The notes: generated from the letters alone by a model not told the origin. 64,000 bases of DNA from Octopus sinensis (GCF_006345805.1 NC_042997.1:69192001-69256000); one strand, 5' to 3'. Shown: positions 1 to 64,000, numbered from the stretch's first letter. Made by a program: numbers and translations.

Positions 1-1589
1 ATAGATAGATAGATAGATAGATAAGCCATCCCTGATGATTCTTTAACGAGAGACTAAGTAATCTAAATTGGTTAATCATCACTCTCTCTTTCTCCCTCTT
101 TATCTCTCTGTTTATATCTGCCTATATATGCGTATATATATATATTATATATATATATATATACGTATCTGTGTGTGATGTGTGTGTTTGTGTGAGTGTA
201 TGTGTGTAAGTATGTATCATGTATTTATGTATATGTATATGCATGTATGCCATGAAAAGTGAACATACAGGAAGAATCGAGTGTTCACAGTGAGAGAGAA
301 TTGTCATCTTAGAAAATTAAACGTTGCGTAAAGTTATATATATACACCAGCGTATAAATGATACGTACATATATGCATAGACACACACGCACACACACAC
401 ATAAGCATTTATGTATGCAAAGAGGACCAAAAATAGTATTGTATTGCGGATGCAGTTTTCCATCTATGCATGTTTATTTCTGTTAGCCAATTATATCTCT
501 AAGTCAGCAAAGGGGAAGCATTTAATTTTCATTTGGTGAGGATATACGAGTTGAACTTTCCACCTCTTTGGTAATCATTATCAGAGTGAAGTTTGATAAT
601 TGTGTTATAGAATTAAGACATATTAATTCCGGAATTAATTCACTAAGTCGTTCTATTTATGATAACAATATGCTTGGCAACAATCCATGGATTCGCAACT
701 AATGCGTTGTCGATGCTTTTATTATTCTCTTTTTCTTTCATCAAACCATTATTGGGTTTGTCTTTTACCCAAAGCACTGTCAAGCCAAGGATATTAGTAT
801 ATTGTCCATAATAGTCGTATTTCACAGCAAAAGGCAATACAATGTATCTTCTCAAACCCAATTAATCTTCTAGTCTATCTTCTATTAATGCCTCACCCAA
901 GCATTTTTTATTCCCCGCCGTCTTGTGTGCGGTAGCCACTTTCACTTGATAGTTAATATTCGTCATTCTGCGGTAGAGCTCAGTCATTTTTCAGCACAAT
1001 GTGAGATACACAACGTGCTGTCGCCTAATGGTGAATCGAAACCATGCCTTTACAATCTTGACTCAAGTAGCTTAACTATGTAGCCACACCAAAGAAATAG
1101 AATGAGATGGAATCATAGAGCAACGTATCAATTGCAGGCTTAAAATCTTTAATGGTTTTGGATATCTATTGAGGGTAACAATTTTGTCGACGAGAAGTAT
1201 AATATATGAATTTAATAGGAACATCATGGTGGTAGTGGTGGTGGTGGTGGTGATGATGGTGATGATGTTAGGGATGATGATGATGATGATGATGATGAAA
1301 TTAAAATAATCATTATTTTTTCATTGGCCCCTATTGCTAGTATAAGTACAAAATATACGTGTACAAACGGAAAACAGGGCAAGTGTTGCATATATACACG
1401 GATTTATAAAAAATTTATTATTAAAAGTTAATAATAAAATTTAAATAATGAAATGTTTTAATCGATAGAAGACATCCGAACACTACCAGTGGAAGCCCCT
1501 CAAAAATCACAGTGACCCTGACTATATAGTTAAGTGCCCCTCCCATTTAATCCTGCTACAATCTAGATAAAATCGTATGTTCACCTCTC

Positions 1590-1868
1590 ATCTACCTTTC
1601 AACGAATTTGCTAGATGACAACACCTCCCTCTCCACCTTCAATTGTTTTTACAAGTGAAACCTGAAAAAGTTGATGTGGGCTTGGGCAAAGAGGAAAGAA
1701 TGTCTTCAGTGCTTTCACTCTCTTTCTACCAAATATCTTTCGCCATGACCACCACACAGATAAAAGCACCCTCCCTTTCCTGTCCAAAGGAACGCGGCAG
1801 AGCGATTTTCACTATGGACTCAACTGCTAGCCGGATCCATACTACACGTGACAGCAACTTTTCGACAT
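1590..1868 (-). mobile_element. Degraded 3' end of a Tx1/L1-type non-LTR retrotransposon ORF2
   Basis: Minus strand gives frameshifted RIRLAVESIVKIALPRSFGQEREGAFICVVVMAKD...INFFRFHL*KQLKVEREVLSSSKFVER. The same C-terminal motif occurs at about 63000 (FYLKRRVMIEREVLSS) and about 57480 (RLERRCLSKKMFKERW). Confidence 0.6.
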
Positions 1869-1934
1869 AGTAATCATTTCTGCTAAAAATTACAAGCGTG
1901 GAATTTTGTGGAGAGGGGGGAAATCAATTCCATC

Positions 1935-2069
1935 AACCCCAGTGCTCAACTGGTACTTATTTTATTGACCCCGAAAAGATAAAAAGTTAAGTCGACTTCG
2001 GCGGAATTTGAACTCTGAACGGACGAGATGCCGCTAAGTATTTTCCCGTCATGCTACCGATTCTGTCAG
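1935..2069 (-). mobile_element. SINE family A copy (tRNA-related head, GTCGACTT..CCTTTC..GGGGTCAAT core)
   Basis: Reverse complement of the repeat at 4882, 5098 and 43487. Confidence 0.75.
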
Positions 2070-4881
2070 ATTGCAGTCTTATAGGAAAATTTGTCACCGG
2101 TGGTGAACTCAAAACATGAAGTCGGAAGAAATACCGTAAAGTATTTTGGACGGCGCGGTAAAATCCCCGCCAGCCCGCTACCTTCCTTGCAATCTTTAAT
2201 AATAGCGATTTGTAACATCTGTAGAGAAGTATGAGCAATACTTTATTGGAGGAAAAAGAAAACTGTGAGGGATTTTGTCTTGGAATGTTAAAAGGAGTAA
2301 ATACTGTAAGTTATTCTATTCCAGCACTGTATATATTCTGAAAAAGAGAAAAGAAGATGAAATCAAGATCTGGAAGAATAGAAAAGCATTGTGAAAATCT
2401 ATAAAATAAAAGCAAAAAGGAAGATTGGAGAGCTGTTGGTAATAGAGGAAAAGGAAACAAAAAAAGCCAAACATACTGATAAAAAGAATATATGCAAGAG
2501 TGTTTATTATATAAACTTGATGTCTGAGATGTTGTGTGGAAACAGATATTTCTCCTGCGATTAGCAATGATTTATCAAGGAATCGAAACTAAGTCATAGA
2601 CTATAAATTAACATAACTAAGCTCGGTAAATTAGAATTGAGAACAAAACACAAGGGCATCAACAAAGAATTAGAGATAAAACAACAGCGTTTACGTTGCG
2701 TCATCCACAATTAGGCTTCGATAAATAGTTTTTATCTTCTTTTCCTAAGCAAATTAAGATATTTTTTGAAAGTGTAGAGTTATAAATTTGCTACTGTAAG
2801 ATTACAAACTACCAAATTGAAACAAAAGAAAATAAATAAGAAATAATACTGTTTATTCTTGAAACATAAAGCTATACTCATGTTTTTCCAAAACACCATT
2901 TCGTGTTCATTCACAAAGATTCTTTTGTCATTCTAAGATATATCAATGCATTTAGACCTTACTTTGTTGAAGAGGTCATTGCCTTCTCATATCTAAATAA
3001 ATTTCGGAGCTTTCTCTCTGTCTTTGTTTGCAAAATTAACCTTTGAGAAAATGAGTGCATTTTTAATAAGTGTGTAATTTTAACTAATTAAAATGTCTTC
3101 GTTTACAACTTAAAGCATACGTTAAAAGAGTGGGGGGGGGAGATTGTGAAATTCAAAATACATTTAAAATAAATGAAGCGAGAAAATATATCTTAACTGT
3201 GTAAACATATGTTACACACACACACACACACACACACACATCAATACACACAAAGATACTTATTTCCTCCCAATATACAGCAATACACTTTTACGTGGGG
3301 AAGTCCCCATTTTCCAGAATCTTTTTTCAGGATATTCATGGAATATTAGTAAGTACACAAAGTGCTACATTGTATTGTTATCCAGGTTCATAATTAGCTC
3401 TAAGCACCAATATCACTGCAGTTCAAATAAACAATGACAAAACGACATTATTTCGTTTCGTTTCATTCTGCAGCGTTCTCAGGTCCACGTGTAATATAAT
3501 TTTGTCAGACAAATTCCTCTGAAAGTAGGAGGAAAGCTTTAGAAATAGTCTCTTGTTTTAAACTTTGCCTTCCCATTTTTATCTGGTTTTGTAGCTGGAC
3601 ATGCATATATCTGCTGCAACAGCTCTTCTGAATGCTGCTATTGCTATAAACATTATTGCTGCAACGTTGCAACTATTGTATTTTGCAACTACTGTTTTGA
3701 TGTTTGTTATCAACATTGCTCTCCACCTTCATTTCAGATATTTACATATTTACATATGAAATACATTACAATATCTAATCTAAATCTGCAGTAGATATAC
3801 AAATCTTATTAACCCTTTGAATATGAAAGTTGTTACTATTTACTCCAAGGATTGCTTTGTCTTCCCTTATACACAAAGATACTGAGCAAATTATACGCCA
3901 AATGAATGTTAAACCGACCAAACAAATTCAATCAACTTCTAAAATTCCTAGTTAGGATCATAACTTTCAAGCAGTAAAAAAAAAGTTACCTTGGTTCTTA
4001 TGATAAGATTATACAATGTGGCACCTAAAACAGGAGCCACCCGCTGACACATTTTTGTTGTTTGGTGCCAAGCCAGTTCTGAAAGGGCAGAAATTTAACC
4101 AAAACATTCTAATAGTGACTAGGATTATGTTATATAATGTCCCTCTTCCTTTTAAGGGATTAAGATACGAATGAGGAGAATATGGATGCTATTTCCAACA
4201 GATAACGCAAAATGCCCTTATGCACAAATAAGCATATCTTTCATCAGTTTTCTCTGTTTTTCTTTTTTTTTTCTTCACAGAAATCTACTCTTGAAATTTT
4301 ACATGCGAGTCGTTTGTACTTTAATATGTTGTTATCGCCTTCTTTTACAATACCATGTGTAAATTATTGTATTCTATGTTGTATCACATAGTATACAGTT
4401 TTACGATAGACACTAAGCCTCAGATTTGTGGGAAAGCATAAGAGATTACGTCGATATTTGTATTTAATTTTTTAACCCTGGAAAAATGAGATGTTCTCTT
4501 GGTCTTGGCGGTGATTGAATTCAGAATGTGAAACAACATAACTAATTAACATAATCATAATAGGTGTGAGGCTGATGGATACCAAGATTGGCAAAATAGT
4601 AGACACATTTCTTTGCGGTAATTTTAGGCACAATCCTTCACGATCTGATTTCAAATCCTGGCAGAGTAAACTTTTAGTTTCATCCCCGGGGTTCTATGTA
4701 TAGAAGCCAGTGAATGAAACGAAAAGTACTTAATAAGTACCATTAGTGCACTAAATTGATCGATATAATTATCTAACTCTGACCTCAAATTAAGACCAAC
4801 TATATTTGTTGATATAGTCAATCGACTGTTATTTTTGTGTCTTGAGTCTATGTAATTACTATCATTGTTATGGAAGTCTGA

Positions 4882-5290
4882 GAGCTGGCAGAATCGTTAG
4901 CACGCTGGACGAAATGCTTAGCGGTATCTCGCCCGTCGCTACGTTCTGAGTTCAAATTCCTCCGAGGTCGACTTTGCCTTTCATCCTTTCGGAGTCGATA
5001 ATTAAGTACTAGTTGTGTACTAGTGTCGATCTAATCGATTGTCCCCTCCACAGCCAAATTTCAGACTTTATGCTTATAATAGAGAGATTATCCCTATTAA
5101 GGCGAGCTAGAAGAATCGTTAGCACGCCGGACAAAATACTGAGCTGCATTTCGTCCGTTTTTGTGTTCTGAGTCCAACATCTGCTGAGGAGTCGAGGAAA
5201 TAAGTACCAGTTGAGCACTAAGGTCCGTGTGATCGACTAGCCCATTCCCCTAAATAATTTCAGGCCTCTGCCTATAGTAGAAAGGATTAT
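4882..5290 (+). mobile_element. Two tandem SINE family A copies (about 4882-5087 and 5098-5290)
   Basis: GAGCTGGCAGAATCGTTAGCACGC...GTTCTGAGTTCAAATTCC (B-box-like)...GTCGACTTTGCCTTTCATCCTTTCGG occurs twice. Further copies at about 9990-10112(+), 38685-38877(-), 43487-43680(+) and 52835-53052(-). Confidence 0.8.
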
Positions 5291-5944
5291 TACTATTATG
5301 AACTTTGGCTCGGCTGAACAAATATGCAGTTCGCTTCGCAAATATGATTGCCAGGTTCACTCCTACTGGGAAGCAACTTGAACAAGTGTCGGTTACACAT
5401 AGTCTCGGATCACCCAAGCTTTCTCAGGGTAATTAAGTTAATAGAAACTGTCTGGAGCCATGTGAAATAAATTTTCCTCATTCAAATGCCTAGCCTTATA
5501 TCATCCTTATACAAGCTGCAGAATTATATCAAAGATATGCGTGTCTATCAAATACTCTATTCGTACACAAATTCTCTGAGCAGTGTATAAGTGATTGGAT
5601 AATTGAACATTCATCTTCGAAGCTGATGGTGATCCGTTTACGCAAATAAAATTACATATCAAAAAGCTGCGATGAACAGAATTTGTAGACAGTAAAAAAT
5701 CGCGCATTACATTATGTTCCAAGTTCAAATCCATCCGATATTGAATTCATACAGCATGTATTATGTATCATATATCATGTATCCCAAGTAAGTAATGAAG
5801 TTGATTAAATCACCTAATACACACCTCAAGCTATCGATGTTCAACTTAAGCTATCTTGATGCAAACAGCCATATTTATTCAGAAAGAATTCATACTTGCA
5901 CATATATTCTGTATTTACACCGGTCTAAAAAGCTGTTTTATTTT

Positions 5945-8062
5945 GTTAGTTAGTTAGTTAGTTAATTTGGCTCAAAAGCAAATAGCAAGGCCATGTAGGG
6001 GGACATGGAGTTAAGTACAGGGTGGTGTTCATGTAAAGAGTTCAGGCCACTTGAGGTCCAGGGAGGCTTTGAACAAAGCAGTCGTCGGCATCTTCACCAT
6101 CTCGTCTGGCAGCTTGTTCCACGGATCCGCAACCCGGACGGAGAAAGCTCCTCTCCTTCGATTGAGATGAAATCGTCGCAGGTAGAGCTTTTCGGAATGA
6201 CCCCGCAGCCGACGCTCCGGAGCAGGAGTGAAGAACAGCTCTTTCGAGAGGTTACACTTCCCGCTTATGATGTTGTGGGCGAGAATGAGATCACCACGGC
6301 GGCGGCGTTTTTCAAGAGAACAAAGGTCGAGCGTCCTCAGCCTTTCTTCGTAGGACAATTTTTGAGACCATGAACCATGCGGGTAGCCAGCCTCTGGACT
6401 CTTTCGAGGTGCTGTATGTCTTTGAGGAGATAAAGAGAAGAGGCTTGAATCCCATACTCCAATATGGGTCTCACCAGCGTGACATAGAGTGGCAGGAATA
6501 TGGCTGCTGTGAGCATTCCGAATGACCGTCGAATCAAAAACAGAATTCCGCGCGCTTTGTTGGCAGCATGGACGCACTGGACCGAAGGCGAAAAGGAGGA
6601 ATCCACTAAGATACCCAGGTCCTTTACCTGATCGGTCCTCTCCAGCAGCAGACGACCCGGCTCGAAATCAAGTTGAGTTGCAGGAGTAGAGCCGACAGGC
6701 AGATGACAGCACTTTGACACGTTCAGACACAGGTCCCAATTGTTAGACCACTTCCAAATTTGGTGGAGGCATCGACGAAGATCCTCTATACTACCGCGAG
6801 GAGCGACCAGTTTGATATCGTCGGCAAATAGAAGGGTGTGTTGCGTGAGGTCGTCGGGCAAGTCATTTATGAAGACTAAGAACAACAAGGGCCCAAGCAC
6901 TGAACCTTGAGGCACGCCACTGCTCGCACTGGAGACGTCGGACCGCGAACCATTAACTTGAACTTGGAAGGAGCGATCTGAGAGGAAGGCACCAACCCAT
7001 CGTACAATATCCGGATGGAAACTATATGCTTGAAGCTTGACAAGTAGTAGGCGGTGGTTTACCGAGTCAAAAGCTTTGGCAAAGTCCAATAAAACGATGT
7101 CAACAGCATCACTATCATCGAGGATGCGCGTCACCAATTCTTCCATTACTAGTAAGTTGGTCAAGCATGATCTCTTCGGCACGAAGCCGTGTTGGGAATC
7201 AGTGATCGAGGCTGTGTTTAGGAGGTGGAGCATCATACTTTTCTTAAGGATGGTTTCGAACATCTTGCTGATTATTGATGTAAGGGAAACCGGTCGGTAG
7301 TTAAGCGGGTCTTCGCGGCTCCCTTTCTTGAAAATTGGGCAGATTATCGCTGTTCTCCAGTCTGCAGGTATAACACCCGTCGCCAATGACATATTGAATA
7401 GTCGTGTTAAGGGCTCGCAGATGACCGGAGCCAACGCTTTGATAACCCGTGGGTGTATGCCGTCAGGGCCGTGACCCTTGTTGACATCGAGGCCTTGAAC
7501 AACACGTTTGACTTGGTCCCGCGTGATGATCAATCGAAGCATTGGAGGTACCGATCTATCAAATGGAGGGGGTTCACGACCATCATCTTGTTTGAAAATA
7601 GTTGAAAAAGCCTCGGCAAATAATTGACTCTGTTGATAAGGGTCCTCAATCGATACGCCTGTTGAGTCTACCAACGTTGCAATCTGGTTGTTCAAGCGGG
7701 AATTCCGCTGGACATGGGCAAAGAAGGATTTTGGATTGCTACTGGCATTTGCCGCGATTTTGTATTCATAACTGAAGCGTTCTTTCTTTTCAATTTTCAC
7801 GGCTCGGTCTCGTTGAGTTTTGTACACCTCAAAAGCTGCAGTCGAATCCAGATTTTTGAATTCAGCCCAAGCAATATCTCTGAGTCGACGTTCTCGTTTA
7901 ACCTTCTTCGTCACCCAGGGCTTGTGTTTCTTCCTCTTGGGAAGTCCAACGGGAACTGCCTGGTCAGTCAAACAGATTACATATGCTTTGAGGGATGACC
8001 ATAGTTCGTCAACTGAGGACAACGTCATCAGGGAACGCCAGTCCAGAAGCGCGGAAGCCTTT
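5945..8062 (-). mobile_element. 5'-truncated CR1-type LINE with (AACT)n 3' tail
   Basis: RT ORF on minus strand; TTAG repeats at 5945-5965 form the 3' tail. The sequence is visibly more GC-rich than its flanks. The endonuclease domain is absent and the element starts near the DW linker motif. Confidence 0.92.
6029..8028 (-). pseudogene. Non-LTR reverse transcriptase (ORF2 remnant) with one frameshift at about 6359-6363
   Basis: Motifs GPDGIHP, NYRPVSLTS, QHGF, LDFAKAFDSV, GVPQGSVLGPLLF and LFADD. The CR1-type C-terminus LSYEERL..L.SLEKRR.RGDL...RGH...FSVRV...WNKLP continues in the 6029-6577 frame. The shift lies in an A5 run (MVHGLKN / LSYEER). Confidence 0.93.
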
Positions 8063-8795
8063 GTATACTTCTATGCCTCTATTTTAAAGGACCTAATATG
8101 GAAATCAACTGAAAAAGATGAATAACTAACATGAGAAGTAACCAAGCAAATAAGCAGACTGTATGATGTGATGTATGTTCGGTTTAGAAGCCAAAATGAA
8201 TTTGCAAGTTCACAGAAACTGTTACTCTCCATCGGTTCGACAATGTGTGTATGTGTGCAGATGGTTAGCGTTCGAGTTTGTGTATGTGTGTGTGTGCACG
8301 TGTGTGTGTGGATGTGTGTGTGTACAGTACAATTGGCAGTAAACAATGATTATTTAACTAATAGCCACTTTGTTCATTTTACCTGTGTTCAAGCCAGTAT
8401 ATTGGCAGAGATGCAACACTTCAACATGTGCATTCAAACAATGTTAGAACAAGACAATTGCACGTCCCTTCGTTGGCGTTGTTATTCGTATTATTCTGAT
8501 CGCTATTGTTGTCACTGCTGATGTTGATGCTTTTTGTGAATTATGTTATTCGTCATGTAATTACTATTGTTGTTGTTAGTTGTCAATGATACTTTTATTA
8601 GTTATCGATATTATTGTTGACTATGTCTTTTGTAGCATCATTGATATCGCTATCGTTGGTGTCGATACTGTCGTTTTCATTCCTGTTATTGTATCACTAC
8701 TGATATCATGTTGATATTGCTGTCGTATTGGAGTTGTTGTTGTACTAGATATTGTTTAAGTTGGTGATAGCCTTGTCGATATATTTATATATATA

Positions 8796-9160
8796 GGCTC
8801 AGGAGTGGCTGTGTGGTAAGTGGCTTGGTTGCTAACCACATGATTCCGGGTTCAGTCCCACTGCGTGGCACCTTCGGCAAGTGTCTTCTGTTATAGCCTA
8901 GGACCGACCAAAGCCTTATGAGTGGATTTGGTAGACGGAAACTGAAAGAAGCCCATCGTATATATGTGTGTGTGTATGTTTATGTCTGTGTTTGTCTCCC
9001 CCAACATCGCTTGACAACCGATGCTGGTGTGTTTACGTCCCCGTAACTTAGCGGTTCGGCAAAGAATAGCGGACTTACAAAGAATAAGTCCTGGGGGCGA
9101 TTTTCTTGACTCCAGCTTGGCCGCAGTCAAATGACTGAAACAAGTAAAAGAGTAAAAAAG
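8796..9160 (+). mobile_element. SINE family B copy (GGCTCAGGAGTGGCTGTGTGGTAAG head; CAGTCAAATGACTGAAAC(AAGTAAAAG)n tail)
   Basis: tRNA-like head with GGTTCAGTCCC B-box. Homologous copies at about 37396-37757(-), 35985-36140(-), 52435-52590(-), 51945-52080(-), 47982-48180(+), 34065-34265(+) and 16085-16140(-, tail only). Confidence 0.85.
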
Positions 9161-10808
9161 AGAGAGTATTTAATGTTGTTGCTATTATTGAGAGTGCATG
9201 TTGTTCTTGGTGTTATTATTGATATTGTTGTTATTGACATTCTTCGGAGTGATTTTGCTATTGCTATTGAAATTGTTGGTGTTGATATCGTTGCTGTTGG
9301 TTTTTACAGTTATTGTTGTTCTTGGTAATGATGATTGATACTTTTGTTATTGCTGTTGCGAAGCTGTGGCTGCTGTCTATATTATTGATGTGGCAAGTGT
9401 TGTTCTTTCTAATGATAGTGATGTTGTTCACAATGGTATTGTAGATATTTTATTTTGCTGTCTGCTCTTATCGATGAAAATTATGATCAAATAACTTTTG
9501 GCTGTGACCACTCCGTTACATTTGTTTGTTTCTTTGGGTGTGGTATTTAGATCTGATTTATCTACTGTAGTCTTCCTCTCTTTAAGACATTTGTACATAA
9601 TTTGTGGTAACAAAATTACTGTCTAGTGTATTAGATCCAACGACCGTCAGGAGAGGATCCAACGAATGCGCTTTATTGAGTCGAATGAACTGCTAGAAAT
9701 AGCAGTCAAATCATCCTCCAGTCACAACGCTGTCTTCAAACAAAGGTTAGCTTGGATAAAGTGATTCGTGGCTCCTGGCACATGAGATTATATGGTATGT
9801 TTACTGCTAGATCACAATTTTGCATGATTAACATTAAAGCAATAGCAACAACAGCAACAGTTTGTTGATAGTCATGGCTGTGAATGGGAGATGTCAGTGA
9901 TCATAATAATAATGTTAATTGTGGCGTTGGTTCCAACTCAAGTGGTGTTCACTGGATTAAGTAGATAATGTTTGCATTATTAACATCGCTGATAAGGCGG
10001 CGAGCAAACTGAAACTTTAGTATGCCGTTAAAAATACTTAACGGCATTTCGTCCGTCTTTACGTTCTGAATTAAAATTAAAGTCTACGTTGACTTTGCAT
10101 TTCATCCTTTCGTTTCTCACAGATGTTTCAAAAATTAGTTCCTTTTATGGAGAGAATGTGGCTCAGATCGATTTAAATTAACGTACTGATTGATTGCTTG
10201 AGGATGGTTACGTAATGAGGTATGAGAATTGAGGCCAATGCTCTTCTACGTCGATGTAAGAGGCCATGTGATAGCTCCGTCTGCAGGTCACGTCACAGGA
10301 TTATTCTAGTAGATATGACGTGACAGTCAGATCAATAGCTGTGAACTGTTTTCTTAGGACTGTGCTTATCGTAAAAAAACAAAGATGATGTATCTGGACT
10401 GTGTTTTAGTCTTTCGTAATATTCAATGTCTATTACTTTAGCGTATACTTCTTCTTTCTCTCTTATCTACTCTTTCAAGTTGTGCCTGTTTTAATTCCTG
10501 GAGATTTCAAGATTGAAAATAACTGTACGAATTTTTCTAGCTATGTTAAAAGGTATATTTGTTTTGGGTGATATGAGGTAAATAGTAGCTAGTTTAGAGC
10601 CCGTAAATTTGCAATGTCTTAGTAATTGGAAACTGCGGGCATGTACGCGTTGTCGTCTCTAAGGACTTAATAGAAAAAAATCGACCCCAGTAAGTACTTT
10701 TAAAGTCAGGTACTTACTCTATTGCCTCAGTGCTCAGCCGCTAGGTTACGGGAATGTAAACCAGCTTATTAAACAGTGGGAGTGACAGACACAAAGACAC
10801 ACACACAT

Positions 10809-10891
<83 letters not shown>

Positions 10892-11039
10892 ACACGCTTC
10901 CACACAGTCTTTGTCAACCAAATTCATTTTCACAAGGCTCAAGGCAACAGTAGAGAACACTTGTTTGAGTTGCTGCACAATAGGACTAAACCCAAAACAA
11001 CGTGGCTGCAAAGCGAACTTCTTAACCTCAAATTTCACA

Positions 11040-11091
11040 ATCTGTCTGTCAGTCTATCTATCTATCTATCTATCTACCTACCTATTTGTCG

Positions 11092-11124
<33 letters not shown>

Positions 11125-11230
11125 CCTACCTATCTATCTATTTGTCGATCTATCTATCTATCTATCTATCTACCTACCTACCTATCTATCTATTTGTCGA
11201 TCTATCTATCTATCTATCTATCTATCTAAG
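11040..11230 (+). repeat. (CTAT)n microsatellite with higher-order TTGTCGAT interruptions
   Basis: Three TATTTGTCGATCTAT units spaced about 52-56 bp apart inside CTAT/CCTA repeats. Confidence 0.85.
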
Positions 11231-13365
11231 TAACCACCGTATAGCAAACACAATGCCATTGTCGTACTCCACTATCTTTAGCATGTTCGTATTAGTAGAT
11301 ATTCTACTATACATACACATATGCCTCTATGTATTCTTATAGCTTACTCTTTACATGTGTGTGTGTGCATGCGTGTATGTGTGTATGTGTGTATGTGTGA
11401 CTGTATGAAGGACTTTATGTGTATGCCTAAATATGCAGTCAGAACTATGTTCAGTAAAAACAACAGACCGTATTGATCGAGTAGTATGTCTTTTGTTAAT
11501 GTTCATCACGTCTCGGAGATGATAAATCTGTTGACCAATCTAGTATGTAAATAAAACTTGTTTAAAGTTGTCACATATAGCATTAGTATTCTAATTTCCT
11601 TGTGATATTATACACTTACCTCGTCCTTAAAATTCGTATTGTCTAGTTTTTATAATTCATAATCCAATGGATGACTGTTATACTTTGCTCTTTCGCTTAA
11701 CACCTTATTAAAAGTTAGTAATGAAATCTTTTTAAAAGGGTTTCATGCCATCTCATCTAGTGGTTATATGTTTGCATGACGCCTATGTTGCAAAAGTTTC
11801 TATCATTTTGAGAATATTGATTACTTTTATAGACTGAAAATGTCAAATGTAGAGGAGAAAGCCATTCAATGCGCAGTGGTTCTTTACTGATATATACATT
11901 TCATCTACTTCGGGAAAAAGAAAAGAAAAAGAAAAAAGAAACGTAATCCAAAACCGATTGGATTTGATCACATAACGTTAAGAGCTGTAAATCAATAATG
12001 AAAGTCATTATATAATATCGGATGTTCAACGGACTTCGCTGATCATCTGCCATTGACAATCACTGTATCGATGTTGTGATGTTGTTGTTAGTCTAAAAAC
12101 AATCCATTTCATGGCTAACTTTAAGTAAAGACAATCAGGTTAACTTTAAATAAAGACAAACAAACTATTGTCATATTGAGAGACTAAGGAAAGATATGAG
12201 GAAAAAAACTTCCTATAACAGTGTTTATATTCTAAGAACATCAAACTAGAGATGAGACAATTGCAATTTAGAAAATAAAGATGATGCAGATGGAAGTGGC
12301 TACTAAAACAGATTCTACTCAGTTAGGTATATGTAATTTGTATAATTCATTATATTATACATATGAGAGCCCACTTGATGCGCATTTAGAATTCAGAAAG
12401 CCTCTGTGAGGTATTTTCCTTCAACCGTATTGCTGATAATTATAAGCAGCGTAACTCCATTCTTTTTTATTTCTACAGATACTGATCATTCAAAGTCTTG
12501 CCAACTCAGTAGAATATGCTTCACTAAAGAGGTTGAATAAGACCGAAATTTATCCACTGCTATTTTTGTGTAGGAAGGAATTCAAAATCTAAGAAGGCTG
12601 AGAATGATTTGAGAAAGATCAGGGCGAGGGAAAGAGAGAGAGGAACGGAGTAAATTAAGAAAAAATGTAATGGGGATTAACAGAAGCATTACGGAAAGTC
12701 TAGCTAAAGATTTGAACGAGGAGTAATGTTTTATTGCTACCATCTTGCATACTGCGATGCACGAGTACACAATAATATTAAAATTCAGATGAAAAGAAAA
12801 ATTATAAATATAATAAGTATACCGGTAAAATCCTCGTTGCACGTTGAGAAGCCTCCGAATGTGCTTGCAGGAGCCATTTCGCATAGGGTGATCTCCTCAA
12901 AATATAGAGCCGACAGAAAGCTTCATTGTAAAGCAAAGGCGGTTAAGATAGGTAAGAAAGAGCATGTAACCTTTGCTCTTAGCCAACTAAATCATATATA
13001 TATATAGGGGGGTATGTATATATATATATGCTGGGGCGGGGTATGCATATTTGCAGGCTTTGCGACAAAATTTGAAGCTAATATTTATCAGAAGCAAAAG
13101 AGTAACATAAGGCAAAAGAGATTCGTGCGTTCGAACTTATGAAACATCACCAAACCTATCACGTGCCTTGTGACCATTTTCATCTCTCTCTTCCTTTTTC
13201 GCTTCAACTCGATTAATCGCGCTTCTCTCGTCTCTTTCTCCGCCCGCTTTCTACACGGCTGTTTTTTTTTTTTTTTTTGTTTTTTTTTTCACTCTTCGTT
13301 CTGGTTTTCCGTATGTCCGTTTCTCGTTTCCAGTCCTATAAGACATTTTCTGGCATATCTGCTTC

Positions 13366-14458
13366 GCCGAATTTGGATGATCATAACTTTCAGAAAAATG
13401 GATATTTTTTTTAAAAATCTTCTACGAATATGTGTTATATCATGTATATTTCGAATATGAAGAATTTGGGGGGAGTGTTTTAGGGGTGGGTGGGGGATGT
13501 CGGAAAATTCATCGGAGTCAACTCCAATTCGTTTTAATTTTCAAGAAAATGGATATTTTTTAATGAAATTCTCTACAAATATAACTCGGACTATATAGAT
13601 TCCGAGGACATAGGAATTTGGGGGGGGAACAATTGGGGGTTATTTTTGAGAACTGTTCCCCACTCGGGGGTGTTTCGGAACAAGTCGTCCATATTTGTTT
13701 CATAATCTCCTTTTTGTGCGTTTGTGCATCCGTAGATTTCTACCACACACACACACACGTAATTAAAAAAGTTCAGACGGGGAATTATTCCCTTCAGTAT
13801 CATGTTTATTATAAAGATTTTGTAACAAATTATACTTTATACTTCTATATTTAACTGTGCGTGTATATTCCTTGTTTTTGCTTCTGGTGTCTTCTGGCTT
13901 TCTATTAGAAACTTTTACCTGGGAATTTACTTAAAGTGAAAAAAAAATTGTATGTAATACAAGTCGTCTTAATAAGATATTTCTGTGTACCAGACATTTA
14001 GCTGCTATTTTTAGCATAAGGAGTTTTCTGGTGAGGTCTTCATTTGCCTTCATTGCCTGTTTATTGCTTCAGTAGAAATCTACGGATGTGCAAATGCACA
14101 AAACGGAGAAAATGAAACAATTATGAACGACTTGTTCCGAAACATCCCCGAGTAGGGAACAGTTTTCAAAATTAACCCCCAATTGTTTCCCCACCTAAAT
14201 TTGTATGTCATTGGAATCTACATAGTGCGAGGTATATTTATAGAAGATTTCATTCAAAAATATCCATTTTCTTGAAAGTTAAGACGAATTGAAGTGGACC
14301 CCGGTGAATTTTCCGAAATTCCACAACCATCCCCCACCTAAAATGCTTTCCCCAAAAAATCTTGTATATTCGGAATCTACATGATATAAAAAATATTTGT
14401 TGAAAATTTCACTAAAAATATCCATTTTTCTGAAAGTTATGATCATCCAAAATCGGGG
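13366..14458. repeat. Large imperfect inverted repeat (foldback/MITE-like): arms about 13366-13744 and 14072-14458
   Basis: CCGAATTTGGATGATCATAACTTTCAGAAAAATGGATAT...GCATCCGTAGATTTCTAC is mirrored by GTAGAAATCTACGGATG...ATATCCATTTTTCTGAAAGTTATGATCATCCAAAATCGG. Confidence 0.88.
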
Positions 14459-14489
14459 GTGGGGTGCAGAAATCTGTAGTTATGCCCAT

Positions 14490-14797
14490 ATTCCTTTCCC
14501 TTATACGTTACCTTATGTTCGTCTAGTCTTAGAGCTGCACAGCTTTCTTTTATCGTATAACGCATAATTGTTTTCTTTGCATATCCATGATTTGTCCAGT
14601 TTGCTTTCCTCATTGTGCAGTACATTCGTTCGCTTTCCTCATTGTGCAGTACATTCCTTTCCCTTATACGTTACCTTATGTTCGTCTAGTCTTAGAGCTG
14701 CACAGCTTTCTTTTATCGTATAACGCATAATTGTTTTCTTTGCATATCCATGATTTGTCCAGTTTGCTTTCCTCATTGTGCAGTACATTCGTTCGCT
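14490..14797. repeat. Tandem duplication of 145 bp (14490-14634 and 14653-14797) with an 18-bp templated insert
   Basis: The two copies read identical by eye. The spacer TTCCTCATTGTGCAGTAC is copied from the end of the unit. Confidence 0.9.
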
Positions 14798-14923
14798 ATT
14801 CCCAGCGGCCTCTCGCCGTTGACGCAACCGAAGAAATTAACAATATTATCGTTAAAAGTGTGAAATTGTTATGATCTTTGTGACGGTGACTAACGAGAAA
14901 TAAGCAACGTCTTATGTATGAAT

Positions 14924-16010
14924 GATTGTTAACGTCAAGTCCATTTATAAGTGCTTGGAATTCTTTAAGTCTCTCTATACTTTCTTGCCAAATAATGAAA
15001 CAATCATTCAGGTTGCACTTCCAGTTATTCTATATGTAGTGAGAGAATGGGTTGATGTATATTTCTAGTACCTTACGACAAAGAATTATTTCTAGTATCC
15101 CATATCTAGAAATCAGGAGGGGGCCATTTTCGTACCCATCGCAGTCCCCAACTTTTGTCGATTGAAGTTGTATTTGAAGATAAAGAAAGTAGTTATTGTC
15201 CAAGACGAATATTAGCCCTTCTATTACGAATTCTGTTTTGATACGATATGGGAGTTCATTGGAGTAATTCTCTATCCAGAATTGAATTGCCTCTATTCCT
15301 AGGCTGTGGGGGATATTAGAATAGAGGTTGACTACATCGAAGGATACTAGTAGGGTGTTTTTGTTTATTATTTTAGGGAGGCGATTGAGCATTTCAAGAT
15401 CGTCCCTTATGTAGCTTTTGATATGCTTGAGGAATAGTTTTAAGAGGGTATCTAAAAAGTTACTGGGGTGGTGGGTTCCGCTTGCGGGACCTTGATTATT
15501 ATATCTGTGTCTACCCTTCATGCCTTACTCATTTTCTCACTTGTGTGTTTCTTACGAATATCGTAAAATTGAATGGATTTACTTTTGAAATTGGTCATAT
15601 AATCGTTTTCTTTGTCGGTGAGCCCTTCTCTGTATAGGTTTAACATAGAATTTAGGTTTCTCATTATTTTCTGCTGACTGTAGTGTTGGACCATTTCATC
15701 ATATGTTGTGTCTTCTAATATGGATAGTACTAGAGTTATGTAGTATACCGTGTCCATTCAACCTAGCAAAAAGGATTTGTACTATAGTATCTAATACAAG
15801 CACTAGAAACACACGGCTATATGAACTCATCAGGAACTACACACCATCAATAATTGATATATGTTTTCAACGTTCCCTACAATTCAACATCCACGAACTC
15901 AGACATCCCAAATTAAAGAAGGATTTACAACCAAAAGCCCTACTATACATCTCCACACACAACCCTCTTAACAATGAAGCCTTCGACACCATCCTCCAAA
16001 ACATTCCTAA
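14924..16010. mobile_element. Penelope-like element (PLE) RT fragment with internal inversion (RT core on -, thumb region on +)
   Basis: Minus: SNFLDTLLK..YIRDDLEML...LLVSFDVVNLYSNIPH.LGIEA (PLE RT). Plus, from about 15753: PFNLAKRICTIVS..TRNTRL.EL. Both parts are homologous to the colinear copy at 17775-18985. Confidence 0.85.
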
Positions 16011-16021
16011 AATGCTCTTCA

Positions 16022-16070
<49 letters not shown>

Positions 16071-16388
16071 CATGTGTGCGTGTGTCTCTTTAATCTTTAC
16101 TTGTTTCGGCCATTTTTGACTGTGGCAATGCTGGAGCACCTAGGATATAACAAGTATTCCAGGTTATCAGGAAGTTTACTAATTTATACTTTACTAATAA
16201 AATGTAAAAAGTATATCTTATAATATTATTATTAAAAATTTGGGATATTTAAGCAGCTCCTAGTACAGGATATCGTCATGTTTTGGTATACGCAGAGAAA
16301 ATTAAATCAAATAAAATAATTAAAATAACATAAAATAAAATTAGTTAAATAAATATATCTTACCTGTTATTAATCTGTGTCGAAAGAA

Positions 16389-16472
16389 GGTAGTACACGT
16401 ATTTCTGCGCAGGAGAGGTGTGTATTAAGGCTATACTTAATACATAAATGCACCAGTGCGTCCTCAGGCTGC
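16389..16472 (-). ncRNA. Degenerate type-I hammerhead-like motif with long stem II
   Basis: CUGAGGA-CGCA..GGUG..GUAUUAAG(UAUAGC)CUUAAUAC..CACC..UGCG-CA-GAAA-U(ACGU)G-UA-CUACC. Stem I pairs poorly. A CAG|GTAAGA donor-like site follows at 16363. Confidence 0.45.
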
Positions 16473-17774
16473 GTATATTATTATTATTATTATTATTATA
16501 TACGAGTAAAAGTTAAAAATTATATTGAAAATAAAAATTATAATAAAAATAAAAATTACAAATATATTTTAAAATATTAAATACCTAAAGTACAATTAAG
16601 ATATATATTGAAAATGCTCTACCTAAAGAAATTTTAACGATTGAATTAGAAACATATCAAATCTTATAATACATCTAAATAAATATTAAAGAACTTATAT
16701 TACTTGTAATAATTTAGTGTAAAATATACCCCTAGCAATACTAGTATAATAAAACATACTTTATATCAAATGTGAGTTAAAAGTCTAGAATAAAGAAAAA
16801 GAAGAAGAAGGAGGAGGAGGAGGAGGAGGGAGAGAAGGAGGAGAAGAAGAGGGAGTAGGAAAAGAAGAGGAAAATAAGAAAATATGGGAGGGGTATGACA
16901 ATAGTAGGATGTTGGTGGAATCCTCTTAAATGGTCAGGTGACCTAAAAGTGACCTGTTGTGGTTGTAATAGTACCAACTGGAATTGTTCTGAATAAATTC
17001 ATGGTAGGTGACTGCTTTGAATATATCGTTTTTAATATTTGCGTGGGTATTATTCTAAGGTCCTTATAATAGTGACATTTGTAGTGGATGCATTCAAAAC
17101 TAGTTTATATTTTGTAATAAATTACGAATCTTTACTGATGCGCTGATTATAGGTTGCATCGTTCGTAAATTTATAGAGGGGGAAATTCTGAAACTGGGTT
17201 GGGATCTAGTTTTTTCATTCGAAAAATATGCATTTTTTAAAAGTTAAAAATCTGAAAATCGGCTATGATAATACATTATTATAGTCGATTTTCAGTATCA
17301 TTGCTTTAAAGGTATGATGTTGTGGAGAAAAAAATAATTGGAGAAAAAGTTACAGAGGTTTAAAAATCCAAAAAAACTGTAAGGCAGAAATTTTCTGCGT
17401 TTAACGGAGCGGTGTCAACTTTAAGATTGTACCCTGTGAAATTTATAGTTAAGCGTGTGACCTGTCCATTGTAGGTTTCTAAATGCCTAATAAAATCAAC
17501 ATGTATCATCTTACTGTTTCTTTTGTCTCCTCATTGATTGTATTTTTTATCATGTTTTAAAATTTGTCATATTAATATTAATATATTTGTCTGCATGTAT
17601 TTACTTTATGCGTATTTCAGTATTATAGATACCTGTCATGTATTTGTGTACATCATTAATATATAAGTGCATACGTGTGTATGTAAAACGTTGACCTTGT
17701 TGGAAAAAGAACTCCGATCCCTCAATTAGGTTGACGCATATACCACAGTTGCGCCGTTTTTTTGTTTTTTTTTT

Positions 17775-18985
17775 GCTGGCTAGTGTTCGGAGAATTTTCA
17801 TGTCCTTTGCCCTTTGTGATGGTGTGCGCTTGTAGGATTAAATTCATTCTGTGGTCCCTTTTTAGTAGTGCAGTGTTTTGCAGGATGGCGTCGAGTGCTT
17901 CATTGTTGTGTGTGGATATGTATGGTAGGGCTCTCGGTTGTAAATCCTTCTTTAATTTGGGATGTTTGAGTTCGTGGATGTTGAGTAGTTGTAGGGCACG
18001 TTGAAAGCCTACATCAATTAGTTCCTGGTAATGAGTTTATCCTTTAGTTCATGAAGTCGTGTGTACCTGGTGTCTGTATTAGAAACTATAGTACAAATCT
18101 TTTTGCTAGGTTGAAAGGGATATTCATTCTAGTTTGTCTGGAGTAGCATGTGCTGAACGGTAGACATTGCTTGGAGTCCGTGGGCTTATAGTATATATCA
18201 CTTTCTATTTTGTTGTTGGATTTCTTCATGAGGATGTCGAGGAATGGATGTTGTTGATTGCTATATTCCATCATAAATTGAATGTTTACGTCGAGTCCAT
18301 TTATAAGTGCTTGAAATTCTTTAAGTCTTTCTATACTTTCATGCCAAAGAATGAAACAGTCATCCTGGTACCTCTTCCAGTTATTTTATATGTAGAGGGA
18401 GAATGGGTTGACGTATATTTCTAGTACCTTACGATAAAGATTTCCCACGGCTAGTTTAGCAAACGAGGGGGCCATTCTCGTACCCATCGCAGTCCCCGAC
18501 TTTGATCGATAGAATTTGTATTTGAAGAAAAGAAAGTAGTTATTGCTCTTCTATTACGAATTCTGTTTCCATGCGATATGGGAGTTCATTGGAGTAATTC
18601 TCTAACCAGACTGTGAGGGAATATTAAAATATAGGTTGACTATATCGAATGTTACTAGTAGGGTATATTTGTTTATTGTTTTAGGAGGGTGATTGAGCAT
18701 ATCTAGGTCATCCCATATGTAGCTTTTGATATGCTTGAGGAATGACTTTAAGGGGGTATCTAAAAAGTTATTGAGTCTATGGGTTTCGCATGTTATTATA
18801 GGTCTTAATTTGAGGTCATTTGGAGTAGGGACCTTGTTTATTATGTCTGTGGCTATCCTGCATGCGTTTCTTATTTTTTGTGTATCTTAGGAAGGAATAC
18901 CGCGGAATTCACTGGATTTACTTTTGAAGCTAATCATATAATCGTATTCCTTGTCGGTGAGCCCTTCTCTGTATAGGCTTAACAA
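17775..18985 (-). mobile_element. PLE RT fragment, colinear and degraded
   Basis: NNWKRYQDDCFILW (RT motif C), MEYS.Q.HPFLDI, DIYYKPTDSKQCLPF...NIPFNLAKR. Multiple stops and frameshifts; same family as 14924-16010. Confidence 0.88.
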
Positions 18986-19316
18986 TCAAAACCAAGAACT
19001 CATACAAAATATTCTTTTAGGACTGCTACTACCTACTACCTGCTGCCAAGCCTTCACAAGAGCAAGAGAGAGAGAGAGAGATAGAGAGAGAGAGAGATAA
19101 ACAGAGAGATAGAAACAGAGAGACAGAAAAAATGAAAATGTCCCTTGTTTTTGAAAACTATGGAAATATTTTTTAAAAACATTTAATTTAATTGTCTTTC
19201 ATGCTTTACTCTAAGTTGAAAAAGTCGCAAAGTCTGAAACCAGTACTAAAATGTTCTTCATGATAAAATTATTGTAGCATTTTCTACCTTGTATTATTTT
19301 CGTTTTATATATATAT

Positions 19317-19615
19317 ATCAGGTTGAGTAAAACGTAAGCAACGATTTGAACTATGAAGAATTTGTATCATATTTTTTGCAGAGTTTTGAAATTTTTTAAA
19401 ACATTTTTTTGACAGTTGTTTGATAATACAGACATAGACTTGCCCAAATGCATCAATAAATTAACATTGACATTTTCTCATAGTTGTTGCAATCATCATT
19501 TTGCTGATTGTTTGACTTTGTTATATTGTTTGCTTTTGTTGTGTTTTCTCCACCAGAGGTGGCGAAAATTACAGTGAGCATGGAGGAAGTGCGTGCCGGG
19601 ATGTACGCTTCCGTA
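19317..19615 (+). mobile_element. Possible mariner 5' end remnant
   Basis: Begins TA-TCAGGTTGAGTAAAACGTAAG (mariner-like TIR) after an AT run. ..VSMEEVRA.. resembles a mariner N-terminus. No partner TIR found. Confidence 0.35.
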
Positions 19616-19619
19616 TTAT

Positions 19620-19990
19620 AATATTGTTACGACTGTAAAACACCTTAAAGTCAGAGAGGTGCCTGTGGACTTCTTCGAGACAGTGAAGAACAGTAGAGAA
19701 TTGTTACAAAGAGAAGGGTCCAAATTAAAATTGATGCCGCCAGAAGAAGCAACAAGAGACAAGAATGAGAAAACAGTTGTCTACAGAACCCTCTCATTAG
19801 CAACCAAGAAAATTGAGATAGCGAAAGAGGAAGAGTTGGAAAAATGCTTAAAAGAAATAAGTAATATAGAATTTTGCTGTAGAGGAAGCAAGTTTGGCAC
19901 AGTGGAGGTGCACTTCCTGACTGTGGAGGAGGCAGCAAGACACTCCACTGTAGACTTGAAATCGGAAAAATGGGCACTACTGCCAACTCG
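19620..19990 (+). pseudogene. Coding-like fragment, possibly a non-LTR retrotransposon ORF1 (RRM-like)
   Basis: About 120 open, purine-rich, protein-like codons: ...EKTVVYRTLSLATKKIE...IEFCCRGSKFGTVEVHFLTVEEAARHS...KWALLPT. No clear start, splice sites or end. Confidence 0.4.
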
Positions 19991-20256
19991 TTCATTGTTT
20001 TGGTCCCATTCCTTGATAGGTTCTTACTGGTGTCCCCACAGTGGAAGCAATATTATTGCTAATGGCCGTAATTGCGTTTGACCCTCTGGCTGATATCTGA
20101 TGAAGAGTTGGTGACCTTCTATGCTTTCTACGCTTGTGTATTTAGTATATGTTCGATTATTTATTTGCTACGCGTTTTTTCAGTTATACATATTAGAGAG
20201 GTATGTCGTTTGTTGTCTTTTTATTTAATTCTGAAAAACAAATATATATACATATA

Positions 20257-20315
<59 letters not shown>

Positions 20316-20387
20316 GCCGAGTGCTGGGAACACAAAAAGGGGATGAATTTATCGAGAGTGAAAATCAAAAACGTTTACCGATACTTT

Positions 20388-20469
20388 AACAACTCGTACC
20401 GCGGTTTCTGCTTCTTTCTAGCAAAACACAGAATATGTTTGCTAAGGCCAGCTTCATCAGCGAGTTGCC
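20388..20469 (-). ncRNA. Type-I hammerhead ribozyme motif in the inverted copy
   Basis: Reverse complement of the array HHR; predicted cleavage between 20397 and 20396. Confidence 0.75.
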
Positions 20470-20689
20470 TGAATTTAATCGAGGTCTGCAGCGATGTGGG
20501 GCTATACGTTAAATAATATTACTACCCTTCTTGTTTATATTCGCATACTACATGATGAATTTATTCGTAAAATTCTTCCCGGCATGCCCGCGTAATTTTG
20601 CGTCTGCGCAGAGATTTGAAAAGTTAAGATCTGCTAGTAGTCGGGTTTAACGTATAGCCCCACATCGCTGCAGACCTCGATTAAATTCA

Positions 20690-20771
20690 GGCAACTCGCT
20701 GATGAAGCTGGCCTTAGCAAACATATTCTGTGTTTTGCTAGAAAGAAGCAGAAACCGCGGTACGAGTTTTT
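20690..20771 (+). ncRNA. Type-I hammerhead ribozyme motif, unit 1
   Basis: GGCAACUCG-CUGAUGA-A-GCU..UUAGCAAA(CAUAUUCUGUGU)UUUGCUAG..AGC-A-GAAA-C(CGCG)G-UA|CGAGUU. Predicted cleavage after 20762. Stem I is slightly weaker in this copy (CGAGUUUUU). Confidence 0.75.
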
Positions 20772-21133
20772 AAAGTTATCGGTAAACGTTTTTGATTTTC
20801 ACTCTCGATAAATTCATCCCCTTTTTGTGTTCCAGCACTCGGCATCTTTATTTAGGAGCCCTTAATTGTATAACTACATGAATAATATTTTTCTATATGA
20901 ATAATATTTTTGTCTTATGACTAATTCGTCTTTTGTGCTGGGCACCTGGTAATAAATAATATTACTACCCTTCTTGTTTATATTCGCATACTACATGATG
21001 AATTTATTCGTAAAATTCTTCCCGGCATGCCCGCGTAAATTTTGCGTCTGCGCAGAGATTTGAAAAGTTAAGATCTGCTAGTAGTCGGGTTTAACGTATA
21101 GCCCCACATCGCTGCAGACCTCGATTAAATTCA

Positions 21134-21214
21134 GGCAACTCGCTGATGAAGCTGGCCTTAGCAAACATATTCTGTGTTTTGCTAGAAAGAAGCAGAACCG
21201 CGGTACGAGTTGTT
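21134..21214 (+). ncRNA. Hammerhead motif, unit 2 (core reads GAAC instead of GAAAC)
   Basis: As unit 1 but one A is missing at 21195-21197. This is either an inactivating mutation or a homopolymer sequencing error. Confidence 0.6.
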
Positions 21215-21575
21215 AAAGTTATCGGTAAACGTTTTTGATTTTCACTCTCGATAAATTCATTCCCTTTTTGTGTTCCCAGCACTCGGCATCTTTATTTAGG
21301 AGCCCTTAATTGTATAACTACATGATAATATTTTTCTATATGAATAATATTTTTGTCTTATGACTAATTCGTCTTTTGTGCTGGGCACCTGGTAATAAAT
21401 AATATTACTACCCTTCTTGTTTATATTCGCATACTACATGATGAATTTATTCGTAAAATTCTTCCGGCATGCCCGCGTAAATTTTGCGTCTGCGCAGAGA
21501 TTTGAAAAGTTAAGATCTGCTAGTAGTCGGGTTTAACGTATAGCCCCACATCGCTGCAGACCTCGATTAAATTCA

Positions 21576-21657
21576 GGCAACTCGCTGATGAAGCTGGCCT
21601 TAGCAAACATATTCTGTGTTTTGCTAGAAAGAAGCAGAAACCGCGGTACGAGTTGTT
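21576..21657 (+). ncRNA. Type-I hammerhead ribozyme motif, unit 3
   Basis: 9-bp stem I GGCAACUCG/CGAGUUGUU, CUGAUGA, GAAAC-CGCG-GUA. Predicted cleavage after 21648. Confidence 0.78.
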
Positions 21658-22017
21658 AAAGTTATCGGTAAACGTTTTTGATTTTCACTCTCGATAAATT
21701 CATCCCCTTTTTGTGTTCCAGCACTCGGCATCTTTATTTAGGAGCCCTTAATTGTATAACTACATGAATAATATTTTTCTATATGAATATATTTTTGTCT
21801 TATGACTAATTCGTCTTTTGTGCTGGGCACCTGGTAGTAAATAATATTACTACCCTTCTTGTTTATATTCGCATACTACATGATGAATTTATTCGTAAAA
21901 TTCTTCCCGGCATGCCCGCGTAAATTTTGCGTCTGCGCAGAGATTTGAAAAGTTAGATCTGCTAGTAGTCGGGTTTAACGTATAGCCCCACATCGCTGCA
22001 GACCTCGATTAAATTCA

Positions 22018-22099
22018 GGCAACTCGCTGATGAAGCTGGCCTTAGCAAACATATTCTGTGTTTTGCTAGAAAGAAGCAGAAACCGCGGTACGAGTTGTT
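22018..22099 (+). ncRNA. Type-I hammerhead ribozyme motif, unit 4
   Basis: Identical to unit 3; predicted cleavage after 22090. Confidence 0.78.
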
Positions 22100-22340
22100 A
22101 AAGTTATCGGTAAACGTTTTTGATTTTCACTCTCGATAAATTCATCCCCTTTTTGTGTTCCCAGCACTCGGCATCTTTATTTAGGAGCCCTTAATTGTAT
22201 AACTACATGAATAATATTTTTCTATATGAATAATATTTTTGTCTTATGACTAATTCGTCTTTTGTGCTGGGCACCTGGTAGTAAATAATATTACTACCCT
22301 TCTTGTTTATATTATATACATATAATATATATATATATAC

Positions 22341-22458
<118 letters not shown>

Positions 22459-22470
22459 TATATATATTAT

Positions 22471-22506
<36 letters not shown>

Positions 22507-22704
22507 AAATTTATAATTAAGGGTATTTAAAAGATATCATCTCAACCACATCAAATATTCATACAGCACCGGGAGAGAAGACAAAAGAGACAAGAAAACT
22601 GGCAAAAAGTTATTGGATGATTCCAAATCCCGGATTTCTGGATTTGCATAAGAAATGATTTGCCTCATCAGTGGAATATACACAAAATGGTACAAATATA
22701 TATA

Positions 22705-23093
22705 TACTAGCAGTATCGCCCGGCGTTGCTCAGGTTTGTAAGGGAAATAACTATAAAGCATTTTTAGAGAGTTATAGCCAAAAAATAGCAAAAAAATGGA
22801 AAAAAAATGATGGTAAATTTCTTTTTGAGAGTAAAAAAAGGTTGAGTTGCGTCCCCTAGACAGTCTGTGGTTTGTTTTTTTTGATTCTCGACCCCATGTC
22901 GAATTTATCGATTTTTTTCAGAACTGGGGGAACTTTTCAAAATTTTCGCTGCGTTAGTTTTGAATTATGACATTGGGCTATGTGTGTGTCAAGTTTCATC
23001 AGAATCGGTTGAAAGCCGTGGTCAGGGTGAGGGTACGAGAAAACAGACACACAGAAACACGCACAGACAAACTGCCGTTTATATAGAGAGAGA
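22705..23093 (+). mobile_element. Non-autonomous Helentron/HINE (DINE-1-like) element
   Basis: Starts ACTAGCAGTATCGCCCGGCGTTGCTC. Ends with AAGTTTCATCAGAATCGG...ACAGACACACAGA..ACAAACTGCCGTTTATATAGAG. Inserted in AT-rich sequence. Confidence 0.65.
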
Positions 23094-23119
23094 TATATAT
23101 ATCGACAAGTAGATCGCGT

Positions 23120-23528
23120 ACGTTACGGGCGCGTTTGAAGGAGGGCAAGGGTGGGTTGGAGAAAATAGTGAGGGTGGTAGGATCTAGTTGAAGGTGACTG
23201 AAGATCCATAGGATCTTCCGATGAGGGATAGGGTAGAGGGGTTGAAAAGAAGAGGACAGGGAATGCGGTTAGGGGTTCGATGTTGGAAGATATTAGGGCG
23301 GTAGTGTGATCGATTTGATGAGCGCGAGTAAGGGCAATTTGGGCAAGAGTTGATGGGTATCCGTGACGCATGAACAAGGGGACCTGGTGCCGGCTGCACG
23401 GGCGTCAGTGGCGGAGGAACTGGGAATAGGTAATGGTCTGTTTAGAGTGAAAAGGATGGGAGGAGGAAAGGGAGGAGTCCGTCAGCTTGAAGAAGGCGGA
23501 GATAGTGAGAAATTAGGTAAGGGGATCA

Positions 23529-23570
<42 letters not shown>

Positions 23571-24110
23571 AGTTTACGGAAGTATCAGAGATGGCAGAGG
23601 TGAATTCGATAGAAGAGTGGAAGTTAGAAACGAAAGAGATGGAATTGGACAGCTGTCCGCGGGAAGGGAGGTGATGCCTATACAGTCGTCTATATGGCGA
23701 CCGTATAACTCTGGGGTTAGTGCGGAGAACTGTGAGAAGATTTGCGCCTCAATGTAACCAACAATTAAGTTGGCAAAACTGGGGCCCATTCTCGTTCCTA
23801 TAGTGACGCTAGAAAATGCTGGTAAATCTCTCCTGCGAACGTATAGCAGTTGAGTGTGACGACGGGTTCTGTTAGGCGGAGAAGTGTGGAGGTGCTGCGT
23901 GTGGGGTCGGGGCGACGGTTGGGGAAGTATTCGAGTGCTAAGAGGCCGTCGTTGTGGTGGATCACAAGGTACAAGGATTTTATGTCCAAAGTAGGATGGA
24001 GGCGCGAAAGGCTGGGAGGGAAGGAGACGGAATTGAAGAGGTGAAGGGCGTCGTTGGTGTCATGTACATGAGACGGGAGGGCAACGATTAAGGGGGAGAG
24101 GATGAAGTCA
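23120..24110 (-). mobile_element. Second PLE family, RT fragment (GC-rich, degraded)
   Basis: LPSHVHDTNDAL...LDIKSLY.VI.HNDGL.AL...GTRMGPSFANL.VGYIE...YGRHIDDCIG...F.RHGYP. Interrupted by a (TC)n expansion; flanked by (AT)n. Confidence 0.85.
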
Positions 24111-24212
24111 GTATATATATATATATATAGGGAGAGAGAGAGAAATACATATATATATATATATATATATATAATATACATGTGAGTATAATGTATATAT
24201 ATATATATATAT

Positions 24213-24443
24213 AAAATCCGCGACCTGTTCACTGACAAAAATCCGCACGGATTTTGTTAGTGAACAGGTCGCGGATTTTAGCGACGAAAATATTTTGACA
24301 AATTAAACTTAAATGTTGAAGTGAATCGAACGGCTTTTGTGTGTTTCTTAAATGGCTTACAAACACCTTCCACGCTGCAATTGTTTTCGTTTCAGTACAC
24401 GATCTCAGATCAAATCACTTGCTATGCGAGTACATCCCCGTAA
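24213..24443 (+). mobile_element. Short (AT)n-embedded repeat (probable PLE terminal repeat) with a ~31-bp terminal foldback
   Basis: AAAATCCGCGACCTGTTCACTGACAAAAATCC / GGATTTTGTTAGTGAACAGGTCGCGGATTTT (24213-24279). Contains an HHR motif and is bounded by AT microsatellites. Confidence 0.6.
24254..24301 (+). ncRNA. Minimal hammerhead motif with G3-C8 core variant
   Basis: UUGUUA-GUGAACA-G-GUCGC(GGAUUUUA)GCGAC-GAAA-A(UA)U-UU|UGACAA. It has a 6-bp stem I, a 5-bp stem II and a palindromic AAAAUAUUUU stem III. Confidence 0.65.
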
Positions 24444-24447
24444 TATA

Positions 24448-24541
<94 letters not shown>

Positions 24542-24935
24542 TAGTATATATATATATAGTATGTATATATATATATATATATATGTATGTATATATATAT
24601 ATATATGTATATATATGTGTGTGTGTGTGCGCGCGCGCGCGTACGCGTCAAGCTATCTGCGTGTACGCGTTTTTACATGTGGGTCTGTCCTCGCGTGCGT
24701 GTGTTTTTCTATGTATGTACGTGCGCGTTTATGTTATACTTTGTGTTTTTTATTTATTTATTTCTTGCTTGTAAAACTAAAAATATATGTCCTTCAATAT
24801 TAATTAATTAAATGCTCAACTACATGCATGCGTGCATGTATACATACATTTTACATTCATATAAACATACAAACGCACGTGTTTGAATGTGTATATATCT
24901 TATGCTCTCATATGTGTGTGTGTGTGTGTGTGTGT

Positions 24936-25320
24936 GTATCGTGGCACTTCGTCGGTTATGATGACAAGGGTTCCAGTTGATAAGATCAACGGAACAGCTA
25001 GCTCGTGAAATTAACGTGCAAGTGGCTGAGCACTCCACAGACACGTGTACCGTTAACATAGTTCTCGGAGAGCTTCAGCGTGACACAGAGTGTGACAAGG
25101 AAAGCCCTTTGAAATACATGTACAACAGAAACAGTAAGAGAGAGTGAAAGAATATTTTAGTGAAAGAGTACAGCAGGGTTTTCCACCGCCCTCTGCCGGA
25201 ACTCATGGAACTTTAGGTGTTTTCGCTCAATAAGCACTAAGAACGCCGATATGGGAATCGAAACCACGATCCTACGACCGCGATGCCCGCTGGGCTAACC
25301 ACTGGGCCATTGCGCCTCCA
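24936..25320 (-). mobile_element. SINE family C copy (tRNA head GGAGGCGCAATGGCCCAGTGGTTAG...GGTTTCGATTCCC)
   Basis: A-box and B-box visible. Homologous copies at about 37752-38112(+), 49990-50285(+) and 59866-60170(+); a diverged relative at 59438-59720(+). Confidence 0.85.
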
Positions 25321-25353
25321 CGTACACACGCATGTATATATATATATATATAA

Positions 25354-25385
<32 letters not shown>

Positions 25386-25389
25386 CTGT

Positions 25390-25437
<48 letters not shown>

Positions 25438-26227
25438 ATGTATGTATGTATGTATGTATGCATGTATATGTATGTGTGTGTATGCGTGCGTGCATGTGTG
25501 TATGCGCGCGTGCGTATTTCCGTAACTTGTTATTCTAAATTATTGATTTGCAGTTATTGCTCTGATTATATTAGTTATAAAATTTTTGTTCGTAATTTCA
25601 AGTGTAAATATGATTTGTTACGCGCAGAATACATTTCGTGTACTAGCATTCTCTTCTGTTTCTTTTTTCTTAGTATTCATATATTCATTTTTTTTTTTTT
25701 TATTTTAGTCGTAGTTCAAGTTTGTTCGAGTAAATTATCAAAGGTGTTCCGAGCAAAAACCAATCCCTTTATAATAGTTTACAAACTTAAATGCATTTGC
25801 ATAAAAAAAAAATGCCGCTTTCTTTCGTATTCAAAACGAAAGCGTGGTCATTTAGAAGCATCTTCCTGCTATTTCTACCATTTCAAGATATTTTACTGTC
25901 ATATTCTCAAACCATTCGATTAAGGCCTCCGCGCTGGCCCGTGGCCTTGGTACCGTTGCCTGTTTGTATGGTGTGTGTGTGTGTGTGTGTGGTGTGTGTG
26001 TGTGTGTATGCGTGTGCGTGTGTGCGTGCGTGTACACGCGTGTGTGCGCGCGCGCGCATGTATGCGTGCGTATGTGTGCGTTATGGGAGTGTCAACACAT
26101 GTACCTGTTGTCATGTTGTTAGTGCCGTTGTTGAGACGGTGTTATAGTGTTGGCCAGTGATAGAAGTACCTGTTGTAGTACGCCTTCCTTTGTTGTTTGT
26201 TCTTGTAGCTGTTGCTATTGTAACTCC

Positions 26228-26249
26228 CGTGTTGTTGGTTGCATAGCTA

Positions 26250-26285
<36 letters not shown>

Positions 26286-26408
26286 GTGATGACGATGATA
26301 ATTCTGGTGGTAGCGATGGTGGGGACTATGGATGTTATCCAACTTATAGCGATAATTTGAAAAGATTTGATGCTTTTAGTGCAGTTTTGCGGTAGTAGTA
26401 GTAGTAGT

Positions 26409-26466
<58 letters not shown>

Positions 26467-26559
26467 CGCGGTGGTGGTGGTGGTGGTGGTGGTGGTGGTG
26501 GTGGCGGCGGTGGTGGTGGTGGTGGTGGGTTTGGAGGAGGAGGAGGAGGAGGAGGTTGC

Positions 26560-26590
<31 letters not shown>

Positions 26591-26977
26591 TTGGTTGTGG
26601 TTGTGGTGGTGCTGGTCTTTACGGAAATGGCAAGGGGATAGCGTGGTTGTTGTCCTATTAATAAAGGTGATGATGTTGGCGAGGTTAGTAGAGGCAGTAA
26701 GGATCGTCAGTAGTTGTAGTACTAATTCTAGTAGTAGTAGCAGCAGCAGCAGCAGCTAGTGTTAGCAACAGTTATAATGATAGGTGTAACTGAAGTGGTG
26801 TAGTGGTTGTAATTGACGAGGACGACGACGACGATGATGATGATGATGGGAGGGTACTAAGTCCTGTCTGTAGCACTCTATAGTAATAGTTGCGGCAGTG
26901 ATACGCACAGTGGTCCTGGTGGTGGTGGTGGCGATGGTGGAAGTGATTATGGGATGTAGAGGACGACGTCGGTAGTG

Positions 26978-27052
<75 letters not shown>

Positions 27053-27162
27053 ATTTGTGGTAGTGGTTGTTGATGTAGGGTTACAGTGGTAGTGAGGGTG
27101 TTGATCGTATGAATGATAATGAGTGTGAGTGAGATGGCGGTGAGAGAGAGGAAACAATAATA

Positions 27163-27195
<33 letters not shown>

Positions 27196-27240
27196 GAAGG
27201 AAGGAAGGAAGGAAGGAAGGAAGGAAGGAAGGAAGAGAGA
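26228..27240. repeat. Compound simple-repeat field upstream of pappalysin: (GAT)n, (TAG)n, (GGT)n, (GGA)n, (GAAA)n/(GGAA)n
   Basis: Directly visible. Confidence 0.95.
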
Positions 27241-28289
27241 AAGAGAGAATTAAAGGAAGAAGCAAGCGCACGTAAAAAAAAAGAATTACAATACAATACA
27301 GGCGGAGGGAAGACGAGAGAAAAATAATACAAAAACAAAACAAAAGACCGACAGAGAAAAATAAAATAAAATAAAATAAGGAGAAATATATTATACGAAG
27401 AAAGAAGGAGAAAGAAGATGAAAAAAAGAAAGGAAAACTGAAAAGAAAAGAAGAAAAGGAAGCATATGTTCCGTGGTGAGAAGAAGGCTGACTTTTCATG
27501 ACACTCGGAGACTCGAGCGTGTAAACTACCTTTAGAATGTGCAGAGTGGGAAACCAGCACTGCTCTGTCCGGAATAATGGGTCGACAGCAACTAAACCGG
27601 CGGTAATAATGGTCTCTCTGCTCCAACAGCAACAGCATAGGCGACGACGGAATACCCACCCCAACTGCCGCCGATACAACAATATTCACCACCGATACCA
27701 TCGACGGCGGCGGCGGCGTCGACGACGACGAAGACGATGGCGACGCACACGGCCAAGACGCTATCGCCACCACCATCATCACCACAATCATTATTACCAT
27801 CATCACCACCACCACTGCAACCATCGCTTTCATCGCCACTACTACAACTACCACCAAGTTCACCGCCCCCTGTGCCGCCACCGCCGCTACCATCGGCGCC
27901 AACATAGGAACGACCACCGACATCACCATAGTCATTACCGATATCAATACAATCATCACCGCTGTCATCACGACTTCCACAGTCTCCATCACCACCACCA
28001 TCACCAGCAGCAACAAGAGCAACAAAAACAACAACAACAACAAGCAAAACAATATTTTCATCGTAGCCACCACCACCACTGTCACTGCCACTACCATAAA
28101 CACAGCCGAAAATACAATAACCACAACGACAACCACAAACACAATCACCATTACAACCTCAATCACAAGCAGGAGCAAAATCAACAACAACAACAACTGC
28201 AATCAAAATATTACCGTCATCAAAGACACTACCACAAACAGTACCAGCGTCAGCATCACCACCACCACCACCACCACCCTACTACAGCG

Positions 28290-31200
28290 ATGTGTTTCTT
28301 GGCAATAGTAGCTGTGGTGGCGGTGACGACGTCAGCGGCCGTCATCAGAGTACCTGTTCTACCGACGTCAACTTTACTACACTCTACTACTACTACTACT
28401 ACTACTACTATACCAACGACAACAAAAACTGCTAGTGCTACTACTGCAACCAATACTACCACTAATAATACTAATACCTATACTTCTATTACAACTTCTT
28501 CACCTACTATCGCTACCAGTGCGACTACTACAACTATTATTACTATTGATGCTGTTGTTGTCGTTGATGCTACAGGTGTTGAAAAGAAAACTGCTACAAA
28601 AACAACAGCTACTACTACTACTACTACTACTATCATCTCCACCACCACCACTACTGCAGCTACTACCAATACTAAAAAAAATACTACAACTTTTACTACT
28701 GAAAAGTCTACTGTTACCCCTACAGGAACTGGTAACATTATTATTACTACTGTTACATGTAATTCTAGTGAGACAATATCGTTTGCTGGCATTAATTTAC
28801 CGAAAAAAGCGGGTCTCACCTGTACTTCTACACCGTTAACTGGCGCGACATGTCCCACTACCGATCATATTAGCGCTACTGTTGCTGCTGTCGCTACCAC
28901 CACCACCTCTACCACTACCACCACCACCACCATCACCACCACCACCACCACCGCCACTACCACAACCACCACTACCACCACCACCACCACTACTACTACT
29001 ACTGGTTCAGCCAATGGAATGAATGATGATGATGATGGGAATAAGATTACCAATTCTCATGCTAACGTTTCTAATATTACTGTTATCTTTCTCAAAGCAA
29101 CTTCTATCAAATGGAATTGGAATTATATTGTTAAAAGTTCTTTCATGTATAACTACAATGTTACAAAGAGGGATACATGTTTTAAGCTGTCAAATTTCTT
29201 TAATGAATTTATTGACAGGAAAGAAATCAAAGAGAGTGGAAAGTTTGTTGAGTTCAAAATGTGTTCCGATTACTGTCGTATGATGGAGGAAATATTGTCA
29301 AAAAATGCAGTTCGGACAAGAAATTCTTACCTGGCGTCCACAAAAATGTCGATTCGCAAGATACCAGATTCGGTATTGATGGAAGATTGGAAAATGAAAC
29401 GAGAATCACAGTCAGATGGAGATGGATTCCTTGATAACGAGAGATATACAACAAAAACTCACTGGAGGGGCATTAAGAATTTACTCGAAATATATAAGAT
29501 AACTGGATTAAAAAACTCAGAATCATCTCAATCGTATAAGTGGAAAACTGTCGACTGCTGGGGGCGAATACTTGAAACGAAACATATAGCATTAGTAGAT
29601 CGCTCAGAAAGTCATCATGGAAACACAATAATCGTCAAAAAACTATTGCATGGATGGACCAATGATATAACTTGTAACACGACACGAACATTCAATGAGT
29701 CGAAAAATATTACTTTTCCGTTATTGCAACAATGTTTAAAAAGATGGCCGACCCAAAAGCAATTAAAAAGAATGCGTGGATTACATTACATAGAATGTCA
29801 AGATGTAGTTGATGACCATGTGTTGTTTATAAAATACCACAAAGTATCCTCGAAGAAATATTTTGTTACAAAAATTACTCCTTTAAGAAATCCTAGTTAT
29901 GGACATTGGATTAATTGTAAAGACAAAGTTAAAATAATCCAATTACTTAAGATAGACCGATCCATTGTTTCTTCACATGACAATCAGAAGAAATTAAGAA
30001 ATGAGGGGAAATTGGAACACGAAAGTACTTCACATACACTGTCTGCATCAAATTCTGATGATAAAAATAATAAGCAATCACAAGCATTTAATAAAAAGTA
30101 CCCTCACTGGAATAAGACAAATGCCATCAGAAAAGTGATCAATTTTGGAAATTGTCTTGTGAGAGTCAAAGATTCGAAGGACTATCTTGATGTTGAAACT
30201 AAAATCTTTAGAAATTCAAATAACAAAATTCTGAAAATCTGTTTTCAAGATAGAGGAAGTCATAAAGAAGGATTACTTGTGGAAAGTAACCAGTTTTGGA
30301 CACTATCAAATGGAAATAAAAAGAATCACACTGAAAAATGGAATTATGGAAACTTGGTCCATTCTGTGGCTATTTCTTCAAAGGACGTGAAAGATGGTGG
30401 CACGCGTAATGTTATATGCAACAGCTGTGATAAGAGTAATGCCGGTGATGATGTAAAAGATGTAGAGGAGAGAAATTTTGGAAAATTTAGAGAATCAAGG
30501 GTTCCGAGAAGTGCTACTGAAAGTAAACATAGTCAAAAATATTACGGGATTTCTGAGAGAATGAAATATTTTAGATTTAAAGATATATATTTCACTGACC
30601 AGGTAACTAAACAAAACTATGAAACTACTCACAGAAACAATACTTTCAGAATAAACTCGAGAACAGTATGCAGATTTAATGAAAACGCAACGTTTTACAA
30701 CATCCGCTTGAATAAGAATTTTTCTTCGCGTAATGAAACTGGATTTTACCAGGGTGATGAAAATATTTTTTACAACAAATACGATCACGACATGCATAAG
30801 CATAGACATAAGGATATGAATGACACAAGTACATACTGGATTGATTATGCACAGTACAAGGAAGAAGAACGATATAACAGACTTATGAAATCATTGCATC
30901 TGCAATACCTTCCAGATTATCATTATGAACAGGAAGAACACAAAGGTGACTTTTATAGTGAACAAGACAGCGGGGTTCCAAAATATTTTATCGAAAGACA
31001 ACGACTCCAAGATTCAGAAGGAAACTATCCGCATCATAGGACACCCAAGAAAAAGAACAAACCCTGCGGGAATCACGGCCGATATCCAAAGCGCACAGGA
31101 GGATTGAAAAATCTTATTCATCATCCACAACAATATATAGAACCGATGCACACATCCAGAGGCATACGAGTTCGGTACGCACGAGATGTCAGACAATCGT

Positions 31201-31392
31201 CATCTACAGCTTCACTATTTCCCGGATATGGTTTCGGAAATGCAGCGTACTTTTCTGGAAACAGACAACTTTTGCAACTAAAGTTAAAAAGAAAATATGG
31301 AATGTCAAAATCTATGATTCCAAGGCAACAATTTACCATTGAGTTCTGGATGAAACCCGAAGGAGGGCAACATAATCCTACCGTTATTATTG
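28290..31392 (+). CDS. PAPPA: Pappalysin (PAPP-A-like metzincin), first coding exon: signal peptide, Thr-rich tract, long pro-region, furin site, start of the LamG-like domain
   Basis: C-terminal AAYFSGNRQLLQLK...IPRQQFTIEFWMKPEGGQHNPTVIIG matches, as I recall it, human PAPP-A ALYFSGRGEQLRLR...LPRDAFTLQVWLRAEGGQRSPAVITG. RVRYAR at 31167-31184 precedes it, as RQQR does in human. The exon ends at a phase-1 G|GTGAGT at the equivalent Gly. The start is inferred from the hydrophobic MCFLAIVAVVAVTTSA at ATG 28290 and is less certain than the 3' end. PAPPA versus PAPPA2 orthology is unresolved. Confidence 0.85.
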
Positions 31393-31398
31393 GTGAGT
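31393..31398 (+). other. 5' splice donor of pappalysin intron 1; no exon 2 found in the window
   Basis: ATTATTG|GTGAGT, a consensus donor, with an in-frame TAA immediately after. Confidence 0.88.
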
Positions 31399-31733
31399 AA
31401 AACAACATTGTATATTATTTTAGACTTGCATATGCATATTGTCTCGTAATATATTATATATATATAAAACGTGACGGGATGCGTGTATACACCATTGAAC
31501 AGGCCGAAAAGGGTTGAAATAATTAGTTAATTAGATGAAAAGTATAAAATTACACTTTTTTCCAGTTCTCAAAGCATTTCTTATATTTTTATTCACATAT
31601 ATAAATTTATTGTTGTGAAAACTCTTAACATTTTCGATATATAATAAGTGGTAACTCGTTAAGGGGCGAGCGGACAGCGGGAGAAATCTTCCAATGAATG
31701 ATTCCCGTCAAACAGGTGCATCTGAAACTAAGG

Positions 31734-32067
31734 CAGTGGTTCTCAACCGAGGTCCTTATGGCCCTTGAGCGTCCATATAAGATTTTGGCGGGTTCACTCA
31801 ACAAGATAGTAAACTGGAGATCGACAATAGTATCCCCTGGGAAAATGTTGCTTTAGATGTATGTATTGAAATATATTGTAAGAAACAGTTGTCTTTGAAA
31901 TTTTTCATGACTCAACCTACAGAAGTTGATGTTTGAAAAACAAAGTAGGAATTTTGAAAAAATTTTCTGTAATACTAGTTTTCAAACACCAAATGGTAAT
32001 GGGAATCCACCAGTATAAAATATTAATCAAAGGGGTCAATATACAAATTAACGGTTGAGAGACCCTG
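31734..32067. mobile_element. hAT (Charlie/Buster-like) MITE
   Basis: TIRs CAGTGGTTCTCAACCG / CGGTTGAGAGACCCTG. The 8-bp flanks AACTAAGG / CTCTAAGA share CTAAG (degenerate TSD). Confidence 0.75.
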
Positions 32068-32349
32068 CTCTAAGAGAGCGGGGCCCGCCTAGGTCATGAC
32101 TTCTAAATTTCCTCTTTCTGATTTCAAAAGGTAGTTTCGGTTGATCTTATTTCCCTGAGCTGTATTGTACACCGCTCGGCTTCAAAGAGCACCGTAACAC
32201 TTGCACTGCGGATCTATTTCAGTCTGGGGGGTTTTCTTATACGTACTATATAGGCACTCAAGTATGAGCCCAGAGCATGTTATAACGGAAACAACTGTAA
32301 GCTAATGAAGTTCATTAGATGATCTTTTTTTACCTTTGCTATCTCTTTT

Positions 32350-32353
32350 TCTA

Positions 32354-32409
<56 letters not shown>

Positions 32410-32410
32410 G

Positions 32411-32475
<65 letters not shown>

Positions 32476-32542
32476 GTACATACATACATGTATATTATAA
32501 ATATATATGCATATTATATTTATATATATTCGTAATATATAT

Positions 32543-32593
<51 letters not shown>

Positions 32594-32911
32594 TTGCGTG
32601 TATATCTATATGAGCGTATATGCATGTGTGTACGAATGCATGCATCTATGTATACATGTGTATGTTTATATACATATGTGTGTATGTATGTGTGTGTGTG
32701 TGCGCGCGCGCGTGTGTATATATATATGTTTGGGCACGCACGTGCAGAGGTTGTTGTGTAGTTGTTCATATAAGTGAGCATGATTAGGAAATGATTGTAG
32801 ACACGTTGTTCCGTGTAGTTTTGTTTGTATCGTATTTACATTGTATACAAATTTTTATATGCATAAGTTAGTTTATTGTATTTTAGTATTTACATAATTA
32901 TATATGGAATA

Positions 32912-32949
<38 letters not shown>

Positions 32950-32950
32950 C

Positions 32951-33028
<78 letters not shown>

Positions 33029-33077
33029 GTCTCTCTCTCTATCTATCTATCTATCTATCTAACTATCTATCTATCTA

Positions 33078-33110
<33 letters not shown>

Positions 33111-33152
33111 CTATGCATACCTATATACGTAAGTATGTATACATACATATCC

Positions 33153-33197
<45 letters not shown>

Positions 33198-33473
33198 TAT
33201 ACATGCATATATTTATAAGACTGTATTCATGGAAATATACGTAAATATATACATCTACACACACGCTCACACATGCATGCATTACTTAAACATTTGTAAG
33301 ATATCTCATTATGATGAGGCATCTTTAAATGCAAGAAACAGTGAACGGATCAAGCTCTTTTATTATAAACAAATTAAAATATGATGTATAAAATGTCTCA
33401 TTGTTATGAGACAACCTGTATACTATAAGTGCGCTTGTGTGAGTGTGTGCATTATAATATGTATATGCGTATG

Positions 33474-33512
<39 letters not shown>

Positions 33513-33524
33513 ACATATATATAT

Positions 33525-33583
<59 letters not shown>

Positions 33584-33956
33584 TATAATATATAAATCCT
33601 TAAATCCTTAAAAATGTTTTAGCCCGAAGGCCGCGCCCATGCTGGGGCACCACCGCGGAATGAGCTACACTAGTTTGTGAATCCACCTCTGATACGTAGC
33701 ACTTGATCAACAAGGGATTCGATGCTGGCTGCCCGCATCCGTGTCTCCTGTCGGGAGGTAGGTTCATCTGGGACTCCCAACAAGAAGAGATCCAGTTTAG
33801 TTTTAAAGAAACCCACATCCACACCATGTAAGTCTCTCAGGCATTTAGGGAGATGTTAAGGCTGTGGTCCTCGAAACCCAAGCTGTTGCAGTATCTGGAC
33901 CTGTATTTTGATGGTGATGTTGGATATATATATATACATCCATATACACACACATG

Positions 33957-34003
<47 letters not shown>

Positions 34004-34403
34004 CCATGTATATACACACACAAACACTCACAACATATTTATAGATAAAGGTGACTGTCTGGGGATGAATCTCGCTTCTCATCCATGTGGTCTTCCGTTC
34101 AGTCCCACTGCGCAGCAGCTTCTACTGTGGCACCCGGACCGACGTAAGACTTGTGAATGGAATTGTTTGACGAAAGCTGAAAGAAGCCCGCCATATGTGT
34201 GTGTGTGTGTGTGTTTAAATATGTGGAAGTATCTGTCGTGTTTCTGTCTCCCGTAACTTAGTGACCCATTGAGTAAGTACCTGACCCTAAAAAATTTACT
34301 GGGGCAAATTTGTTCCAGTAAGACTTTCAGTGCTCTGCCCCGGCGTATCAGCTGTTACACGGCTTACATCAAAGATAAAATATGTATGTATGCATGCATG
34401 GTA

Positions 34404-34454
<51 letters not shown>

Positions 34455-34625
34455 GGTATATATATATATATAATATATACGTATGCATACACCATATATA
34501 AATATATACCCACATATATAAATATATATATACACACACATACACACACACAGACACATATATATATATACAAATACATATATAAGTATATCTTTATTTT
34601 ATGTGTGTATATACATATATGCATG

Positions 34626-34681
<56 letters not shown>

Positions 34682-35082
34682 CACATATACATGCTATATA
34701 TATATACATATACGTATATATATGTGTGTATGGACCTCGCCCAAACATGCACGCATGCAGTTTATATGCGCATACACACAAAAGCAGACATTCTTAAATG
34801 CGTGCACGTGTGTGTGTGCATGTATGTTTTAGAGTGGTGTGTATATGAAGAACAGTTGTTCGGCGGGTCTGTAATGCCGGGTGTAAGGGGTGAATCCTCT
34901 CATACACAAACGAAACTGAAATAAATAGGCGTACTAATCAATAGCAGACTACAAGAAGCCTTGCATCATTTTTAAAATCGACCAACACATTCTGTCTCAC
35001 CCTTCCTCCCGCTCACTTCGCTCATCTTTCTCTTTTTCCTCTTTTTTCCTGTATGCGTGTATGTGTGTGTGTGTGTGTGTAT

Positions 35083-35130
<48 letters not shown>

Positions 35131-35300
35131 AACTATATACACATGCGCGCGCGTCTAGTGTTTGTGTTTGTGTTTTGTGTGTGTGTGTGTGTGTGTATGT
35201 GTGTATGTGCGTGTGTGTGCATGCGTGTGTGTACAAATATATACACATGCGCGCGCGTCTAGTGTTTGTGTTTGTGTGTATGTGTGTATGTGTTGTGTGG
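32350..35300. repeat. Dense (AT)n, (ATAG)n, (CTAT)n and (GT)n microsatellite field; representative of dozens of similar tracts across the window
   Basis: Directly visible. These tracts generate most IY/CV/HT/YLSI pseudo-ORFs in the ORF track. Confidence 0.97.
33593..33923 (-). mobile_element. 3' end of a second CR1-group LINE with TTTAAGGA-repeat tail
   Basis: Frameshifted RYCNSLGF.GP...LRDLHGVDVGFFKTKLDLFLLGVPDEPTSRQETRMRAASIESLVDQ, then a short 3' UTR and TTTTAAGGATTTAAGGATTTA. Confidence 0.7.
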
Positions 35301-36142
35301 TGCATGCGCAGCCATGGCTTCGCAACCACGTGTTGTGTTTTAGGTTTGTACCACCATGCATCATTTTTGGCAAATGCCCTCTACTATCTCCTAGGGCAGG
35401 AGGAGGTGATGGTGGTGGTGGTGGTGAGGTGCAATCACCGGGCCACCGACCAGTACCGGGCCGTCAATCATTTCAGTGCGGGCCGAACAGAAAGAAGAAA
35501 ATTATATATTCTCTTTGCATTTTATTTGACTATCGCAGTCTGCCGGGTGGTTTATTTTGAAAAATTACCACTTCCGTGTGTGTATGTGTGTGCGTGTGTG
35601 TGTTTCTTTCCCACACTCGTCTAACTACGGTGTGTTTTTGTCTGTTTTTTTTTTTTTGCTTTTTCACGCAACGTTAATTTAAGCCCACAAGCTAACCGTA
35701 ACAATAATGAGAGCTCTCAATTTTCCATGATGCAAAAAACGGTTCGAAGCTACTAGCCTAGAGTCATAGACTGATAAAGAAAGGTGCACCCAGTACATCG
35801 GTCCGGCGTCTGGAGGGTCAGCAATGCCCTTTCCTAAGTAAAGAAAGTCCTCAACCAGGCATTGCAGTTTGAAAAGCATTCTTCTTCGGCGTTACCAAAC
35901 CCCTTATTGTTTGGGGAATTTCATAAACAGCAACGGTTCAGACGCTCGTTTTAAACACACATACAAACACGAACACACACACACACGCAGACAGGCTTCT
36001 TTTCAGTTTCCATCAACCAAATCCACTCACAAGGCTTTGGTCGATCCGAGGCGATAGTAGAAGGCACTTGCACAAGATTCCGCACAATGGGACTGAACCC
36101 GGACCCCTTTGACTAGAAAGTAAATTCTTACGATACAATCAC

Positions 36143-36217
<75 letters not shown>

Positions 36218-36907
36218 TTTTATGTATGTGTGTGTGTGAGCATGTGTGTGTGTATGTTTGTGTGTGTGCGTGCGCGTATGTGTGTGTGTGTATGTATATA
36301 CTTGTAGTATGCTCCTATGTGCACGTGCGCCTGAGACCTCGTATCTGTGATATGTCTTTGTTCGTCCATGTTTACATTAATGCACACTCACAGACAGACA
36401 TGTGCCTTGGCACATGGAAACACAGACTTCACGCACTTGTACCTACAAACGAATAAAGTATGTGTGTATGTCTGTGTGTGCGTTTGCGCGCGTGTGTGAG
36501 TTTGCGCGCGCGTGTGTGAGTGTTTGTGTGTGTGTATGTGTGTGCGTGTGTATGTGTGTGTGTGTGTGTGTGTCTGTGAATGCGTGTGCAAGTATGATGG
36601 TATTAAAGCTTACATAAAAGATAACAAGAAACTAAAATGATTTTCTGTTGTTTACATGCAATCACGTACGTGGTCGCGCGCTCAAACCACATTCACTCGC
36701 ACACATATTCACACATATAGAGCGTGTGCTTCTCTGTGTGTGCAAAATGTTTTTCTTTCTGTTGATGCACGCGCGTTTTTAATATGCTTGTGTACGTGTT
36801 GATGCGTACATATGCGTATATGTACATGCGTGCGTGAGGTGTCTGCAAAAACAGTTACTTGTTTCTCTGATTTCCTAGGTTCATAAGTTTGATATATATG
36901 TGTGTGC

Positions 36908-36955
<48 letters not shown>

Positions 36956-37395
36956 GTGTGGCGAGCATTTACTCATGCATTAGGCATTTCACGTTTAGAA
37001 TATAAGGTTTCTATTGAAAGAAATCGAATTCTCTTTCTCTGTTTGTCTATGTCAGTCGTTGTCTGTCTGCCTGTCTCTCTCTGTCTATATCTTTCTTTCT
37101 CTCTCTCTATCTCATGCGTATGTACTTAGTGAGAAAAGTATACATACATTCATACATACATACATACATACATTCATTCATTCATTCATAGATACATTCA
37201 TTCATATATACATACATACAGACAGACAGTCAGACAGACAGACAGAAAGACCGACGGACATACGTACATATATTAATAGATACCTTGACAGCTAACTAGA
37301 TAGATATATATATATAGAAAAATAACATAAACCTGCTCCGTATACATATGCAGGTGTGTGTGAAAAATAATGTGTATACAGTATATAATATTATT

Positions 37396-37584
37396 TTACT
37401 TGCTTCAGTCATTTGACTGCGGCCATGCTGGAGCGCCGGCCTTAGTTGAGCAAATCGACCCTAGGACTTTTTCTATTGCCGAATCACTAAGTTACGGGGA
37501 CGTAAACACACTAGCATCGGTTGTTAAGAGTGATAAACACACATAAACATACACACACATACACTCACACACACACACACACAT

Positions 37585-37617
<33 letters not shown>

Positions 37618-38112
37618 CATACACACACGACGGGCTTCTTTCAGTTTCCGTCTACCAAATCCACTCACAAGCCTTTGTTCGGCCCTAGGCTGTTGTTGAA
37701 GACACTTGACCAAGGTGTCACGCAGTGGGTCTGGATCCGGAACCATGTGATTGGTTAGGGCAGCGGACTCGCGGTCGTAGGATCGCGGTTTCGATTCCCA
37801 GACCGGGCATTGTGAGTGTTTATTGAGCGAAAACACCTAAAGCTCCATGAGGCTCCGGCAGGGATGGTGGTGATCCCTGCTGTACTCTTCAACACCACAA
37901 CTTTCTCTCACTCTTACTTCCTGTTTCTGTTGTACCTGTATTTCAAGGGCCGCGGCCTTGTCACTCTCTGTGTCACGCTGAATATCCCCGAGAACTACGT
38001 TAAGGGTACACGTGTCTGTGGAGTGCTCAGCCACTTACACATTAATTTCACGAGCAGGCTGTTCCGTTGATCGGATCAACCGGAACCCTCGTCGTCGTAA
38101 CCGACGGTGTGC
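37396..38112. mobile_element. Head-to-head SINE B(-) and SINE C(+) pair
   Basis: The junction at about 37745-37757 joins two truncated tRNA-like heads. Confidence 0.8.
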
Positions 38113-38498
38113 TTCCACACTTACTACACAGCCACTCCTGCGCCTATTATGTATAGCTTTTGCCTTTTATTTGCTTCGGTCATTAGACTGCAGCCATGCT
38201 ACAGTGCCCCACCTCGAGGAATTTTAATTGAACGAATAGATGGCAGTACTTATTTCTTAAAGCCTGCCACTTATTCTAGCATTGTCTTTTGTCGAACCCC
38301 TAAGTTACAGAGTCGTAAGCACACCAACACTTGTTGCGAAGCGGGGATGGGGGATAATTATGGGCATACATATACACACACTCGTCCAAGTTGCCACGAG
38401 GTTAGAATGAACTCGAATCCATGTTAGTGGAAAGCAAATCTCTTACGAAACAGCTGAGTTTGCGACTCCTACCACAAGGCCACAGAAGTGTGCGTGTA

Positions 38499-38569
<71 letters not shown>

Positions 38570-39371
38570 TTATCTGTCTGTCTGTCTGTCTGTCTGTCTG
38601 TTTCTCTCTCTCTCGTTATATATATATATATATATATATAAATATACACACACACACAAATAGGCAAATGTATATTCTTTTCTACTCTAGGCACAAGGCC
38701 CGAAATTTTGGGGAGGGGGCCAGTCGATTAGAACGACCCAGTACGCAACTGGTACTTAATTTATCGACCCCGAAAGGATGAAAGGCAAAGTCGACCTCGG
38801 CGGAATTTGAACTCAGAACGTAGCAGCAGACGAAATGCCGTTAAGCATTTCGCCCGGTATGCTAACGTTTCTGCCAGATATTAAAACATCAAACATGATC
38901 AGTTTCTTCGCTTGTTATTGCAGTAGTTTCAACTGAGTTACTGAGTTGCTTACTGGTTAAGTTTTCCGCAAACATCGGAAACGTTCACCCATTTTTGAAG
39001 TAGAGTTAGCCCGACTCTATGCGTGAACGTAGTAACTTCACATTACGGCTATAGACTGTCAACACCCTTCGCAGCATGCATGAAAATATCTGACGCAAAC
39101 GTGAAACATTTTGCCCGGAGATACTACGGAGTGAAATCGAAACCAGACGCGCATGAATGCATGAACTCACAGTTATGAATGTATATGTATGTGCGCATGT
39201 ATTGTATGCTTGTATATGTGTATTTACATCCAGCCATTTAGAGAGCAGATGTATAAACATCCAGAAATAAATACTCGGTATATATTATAAGGATATAAAT
39301 AATATATACTTATATGCATGTATACATACACATATTTACATACCTACATATATATGTATATACATGCATAT

Positions 39372-39975
39372 ATGGGTACAGGACATCAAACAAAAAAAAA
39401 AAAAAACATAGAAACGAACTTTTTTCGAACAACGAAAAATAACAGAGAAACGAGACATACAACATAAAGAATATTCCCCTTCTTCAGTTGTCCCTGTTTC
39501 ATCTACTCGACGTTTCGAAGGCAAGCACAAGACGCGACTTCATTGAAACAGTCCTTCCCCCAAAGCAAATTAAATAAAAACAAGAACAGGACAGTGAGAA
39601 CACAACTAAAAAGAACAGGACAGTGAGAACAAAACAGTAAAAACATACGGTGAGGGCTGTTAAGCCGAGACGATGGAAAAAATTTTTTGAACGCTAGGAA
39701 GACGAGCTTATGAAGGAGACAGTATAAGCACGTTTTTTCTTTAAAAGGTTGTGGGTAGAAAGACAGATTATCTTTTGTCACGTGGCAGCGACGAGAGAGT
39801 CGAGGAGAAGGAGTGAGAGAGAGGGAACGGTGAAGAGGTGAGGAGAAGAATAGGGAAGAGTGGGAGAGAAAACCAGAAAGGATGAAGAACAAGAGAGGGA
39901 GAGAGATAGACAGAGAAGAGATAGTAAAGGTAGAAGAGTGCGCATCGTAATTATTAAGATAAAAACTTACTTGGA
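39372..39975. mobile_element. (AT)n-embedded interspersed repeat beginning ATGGGTACAGGAC; possibly PLE-associated
   Basis: The same terminus recurs at about 40330-40385 (and its mirror at about 40205-40260) and at about 52135-52205, always abutting AT repeats. Confidence 0.5.
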
Positions 39976-40065
39976 AAAACATGCGTGGCGTTCGATCATA
40001 TAATAATATAAATAATATATAATTATATGCATATATACATACACATATGTACATACCTACATATA

Positions 40066-40100
<35 letters not shown>

Positions 40101-40103
<3 letters not shown>

Positions 40104-40257
40104 TCAGAGAAAATGACAAGCATAAATTCACGCACAGTCACACACACACACACACACACATACTTACACGCGCGCACACAAACATACACACGACAAATAT
40201 ATATATATTCGTTTCTCATTGTGTTCAACGTTTTTTTTTACGTCCTGTACCCATAAA

Positions 40258-40296
<39 letters not shown>

Positions 40297-40488
40297 TATA
40301 TATATATACATAATATACACATATATATGCATTTATGGGTACAGGAACGTAAAAAAAAACGCTGAACACAATGAGAAACGAATATATATATATGTGCGTG
40401 TGTATGTTTGTGTGCGCGCGTGTAAGTATGTGTGTGTGTGTGTGTGTGTGACTGTGCGTGAATTTATGCTTGTCATTTTCTCTGATAA
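40101..40488. repeat. ~390-bp near-perfect palindrome centred on (AT)n
   Basis: Arms 40101-40260 and 40329-40488 are reverse complements with only a few differences. Confidence 0.93.
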
Positions 40489-43400
40489 ATTAAGTGGAAA
40501 CATGAATATCTCTCGGTAGGCACATATATTTTCACAGTTGAAAATGAAGTAAACGCAGTGATTACTTTCCGTTTTGATGTGCGAGACGCTATTATGAGAT
40601 CGTATAATACCGACAGCCTCTGAAAAAATTGTAACAGCTTGTCTGCTAAACATAGTCATTTCAAATCTCATGAGACTTCCTACGTGAGTCACATTAAAAC
40701 TTCTTGAAAATATTTCACTTGTTGGATCTTTTCAGCTTGATACAAGAGATCCGAATGTTTTCAAAAGGTTGTTACAGAAATAGACCTTAACGAGAAATAG
40801 CTCTTAATGGAAAATATAACAGCCAAAGTGGATTATTACCTCGCCCCAAAGAAACATCGACAGACACAGAAAAATAAATCGGAAAATTAGACATTCTTAA
40901 GTTTAAGGTGAAAAATACATTTACTAACCACCAACTGCAACTCTTTTTTAGATTATCTAATGTTTAGGGAAGTTGTACCAAGAAAGACACTAGCAGGCAA
41001 GTTAATTGCGCTTAAACATAAGGTGTAAGCGGTAAGTCAAAAACTTCGTAAACGAAAAAAACTATTAAAATGTAAGGCTCTCAATTGCAAGTTTGCACTA
41101 AATCTGAAAACGCTATATCAGAACATGATATAGTCGTAAAATATACTCTCAGGATGGTCTTCAGTTATTTTGTTGAGGAATCGGGAATGTAATCAGACAA
41201 CACAACTTTGATGCATTGTGGCTGGATGATTTACGGAGTGTGTACTGTTGAAATGTCTCTCACAAATCTAATAATATCATGAATGAAACTTTTCGACAGT
41301 TTTGTGACGGTTGAAATAAAATTCCCGAACTGGCTAAAAAAAAAAAAAAAAAAACAGAAAAAAAAAAACAATGAGCGCTAAGCATAATATGCTAGCTTGG
41401 CTAATAGTCGCATGTAAAAACACTTGTAGTTAAAAGCCAAGAGACGCATGTTGCTATAGTCAATACTATAACAACATGGTCCACAGAACTAGGAACAAGA
41501 ACTGAAATTAACAATATAGTTACTATAAGAATTGGGCCCTCAGTAGGAATATCGCTTCATAAAAACACATGAACCAAGACCACATTTTAAAATTAGCCCT
41601 ATTTTCCCAGGTATTAACAGAATATCCTGGATTTTGTCTAATATTCTCATGCTACTAATTCAAACCTTCCCAGGACATGTCAAAAGATCTATTGAAGTCA
41701 TCAACTAACTGAAAGAGCTCAAGCTTTCCAAACTTAGAAAAAATAACAACCTCCTTTAACTTGGCTTAGCTTAGATGTTGTGCTTTCGTCAGATATGTGA
41801 ATGGCATCTTCATATTAACATCATCTCGCGAAGAGACAGTTAAAATATAAAATATATTCAACAATATCGATGAATACACAAAATTTGAAGAGATACATCA
41901 CAATGACCCCGCTTCCTTTGAATTCAAAATTACCGACTGATTTTTCTCCACTAATTTCTACAGAAATGTGGCATGCAGGAGTCTATGTGTACATTTTAAT
42001 TCATCCCTGCCCATCAGAGTTAGGCTGTCCTGCGTTAGAAATGAGATTCATAAGATATGCAGTAAATGTAGCGATGCAGGAAGTAAAAATACCAACACCA
42101 TGCAATTAAGAAAAAGTTCTGATAGAGAATAGCTATTTACATTCTTTGACTAAACGCTAGGACATCACAAAACCAACATAAACAACGATAAATAATTTAT
42201 GAAATATATTAACGATAAAACATCTATAATTCACTAGGAACGGAGCGTCAGTCCTCCGCACGGTTATCCAACAGAGTGGAGTGACTCAAAATGATGAGTT
42301 TTACTCAAGAAAACAAGGCACCGTCTGTCTAAGATTCGAAGCTACGGTCCTGTGATCGGAAGTGCAACACCCTAACAACTAGGCCACGCGCCAACACACA
42401 TTCGCACACACTCACATATACCTACACACACATACACAGACACTTACACTCATAAACGAACGTACATACACGCTCGCGCACAAAATCACAAAAATACACT
42501 TATTCGCATATACCTATTTAAGATTTCGCACTACGATCGTTTCGGTTTTCACTGGGTATTATGACGCCCTACTTAGGCTAAATATTCTTATATTATTGCT
42601 AGTAATATCATCTTTCAATCTTACCAAAATTATTATTACCAAACCATGAAAGTAATCAATGTCCTCCCCCTCTGCCCCTCCTACTCCTCCCCATCGTCAT
42701 CGACTAAGTAATTATTTATTAAAAGCTTTAACTTCAAAGTTTTCTAATCTTATTTTCATGTCCCCTGATATTCGAACGCTATTTTAGGGATGAAACAGGA
42801 AAGCTTTAATAAGAAAATTCAGATAATGATAAAGAAAAACAAAAGGATTGAATTTCATTGGATGCACGTGGAAATATAATGTGAAATAAAAATATTTAAT
42901 GAGCATTCAGAATTTTCCCCCAATCTACAAATATTTTTGCAAACATATCAAAAATTTTCAGTTAATTTTGAATAACGACTATCTGTACAAATAATATAAA
43001 GTCTAAAATCCCATTGCTGTTGTGCAAATGTTTTCCAGCCATCATTCAATTGTACCTCACCAGAGTTTACTAAAAATCTGGCATGTCAGCCTCAAAAATG
43101 TAGGTAATTAGAATAATTTAAACAATTGCAAAGCGCATTCGGTGCAATAAAAAATTTCGTTTTAGTGTTCATTTTTTGTGTTCTTTATTTTTATCTCTCT
43201 CTTTACTTTTGGCATTGCAGACTATTTTATAATCTATGGTATCTTATGTCAATAGAGAGAGTTCTTAACCATTCTGGAGTTAACGATATTTTTCCTACTA
43301 TACATTCGAGTAGTAGCTTTCTCATTGTTTCACCTTGATACTTTCTTTTATATTGACATATTTTGTCTAATAGTTCTGCAATTAATAGGATTGAATTATA

Positions 43401-44315
43401 TGGTTATTTATTTGATTTTTACTCATCTGTATCTTAGCTGCTTTTAATACATTTGTTTTGTACATGCAATACATATATTACCGAATATGGCGGCAAGCTG
43501 GCAGAATCATTAACTCACCGGAGAAAACACTTCGCGACAATTCGCCCATCTTTAAGTTCTGAGTTCAAATTCAGCCCATGTCGACTTTGCCATTCATCCT
43601 TTTAGGGTCGATAAAATAAGTACCAGTTGAGCACTGGAGTCGATGAACTTGATGGCTTTGTGCCAAGATTTGAAAGCAATGGTTGCTACTGAATAAGATT
43701 ATATGTCTTTTACATCGTTTATACGGATTTCCATTTTAAGTAATTATTGACAACAACGACGAGTTCTTTATCTTTAACAAGGCAGAGAACTCATTGTTTA
43801 TTGACAATACTTTTGTAATTTTGTAGTATCTATATGAAATTTGATATTTTCTATCAGTTAAATATATAAGACGATTACGACGTGTGTAGTTAAGATATTC
43901 ACATACAATTTAAGTGATATGAGTTCCATACAATTTAAGTGATATGAGTTCCATCAGTTTGCAAACGATAACCCCGGATTTACTAATGCAATGTTGAGGA
44001 ACTGTGGTTCATGGCAGGAAAGCAACTCTGTCGGCTCTGCACTAATGTGTGTGTGCATGTGTGTATTTGCGTACGTGTTAATGTATGAGTATAAGTGTTT
44101 GCGTGCGCGTATGGGTGTGTAAGTATACATACATGGTGAAAGAATAAAATCCCAAAGAAAAAAGACGGAATAATTTCACGATTAAAATTATTAGCATGAC
44201 TCATTGAAATTGAAAGAGTTAATTTCAGGCAAGGCAATGAAAACCGAAAGAAACGTTAAAACTAGCAATCACAACGAAAATAGCCTCCCCATATATATAT
44301 ATATATATATATATA

Positions 44316-44357
<42 letters not shown>

Positions 44358-44564
44358 TATATATAATATAGTGTGTGTGTGTGTGTGTATGTATGTATTT
44401 ATATATGCATACATATATACATATACGCATGTATATTTACACCTATATAAACATATGCATACTACATAAACATACATATGCACATATGTGTGTGTGTGTG
44501 TGTCCATGATTTATAGAAACATATATATTCTTCAGTTCTATATTTAAGAGATGAGGAATTATAC

Positions 44565-44650
44565 ATCATTTACATTATTTACATTTGTTTGTTGTTAACA
44601 CAATGCGTTTGTCTAGCGGTTAAGTTTCCGAGTTCGATTCCAGGCAGTGA

Positions 44651-44694
<44 letters not shown>

Positions 44695-44752
44695 TAATAA
44701 TAATAATAATAACACCAACAACCACAACAACAACAACAACAATAACAATAAC

Positions 44753-44797
<45 letters not shown>

Positions 44798-44958
44798 TAA
44801 TAAATAATAATAATAATAATAACATCGAAAAATTCCTTAGGAATGAGAACCCAGGTTCGAAATTTCTCCAAGACACCTGATGAAGGCTGAAGGGTATATC
44901 AGCCGAAACGTTGTGTTAACAACAAAGAAGACGAGGACAAATATCCGTCAAATGTAAT
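44565..44958 (+). mobile_element. Composite repeat: tRNA-like head, (AAT)n, and an HHR-bearing terminal repeat, with a short inverted copy of its 3' end at the left boundary
   Basis: GAGTTCGATTCC B-box at about 44630. TTACATTTG..TTTGTTGTTAACACAA (about 44578-44602) mirrors TTGTGTTAACAACAAA..CAAATGTAA (44911-44958). Confidence 0.6.
44872..44917 (+). ncRNA. Minimal type-I hammerhead motif (PLE-type)
   Basis: GACAC-CUGAUGA-A-GGCUGA(AGGGUAUA)UCAGCC-GAAA-CG-UU|GUGUU, with a palindromic AACGUU in place of stem III. Confidence 0.72.
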
Positions 44959-46334
44959 TATTATAAATAATGTAGATATATTCTTATTCATATTATACAT
45001 ATATCTACATATTTATATCTGCATGTGCATATTGTGTGTGTTAATATTATATATATATAATATGTATACACACAAATATATGTATGTAATATACGCACGT
45101 ATGCATGTATGCGTGTATCGATCTATCTATCTATCTATCTATCTATCTATAATATATATATATATATAATATAATATATATATATATATATACATATATA
45201 TATAATATACACACACACACACAGAAACATACATACAGGTACACATGCATGCATGCACAAATATATATATCTGTGTATAGATATATAAAATATATAATTT
45301 ATATGCAAGTACGCACACATTTAATCAATGTGTATGCATACAAACAATCAGTAACTGCTGCTTCAGTTACGATAATATCAGTATCAACATTGGTGGTAAT
45401 AGCGTCAGAAGCAGCAGCACCAGTATTAGTGGTAGCAGTAGTAGCAGCAGCAGGATAAACAAGTGGGTAACTGTCTTGAGAAGTTCAGTAGCCTTGCTGA
45501 CGAACTATGTTGGAATTATGCCAGACAGCTCTTTACTAATTTCACATAGAAAAGCTGTAACAGATAAGGTTACTGGCCATTGAACAAAGTTGGTTGTTGG
45601 ACCCAGATGCGTTTGTCTAGACTCGAATGATTACCACATGTACATCAATCACTCTAAGTTTTAGAAGGAGAGAAAAAAAAAACATCAGTTTTCAATCACA
45701 AGTAGATGTGAGGAGGAAATATCCGAATTTAAATTTAAATGATACTATATTAGCTTTTCTTTTATTAATGATAAGAGGCACAATAAGACAGTATGTAGTA
45801 TTTATTTACAATATCTAATGCGCAGAAAATAACTCCAGTAAATCATATTTTTTGGTTCTCAAGCTTTTTTTTCTAAATACTAGCATCGCATTAACACAAT
45901 CATAATTCTTCGTTCAGAGACGAACAAAAGCTCAATGTCCTTATCAAGATCAAAGTAAATGACTGATTACACAAATAATGACAGTGTAATACTTAGAATC
46001 ACAAAGTTATATACTCCTGATATACAGTAGTACATAGCTTTCTAAACAGTTGGTGAAATCCAAGTGTGTGTGTGATATAATTGAAACTAAAGTTTAGATG
46101 TAACTTTAAAATTTAGCATTCAAACCTTATTTTGGGTATGTCTCTAGTAGTGTGTCGGGCTGCCAGGCGTGATCCGGAGTAAATACAGTTTCGTCGCTGG
46201 ATCCTTAGGAATTCCTCAGTGCACGATGACTATATTTTAAATTATTGATACGGAAGACCCCAAGTGTACTGGAAACTTTATCACAACGATCGTTTTGGTA
46301 TACTTCTGCACTGCTCCGTAGTGGGGGGGGGGTA

Positions 46335-46385
<51 letters not shown>

Positions 46386-49010
46386 GCATATGAAATACAT
46401 GTTTGAGTATGCGTGTGTATATATCTATACACGCACATATTTATGCACATGTGTAATATTACATATTTACAAAAATCTGACTTTTAGATTGCTCCGTGGG
46501 AAATTTTTCCAGCAAATTAGCTATGCCGCTATCGGTCACATTCAGTTAACAAATTGTGCATTTTACTTTTTGATATGTAGACACAAGAACTATCTGCAAA
46601 AAAATATATAATAAAGCTAAATGTCAAATTACACCCTATGATTTCAATATGGCATTGAGAGTAAATTTGTAAGTATCTCCTTAAGGTCGTAAACCCAATC
46701 CATTTACTGGGAGCTAATCTCCCATCTCTTGCTTGTTACGAAAGTGTGCAACCATATAAATTTGCACTGATTTTGTAGTTCCCATATACCTTTGCTGAAA
46801 CAGGATGGAAACAGTTGTGCATTATTATTTCCGTCTTAAAATGTGTTCTAACCAATGGTGGGGCATTTTTACTTGTGTACAAGCCACTAAATAGGCTTTT
46901 AGTGGCTACTGGATCTGCTAGACAGCGCAGCGAAAAAGGGTAACCAAAAAGGGCAACCAAATTTTCCTCAGATTATATACTCTTATGTTTTAAGATTGGG
47001 TACGTTAGATAATGTTGGAGAAGCATCTTTTACCTGGGTTTTTCTCAGTCAATGCTAATCTAGGAGTAAACAAAACAGAACAAAAAAAGTTCTCTGAGTA
47101 CATTCCTCATGCAATTAGGTTTCTAGTCTGTTGCCTGACTGCTACATAAAGTACTCAAATGTCTTTCAAATTACGTCCGGTTATTTGGAAAGAAAAGTTT
47201 CAGCAGATAATTCATTCCGTCCAATATGCTTTTAAAATATGGAAGATAGTCATGGCTGTAATGCCTCTTTCATATGTCAGCTCAATCAAGAATGACTTGG
47301 GAACAAACAATAATACCTTGTGTCTACACGAACGCTTTACCCAATAGAAACAGCTCTCAAATCTCACTCTTATCCTATCCTGCCGTTTTCAAAGAAAAAA
47401 AAAAAGAATAACGTTGATTTCAGATACACAATGTCGGAATGATTTTGGTAAAAAATCTGATTAGATTACACAGCAACAATAAATTTACTACTCTCCAGCG
47501 TCTCAAGGATTACCAGTAGAGTCTTGGTCCCCTATGTAACGAACCATTGTCGTTCCTCAGTTGAGAAATTCATGATCATAAAAGGTACATCATATAAACC
47601 CTCAAAACACGAGAGCAGCAACTCAGAGACTACGGACAGTCTAAAACCACAAAACATACACTCAGGACATAGTGAGGTTTCAACATTTTTATTCAACCCT
47701 AGCAAAAATCTCACTCCCTTTTCATGTAATCTGATGTAGCACCCAACTCCTAGCTTCATGAAAATTTAGCTACACTAACTCGCATTTCGAGATTCCCATG
47801 GTGTTTCGTATTAATTGGACATGATTTACACACACACACACACACATACACATACACCAAACGCAAAACATATATATATATAAATATATATACATATGCA
47901 CATGCACAAACATGTGAGTGTGTATCTGCATGTGCATGTATATCTACTATTGTGTCTATCTATCTATCTATTTGATAGACAGAAACTGAAAGAAGCCCGT
48001 CAGATATATATATGTGTGTGTGTGAGTGTGTGTATGTGAGTGTGTGCGCGCGCGAACGCACACGTATGTTGTGTGTGTGTGTGCGTCTTTGAGCTTGTGC
48101 TTGTTTGCCACCACCGCTTTGCAACCAGTTTTGGTTTGTTTACGTCCCCATGGTATTAGCGGTTGGGCAAATAGAGAAAAACAATAGAACGTTTGCCCGC
48201 TGGTTCTGAACCATCTTTTACCTATTGACCCCTTTGATTCCTATTTTATTCTACTTGATCTCCATAGCCATTCAATGTGTATATATATATAATAAAATAT
48301 TCTACTGTATAGGCAATCAAATGCTATTAGGAATTGTGTATAATAAAAAGAATTGAAAATATTTTGTGTATTGTAGAAAGAAGTATAAGCAATTATTGCG
48401 CCAATTTTAACACGAAAATCTCATATCGCCCCCGAAGGGCCATAGGGAGCCCCCCGCCTTTATTTGTAATATTTGTGATTGTTAATTTTTAATCCCTGTA
48501 GGTCTTTGGTTTCAGTCCTTAACCAAGAAATTAGAGAAGTTTATTTCATTTTTCTGTGATGCATGGAAAACAATTGATACCCGTAACAGACGATGATGCA
48601 ACAGATGAACCAATATAGAATAAACGCATACAAACATAAACACATAACAATAATAATAAATAATAATTGTACGCCAATCACTATATTAAAAAAAAATCAA
48701 TATTTCGCTGTTTACCAATATCATCAGTTCCTAGCCAGCCAGTCAGTCAAAGTCGCTCTCACTTTAAAAGCCAGACAGAAATTATTACATCTATTGCATA
48801 ATCATCAATTTTTGTCTCGGGTATGTCGAACTGATGTCGCTAAAGATACAAAATAAAATACCGCTCAATTTCTCTAGCTCGTTAACGCTAACTGGCTTCT
48901 TCTTACTCTATCTGATTTACTCCGCAGTATTATGAGTAGTTCTCTTTTCCTTGTCTTCTTTCTCTCATATCCTCATTTTCTTATTTGTCTGTTCTCTGTC
49001 TTTATCGGTC

Positions 49011-49051
<41 letters not shown>

Positions 49052-49276
49052 TTCTCTCTCTTTCCTTCTTTTTCTTTTTCGCTCTTTCCTTCTCTCTCAC
49101 TCATTTTGATTGCTTGTGTTAACTATCGCTGTCGCTTTCATCAAGCAAATTTCTCCATCTGTTTATTTCAAGGCTGTGACGTTCTCACTCTCTATAACAT
49201 AAAATTCTCACTCTCTCTCTCTTTAATATTCTTTATACGCAGCTACTCAGTTATACATGTGGGAGTGTGTATCAGC

Positions 49277-49351
<75 letters not shown>

Positions 49352-49408
49352 GGTGTGTGTGTGTGTGTAAGCATACTTACTACAGACATACAAACATACA
49401 TATATATG

Positions 49409-49453
<45 letters not shown>

Positions 49454-49888
49454 ATAATAGAAAGATAGCTAGACAGACAGACATATAGATAGATAGACTA
49501 GCAGATAGATAGATAGATAGATAGATAGTGCTGTGAACCCATGTGCATAAACGTATATATGTGTGTATGTGTGTGTGTATGTATGTATGTATGTATGTAG
49601 TATGTATGTTTGTATGTATGTATGTATGTATGTTTATCTTTGGGTTTAAACCTAGTAGTTTGCATTACAAAGTCTGTCCACGACTATCGGCAATCAAATA
49701 CTATTATATAACGAAAATAAATCGCTTTAATGATGATATATCAAAGAGATTGAAGTGCGCAACTCGTTTTATTAATGTTTCACCGACTCTTTATCAGAAT
49801 ATGATATATATATATATATATGCGTACGTGTGTGTATGTAAATATATATACATGTATGTGTGTGTGAGTGTGTATGTATTTATGTATT

Positions 49889-49939
<51 letters not shown>

Positions 49940-50386
49940 GTGTGTGTGTGTGTGTGCGTGTGTGTGTATGTGTATGTGTGTGTGTGTGTGGAGGAGCAAT
50001 GGCCTCAGTGGTTATGGCAGCGGACTCGCGGGTAGTAGGATCGCGGTTTCGATTCCAAACCGGGCGTTGTGAGTGTTTATTGAGCGAAAACACCTAAAAG
50101 CTCCACGAGGCTCCGGCAGAGGGCGGCGATCCCTGCTGTAACTCTTTCACCACTCTTCTCTCACTCTTTCCTTCTGTTGCCTGCTCGCTAGCCAGCGGGG
50201 TGCGTCATTCGAAGGCTAAACAATGCGAGCGCATTGTGACCAGCGATGTATAGCAACATCTGATGGTCTGGTCGGTTACGTGATCACGTGATATATATAT
50301 AATAGAGAGGAGAAGAGAAAGAGAGAGAGAGATAAATATGTATATATATATATATGTATATATAATATTATATATATATAATAATA

Positions 50387-50429
<43 letters not shown>

Positions 50430-50679
50430 TAATATATATATTTAACATTAAGGATAACCTCTAATAAGGATCTTAACAAGAAGTTATCAGGTAGATAGCG
50501 TGAAAAACCTCATAAGAGAAAAATTTCGAAAATAATTCTTTCTTATTGAACATATTAATTTATATAGAGAGGCATTATTATACATACATGCCTCACGCTA
50601 AGAGGGACATCAGTCATTTCTACCAAAAAAATTTTATTAATTTACATATATATATATATACATATATATTATATATATA

Positions 50680-51892
50680 TTGGGCCATCCCATAAATAAT
50701 GCGGTTTTTTTAATCTTTAACTTCCAAATTAGGATAAACAAATATTTTAAATCTAAAATATATTCTACAATGCTCTTCCATGTGTCTGGTTGACTTGAAG
50801 ACCCCTCTTCCAAAATTCACTTGTCCGTGACGAAAAGTACTCCTCCACTACTATTTTGACCTCGTCTACAGAATTCATATTTTTTCCGTCCAAATGATTT
50901 TGAAGATTGCGGAATATAATAATCAGATGGGGCAATGTCCGGCGAATGTGGTGGATGGGGCATCGTCTCCCATTTAAACTGCTCTAGCCTTTGGAATGTC
51001 ATTCTCGCTGTATGTGGCCGAGCAGTAACCTGATGGAAGAACACCTTTCGTTTTGAAACCAAAGATGGTCGTTTTTCTTCTAGCGATGACTTAAGCCGCA
51101 CAGGCTGCTCGCAGTAGATCTCCTTTGTTAACGTGTGTTTAGGTTTTAAATGTTCAAAGTGAACTAAACCTTTCACATCCCACCAAACAGATAGCAGCAT
51201 CTTACGTAGGTGAAGACGTTCTTTAGCCTGGGGTGCCGGTGTTTCTCCTTTCTCACTGACTTCATTTTTTTAGGAGAACCCATTTATCGCCACCAGCCAC
51301 TATTCGGTCCAAAAAAAAAAAAAGGTTCATTCGTCAGACGTGACAGCAAAGAAGAGTACACATTCATTCTCCGCGAGCGATTAGACTCAGAAAATTTGTG
51401 AGGAACCAATTCACCCAATTTGCTGACTTTTCTTATGGTACGCATTTGTCGATGAATGGTTGACTGACCAAATCCAAGCTTCTCTGCTCAACAGTTACGA
51501 TGGGATTTTGCTCCACCAGGGTTTGCAGGACGTCCTCGTCGAGCTCTACATATCTTCCTGGATAAGGTTCAGTTTCTGGCTCGGAATTTCTGGAACCACC
51601 GTTGACACTGTCCGATCCCCATATACTGCATTAATATTCCTCGCACTTTCCGTTGAGCTGATGCCTTTATTGAACTCATAAAGCAATATATGCCGGATAT
51701 GCTCCTTTGTCACTTCCATTATAGCTTTGAAAAGTAACTGTTAAAACCGAACTGCACACTTTACTAAGAATAAGTATAAAGGCAAAATCACTACCTACTT
51801 TTATAGGAAGTTGATGCAAGTAGTTATCCCGTGTCCTTCCGATTCGTAGTACATGCCATTGAAAAAACCGCATTATATATGGGATGACCCAA
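50680..51892 (-). mobile_element. Mariner (Tc1/mariner) element, degraded transposase
   Basis: TIRs TTGGGCCATCCCATAAATAATGCGGTTTTTT / TTGGGTCATCCCATATATAATGCGGTTTTTT with TA on both sides. MEVTKEHIRHILLYEF at ATG 51719; MLLSVWWDVKG and HPPHSPDIAPSDY motifs. Confidence 0.93.
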
Positions 51893-51941
<49 letters not shown>

Positions 51942-52088
51942 TTTACTTGTTTCACCCATTTAGTTGAACAAATCGACCCAGGGCTTATTTTTGTAAGCTT
52001 AATACTTAGTCTGTCGGTTTCTTTTGCCGTACTACTAAGTTACGGAGACTAAACACACCAATATCGGAGTGGGGACAAACATACACAT

Positions 52089-52123
<35 letters not shown>

Positions 52124-52252
52124 TTATATATATATTCCATGCTTTTGCTTTTTATGTTCTCGTTTCTCATTTTGTTCACGTTATTTTGACGTCCTATACC
52201 CATATATGCATGTATATATACATATAAATATGTAGGCATGTACATTGATGTG

Positions 52253-52289
<37 letters not shown>

Positions 52290-52334
52290 GTTTGTATATG
52301 ATTTATATCATTATATGATCGAACGTTATCTATA

Positions 52335-52419
<85 letters not shown>

Positions 52420-53788
52420 CTCTCTATATATATATGTACGATGGGCTTCTTTCAGTTTCCGTCTCTCAAATCCACTCACAAAGCTTTGGTAGGCCCGAGG
52501 CTATAGCAGAAGACACTTGCCCCAGATGTCAGGCAATAGGACTGAACGCGGAACCATGTGGTTGTGATACAAGCATCTGACCACATAATGTGCGTGTGTG
52601 TAAGAGTTTTATTGCGGAACAGCGGCCACGTTAGCCAACCAAATCAACGTAAAACATGCTAAATGTATTCCTCATTTATTTCTTAATGCCTGATACGACA
52701 GGGTTAGCGACATTTTCAACAGCAACAATGTTAATGACCAGGTGAATTTAGAAATTGCAATTTTTGGTATCAAAAATGCCGGTTTTTCTCTTTTACACGT
52801 ATATATAAACAAAATAACTTGTATACCTATTTCTTTATTACCCACAAGGGGCTAAACATAGAGGGGACAAACAAGGACAGACATAGGTATTAAGTCGATT
52901 ACATCGACCCCAGTGCGTAACTGGTGCTTAATTTATCGACCCCGAAAGGATGAAAGGCAAAGTCGACCTCGGCGGAACTCACAACGTAACGGCAGACGAA
53001 ATACGACTACGCATTTCGCCCGACGTGCTAACATTTCTGCCAGCTCGCCGCCTTATCACTTGTATACCAACTACACTCGAGGAGTGCAACTGTAATCTAA
53101 AGAAGGAAGGTTTGACCTAAAATACAGACTTGAAAGGAAAATGTCTGAATATTGTGAGTAGAAAAGAAATACAAATTTATAGACTTAGTAAAACATCAAG
53201 AGAAATTGTTAAAATTGGAAATTGGAAATTTGTAACGATTGCCCTGGTTACAGTACTATCCGACAGGAAGATGAAATAGCTTACGTCATGACGAAAAATC
53301 AGATTTTGTTAAGCCGTGTTTTAGTGGTGAATGGCAGTGAGAGAGAAACAGAAGTTTAGAGTGGGTGCCAGGGGAAGGCAAGCTGCAAGAAATGTGACAC
53401 TTGTTTGTGTCTGTGTTTTGGTGTCAGCCCGCCAAAAGAGTGAGTAGCTACCAAGCAGAAGTGACATGTGAAAGTGGGAGAAAGAAATTAATGGTTTCCA
53501 GGTATTCAACCCAAACAAAGTGCTCCAAGTTTAATTGAATGCATATGTGAATGTGTTGGCGAGAGTGCTCGTTTGCGAACGTGTGCGCGTGTTTTTATAT
53601 GTGTGTGTGCGTGATTGTGTGCAAATATGCCAGTTCACGGGTAATACACGCACGCGCACACACCTGCACACGCATAGATGTACGAGCTTCGATTTTGAAC
53701 ATAAGCAAGACTCTACACTTTATACATGCTAACAACAGAGAATACAGTCACGCAGGAAGCTGGAGATTTGAGATATCTCTACCTTATG

Positions 53789-55052
53789 CGAGGGATGTTC
53801 ATTAAAGATTTCTTCTGTCCCACTTTCCAAGGACTGAGATTAACGAAACTTTACATAATTATTAGCCCTTCTCTGCATAGCCACCACCAATGGTGACACA
53901 CTTCTCACATCGCTTTATGCAGCTGTGAAGGCCTCGTCTGTAGAAGTTGGTAGGTTGCGTCTGGAGCCCAGACTTTACCTCGGTAATAAGCTCGTCACCA
54001 TCCGAAAAGTGTTTCCTCTACAAAAAAGACTTCATGTTTGGCAAGATGTGGAAGTCAGATGTGCGAGGTCGGGAGAGAAAGTGGGATGAGGAAGGATTTC
54101 ATAGACGCAGGAGTGTGCTTCCATCTAGGTAACATGCGCATTGTGAACTGGGGCGTTGCCTTGGAGGAGGCGGACTCTTTTGGTCAGCATGCCACGCCTC
54201 TCTGCTTTGCTGGCATTCCGCAATTTCTGTAGCAGAGAAGCAATGCCCCATTAATTTTGTTGCCCGTCTGCCAGAAAATCCATTATCACTAATCCGCGTT
54301 GGTCCAAAAATACTGTATCATCTTACATGATGAAGGTTGGCCACGAGCCTCCTTTGGAAGTGGTGAGTTATCATGGTTCCATTGCTTCGACTGGACTTTA
54401 CTCTCAGGATCATAGTGATGGACCCATGTTTCAACCTGTCTGATAAGTCTGCCAAAAAAGCCCTCCTTGATTTCTTGGCACATTGCCAAAAGAGACTGGG
54501 AGCAATTGATTCTGAAAAGGTGTGAGCATTTAGGGAATACATCGGGCAGACAATTTCCGCACGTGCAAATAATCGTGAATTACTTTTTCCACGGACCCTA
54601 CACTTACCTTCACTTCTTGGGCTAGTTGTTGAATAGTTATGCGGCGATCTTCCAAAACGGCAGATTCCAGTTTATGTATGGTGTCGTCATCAATGACGGA
54701 ATGTGGTCGTTCAGGAATAGGAGCAATTTCCACCGGTGTCCGACCACATTTGAACTATTGATGCCAGTGCTTGACGACGACGTATAATGGTGCATCATTG
54801 CCATAAACTTGTTTCATCTCATCGAAAGTCTCTTTTGGTGTACGACGTTTCAAGTATAACAACATGATCACTGATCTGCATTCAACTGCCTCCATTATAT
54901 CTTAGTCCACTTGAGGAACCGAAAAGACGAAGGAATACAAATGGAAAGCTACAATTTACAATGTGACTTGTAGAGACAGGTATAATTATACCTGTTCAAG
55001 TTCCATGTCCTGCAGTAGTGTGTCAGCGGAAATTTTTAATGAACACTCCTCA
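53789..55052 (-). mobile_element. Second mariner element, degraded transposase
   Basis: Imperfect TIRs CGAGGGATGTTCATTAAAGATTTC / TGAGGAGTGTTCATTAAAAATTTC. MEAVECR at ATG 54895; DRRITIQQLA, ETWVHHYDPESK and SPDFTS motifs. Confidence 0.9.
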
Positions 55053-55506
55053 TAAACGTTCCTTGCGATGACGGTACGGAAGTGGCGGTAATCTATTGCC
55101 TCTTTATGTTTCTTTTTTCATCACAAAATTTAGCTAAATATCCCCTTCTCACCCACCATGGTTAGCATGGATGTGGTTTTTGCCTCCATAATGCAACTAT
55201 GCAGCAATCTTAACTGTGCTATATCTTACCACATGCGCTCACCAGCGACACGGCATTAATATAAGATGAGCGACTGGCTGCTTCGTTTGCTAAAGCGTTG
55301 GGCTATATATGTGACATCACTGGTTCCGGCTGTGTTCTGCGTTGTTAGAATCGTTTAAGAATATACCAATTAAGTGTGATTCAGCTTTCATTCCCCTTAG
55401 CACTCATACATTCAATGAATCGCCGATGAGAGGCAAAAGTGAACCTCTGTATTTTTGTGACTACGCAGGAACCTAAAGCCTAAGCATGGTACAAATGACG
55501 AGTTTA

Positions 55507-55586
<80 letters not shown>

Positions 55587-55770
55587 TACCTACACATATG
55601 CATACAGATATATATACATACATATATGCGAGTGTCTGTGATTGTATGTTTGCATGGGTGAATATATAAATGTGAATTAGTAATGTATGTGGGTATCTAA
55701 AGTTTCCCTCATATATGCATATGTGTGTGTGTGTATGCGTGTGTGTGCTTATATGTGCGTGTGCGTCTAT

Positions 55771-55824
<54 letters not shown>

Positions 55825-56298
55825 TATGTGTGCGTGTGTGTTTATGAGAGCATAAAAATAGATGTCCTTATAACTTCTTTGATACTGTATTGAATTCATG
55901 AACTCTTCTTTATCTCAACCAGTCAATCAGTATATTATCGACGTATTGTGATTTTCAGACATACACGCAATTCTAAATTGTTCCCTGTGAACATCGATGT
56001 CATCTGAGAATGTTACGTGCCGTAAAGTAGCGTCTCATCCAGAGAGGAAATTTATCTCTTAGCTGGGTGCCTACATACTCTAGATAACGTAATGTACTTA
56101 AAAGAATTATGTGCTATACGCGCATATGTATAAAAAGTGTTATTAAAAGAGTTATGTGCTATACGCGCATGTGTATAAAGGTAAAAGTGACAAAAAGAGT
56201 AAGAAAATAGAGAAATCACGAGAAAAAGTAAAGTTTGTAATATACACAGACACACACACGCATATACTTACATATTTACATATATATGAACCTCGCAA

Positions 56299-56392
<94 letters not shown>

Positions 56393-57329
56393 TTACATAC
56401 ATATGCTACAAATCACATACATAAACCTATACACACATGTATGCATACACATATTCCTTATATCCCCATGCAGATTGCGCCGAGAAAGAATACAAGAGAG
56501 AAGAAGGAGGGGAGGAGGGATAGAGAGAATGGTAGGAAGGAAGAAAGGAAACCAAAGAAAGAAGGGAAGAAAATAAGAAGGCGAGAGGAGAAAGAGAAGA
56601 GTAAATGAAATGTGAATAAGATTTGGGCTGGTGTATTTAAGGCATAATGGAATAAAATATATAAAAAATACAAATATGCAAGAATAATCGAAAAAATATA
56701 AACAATAATTTAAAAAATTACAAATGAAGCGTTTAAACCCAACAAATCGATGTCATTACTTATTTTTTTTGTTTTTCAATTTAACTCTGATACTTAATAT
56801 CCCTCTCTCTTGCCGAACCGCTATATCGCGTGGACATATACAAACTTCTCTCAAGACTAATAACGCAGTATTTTGCGTTCTAAAAAGACATTCATGTTAA
56901 GTTGGATATAAGTATTGATTTTTGATACTAATATTAAATCTGTCATCAATAATTAATTTTTAGTAAGCCTGCGGGTTATTTGAGACATGAGTGCCTGAAA
57001 AATGCTGATATTCTATGTATCATAGTTGTCAAATTTGTTTGGTTTGCGGGTACCGAACGCCTCATACTAATAAGGTTCTGACGCCCATGACGGACGATTT
57101 TCTCCTGCTACGATTCATGTGTGCTTTTATGCACCATGCGCCTAATAACGCAGTATTCGGTGTTCTAACAAGACATCCTGTTTCTTTATTATCTACAAAT
57201 ATAGAAGGGGACAATACAGCCTGATTGGGGTCAGACACAAAATGATTATATGACTTTTAAAAGGTTACAAAATATAATGAAATCGAATGCGATACAACAA
57301 AAACAAAATACAAACATGAAATGAAGCAG

Positions 57330-57510
57330 AGAGATAGGTTACGCTCCGACCCCACGAACCCCATTCTCCTACTGGAACCTTTGTATACAGACTTATGACA
57401 TGTCCACGAGGAATCTTTCATTCCCCGCACCCTTGCAACATGCAACCATCTTTCTTTGAACATTTTCTTTGACAGGCATCTTCTTTCCAGCCTCACCTTC
57501 CTTTGCTTTT
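57330..57510 (-). mobile_element. Tx1/L1-type 3' end fragment
   Basis: KVRLERRCLSKKMFKERWLHVAR, similar to the C-termini at about 1600 and about 63010. Confidence 0.55.
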
Positions 57511-58449
57511 TGATACTAATAATGCTTCCGTCTTCCGTCGATAATAATTAATATATATATATGCGTTATGCGTATGTGTATGTCTGTGTGTGTGTATACG
57601 TAAACTATCAATTTTAATCTCGTTTCTGCATATATCCTAAATATAATTATGACGTCACAGAAAGGTAGATGTCAGCTGGTTGTTTATGAACACATAGCTT
57701 CTTGTCATTAATACGTAAATAAAAAGAAACAGGGAGAAACAGGGCTAGGAATTGAAGGATAAAACATTATGGAGACACATTTACACTGAGAGATATTTAG
57801 TTTGTTTTATTTCTCATGTCATAGAGAAAAGAGCTATATGATGTTTCAGAACTATCCATCTTCTGAAAGAAATAAAAAAGGATTTAATTCTTTCTTTATA
57901 AGGCTAACGGAAACCATGGAAAATACCGTGAGGGCGTTCTATATTATTTCAATATAGTGGACTGCGACGTCAACAGAATTCTATATTTAAGATTCTGAAG
58001 TTTGTTTTCTAGAACATTTTATTGCTATTTCTAGCAGAGTTATAGACTTCTGAGACATTTCCTATTTTAGCTCCTTTCTGCCTGAGTGTAGGGACGCGTG
58101 CTCAATGGATGACTTTTTTTCATAGCGGTTCGTTATTCTATGATCTTAACATTGAAAATAGCCTGTTTTGTTACTCTTCTGTCTGCTCATCAGTCTTTCT
58201 ATTTTTTCTTTGTTTCTGTCTTTCTAACCACTGTCTCTCATCTATTTATTTTCCATTTCTGTCATTCATTCTTTTACCATGATATGTAAGGCGATTTCTT
58301 TCATCGTATTTCTTATTTTTATCTTCTCTTGCCTGGCTCACCCATTTATATTTTATGTGGCTGAGCATTCTACTAACACGCACACTCTTAATGTAATCCA
58401 TAGAAAGAAATCATTGTGATGCAATGAAACAAGGGTACACATTTGAATT

Positions 58450-58900
58450 ACTGATAGAATTCATCTGACAGGCTTTCAACCAATTTCCATCTACCTAAAT
58501 GATGAAAGTAACTAACCAGAAACTTGTCGGATGGATTTTACGTGTGGTTCAAAGGTATGGCTTTATCATACATACTGTATGCCGCTGACTTGGCAGTATA
58601 TGGTTCTGTATTCTCGTGTAAGACCTGCATCCCTTTACGGTTAACAAATGATGGCCGTTTTTTCTGTACAACTTTGTGCAAAGCTTCCATTTGACGACAA
58701 TACTTCTCGCACTGTTTTGTTTTATTTAACACTTCATGATACGCCATTCTTCATATCTCAACAAGCGCCGAGCATAACTTTTTTCCGGTTTAATTATGAA
58801 ATCAACTGATCTGATCTGGAGTTGCTTTTTTAAGGAGGATGGGTCGATTTTAGAAGCCACATTGGGAAATACTGTCTGTTTATTTCTTGGATAAGCTCCG
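58450..58900 (-). mobile_element. Highly degraded mariner remnant
   Basis: EKYCRQMEALHKVVQKKRPSFVNRKGMQVLHENTEPYTAK resembles the mariner catalytic region (LHDNARPH). Confidence 0.7.
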
Positions 58901-59139
58901 AAGATAGATTTTTTTCTCAATGTATTACATGTGTGAGATACTACCATATTCGTATTTAGTCTGCACACCCCTCTTCTGGACTATTTCCTCACTTATACAT
59001 ATTGCTGATATTTCTATTTTTACTTCAATTTCGCATGCTATCGCTATTAGTTACAATCATACACTCAGTTACCTGTATAAAACTACGTTACAGATTTAAT
59101 GATATAGTTACACATTGGTACACAAACATACATATTCCC

Positions 59140-59193
<54 letters not shown>

Positions 59194-60609
59194 ACATACA
59201 AACACACACACAGTAGACTAGACTACAAGTTTATCAGCAGGATGAAATTTAAAGAGCAGAGATAAACAACAGACAAAGGACGTAAACAAATCGTTATTTT
59301 GTTCATCTGTTACGTGTTTGAATAGTATACCGCTGGTGTAGTTTCATGTCATCTATGCATGCATTAAATGAATTCAAGAAAAATATTGGGATAGAAAAAA
59401 TAAAATAGTCTAGGGGTGTATAATATCACATCTGTTGAGGGTGTATGGCCGAGTGGGTAGTATGTGGTACTCACGATTGTGAGATCGCTGTTTCAATTCC
59501 TTGACCGCAGGGTTCGTTGTGTTCTTTTAGCAAAATACTTCCCATTGCATTGTTCTGCGATCACTTCGACACTTGACGTGTGGGGAACCTGTGCAACTAT
59601 TCAGACAATATCGATTTGATGGAGTGAGTGTGTACAGCACAAACATTCGATCACCATAAACAAATCATTTGTGCAGGTTTCTCAGTAAGAAATCGCAGAA
59701 AGAGAATCGTCTTTCTCGGGCTATGATAGACTATCCCCCTCCTCCTCCTCCTCCCCTCCTCCTCCTCCTCCCCTCCTCCTCCTCCACCTCCTCCTCCTTC
59801 TCCTCATCATCATAACACCTTTATGCCTGCGTAGTGAATATGAGCTTCTGTACGTGTGTGAGTGAGAGGCGCAATGGCCCAGTGGTTAGGGCAGCGGACT
59901 CGCGGTTGGAGGATCACAGTTTCGATTCCCGGACCGGCTTTGTTTTGTGTGTGTTTATTAAGCGAAAACACCTAAAAGCTCCACGAGGTTCCGGCAGGGG
60001 TGGTGGTGACCCTGTTGTACTCTTTCGCCACAACTTTCTCTCACTCTGTCTTCTTGTTTCGTGAGTAACGTTGCAATGGACTGGCGTCCCGTCCAGCTGA
60101 GGGAACACATCCGCCACAGAAACCGGGAAACCGGGCCTATGAGCCTGGCTAGGCTTGAAAGAGGCGAAAAGAAAGAAGATATGTGTGAGTGTAAGTGTGT
60201 GAGTGAACGTATGTTTGTGAGTATGTGTTTACCGAGTACCGAGACAGTCATTTTGCTTCACGGCTGTTATATTCTGGATATTTCGTGGGTCTAGAGGTGA
60301 AAGAAACGAAAAGTTACCGAAATATCCTGGTGGTCGCGTAGGTATATAGAAAAATATTACCAAACAATAAATCCAAGTGCCGGCTATGAAAGGTGTATAG
60401 ACGCAGAAATTTGGAATTAACAATTCTATAGCCTGGACACATTTTGTCAGCTATTGAAACATTTCTAGGCCTTTTAGCAGTATATGTCTACAGGAGATTC
60501 TGTCTCAAAATGAATACTGCTGTGTTGCGGTTTTTTACAATATATCCACATTAAGTGTGATAAACAGAATGTTATTCTGAACTAATTTTTCTTCCATCGC
60601 TAATAACGA

Positions 60610-63200
60610 AAAGCTGATGACGACCGCAGAAATACGGGCTATTAACAGTTGCACAAGTAGCAAATCAACCGGTTTGGATGGTTCACCTTATGAATTCTAC
60701 AAGTTCATGCCAAATTTGTTAGCCAGCGTCTTGACAAACGTCCGCCGCAACTGGTAGCAGGAAGGGAGAATTCCTAATGTTGTCAGCCAAGATGTGGTAA
60801 TGCTGCTGAAGAACGCCGAAAAAGGGACGTGCTGGTAAATTTTAAGCCCATAGTTCAAGATTTTGGTGAAAAAGCTGGCGCTTGTCTTCAGTAGTTTGGT
60901 GGGGTAAGCGCGAACGTGTGTGATCCTGAACAAGTGTTGTTTTATTATTACCCACAAGGGGCATCCTGAACAAGTGTATTCGTGACAATCTTCCCCTTGT
61001 GCAATACATCGCAAAGAGGGCTTGGATCGTTTCAGTTTGATGGCTAGATGTTTTAATTAGCTTTTTTTTAACTAAGCACTTTGAAACTTCGGATACTGGT
61101 AGAATGTGTCACATAGAACAGGGTTTACTCGTAATGTTTTTGACAAAATTTTGTATTTTAGAAGTTATTTCGTGTTAAAATTGTCGTATTTGGTTAATTT
61201 TAACCAATCAATGACGTGTATTCAACCGAAGAAAATTATTGCTGCTTTGCGAGCAACAACTTCCGGGTCCATTCCCCTAACAAAACCCTTCTTTGATAAC
61301 CAGACATGTTTTTATAGCTACATAGGTTTGCTGTATCAGGGTTGATTTGATGCAAAATAACAACAAAACTTTTACTAAGACAGACCCACGACGGAGCCTG
61401 TATGTGGTTGCGTGACTTGCTAGAAAAAGTAGCCAAACTTTTTATGTACAGAATAGAAAAACCTCTATACTGTGAAATACACGTAGAGTCCTTTACGTCT
61501 GGGAAGAAAGACCGAATGCTCGCAGCTGGGACATCTTTGATCATATCTGTTCAATCAGATTCAACTCGGGACTAAACAACAAGTGACGAATGGAACGAGA
61601 CAAGGCAACGAGAAAGCCTTTACCTGGTCGCTCGAGTTGCTAGAAAGAGCAACCAAATCTTCCTGACAGAAAGAAAAATGAAATTTCCGTTTTCAAGATA
61701 ACAAAATAATGCAAGTTTATATTATTTTATAATGTTCGCTTAGGAATTCATTACTTCTAGAAAAGAATAAGATAAAATGGTCATGGCTGGAACGCCTTTT
61801 CTCACAGATCCATTACAATCAGAGCTATGCTGTAGTTAAAACGACATTCTTCATTGTATGATGAAGCAGCTAAGTTACAGAAAAGTTGAAAGAATAAAAG
61901 ATACCAAATATCCATATTTCAAATATTGGGATTCTCTTAACTAGCGTAATTTATTAAGATTTTCGTATGAAATAAATAGAAAATGTTATGGGAACTCGGT
62001 CTTGTCCTCCAGCTTCACAAGAACTGAGACGAAGTGTTGAAGACTGTAGCCAGTCTTATTCAGAAATGGGTAGAGACAAAGCTATCCCTGAAAGGTTGGG
62101 CAGTAATGTCGAATGCCTACCATCGCCTCCGTTAACATTTATCGCTTGACCGTCGTGCTTTGACTTGGCTACTGCTTGATCAGGTTGCAAAGTCTGTTAA
62201 TTACTTTCTTGTGGAAAGGACGCATTGCCATCATCAGGCAATCGGTGAGCTACTAGTAACCTCTGCGTGACGGCTTAGGCATGCCTTGGCTTCTAATGCG
62301 CTAACACGCATTGATGTTGCCTCACCTGCAACGATTCCTAGATGGTGAACGTGCGAGGGCTCCGTTCATGAGACACGCCATTCAGCAGTTCGTCTCGTTG
62401 ACGGAGCTGCAATCCTGGGTGAAACAAAAGACCGAGACAGAGCACTCACAACTCTCTCCAAATTGGAAAATGGGATCAGTGAATATTTCACTCTAGCAAA
62501 TAAAGAAGATTAGTGGCTGGAAAGTGTCACGACGGTCTTGGGGGTAGTCTGGGTGTTGAACTGCTCTGTTCCGGAGGACTTTGCGTTTGGGCACTATCCT
62601 GGATAAGTTCCAAAAGTTCTTGGCACGGCAGTGCTACCGAGGGGCACCACATACTGGAGGCAAACTCTGCAGGCACAAATGTGCTGTCAGACGGGCTTGT
62701 TCGAGATGCGCGCAGAGAGACGAAACTGATCTGTATGCCCATGTTCAATGTCCGAGCATTGTTGAATTCTAGCGGTATGTTGAACAGCTCTATCGCGTGC
62801 GGGATAGATCCGTCTATTGGCCGAATCCATAGTGATGACTGCCCTACTACATTTTTAATCGTGCAGGTAAGACAGTTTTCTTTTATTTGGTGGTGATTGC
62901 AAAAAGTTTGTCGAATGGACGATGCTGTAAGGCATGAGGACAGATGTTTTCCTCTTTGGTTGATCCCTCATCGACATTTTCAATTTTTACTTGAAAAGGA
63001 GAGTAATGATAGAGAGAGGGAGGTGTTGTCCTCGAATTAAGTTATTGTAAGGTAAGTGAAAGTTGCAAAAATAGCAGAAGTAGATGTCACCGCTTTAAAT
63101 GCGGACCTGTGAGATGGAGAACTGGAATTGGGGAGGGTACTTGACTTTGGGGTACAGGGAAATCTTGGATACTGAGGTTCCTCCATTGTCACTAGAAGTT
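60610..63200 (+). mobile_element. Degraded Tx1/L1-type ORF2 interrupted by other repeats
   Basis: KSTGLDGSPYEFYK..PNLL..VL...W*QEGRIP....VMLLK...NFKPI (60660-60850). LMLPHLQRFLDGE, RLLAESIV and FYLKRRVMIEREVLSS (62310-63030). Confidence 0.7.
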
Positions 63201-64000
63201 CTTCTGTATCAGGAGGGTGATATCACTTCCAACTTTTTATTTTACCATCTCATTCTTATATCTGTCTTTGTACTGTCCCCACTCACCTAAGAGCCGGAGT
63301 CGATATAATCGACTGCACCCTCTATGCAAATACCTAGCTTTCTCCTTATATAAGAACACCATGTCAGTAGTTTTATATTTAGAGTTCGATATGATTAGTG
63401 TATGTATGTTCCTATCTTTTATGTCAACTACCAGTGTCACTAAAAATATTCATAAAATTCTTCCATTTTGTTTCAGGGTTGTAATATATTTTTTCGGTAT
63501 ATCAGAACAGAAATTAAATTTTTTTTTTGTTTATTTATCTATTTCGTCTTAAATTTTACTATTTACTTGAAATCTTCCTACCTTCCAGCTTTATACTGAT
63601 GTTTGATGTATTTAGAGGAAGTCGTGCGGACTGCCTAAAATTCACTGTATAGTGAATAGTAAAATAGTGAAGAAATCTGGTCGTGTGATTTAGAAATTTA
63701 CTTTGCAAGGAAGGAAGTAACATGTTCAGTCATAATGCGAGGTATTTCGGCTGCCAAAGTCTTGTCTTATCCCCAAGCATTTTCAGCAACATTATGCAAA
63801 TGTAAACTGTGTAGAGGACCTTTGCATGAGCTCTGCTTGTGATCCAAAATGTCAGACTTAACGGCCAGAGTTTACATTATGATTAAAGTGTCCATGTCTA
63901 CAACCTAATGTAAATGGTGTTGTTGATCCATCAATTGAAATGTTAGTCGTCAAATCCGACTGAGGATCTACGCACTGCAAAACCCCGCAATGACAAGGAA

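What the first reader, a model, noticed from the sequence alone, without database searches (positions are those of the whole stretch)
28290..31184. Pappalysin with a ~965-residue prepro-region encoded in one 3.1-kb exon
Seen: 965 codons from ATG 28290 to the RVRYAR site, stop-free and mostly non-repetitive after 29030. The region has at least 15 N-x-S/T sequons and many cysteines, consistent with a secreted glycoprotein. Established: human PAPP-A has an 80-aa prepro piece and PAPP-A2 about 230 aa; both cleave IGFBPs and control IGF availability. Inference: a roughly 4- to 12-fold lineage-specific expansion that may be an inhibitory, tethering or separately released polypeptide, in an animal whose insulin-binding proteins differ from vertebrate IGFBPs.
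Basis: partly seen in the sequence, partly recalled or inferred. Interest (0 to 1): 0.7.

Follow-up and report, generated by a model that had tools for sequence, protein, structure and literature searches.

The report
Pappalysin first exon with giant pro-region
This is the first coding exon of an invertebrate pappalysin protease whose removable leader has grown to about 965 residues; two related genomes share the inflated leader, but only its last ~45 residues are conserved, so most of it looks like weakly constrained filler.

Summary
From ATG 28290 to RVRYAR (ends 31184) there are 965 stop-free codons. Chance of no stop in the non-repetitive 718 codons is about 1e-26. The exon ends at a GTGAGT donor at 31393, so its last base is 31392, not 31397.

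The last ~50 residues match the start of the pappalysin laminin-G domain. No other pappalysin exon lies in the window.

Two other genomes (taxa unknown, probably cephalopods) carry the same kind of exon. Their leaders are 1142 and 1146 residues, with the same order of parts and the same donor phase. Most other exon-1 ORFs found have leaders of roughly 25-100 residues. A gastropod (Pomacea) has ~400, unrelated in sequence.

The ~680-residue middle has no detectable similarity to those relatives, no Pfam domain, no repeats and no confident fold. Between the two relatives it evolves at dN/dS ~0.5.

Conserved parts are the N-terminal hydrophobic signal, an invariant KPCGNHGR block, and the R-x-x-R|D cleavage site.

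Best reading: a tolerated, glycosylated, mostly disordered insertion between the signal peptide and an ancestral short pro-segment. It stays in frame because the protease needs the distant signal peptide. A tether, inhibitor or second-product role is untested.

Verdict: a new variant of a known kind, of moderate-to-low interest.

The parts
27537..28289 (+). In-frame upstream extension of the ORF through His/Arg/Gln low-complexity DNA. Probably 5' UTR or promoter-proximal repeat, not coding.
   Evidence: Four of the other five frames have only 1-8 stops here. The relatives L001 and L002 have a stop 1-9 codons upstream of their start Met.
28290..28343 (+). Start codon and N-terminal hydrophobic segment (MCFLAIVAVVAVTTSAAV). 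Candidate signal peptide, or possibly a signal anchor.
   Evidence: It is one of only two hydrophobic stretches in the 1036-aa ORF; the second, weaker one (aa 78-97) lies inside the Thr-rich tract. An N-terminal segment is the only such stretch in L001 and L002, at the equivalent place. Max Kyte-Doolittle 3.25-3.3. It resembles L001 CLAHVAMTIMIAITS. No SignalP run was possible.
28344..29030 (+). Thr-rich (44% T across aa 1-247), mucin-like low-complexity region with 4 sequons. It includes (ACC)n arrays at 28896-29002.
   Evidence: L001 and L002 have a T/S/A/N-rich, sequon-rich region at the same place.
29031..31058 (+). Middle pro-region, aa 248-923. It is Lys/Asn/Ser-rich, hydrophilic (GRAVY -1.01) and non-repetitive, with 13 sequons and 13 non-conserved Cys. 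No homolog, domain or fold was found.
   Evidence: 0 stops versus 30-81 in the other frames. Pfam found nothing. hhalign against the L001+L002 profile gave probability 0.2%. No self-repeats. No other copy in the window or loci. AF2 mean pLDDT 29.6. Charge-hydropathy places it on the disordered side.
31059..31184 (+). Conserved ancestral pro-segment core, aa 924-965. It holds the invariant KPCGNHGR block (31059-31082) and ends in the basic cleavage site RVRYAR (31167-31184), cut before Asp966.
   Evidence: BLASTP against P0002 gives 53% identity from aa 924 onward, E 1e-35. Invariant columns are listed. R-x-x-R is conserved in 16 sequences. Site and Cys survey.
31185..31392 (+). First ~69 residues of the mature pappalysin chain (start of the laminin-G-like domain), up to the exon end in phase 1.
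   Evidence: PDB PAPP-A2 8sl1 E 2.8e-5, and PAPP-A entries. Pomacea XP_025112425.1 gave E 1e-10, and that annotated model runs straight on past the point where the window match ends (aa 492...AVIVG|LSD...).
31393..31398 (+). Splice donor GTGAGT of intron 1. The in-frame TAA at 31398-31400 is intronic.
   Evidence: The same phase-1 G|GTRAG donor occurs in L001-L004.

Best explanation
The region is the first coding exon of an invertebrate pappalysin (invPAPP-A-type metalloprotease) gene.

The encoded precursor runs in this order:
1. An N-terminal signal peptide.
2. A ~230-residue Thr-rich, probably O-glycosylated tract.
3. A ~680-residue hydrophilic Lys/Asn/Ser-rich stretch that is largely disordered and evolves fast.
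4. A conserved ~42-residue ancestral pro-segment (KPCGNHGR ... RVRYAR).
5. The mature enzyme, beginning with its laminin-G-like domain.

A furin-type proprotein convertase most likely cuts after Arg965 (R-x-x-R|D) in the secretory pathway and removes the whole leader.

The bulk of the leader is best read as a tolerated insertion between the signal peptide and the ancestral short pro-segment. Repeat slippage ((ACC)n) and AT-biased drift probably inflated it. It stays open because any stop or frameshift would disconnect the protease from its only signal peptide.

The specific function lies in the short conserved core. That core may hold the enzyme latent until cleavage.

Shown: the ORF, the pappalysin identity, the conserved architecture, site and donor, and the weak constraint. 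Inferred: convertase cleavage, glycosylation, disorder and the passenger status of the middle.
For: - The ORF is statistically real.
- Its end is the pappalysin LG start.
- Two independent genomes (L001 from an ENA assembly, L002 from a Logan assembly) carry exon-1 ORFs with leaders of 1142 and 1146 aa. They have the same order of parts and the same phase-1 donor. A stop codon lies just upstream of their hydrophobic N-terminus.
- The N-terminal segment is the only hydrophobic stretch in L001 and L002, and the stronger of two in the window ORF; none lies near the conserved core. Secretion of the protease therefore requires translation of the whole ORF.
- No acceptor-like sites and no second donor lie inside the ORF.
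- L001 versus L002: 144 gap columns, all in frame. dN/dS is 0.45-0.59 in the leader, 0.26 in the core and 0.11 in the LG start.
- The window's middle region is not alignable to them. It has no Pfam domain, no repeats and no other copy, AF2 pLDDT below 50 throughout, and lies on the disordered side of the charge-hydropathy plot.
- KPCGNHGR is invariant, and R-x-x-R|D is conserved across many exon-1 ORFs.
- Short leaders elsewhere show the core plus signal peptide is the ancestral state (PMC11925022).
Against: - No transcript, CAGE or proteomic data could be consulted, so the start codon and exon continuity are inferred.
- dN/dS of ~0.5 is below 1, so the leader is not evolving fully neutrally. 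Some property is under selection: solubility, glycosylation, length, or a real function.
- Length and architecture are retained in three genomes, which could mean the extension is useful.
- Single-sequence AlphaFold is a weak test of disorder.
- The taxa of the window, L001 and L002 are unknown. One ancestral expansion cannot be told apart from parallel ones.
Confidence: 0.6

Rival explanations
1. The expanded leader is a functional module. After convertase cleavage it would persist as a separate secreted mucin-like glycoprotein. Alternatively, before cleavage it would act as a long inhibitory or tethering arm for the protease.
For: The length (965-1146 aa) and the order of parts are kept in three genomes. 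dN/dS is ~0.5 rather than ~1. There are a Thr-rich tract and 13-17 sequons.
Against: The middle regions show no detectable sequence conservation between the window and the relatives. There are no conserved Cys, no domain, no repeats and no confident fold. Sequons are not enriched over composition. ORF retention is explained by the position of the signal peptide alone.
Confidence: 0.2
2. The N-terminal hydrophobic segment is an uncleaved signal anchor. The precursor would then be a type II membrane protein on a glycosylated stalk, and convertase cleavage would shed the active protease.
For: The hydrophobic stretch is 17-19 residues long, with no clear polar c-region in L001 and L002. In the window the frame is open upstream with in-frame ATGs at 27537 and 27609, which could add a cytoplasmic tail.
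Against: L001 and L002 have a stop just upstream, leaving only 8-9 residues before the hydrophobic stretch. That is typical of a signal peptide. TTS-AA in the window fits a small-residue cleavage site. No predictor could be run.
Confidence: 0.1
3. Most of the ORF is not translated as part of the pappalysin. The real mRNA would use another first exon or an internal start close to the KPCG core, and the long open frame would be incidental or belong to another product.
For: No RNA evidence was available. The low-complexity parts (27537-29030) are open in several frames. The collection holds no gene model for this genome.
Against: 676 non-repetitive codons without a stop (P ~1e-26). The same continuous frame in two other genomes with only in-frame indels and dN/dS below 1. 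No internal hydrophobic signal near the core. No acceptor-like site in the ORF. The annotated Pomacea pappalysin-1-like model contains its long leader (P0019) in one product with the rest of the protein.
Confidence: 0.08

Closest known systems
Human PAPP-A2 (pappalysin-2) prepro-region, the longest characterised pappalysin leader (234 aa; mature chain from residue 235, PMC11925022)
   Same: It is an N-terminal leader removed before the laminin-G-like domain. The mature N-terminus aligns with window aa 986-1035. The leader is poorly conserved and has no assigned function.
   Different: It is about four times shorter. It has no Thr-rich tract. The PAPP-A2-like exon-1 ORFs found here (P0024, P0028) lack the R-x-x-R site at the equivalent distance, and the script listed no Cys motif for them.
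Invertebrate PAPP-A (invPAPP-A; Kjeldsen and Oxvig 2025, PMC11925022), for example Branchiostoma belcheri with an ~80-aa leader, and the short exon-1 ORFs P0003-P0023
   Same: The same gene family, the same conserved R-[HY]-[PA]-R|D site, often a Cys about 20 aa upstream, and the same exon-1 donor position.
   Different: Their leaders are roughly 25-100 aa. Here about 880 extra residues sit between the signal peptide and the conserved core.
Pomacea canaliculata pappalysin-1-like XP_025112425.1 (2050 aa; exon-1 ORF P0019)
   Same: A mollusc pappalysin with an enlarged leader (~400-425 aa) in one first exon. The annotated model runs on past the point where the window's exon ends.
   Different: The leader is Gln/Arg/Ser/Ala-rich and has no similarity to the window or to L001/L002. 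It has no KPCG motif. It appears to be an independent expansion.
Pro-segment of unicellular pappalysins (mirolysin, ulilysin): the Arg21-Thr-Cys23-Gly24 cysteine switch, 31 residues before the activation site (PMC6949598)
   Same: The window has Lys924-Pro-Cys926-Gly927, invariant in the three long-leader genes. It lies 35-40 residues before the basic activation site. The pattern is the same: basic residue, any residue, Cys, Gly.
   Different: In animal pappalysins a ~240-residue LG domain lies between the cleavage site and the catalytic domain. Zinc binding by this Cys is untested. Most other animal leaders have Cys-Thr or Cys-Ser rather than Cys-Gly.

Membership tests
Animal pappalysins (PAPP-A / PAPP-A2 / invPAPP-A, metzincin family M43B) | The laminin-G-like domain begins directly after the pro-region | tested here: met
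   Window aa 986-1035 align to PAPP-A2 8sl1 residues 29-73 (E 2.8e-5) and to PAPP-A entries. Pomacea pappalysin-1-like gives E 1e-10. Only the first ~50-70 residues of the domain lie in the window.
Animal pappalysins (PAPP-A / PAPP-A2 / invPAPP-A, metzincin family M43B) | Catalytic domain with the HEXXHXXGXXH zinc motif and Met-turn | not testable with these tools
   No further pappalysin exon lies in the 32.6 kb downstream. The rest of the gene is outside the window.
Animal pappalysins (PAPP-A / PAPP-A2 / invPAPP-A, metzincin family M43B) | LNR modules and five SCR modules in the conserved order | not testable with these tools
   Outside the window.
Animal pappalysins (PAPP-A / PAPP-A2 / invPAPP-A, metzincin family M43B) | Basic proprotein-convertase-type site immediately before the mature N-terminus | tested here: met
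   R962-Y-A-R965|D. The two Arg columns are invariant or at least 90% conserved in the 16-sequence alignment A3. The motif recurs in 23 of the 29 exon-1 ORFs examined.
Animal pappalysins (PAPP-A / PAPP-A2 / invPAPP-A, metzincin family M43B) | Exon 1 ends in phase 1 in the Gly after PEGGQxxPxxIxG | tested here: met
   G|GTGAGT at 31392/31393. The same position occurs in L001-L004. The annotated Pomacea protein runs on past this point, aa 492.
Cysteine-switch pro-segment of unicellular pappalysins (mirolysin/ulilysin) | Basic-x-Cys-Gly motif in the pro-segment | tested here: met
   K924-P-C926-G927, inside the invariant KPCGNHGR block of the three long-leader ORFs. The mirolysin motif is R21-T-C23-G24 (PMC6949598).
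Cysteine-switch pro-segment of unicellular pappalysins (mirolysin/ulilysin) | Cys about 31 residues upstream of the activation cleavage | tested here: inconclusive
   35-40 residues here, and about 19-22 in most short animal leaders.
Cysteine-switch pro-segment of unicellular pappalysins (mirolysin/ulilysin) | Pro-segment directly precedes the catalytic domain and its Cys ligates the catalytic zinc | tested here: not met
   The residue after the cleavage site starts the LG domain, not the catalytic domain. Zinc ligation itself is not testable here.
Mucin-like (PTS) domain | Very high Thr/Ser content over more than 100 residues | tested here: met
   T 44% and S 7% in aa 1-247.
Mucin-like (PTS) domain | Pro-rich with tandem peptide repeats | tested here: not met
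   Pro is only 3%. The repeats are simple (ACC)n arrays rather than peptide-unit repeats.

The most novel reading that the evidence does not exclude
The conserved core of the leader (K-P-C-G ... R-x-x-R|D) is a true cysteine-switch pro-segment inherited from the unicellular pappalysins. Animal pappalysins would then be made as latent zymogens. In this lineage the switch would be fused to a ~900-residue glycosylated stalk or anchor, holding the latent enzyme at the producing cell until a convertase releases it.
Probability: 0.12. Interest if true: 0.65.

Novelty: new variant of a known kind. Interest (0 to 1): 0.35.

Why it matters
Pappalysins are studied as regulators of IGF availability and as drug targets. 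Their pro-regions have been almost ignored, and the 2025 survey of invertebrate pappalysins analysed mature chains only.

This locus shows that the leader can grow more than tenfold while a ~45-residue core and the cleavage site stay fixed. That marks the core, with its Cys, as the part worth testing for latency or folding.

It also gives a clear example of an ORF kept open by the position of a signal peptide rather than by its own sequence. That is useful as a caution for gene annotation and for dN/dS-based claims of function.

Tried and rejected
- The search for homologous proteins with the non-repetitive exon product, with its conserved C-terminal 132 aa, and with the full Pomacea pappalysin. 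All three returned no hits, not even self-hits. That index does not reach these eukaryotic ORFs, so named cephalopod orthologs could not be retrieved.
- The look-up of encoding contigs with three start choices of the window ORF and with two transposon ORFs found nothing. The window's genome is not in the collection, so neither its taxon nor any transcripts could be obtained.
- Literature searches for the run and assembly accessions of L001-L004, and for pappalysin in octopus or cephalopods, found nothing. The supplement of PMC11925022 is not held.
- Cluster look-ups gave names only for Pomacea and Branchiostoma.
- A Pfam scan of the exon product found nothing.
- Profile comparison and BLOSUM45 BLASTP of the middle region against L001/L002 were not significant.
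- Single-sequence AlphaFold gave pLDDT 29.6, so no fold search was justified.
- Rfam and tRNA scans of the window found nothing.
- blastn of L001-L004 against the window gave only short matches of 34-116 bases, probably simple repeats.
- A transposon or duplicated-segment origin for the middle region was rejected. There is no other copy in the window and no transposon domain.

Full report
**1. Observation**

The + strand carries an ORF from 27537 to 31400. From the ATG at 28290 the translation runs 1036 codons. RVRYAR is aa 960-965, nt 31167-31184.

Over the non-repetitive part (29031-31184) the reading frame has no stop. The other five frames have 30-81 stops. Base composition predicts 57 stops in 718 codons, giving P(0) ~1e-26. 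The longest open run in 2000 shuffles was 149 codons. The ORF is therefore real.

The exon does not end at 31397. The donor GTGAGT begins at 31393, so the exon ends at 31392 in phase 1. The last Glu and the TAA are intron read-through.

There are 17 sequons and 18 Cys. The 13 sequons of the middle region do not exceed what composition gives (P = 0.08). At 1.7%, Cys is not 'many'.

Upstream of 28290 the frame stays open to 27537 through His/Arg/Gln low-complexity DNA. Four of the other five frames have only 1-8 stops there. The Thr-rich part contains (ACC)n arrays.

**2. Identity**

The last ~50 residues align with the N-terminus of mature PAPP-A2 (8sl1, E 2.8e-5) and with PAPP-A. That annotated Pomacea protein runs straight on past the point where the window match ends (aa 492).

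No other pappalysin exon lies in the remaining 32.6 kb. Only exon 1 is in the window. The catalytic, LNR and SCR parts cannot be examined.

**3. Relatives**

A full HMMER scan of 1.84 billion representative proteins gave 28 hits, all to the C-terminal part of the query.

Two hits are ORFs of 1189 and 1204 aa (P0001 and P0002) that end with the same LG start. Their loci are L001 (ENA assembly ERZ21867824, 142-kb contig) and L002 (Logan assembly of ERR12921338). Both loci show the following:
- A stop codon 1-9 codons upstream of a Met.
- That Met is followed by a hydrophobic stretch (MYS..K..LAH.AMTIMI).
- A T/S/A/N-rich, sequon-rich region comes next.
- An ~800-aa Lys/Asn/Ser-rich region follows.
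- Then comes the block KPCGNHGR.
- A basic site precedes DVR.
- The LG start and the same phase-1 G|GTRAG donor end the exon.

Their leaders are 1142 and 1146 aa, against 965 here.

The two relatives are 42% identical to each other along the whole ORF. Identity to the window is significant only from KPCGNHGR onward (53%, E 1e-35). The middle regions are not alignable: hhalign probability 0.2% and BLOSUM45 BLASTP E > 0.3.

The taxa of L001 and L002 could not be determined. The accessions match no paper, and the clusters carry no names. That they are cephalopods, and that the window is an octopus, remains an inference.

**4. How unusual is the length?**

In the other exon-1 ORFs the conserved site lies about 25-100 aa from the ORF start. 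In most of them the N-terminus is hydrophobic, like a signal peptide.

| Source | Leader length |
|---|---|
| Human PAPP-A | 81 aa (PMC11925022) |
| Human PAPP-A2 | 234 aa (PMC11925022) |
| Branchiostoma belcheri | 80 aa (PMC11925022) |
| PAPP-A2-like ORFs found here | ~230-270 aa |
| Pomacea | ~400-425 aa, no similarity to the long leaders |
| Window | 965 aa |
| L001, L002 | 1142 and 1146 aa |

Long leaders are therefore not general. The window's gene belongs to a small group with a roughly 10-fold expansion. A gastropod shows a smaller, apparently independent expansion at the same site.

**5. What is conserved, and what is not**

Conserved features:
1. The N-terminal hydrophobic segment. 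It is the stronger of only two such stretches in the window ORF and the only one in each relative.
2. The invariant KPCGNHGR block, 35-40 aa before the site.
3. The R-x-x-R|D site. It is invariant or nearly so in 16 aligned sequences and often reads R-[HY]-[PA]-R|D.
4. The LG start and the donor position.

A Cys lies ~19-22 aa upstream of the site in 13 of the 20 other ORFs in which a site was found.

Not conserved: the ~680-aa middle. Its properties:
- No Pfam match.
- No internal repeat, and no other copy in the window or loci.
- No confident AlphaFold structure. Mean pLDDT was 29.6 on a single sequence, which is a weak test.
- GRAVY -1.01.
- It lies on the disordered side of the charge-hydropathy boundary, most clearly from aa ~570 to 930.

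Between L001 and L002, Nei-Gojobori dN/dS varies by segment:

| Segment | dN/dS |
|---|---|
| Leader | 0.45-0.59 |
| Conserved core | 0.26 |
| LG start | 0.11 |

dS was ~0.6-1.1 in the leader segments. All 144 gap columns are in frame.

**6. Mechanism**

No hydrophobic segment lies anywhere near the core; the candidate signal peptide is at the far N-terminus. Every stop or frameshift in the leader would therefore abolish secretion of the protease. This alone explains why ~1000 codons stay open while their sequence drifts.

No acceptor-like site or extra donor lies inside the ORF. That argues, weakly, against splicing into it.

I therefore read the bulk of the leader as a tolerated, glycosylated, mostly disordered insertion between the signal peptide and an ancestral short pro-segment. 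A furin-type convertase would remove it at R962-x-x-R965|D (inference from the motif and its conservation).

dN/dS near 0.5 and the retained length leave room for a generic role such as spacer, solubility or glycan display.

The K-P-C-G block has the same pattern as the R-T-C-G cysteine switch of mirolysin and ulilysin. There the Cys binds the catalytic zinc and the basic residue fills S1', 31 residues before the activation site (PMC6949598). In animal pappalysins an LG domain intervenes, so this is a lead and not a finding.

**7. Comparison and novelty**

The gene is a pappalysin by every feature that could be tested in the window. The catalytic features lie outside it.

The published survey of invertebrate pappalysins used mature chains only and does not mention propeptides or prepro-regions. 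No paper in the library links pappalysin with octopus.

The finding is a new variant of a known kind: an ordinary protease gene with an extraordinary, fast-evolving leader. Interest is moderate to low. The conserved Cys-containing core is the most testable spin-off.

**8. Limits**

- No RNA or protein data were available.
- Taxon assignment was not possible.
- The word-indexed protein search returned nothing in all three attempts.
- The window's genome is absent from the contig index.

Noticed in passing
window 31059-31082 (KPCGNHGR), compared with P0005-P0027: A Cys ~19-22 aa upstream of the R-x-x-R activation site recurs in 13 of the 20 other pappalysin exon-1 ORFs in which a site was found. 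In the three long-leader genes it sits in K-P-C-G, the same pattern as the R-T-C-G cysteine switch of mirolysin. It is a possible latency motif in animal pappalysins.
   Followed up: partly
window 6337-8028 (-): A 563-aa ORF with a reverse-transcriptase domain (RVT_1, E 2e-32). It is a non-LTR retrotransposon copy and explains the local GC rise to 0.49.
   Followed up: partly
window 50817-51200 (-) and 54289-54733 (-): Mariner/Tc1-like transposase fragments. The first has a Transposase_1 partial DDE domain (E 4e-13). The second has a weak helix-turn-helix ORF plus a typical mariner-like stretch. Both are broken copies.
   Followed up: partly
window 27537-28289 (+): A 251-codon in-frame His/Arg/Gln-rich extension lies upstream of the start, with in-frame ATGs at 27537 and 27609. 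Four of the other five frames have only 1-8 stops, so it is probably repeat DNA. If transcribed and translated, it would turn the signal peptide into an internal anchor.
   Followed up: partly
window 28896-29002 and flanks 26250-27261, 32354-33594: An (ACC)n array lies inside the coding Thr tract, and dense microsatellites (GTA, GGT, AAGA, TATC, AT) lie on both sides of the exon. The Thr tract is likely to be length-polymorphic.
   Followed up: no
P0019 / P0037 (Pomacea canaliculata): The gastropod pappalysin-1-like protein has a ~400-aa Gln/Arg/Ser/Ala-rich leader with no similarity to the long leaders studied here. The site between the signal peptide and the pro-segment core seems repeatedly permissive for expansion.
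   Followed up: partly
L001 9932-13567 and L002 425-4072: The two relatives share a strongly conserved island inside the leader (HDFFLDPEFEKKRLERKV, with an acidic run just before it). It has no counterpart in the window's leader.
   Followed up: no
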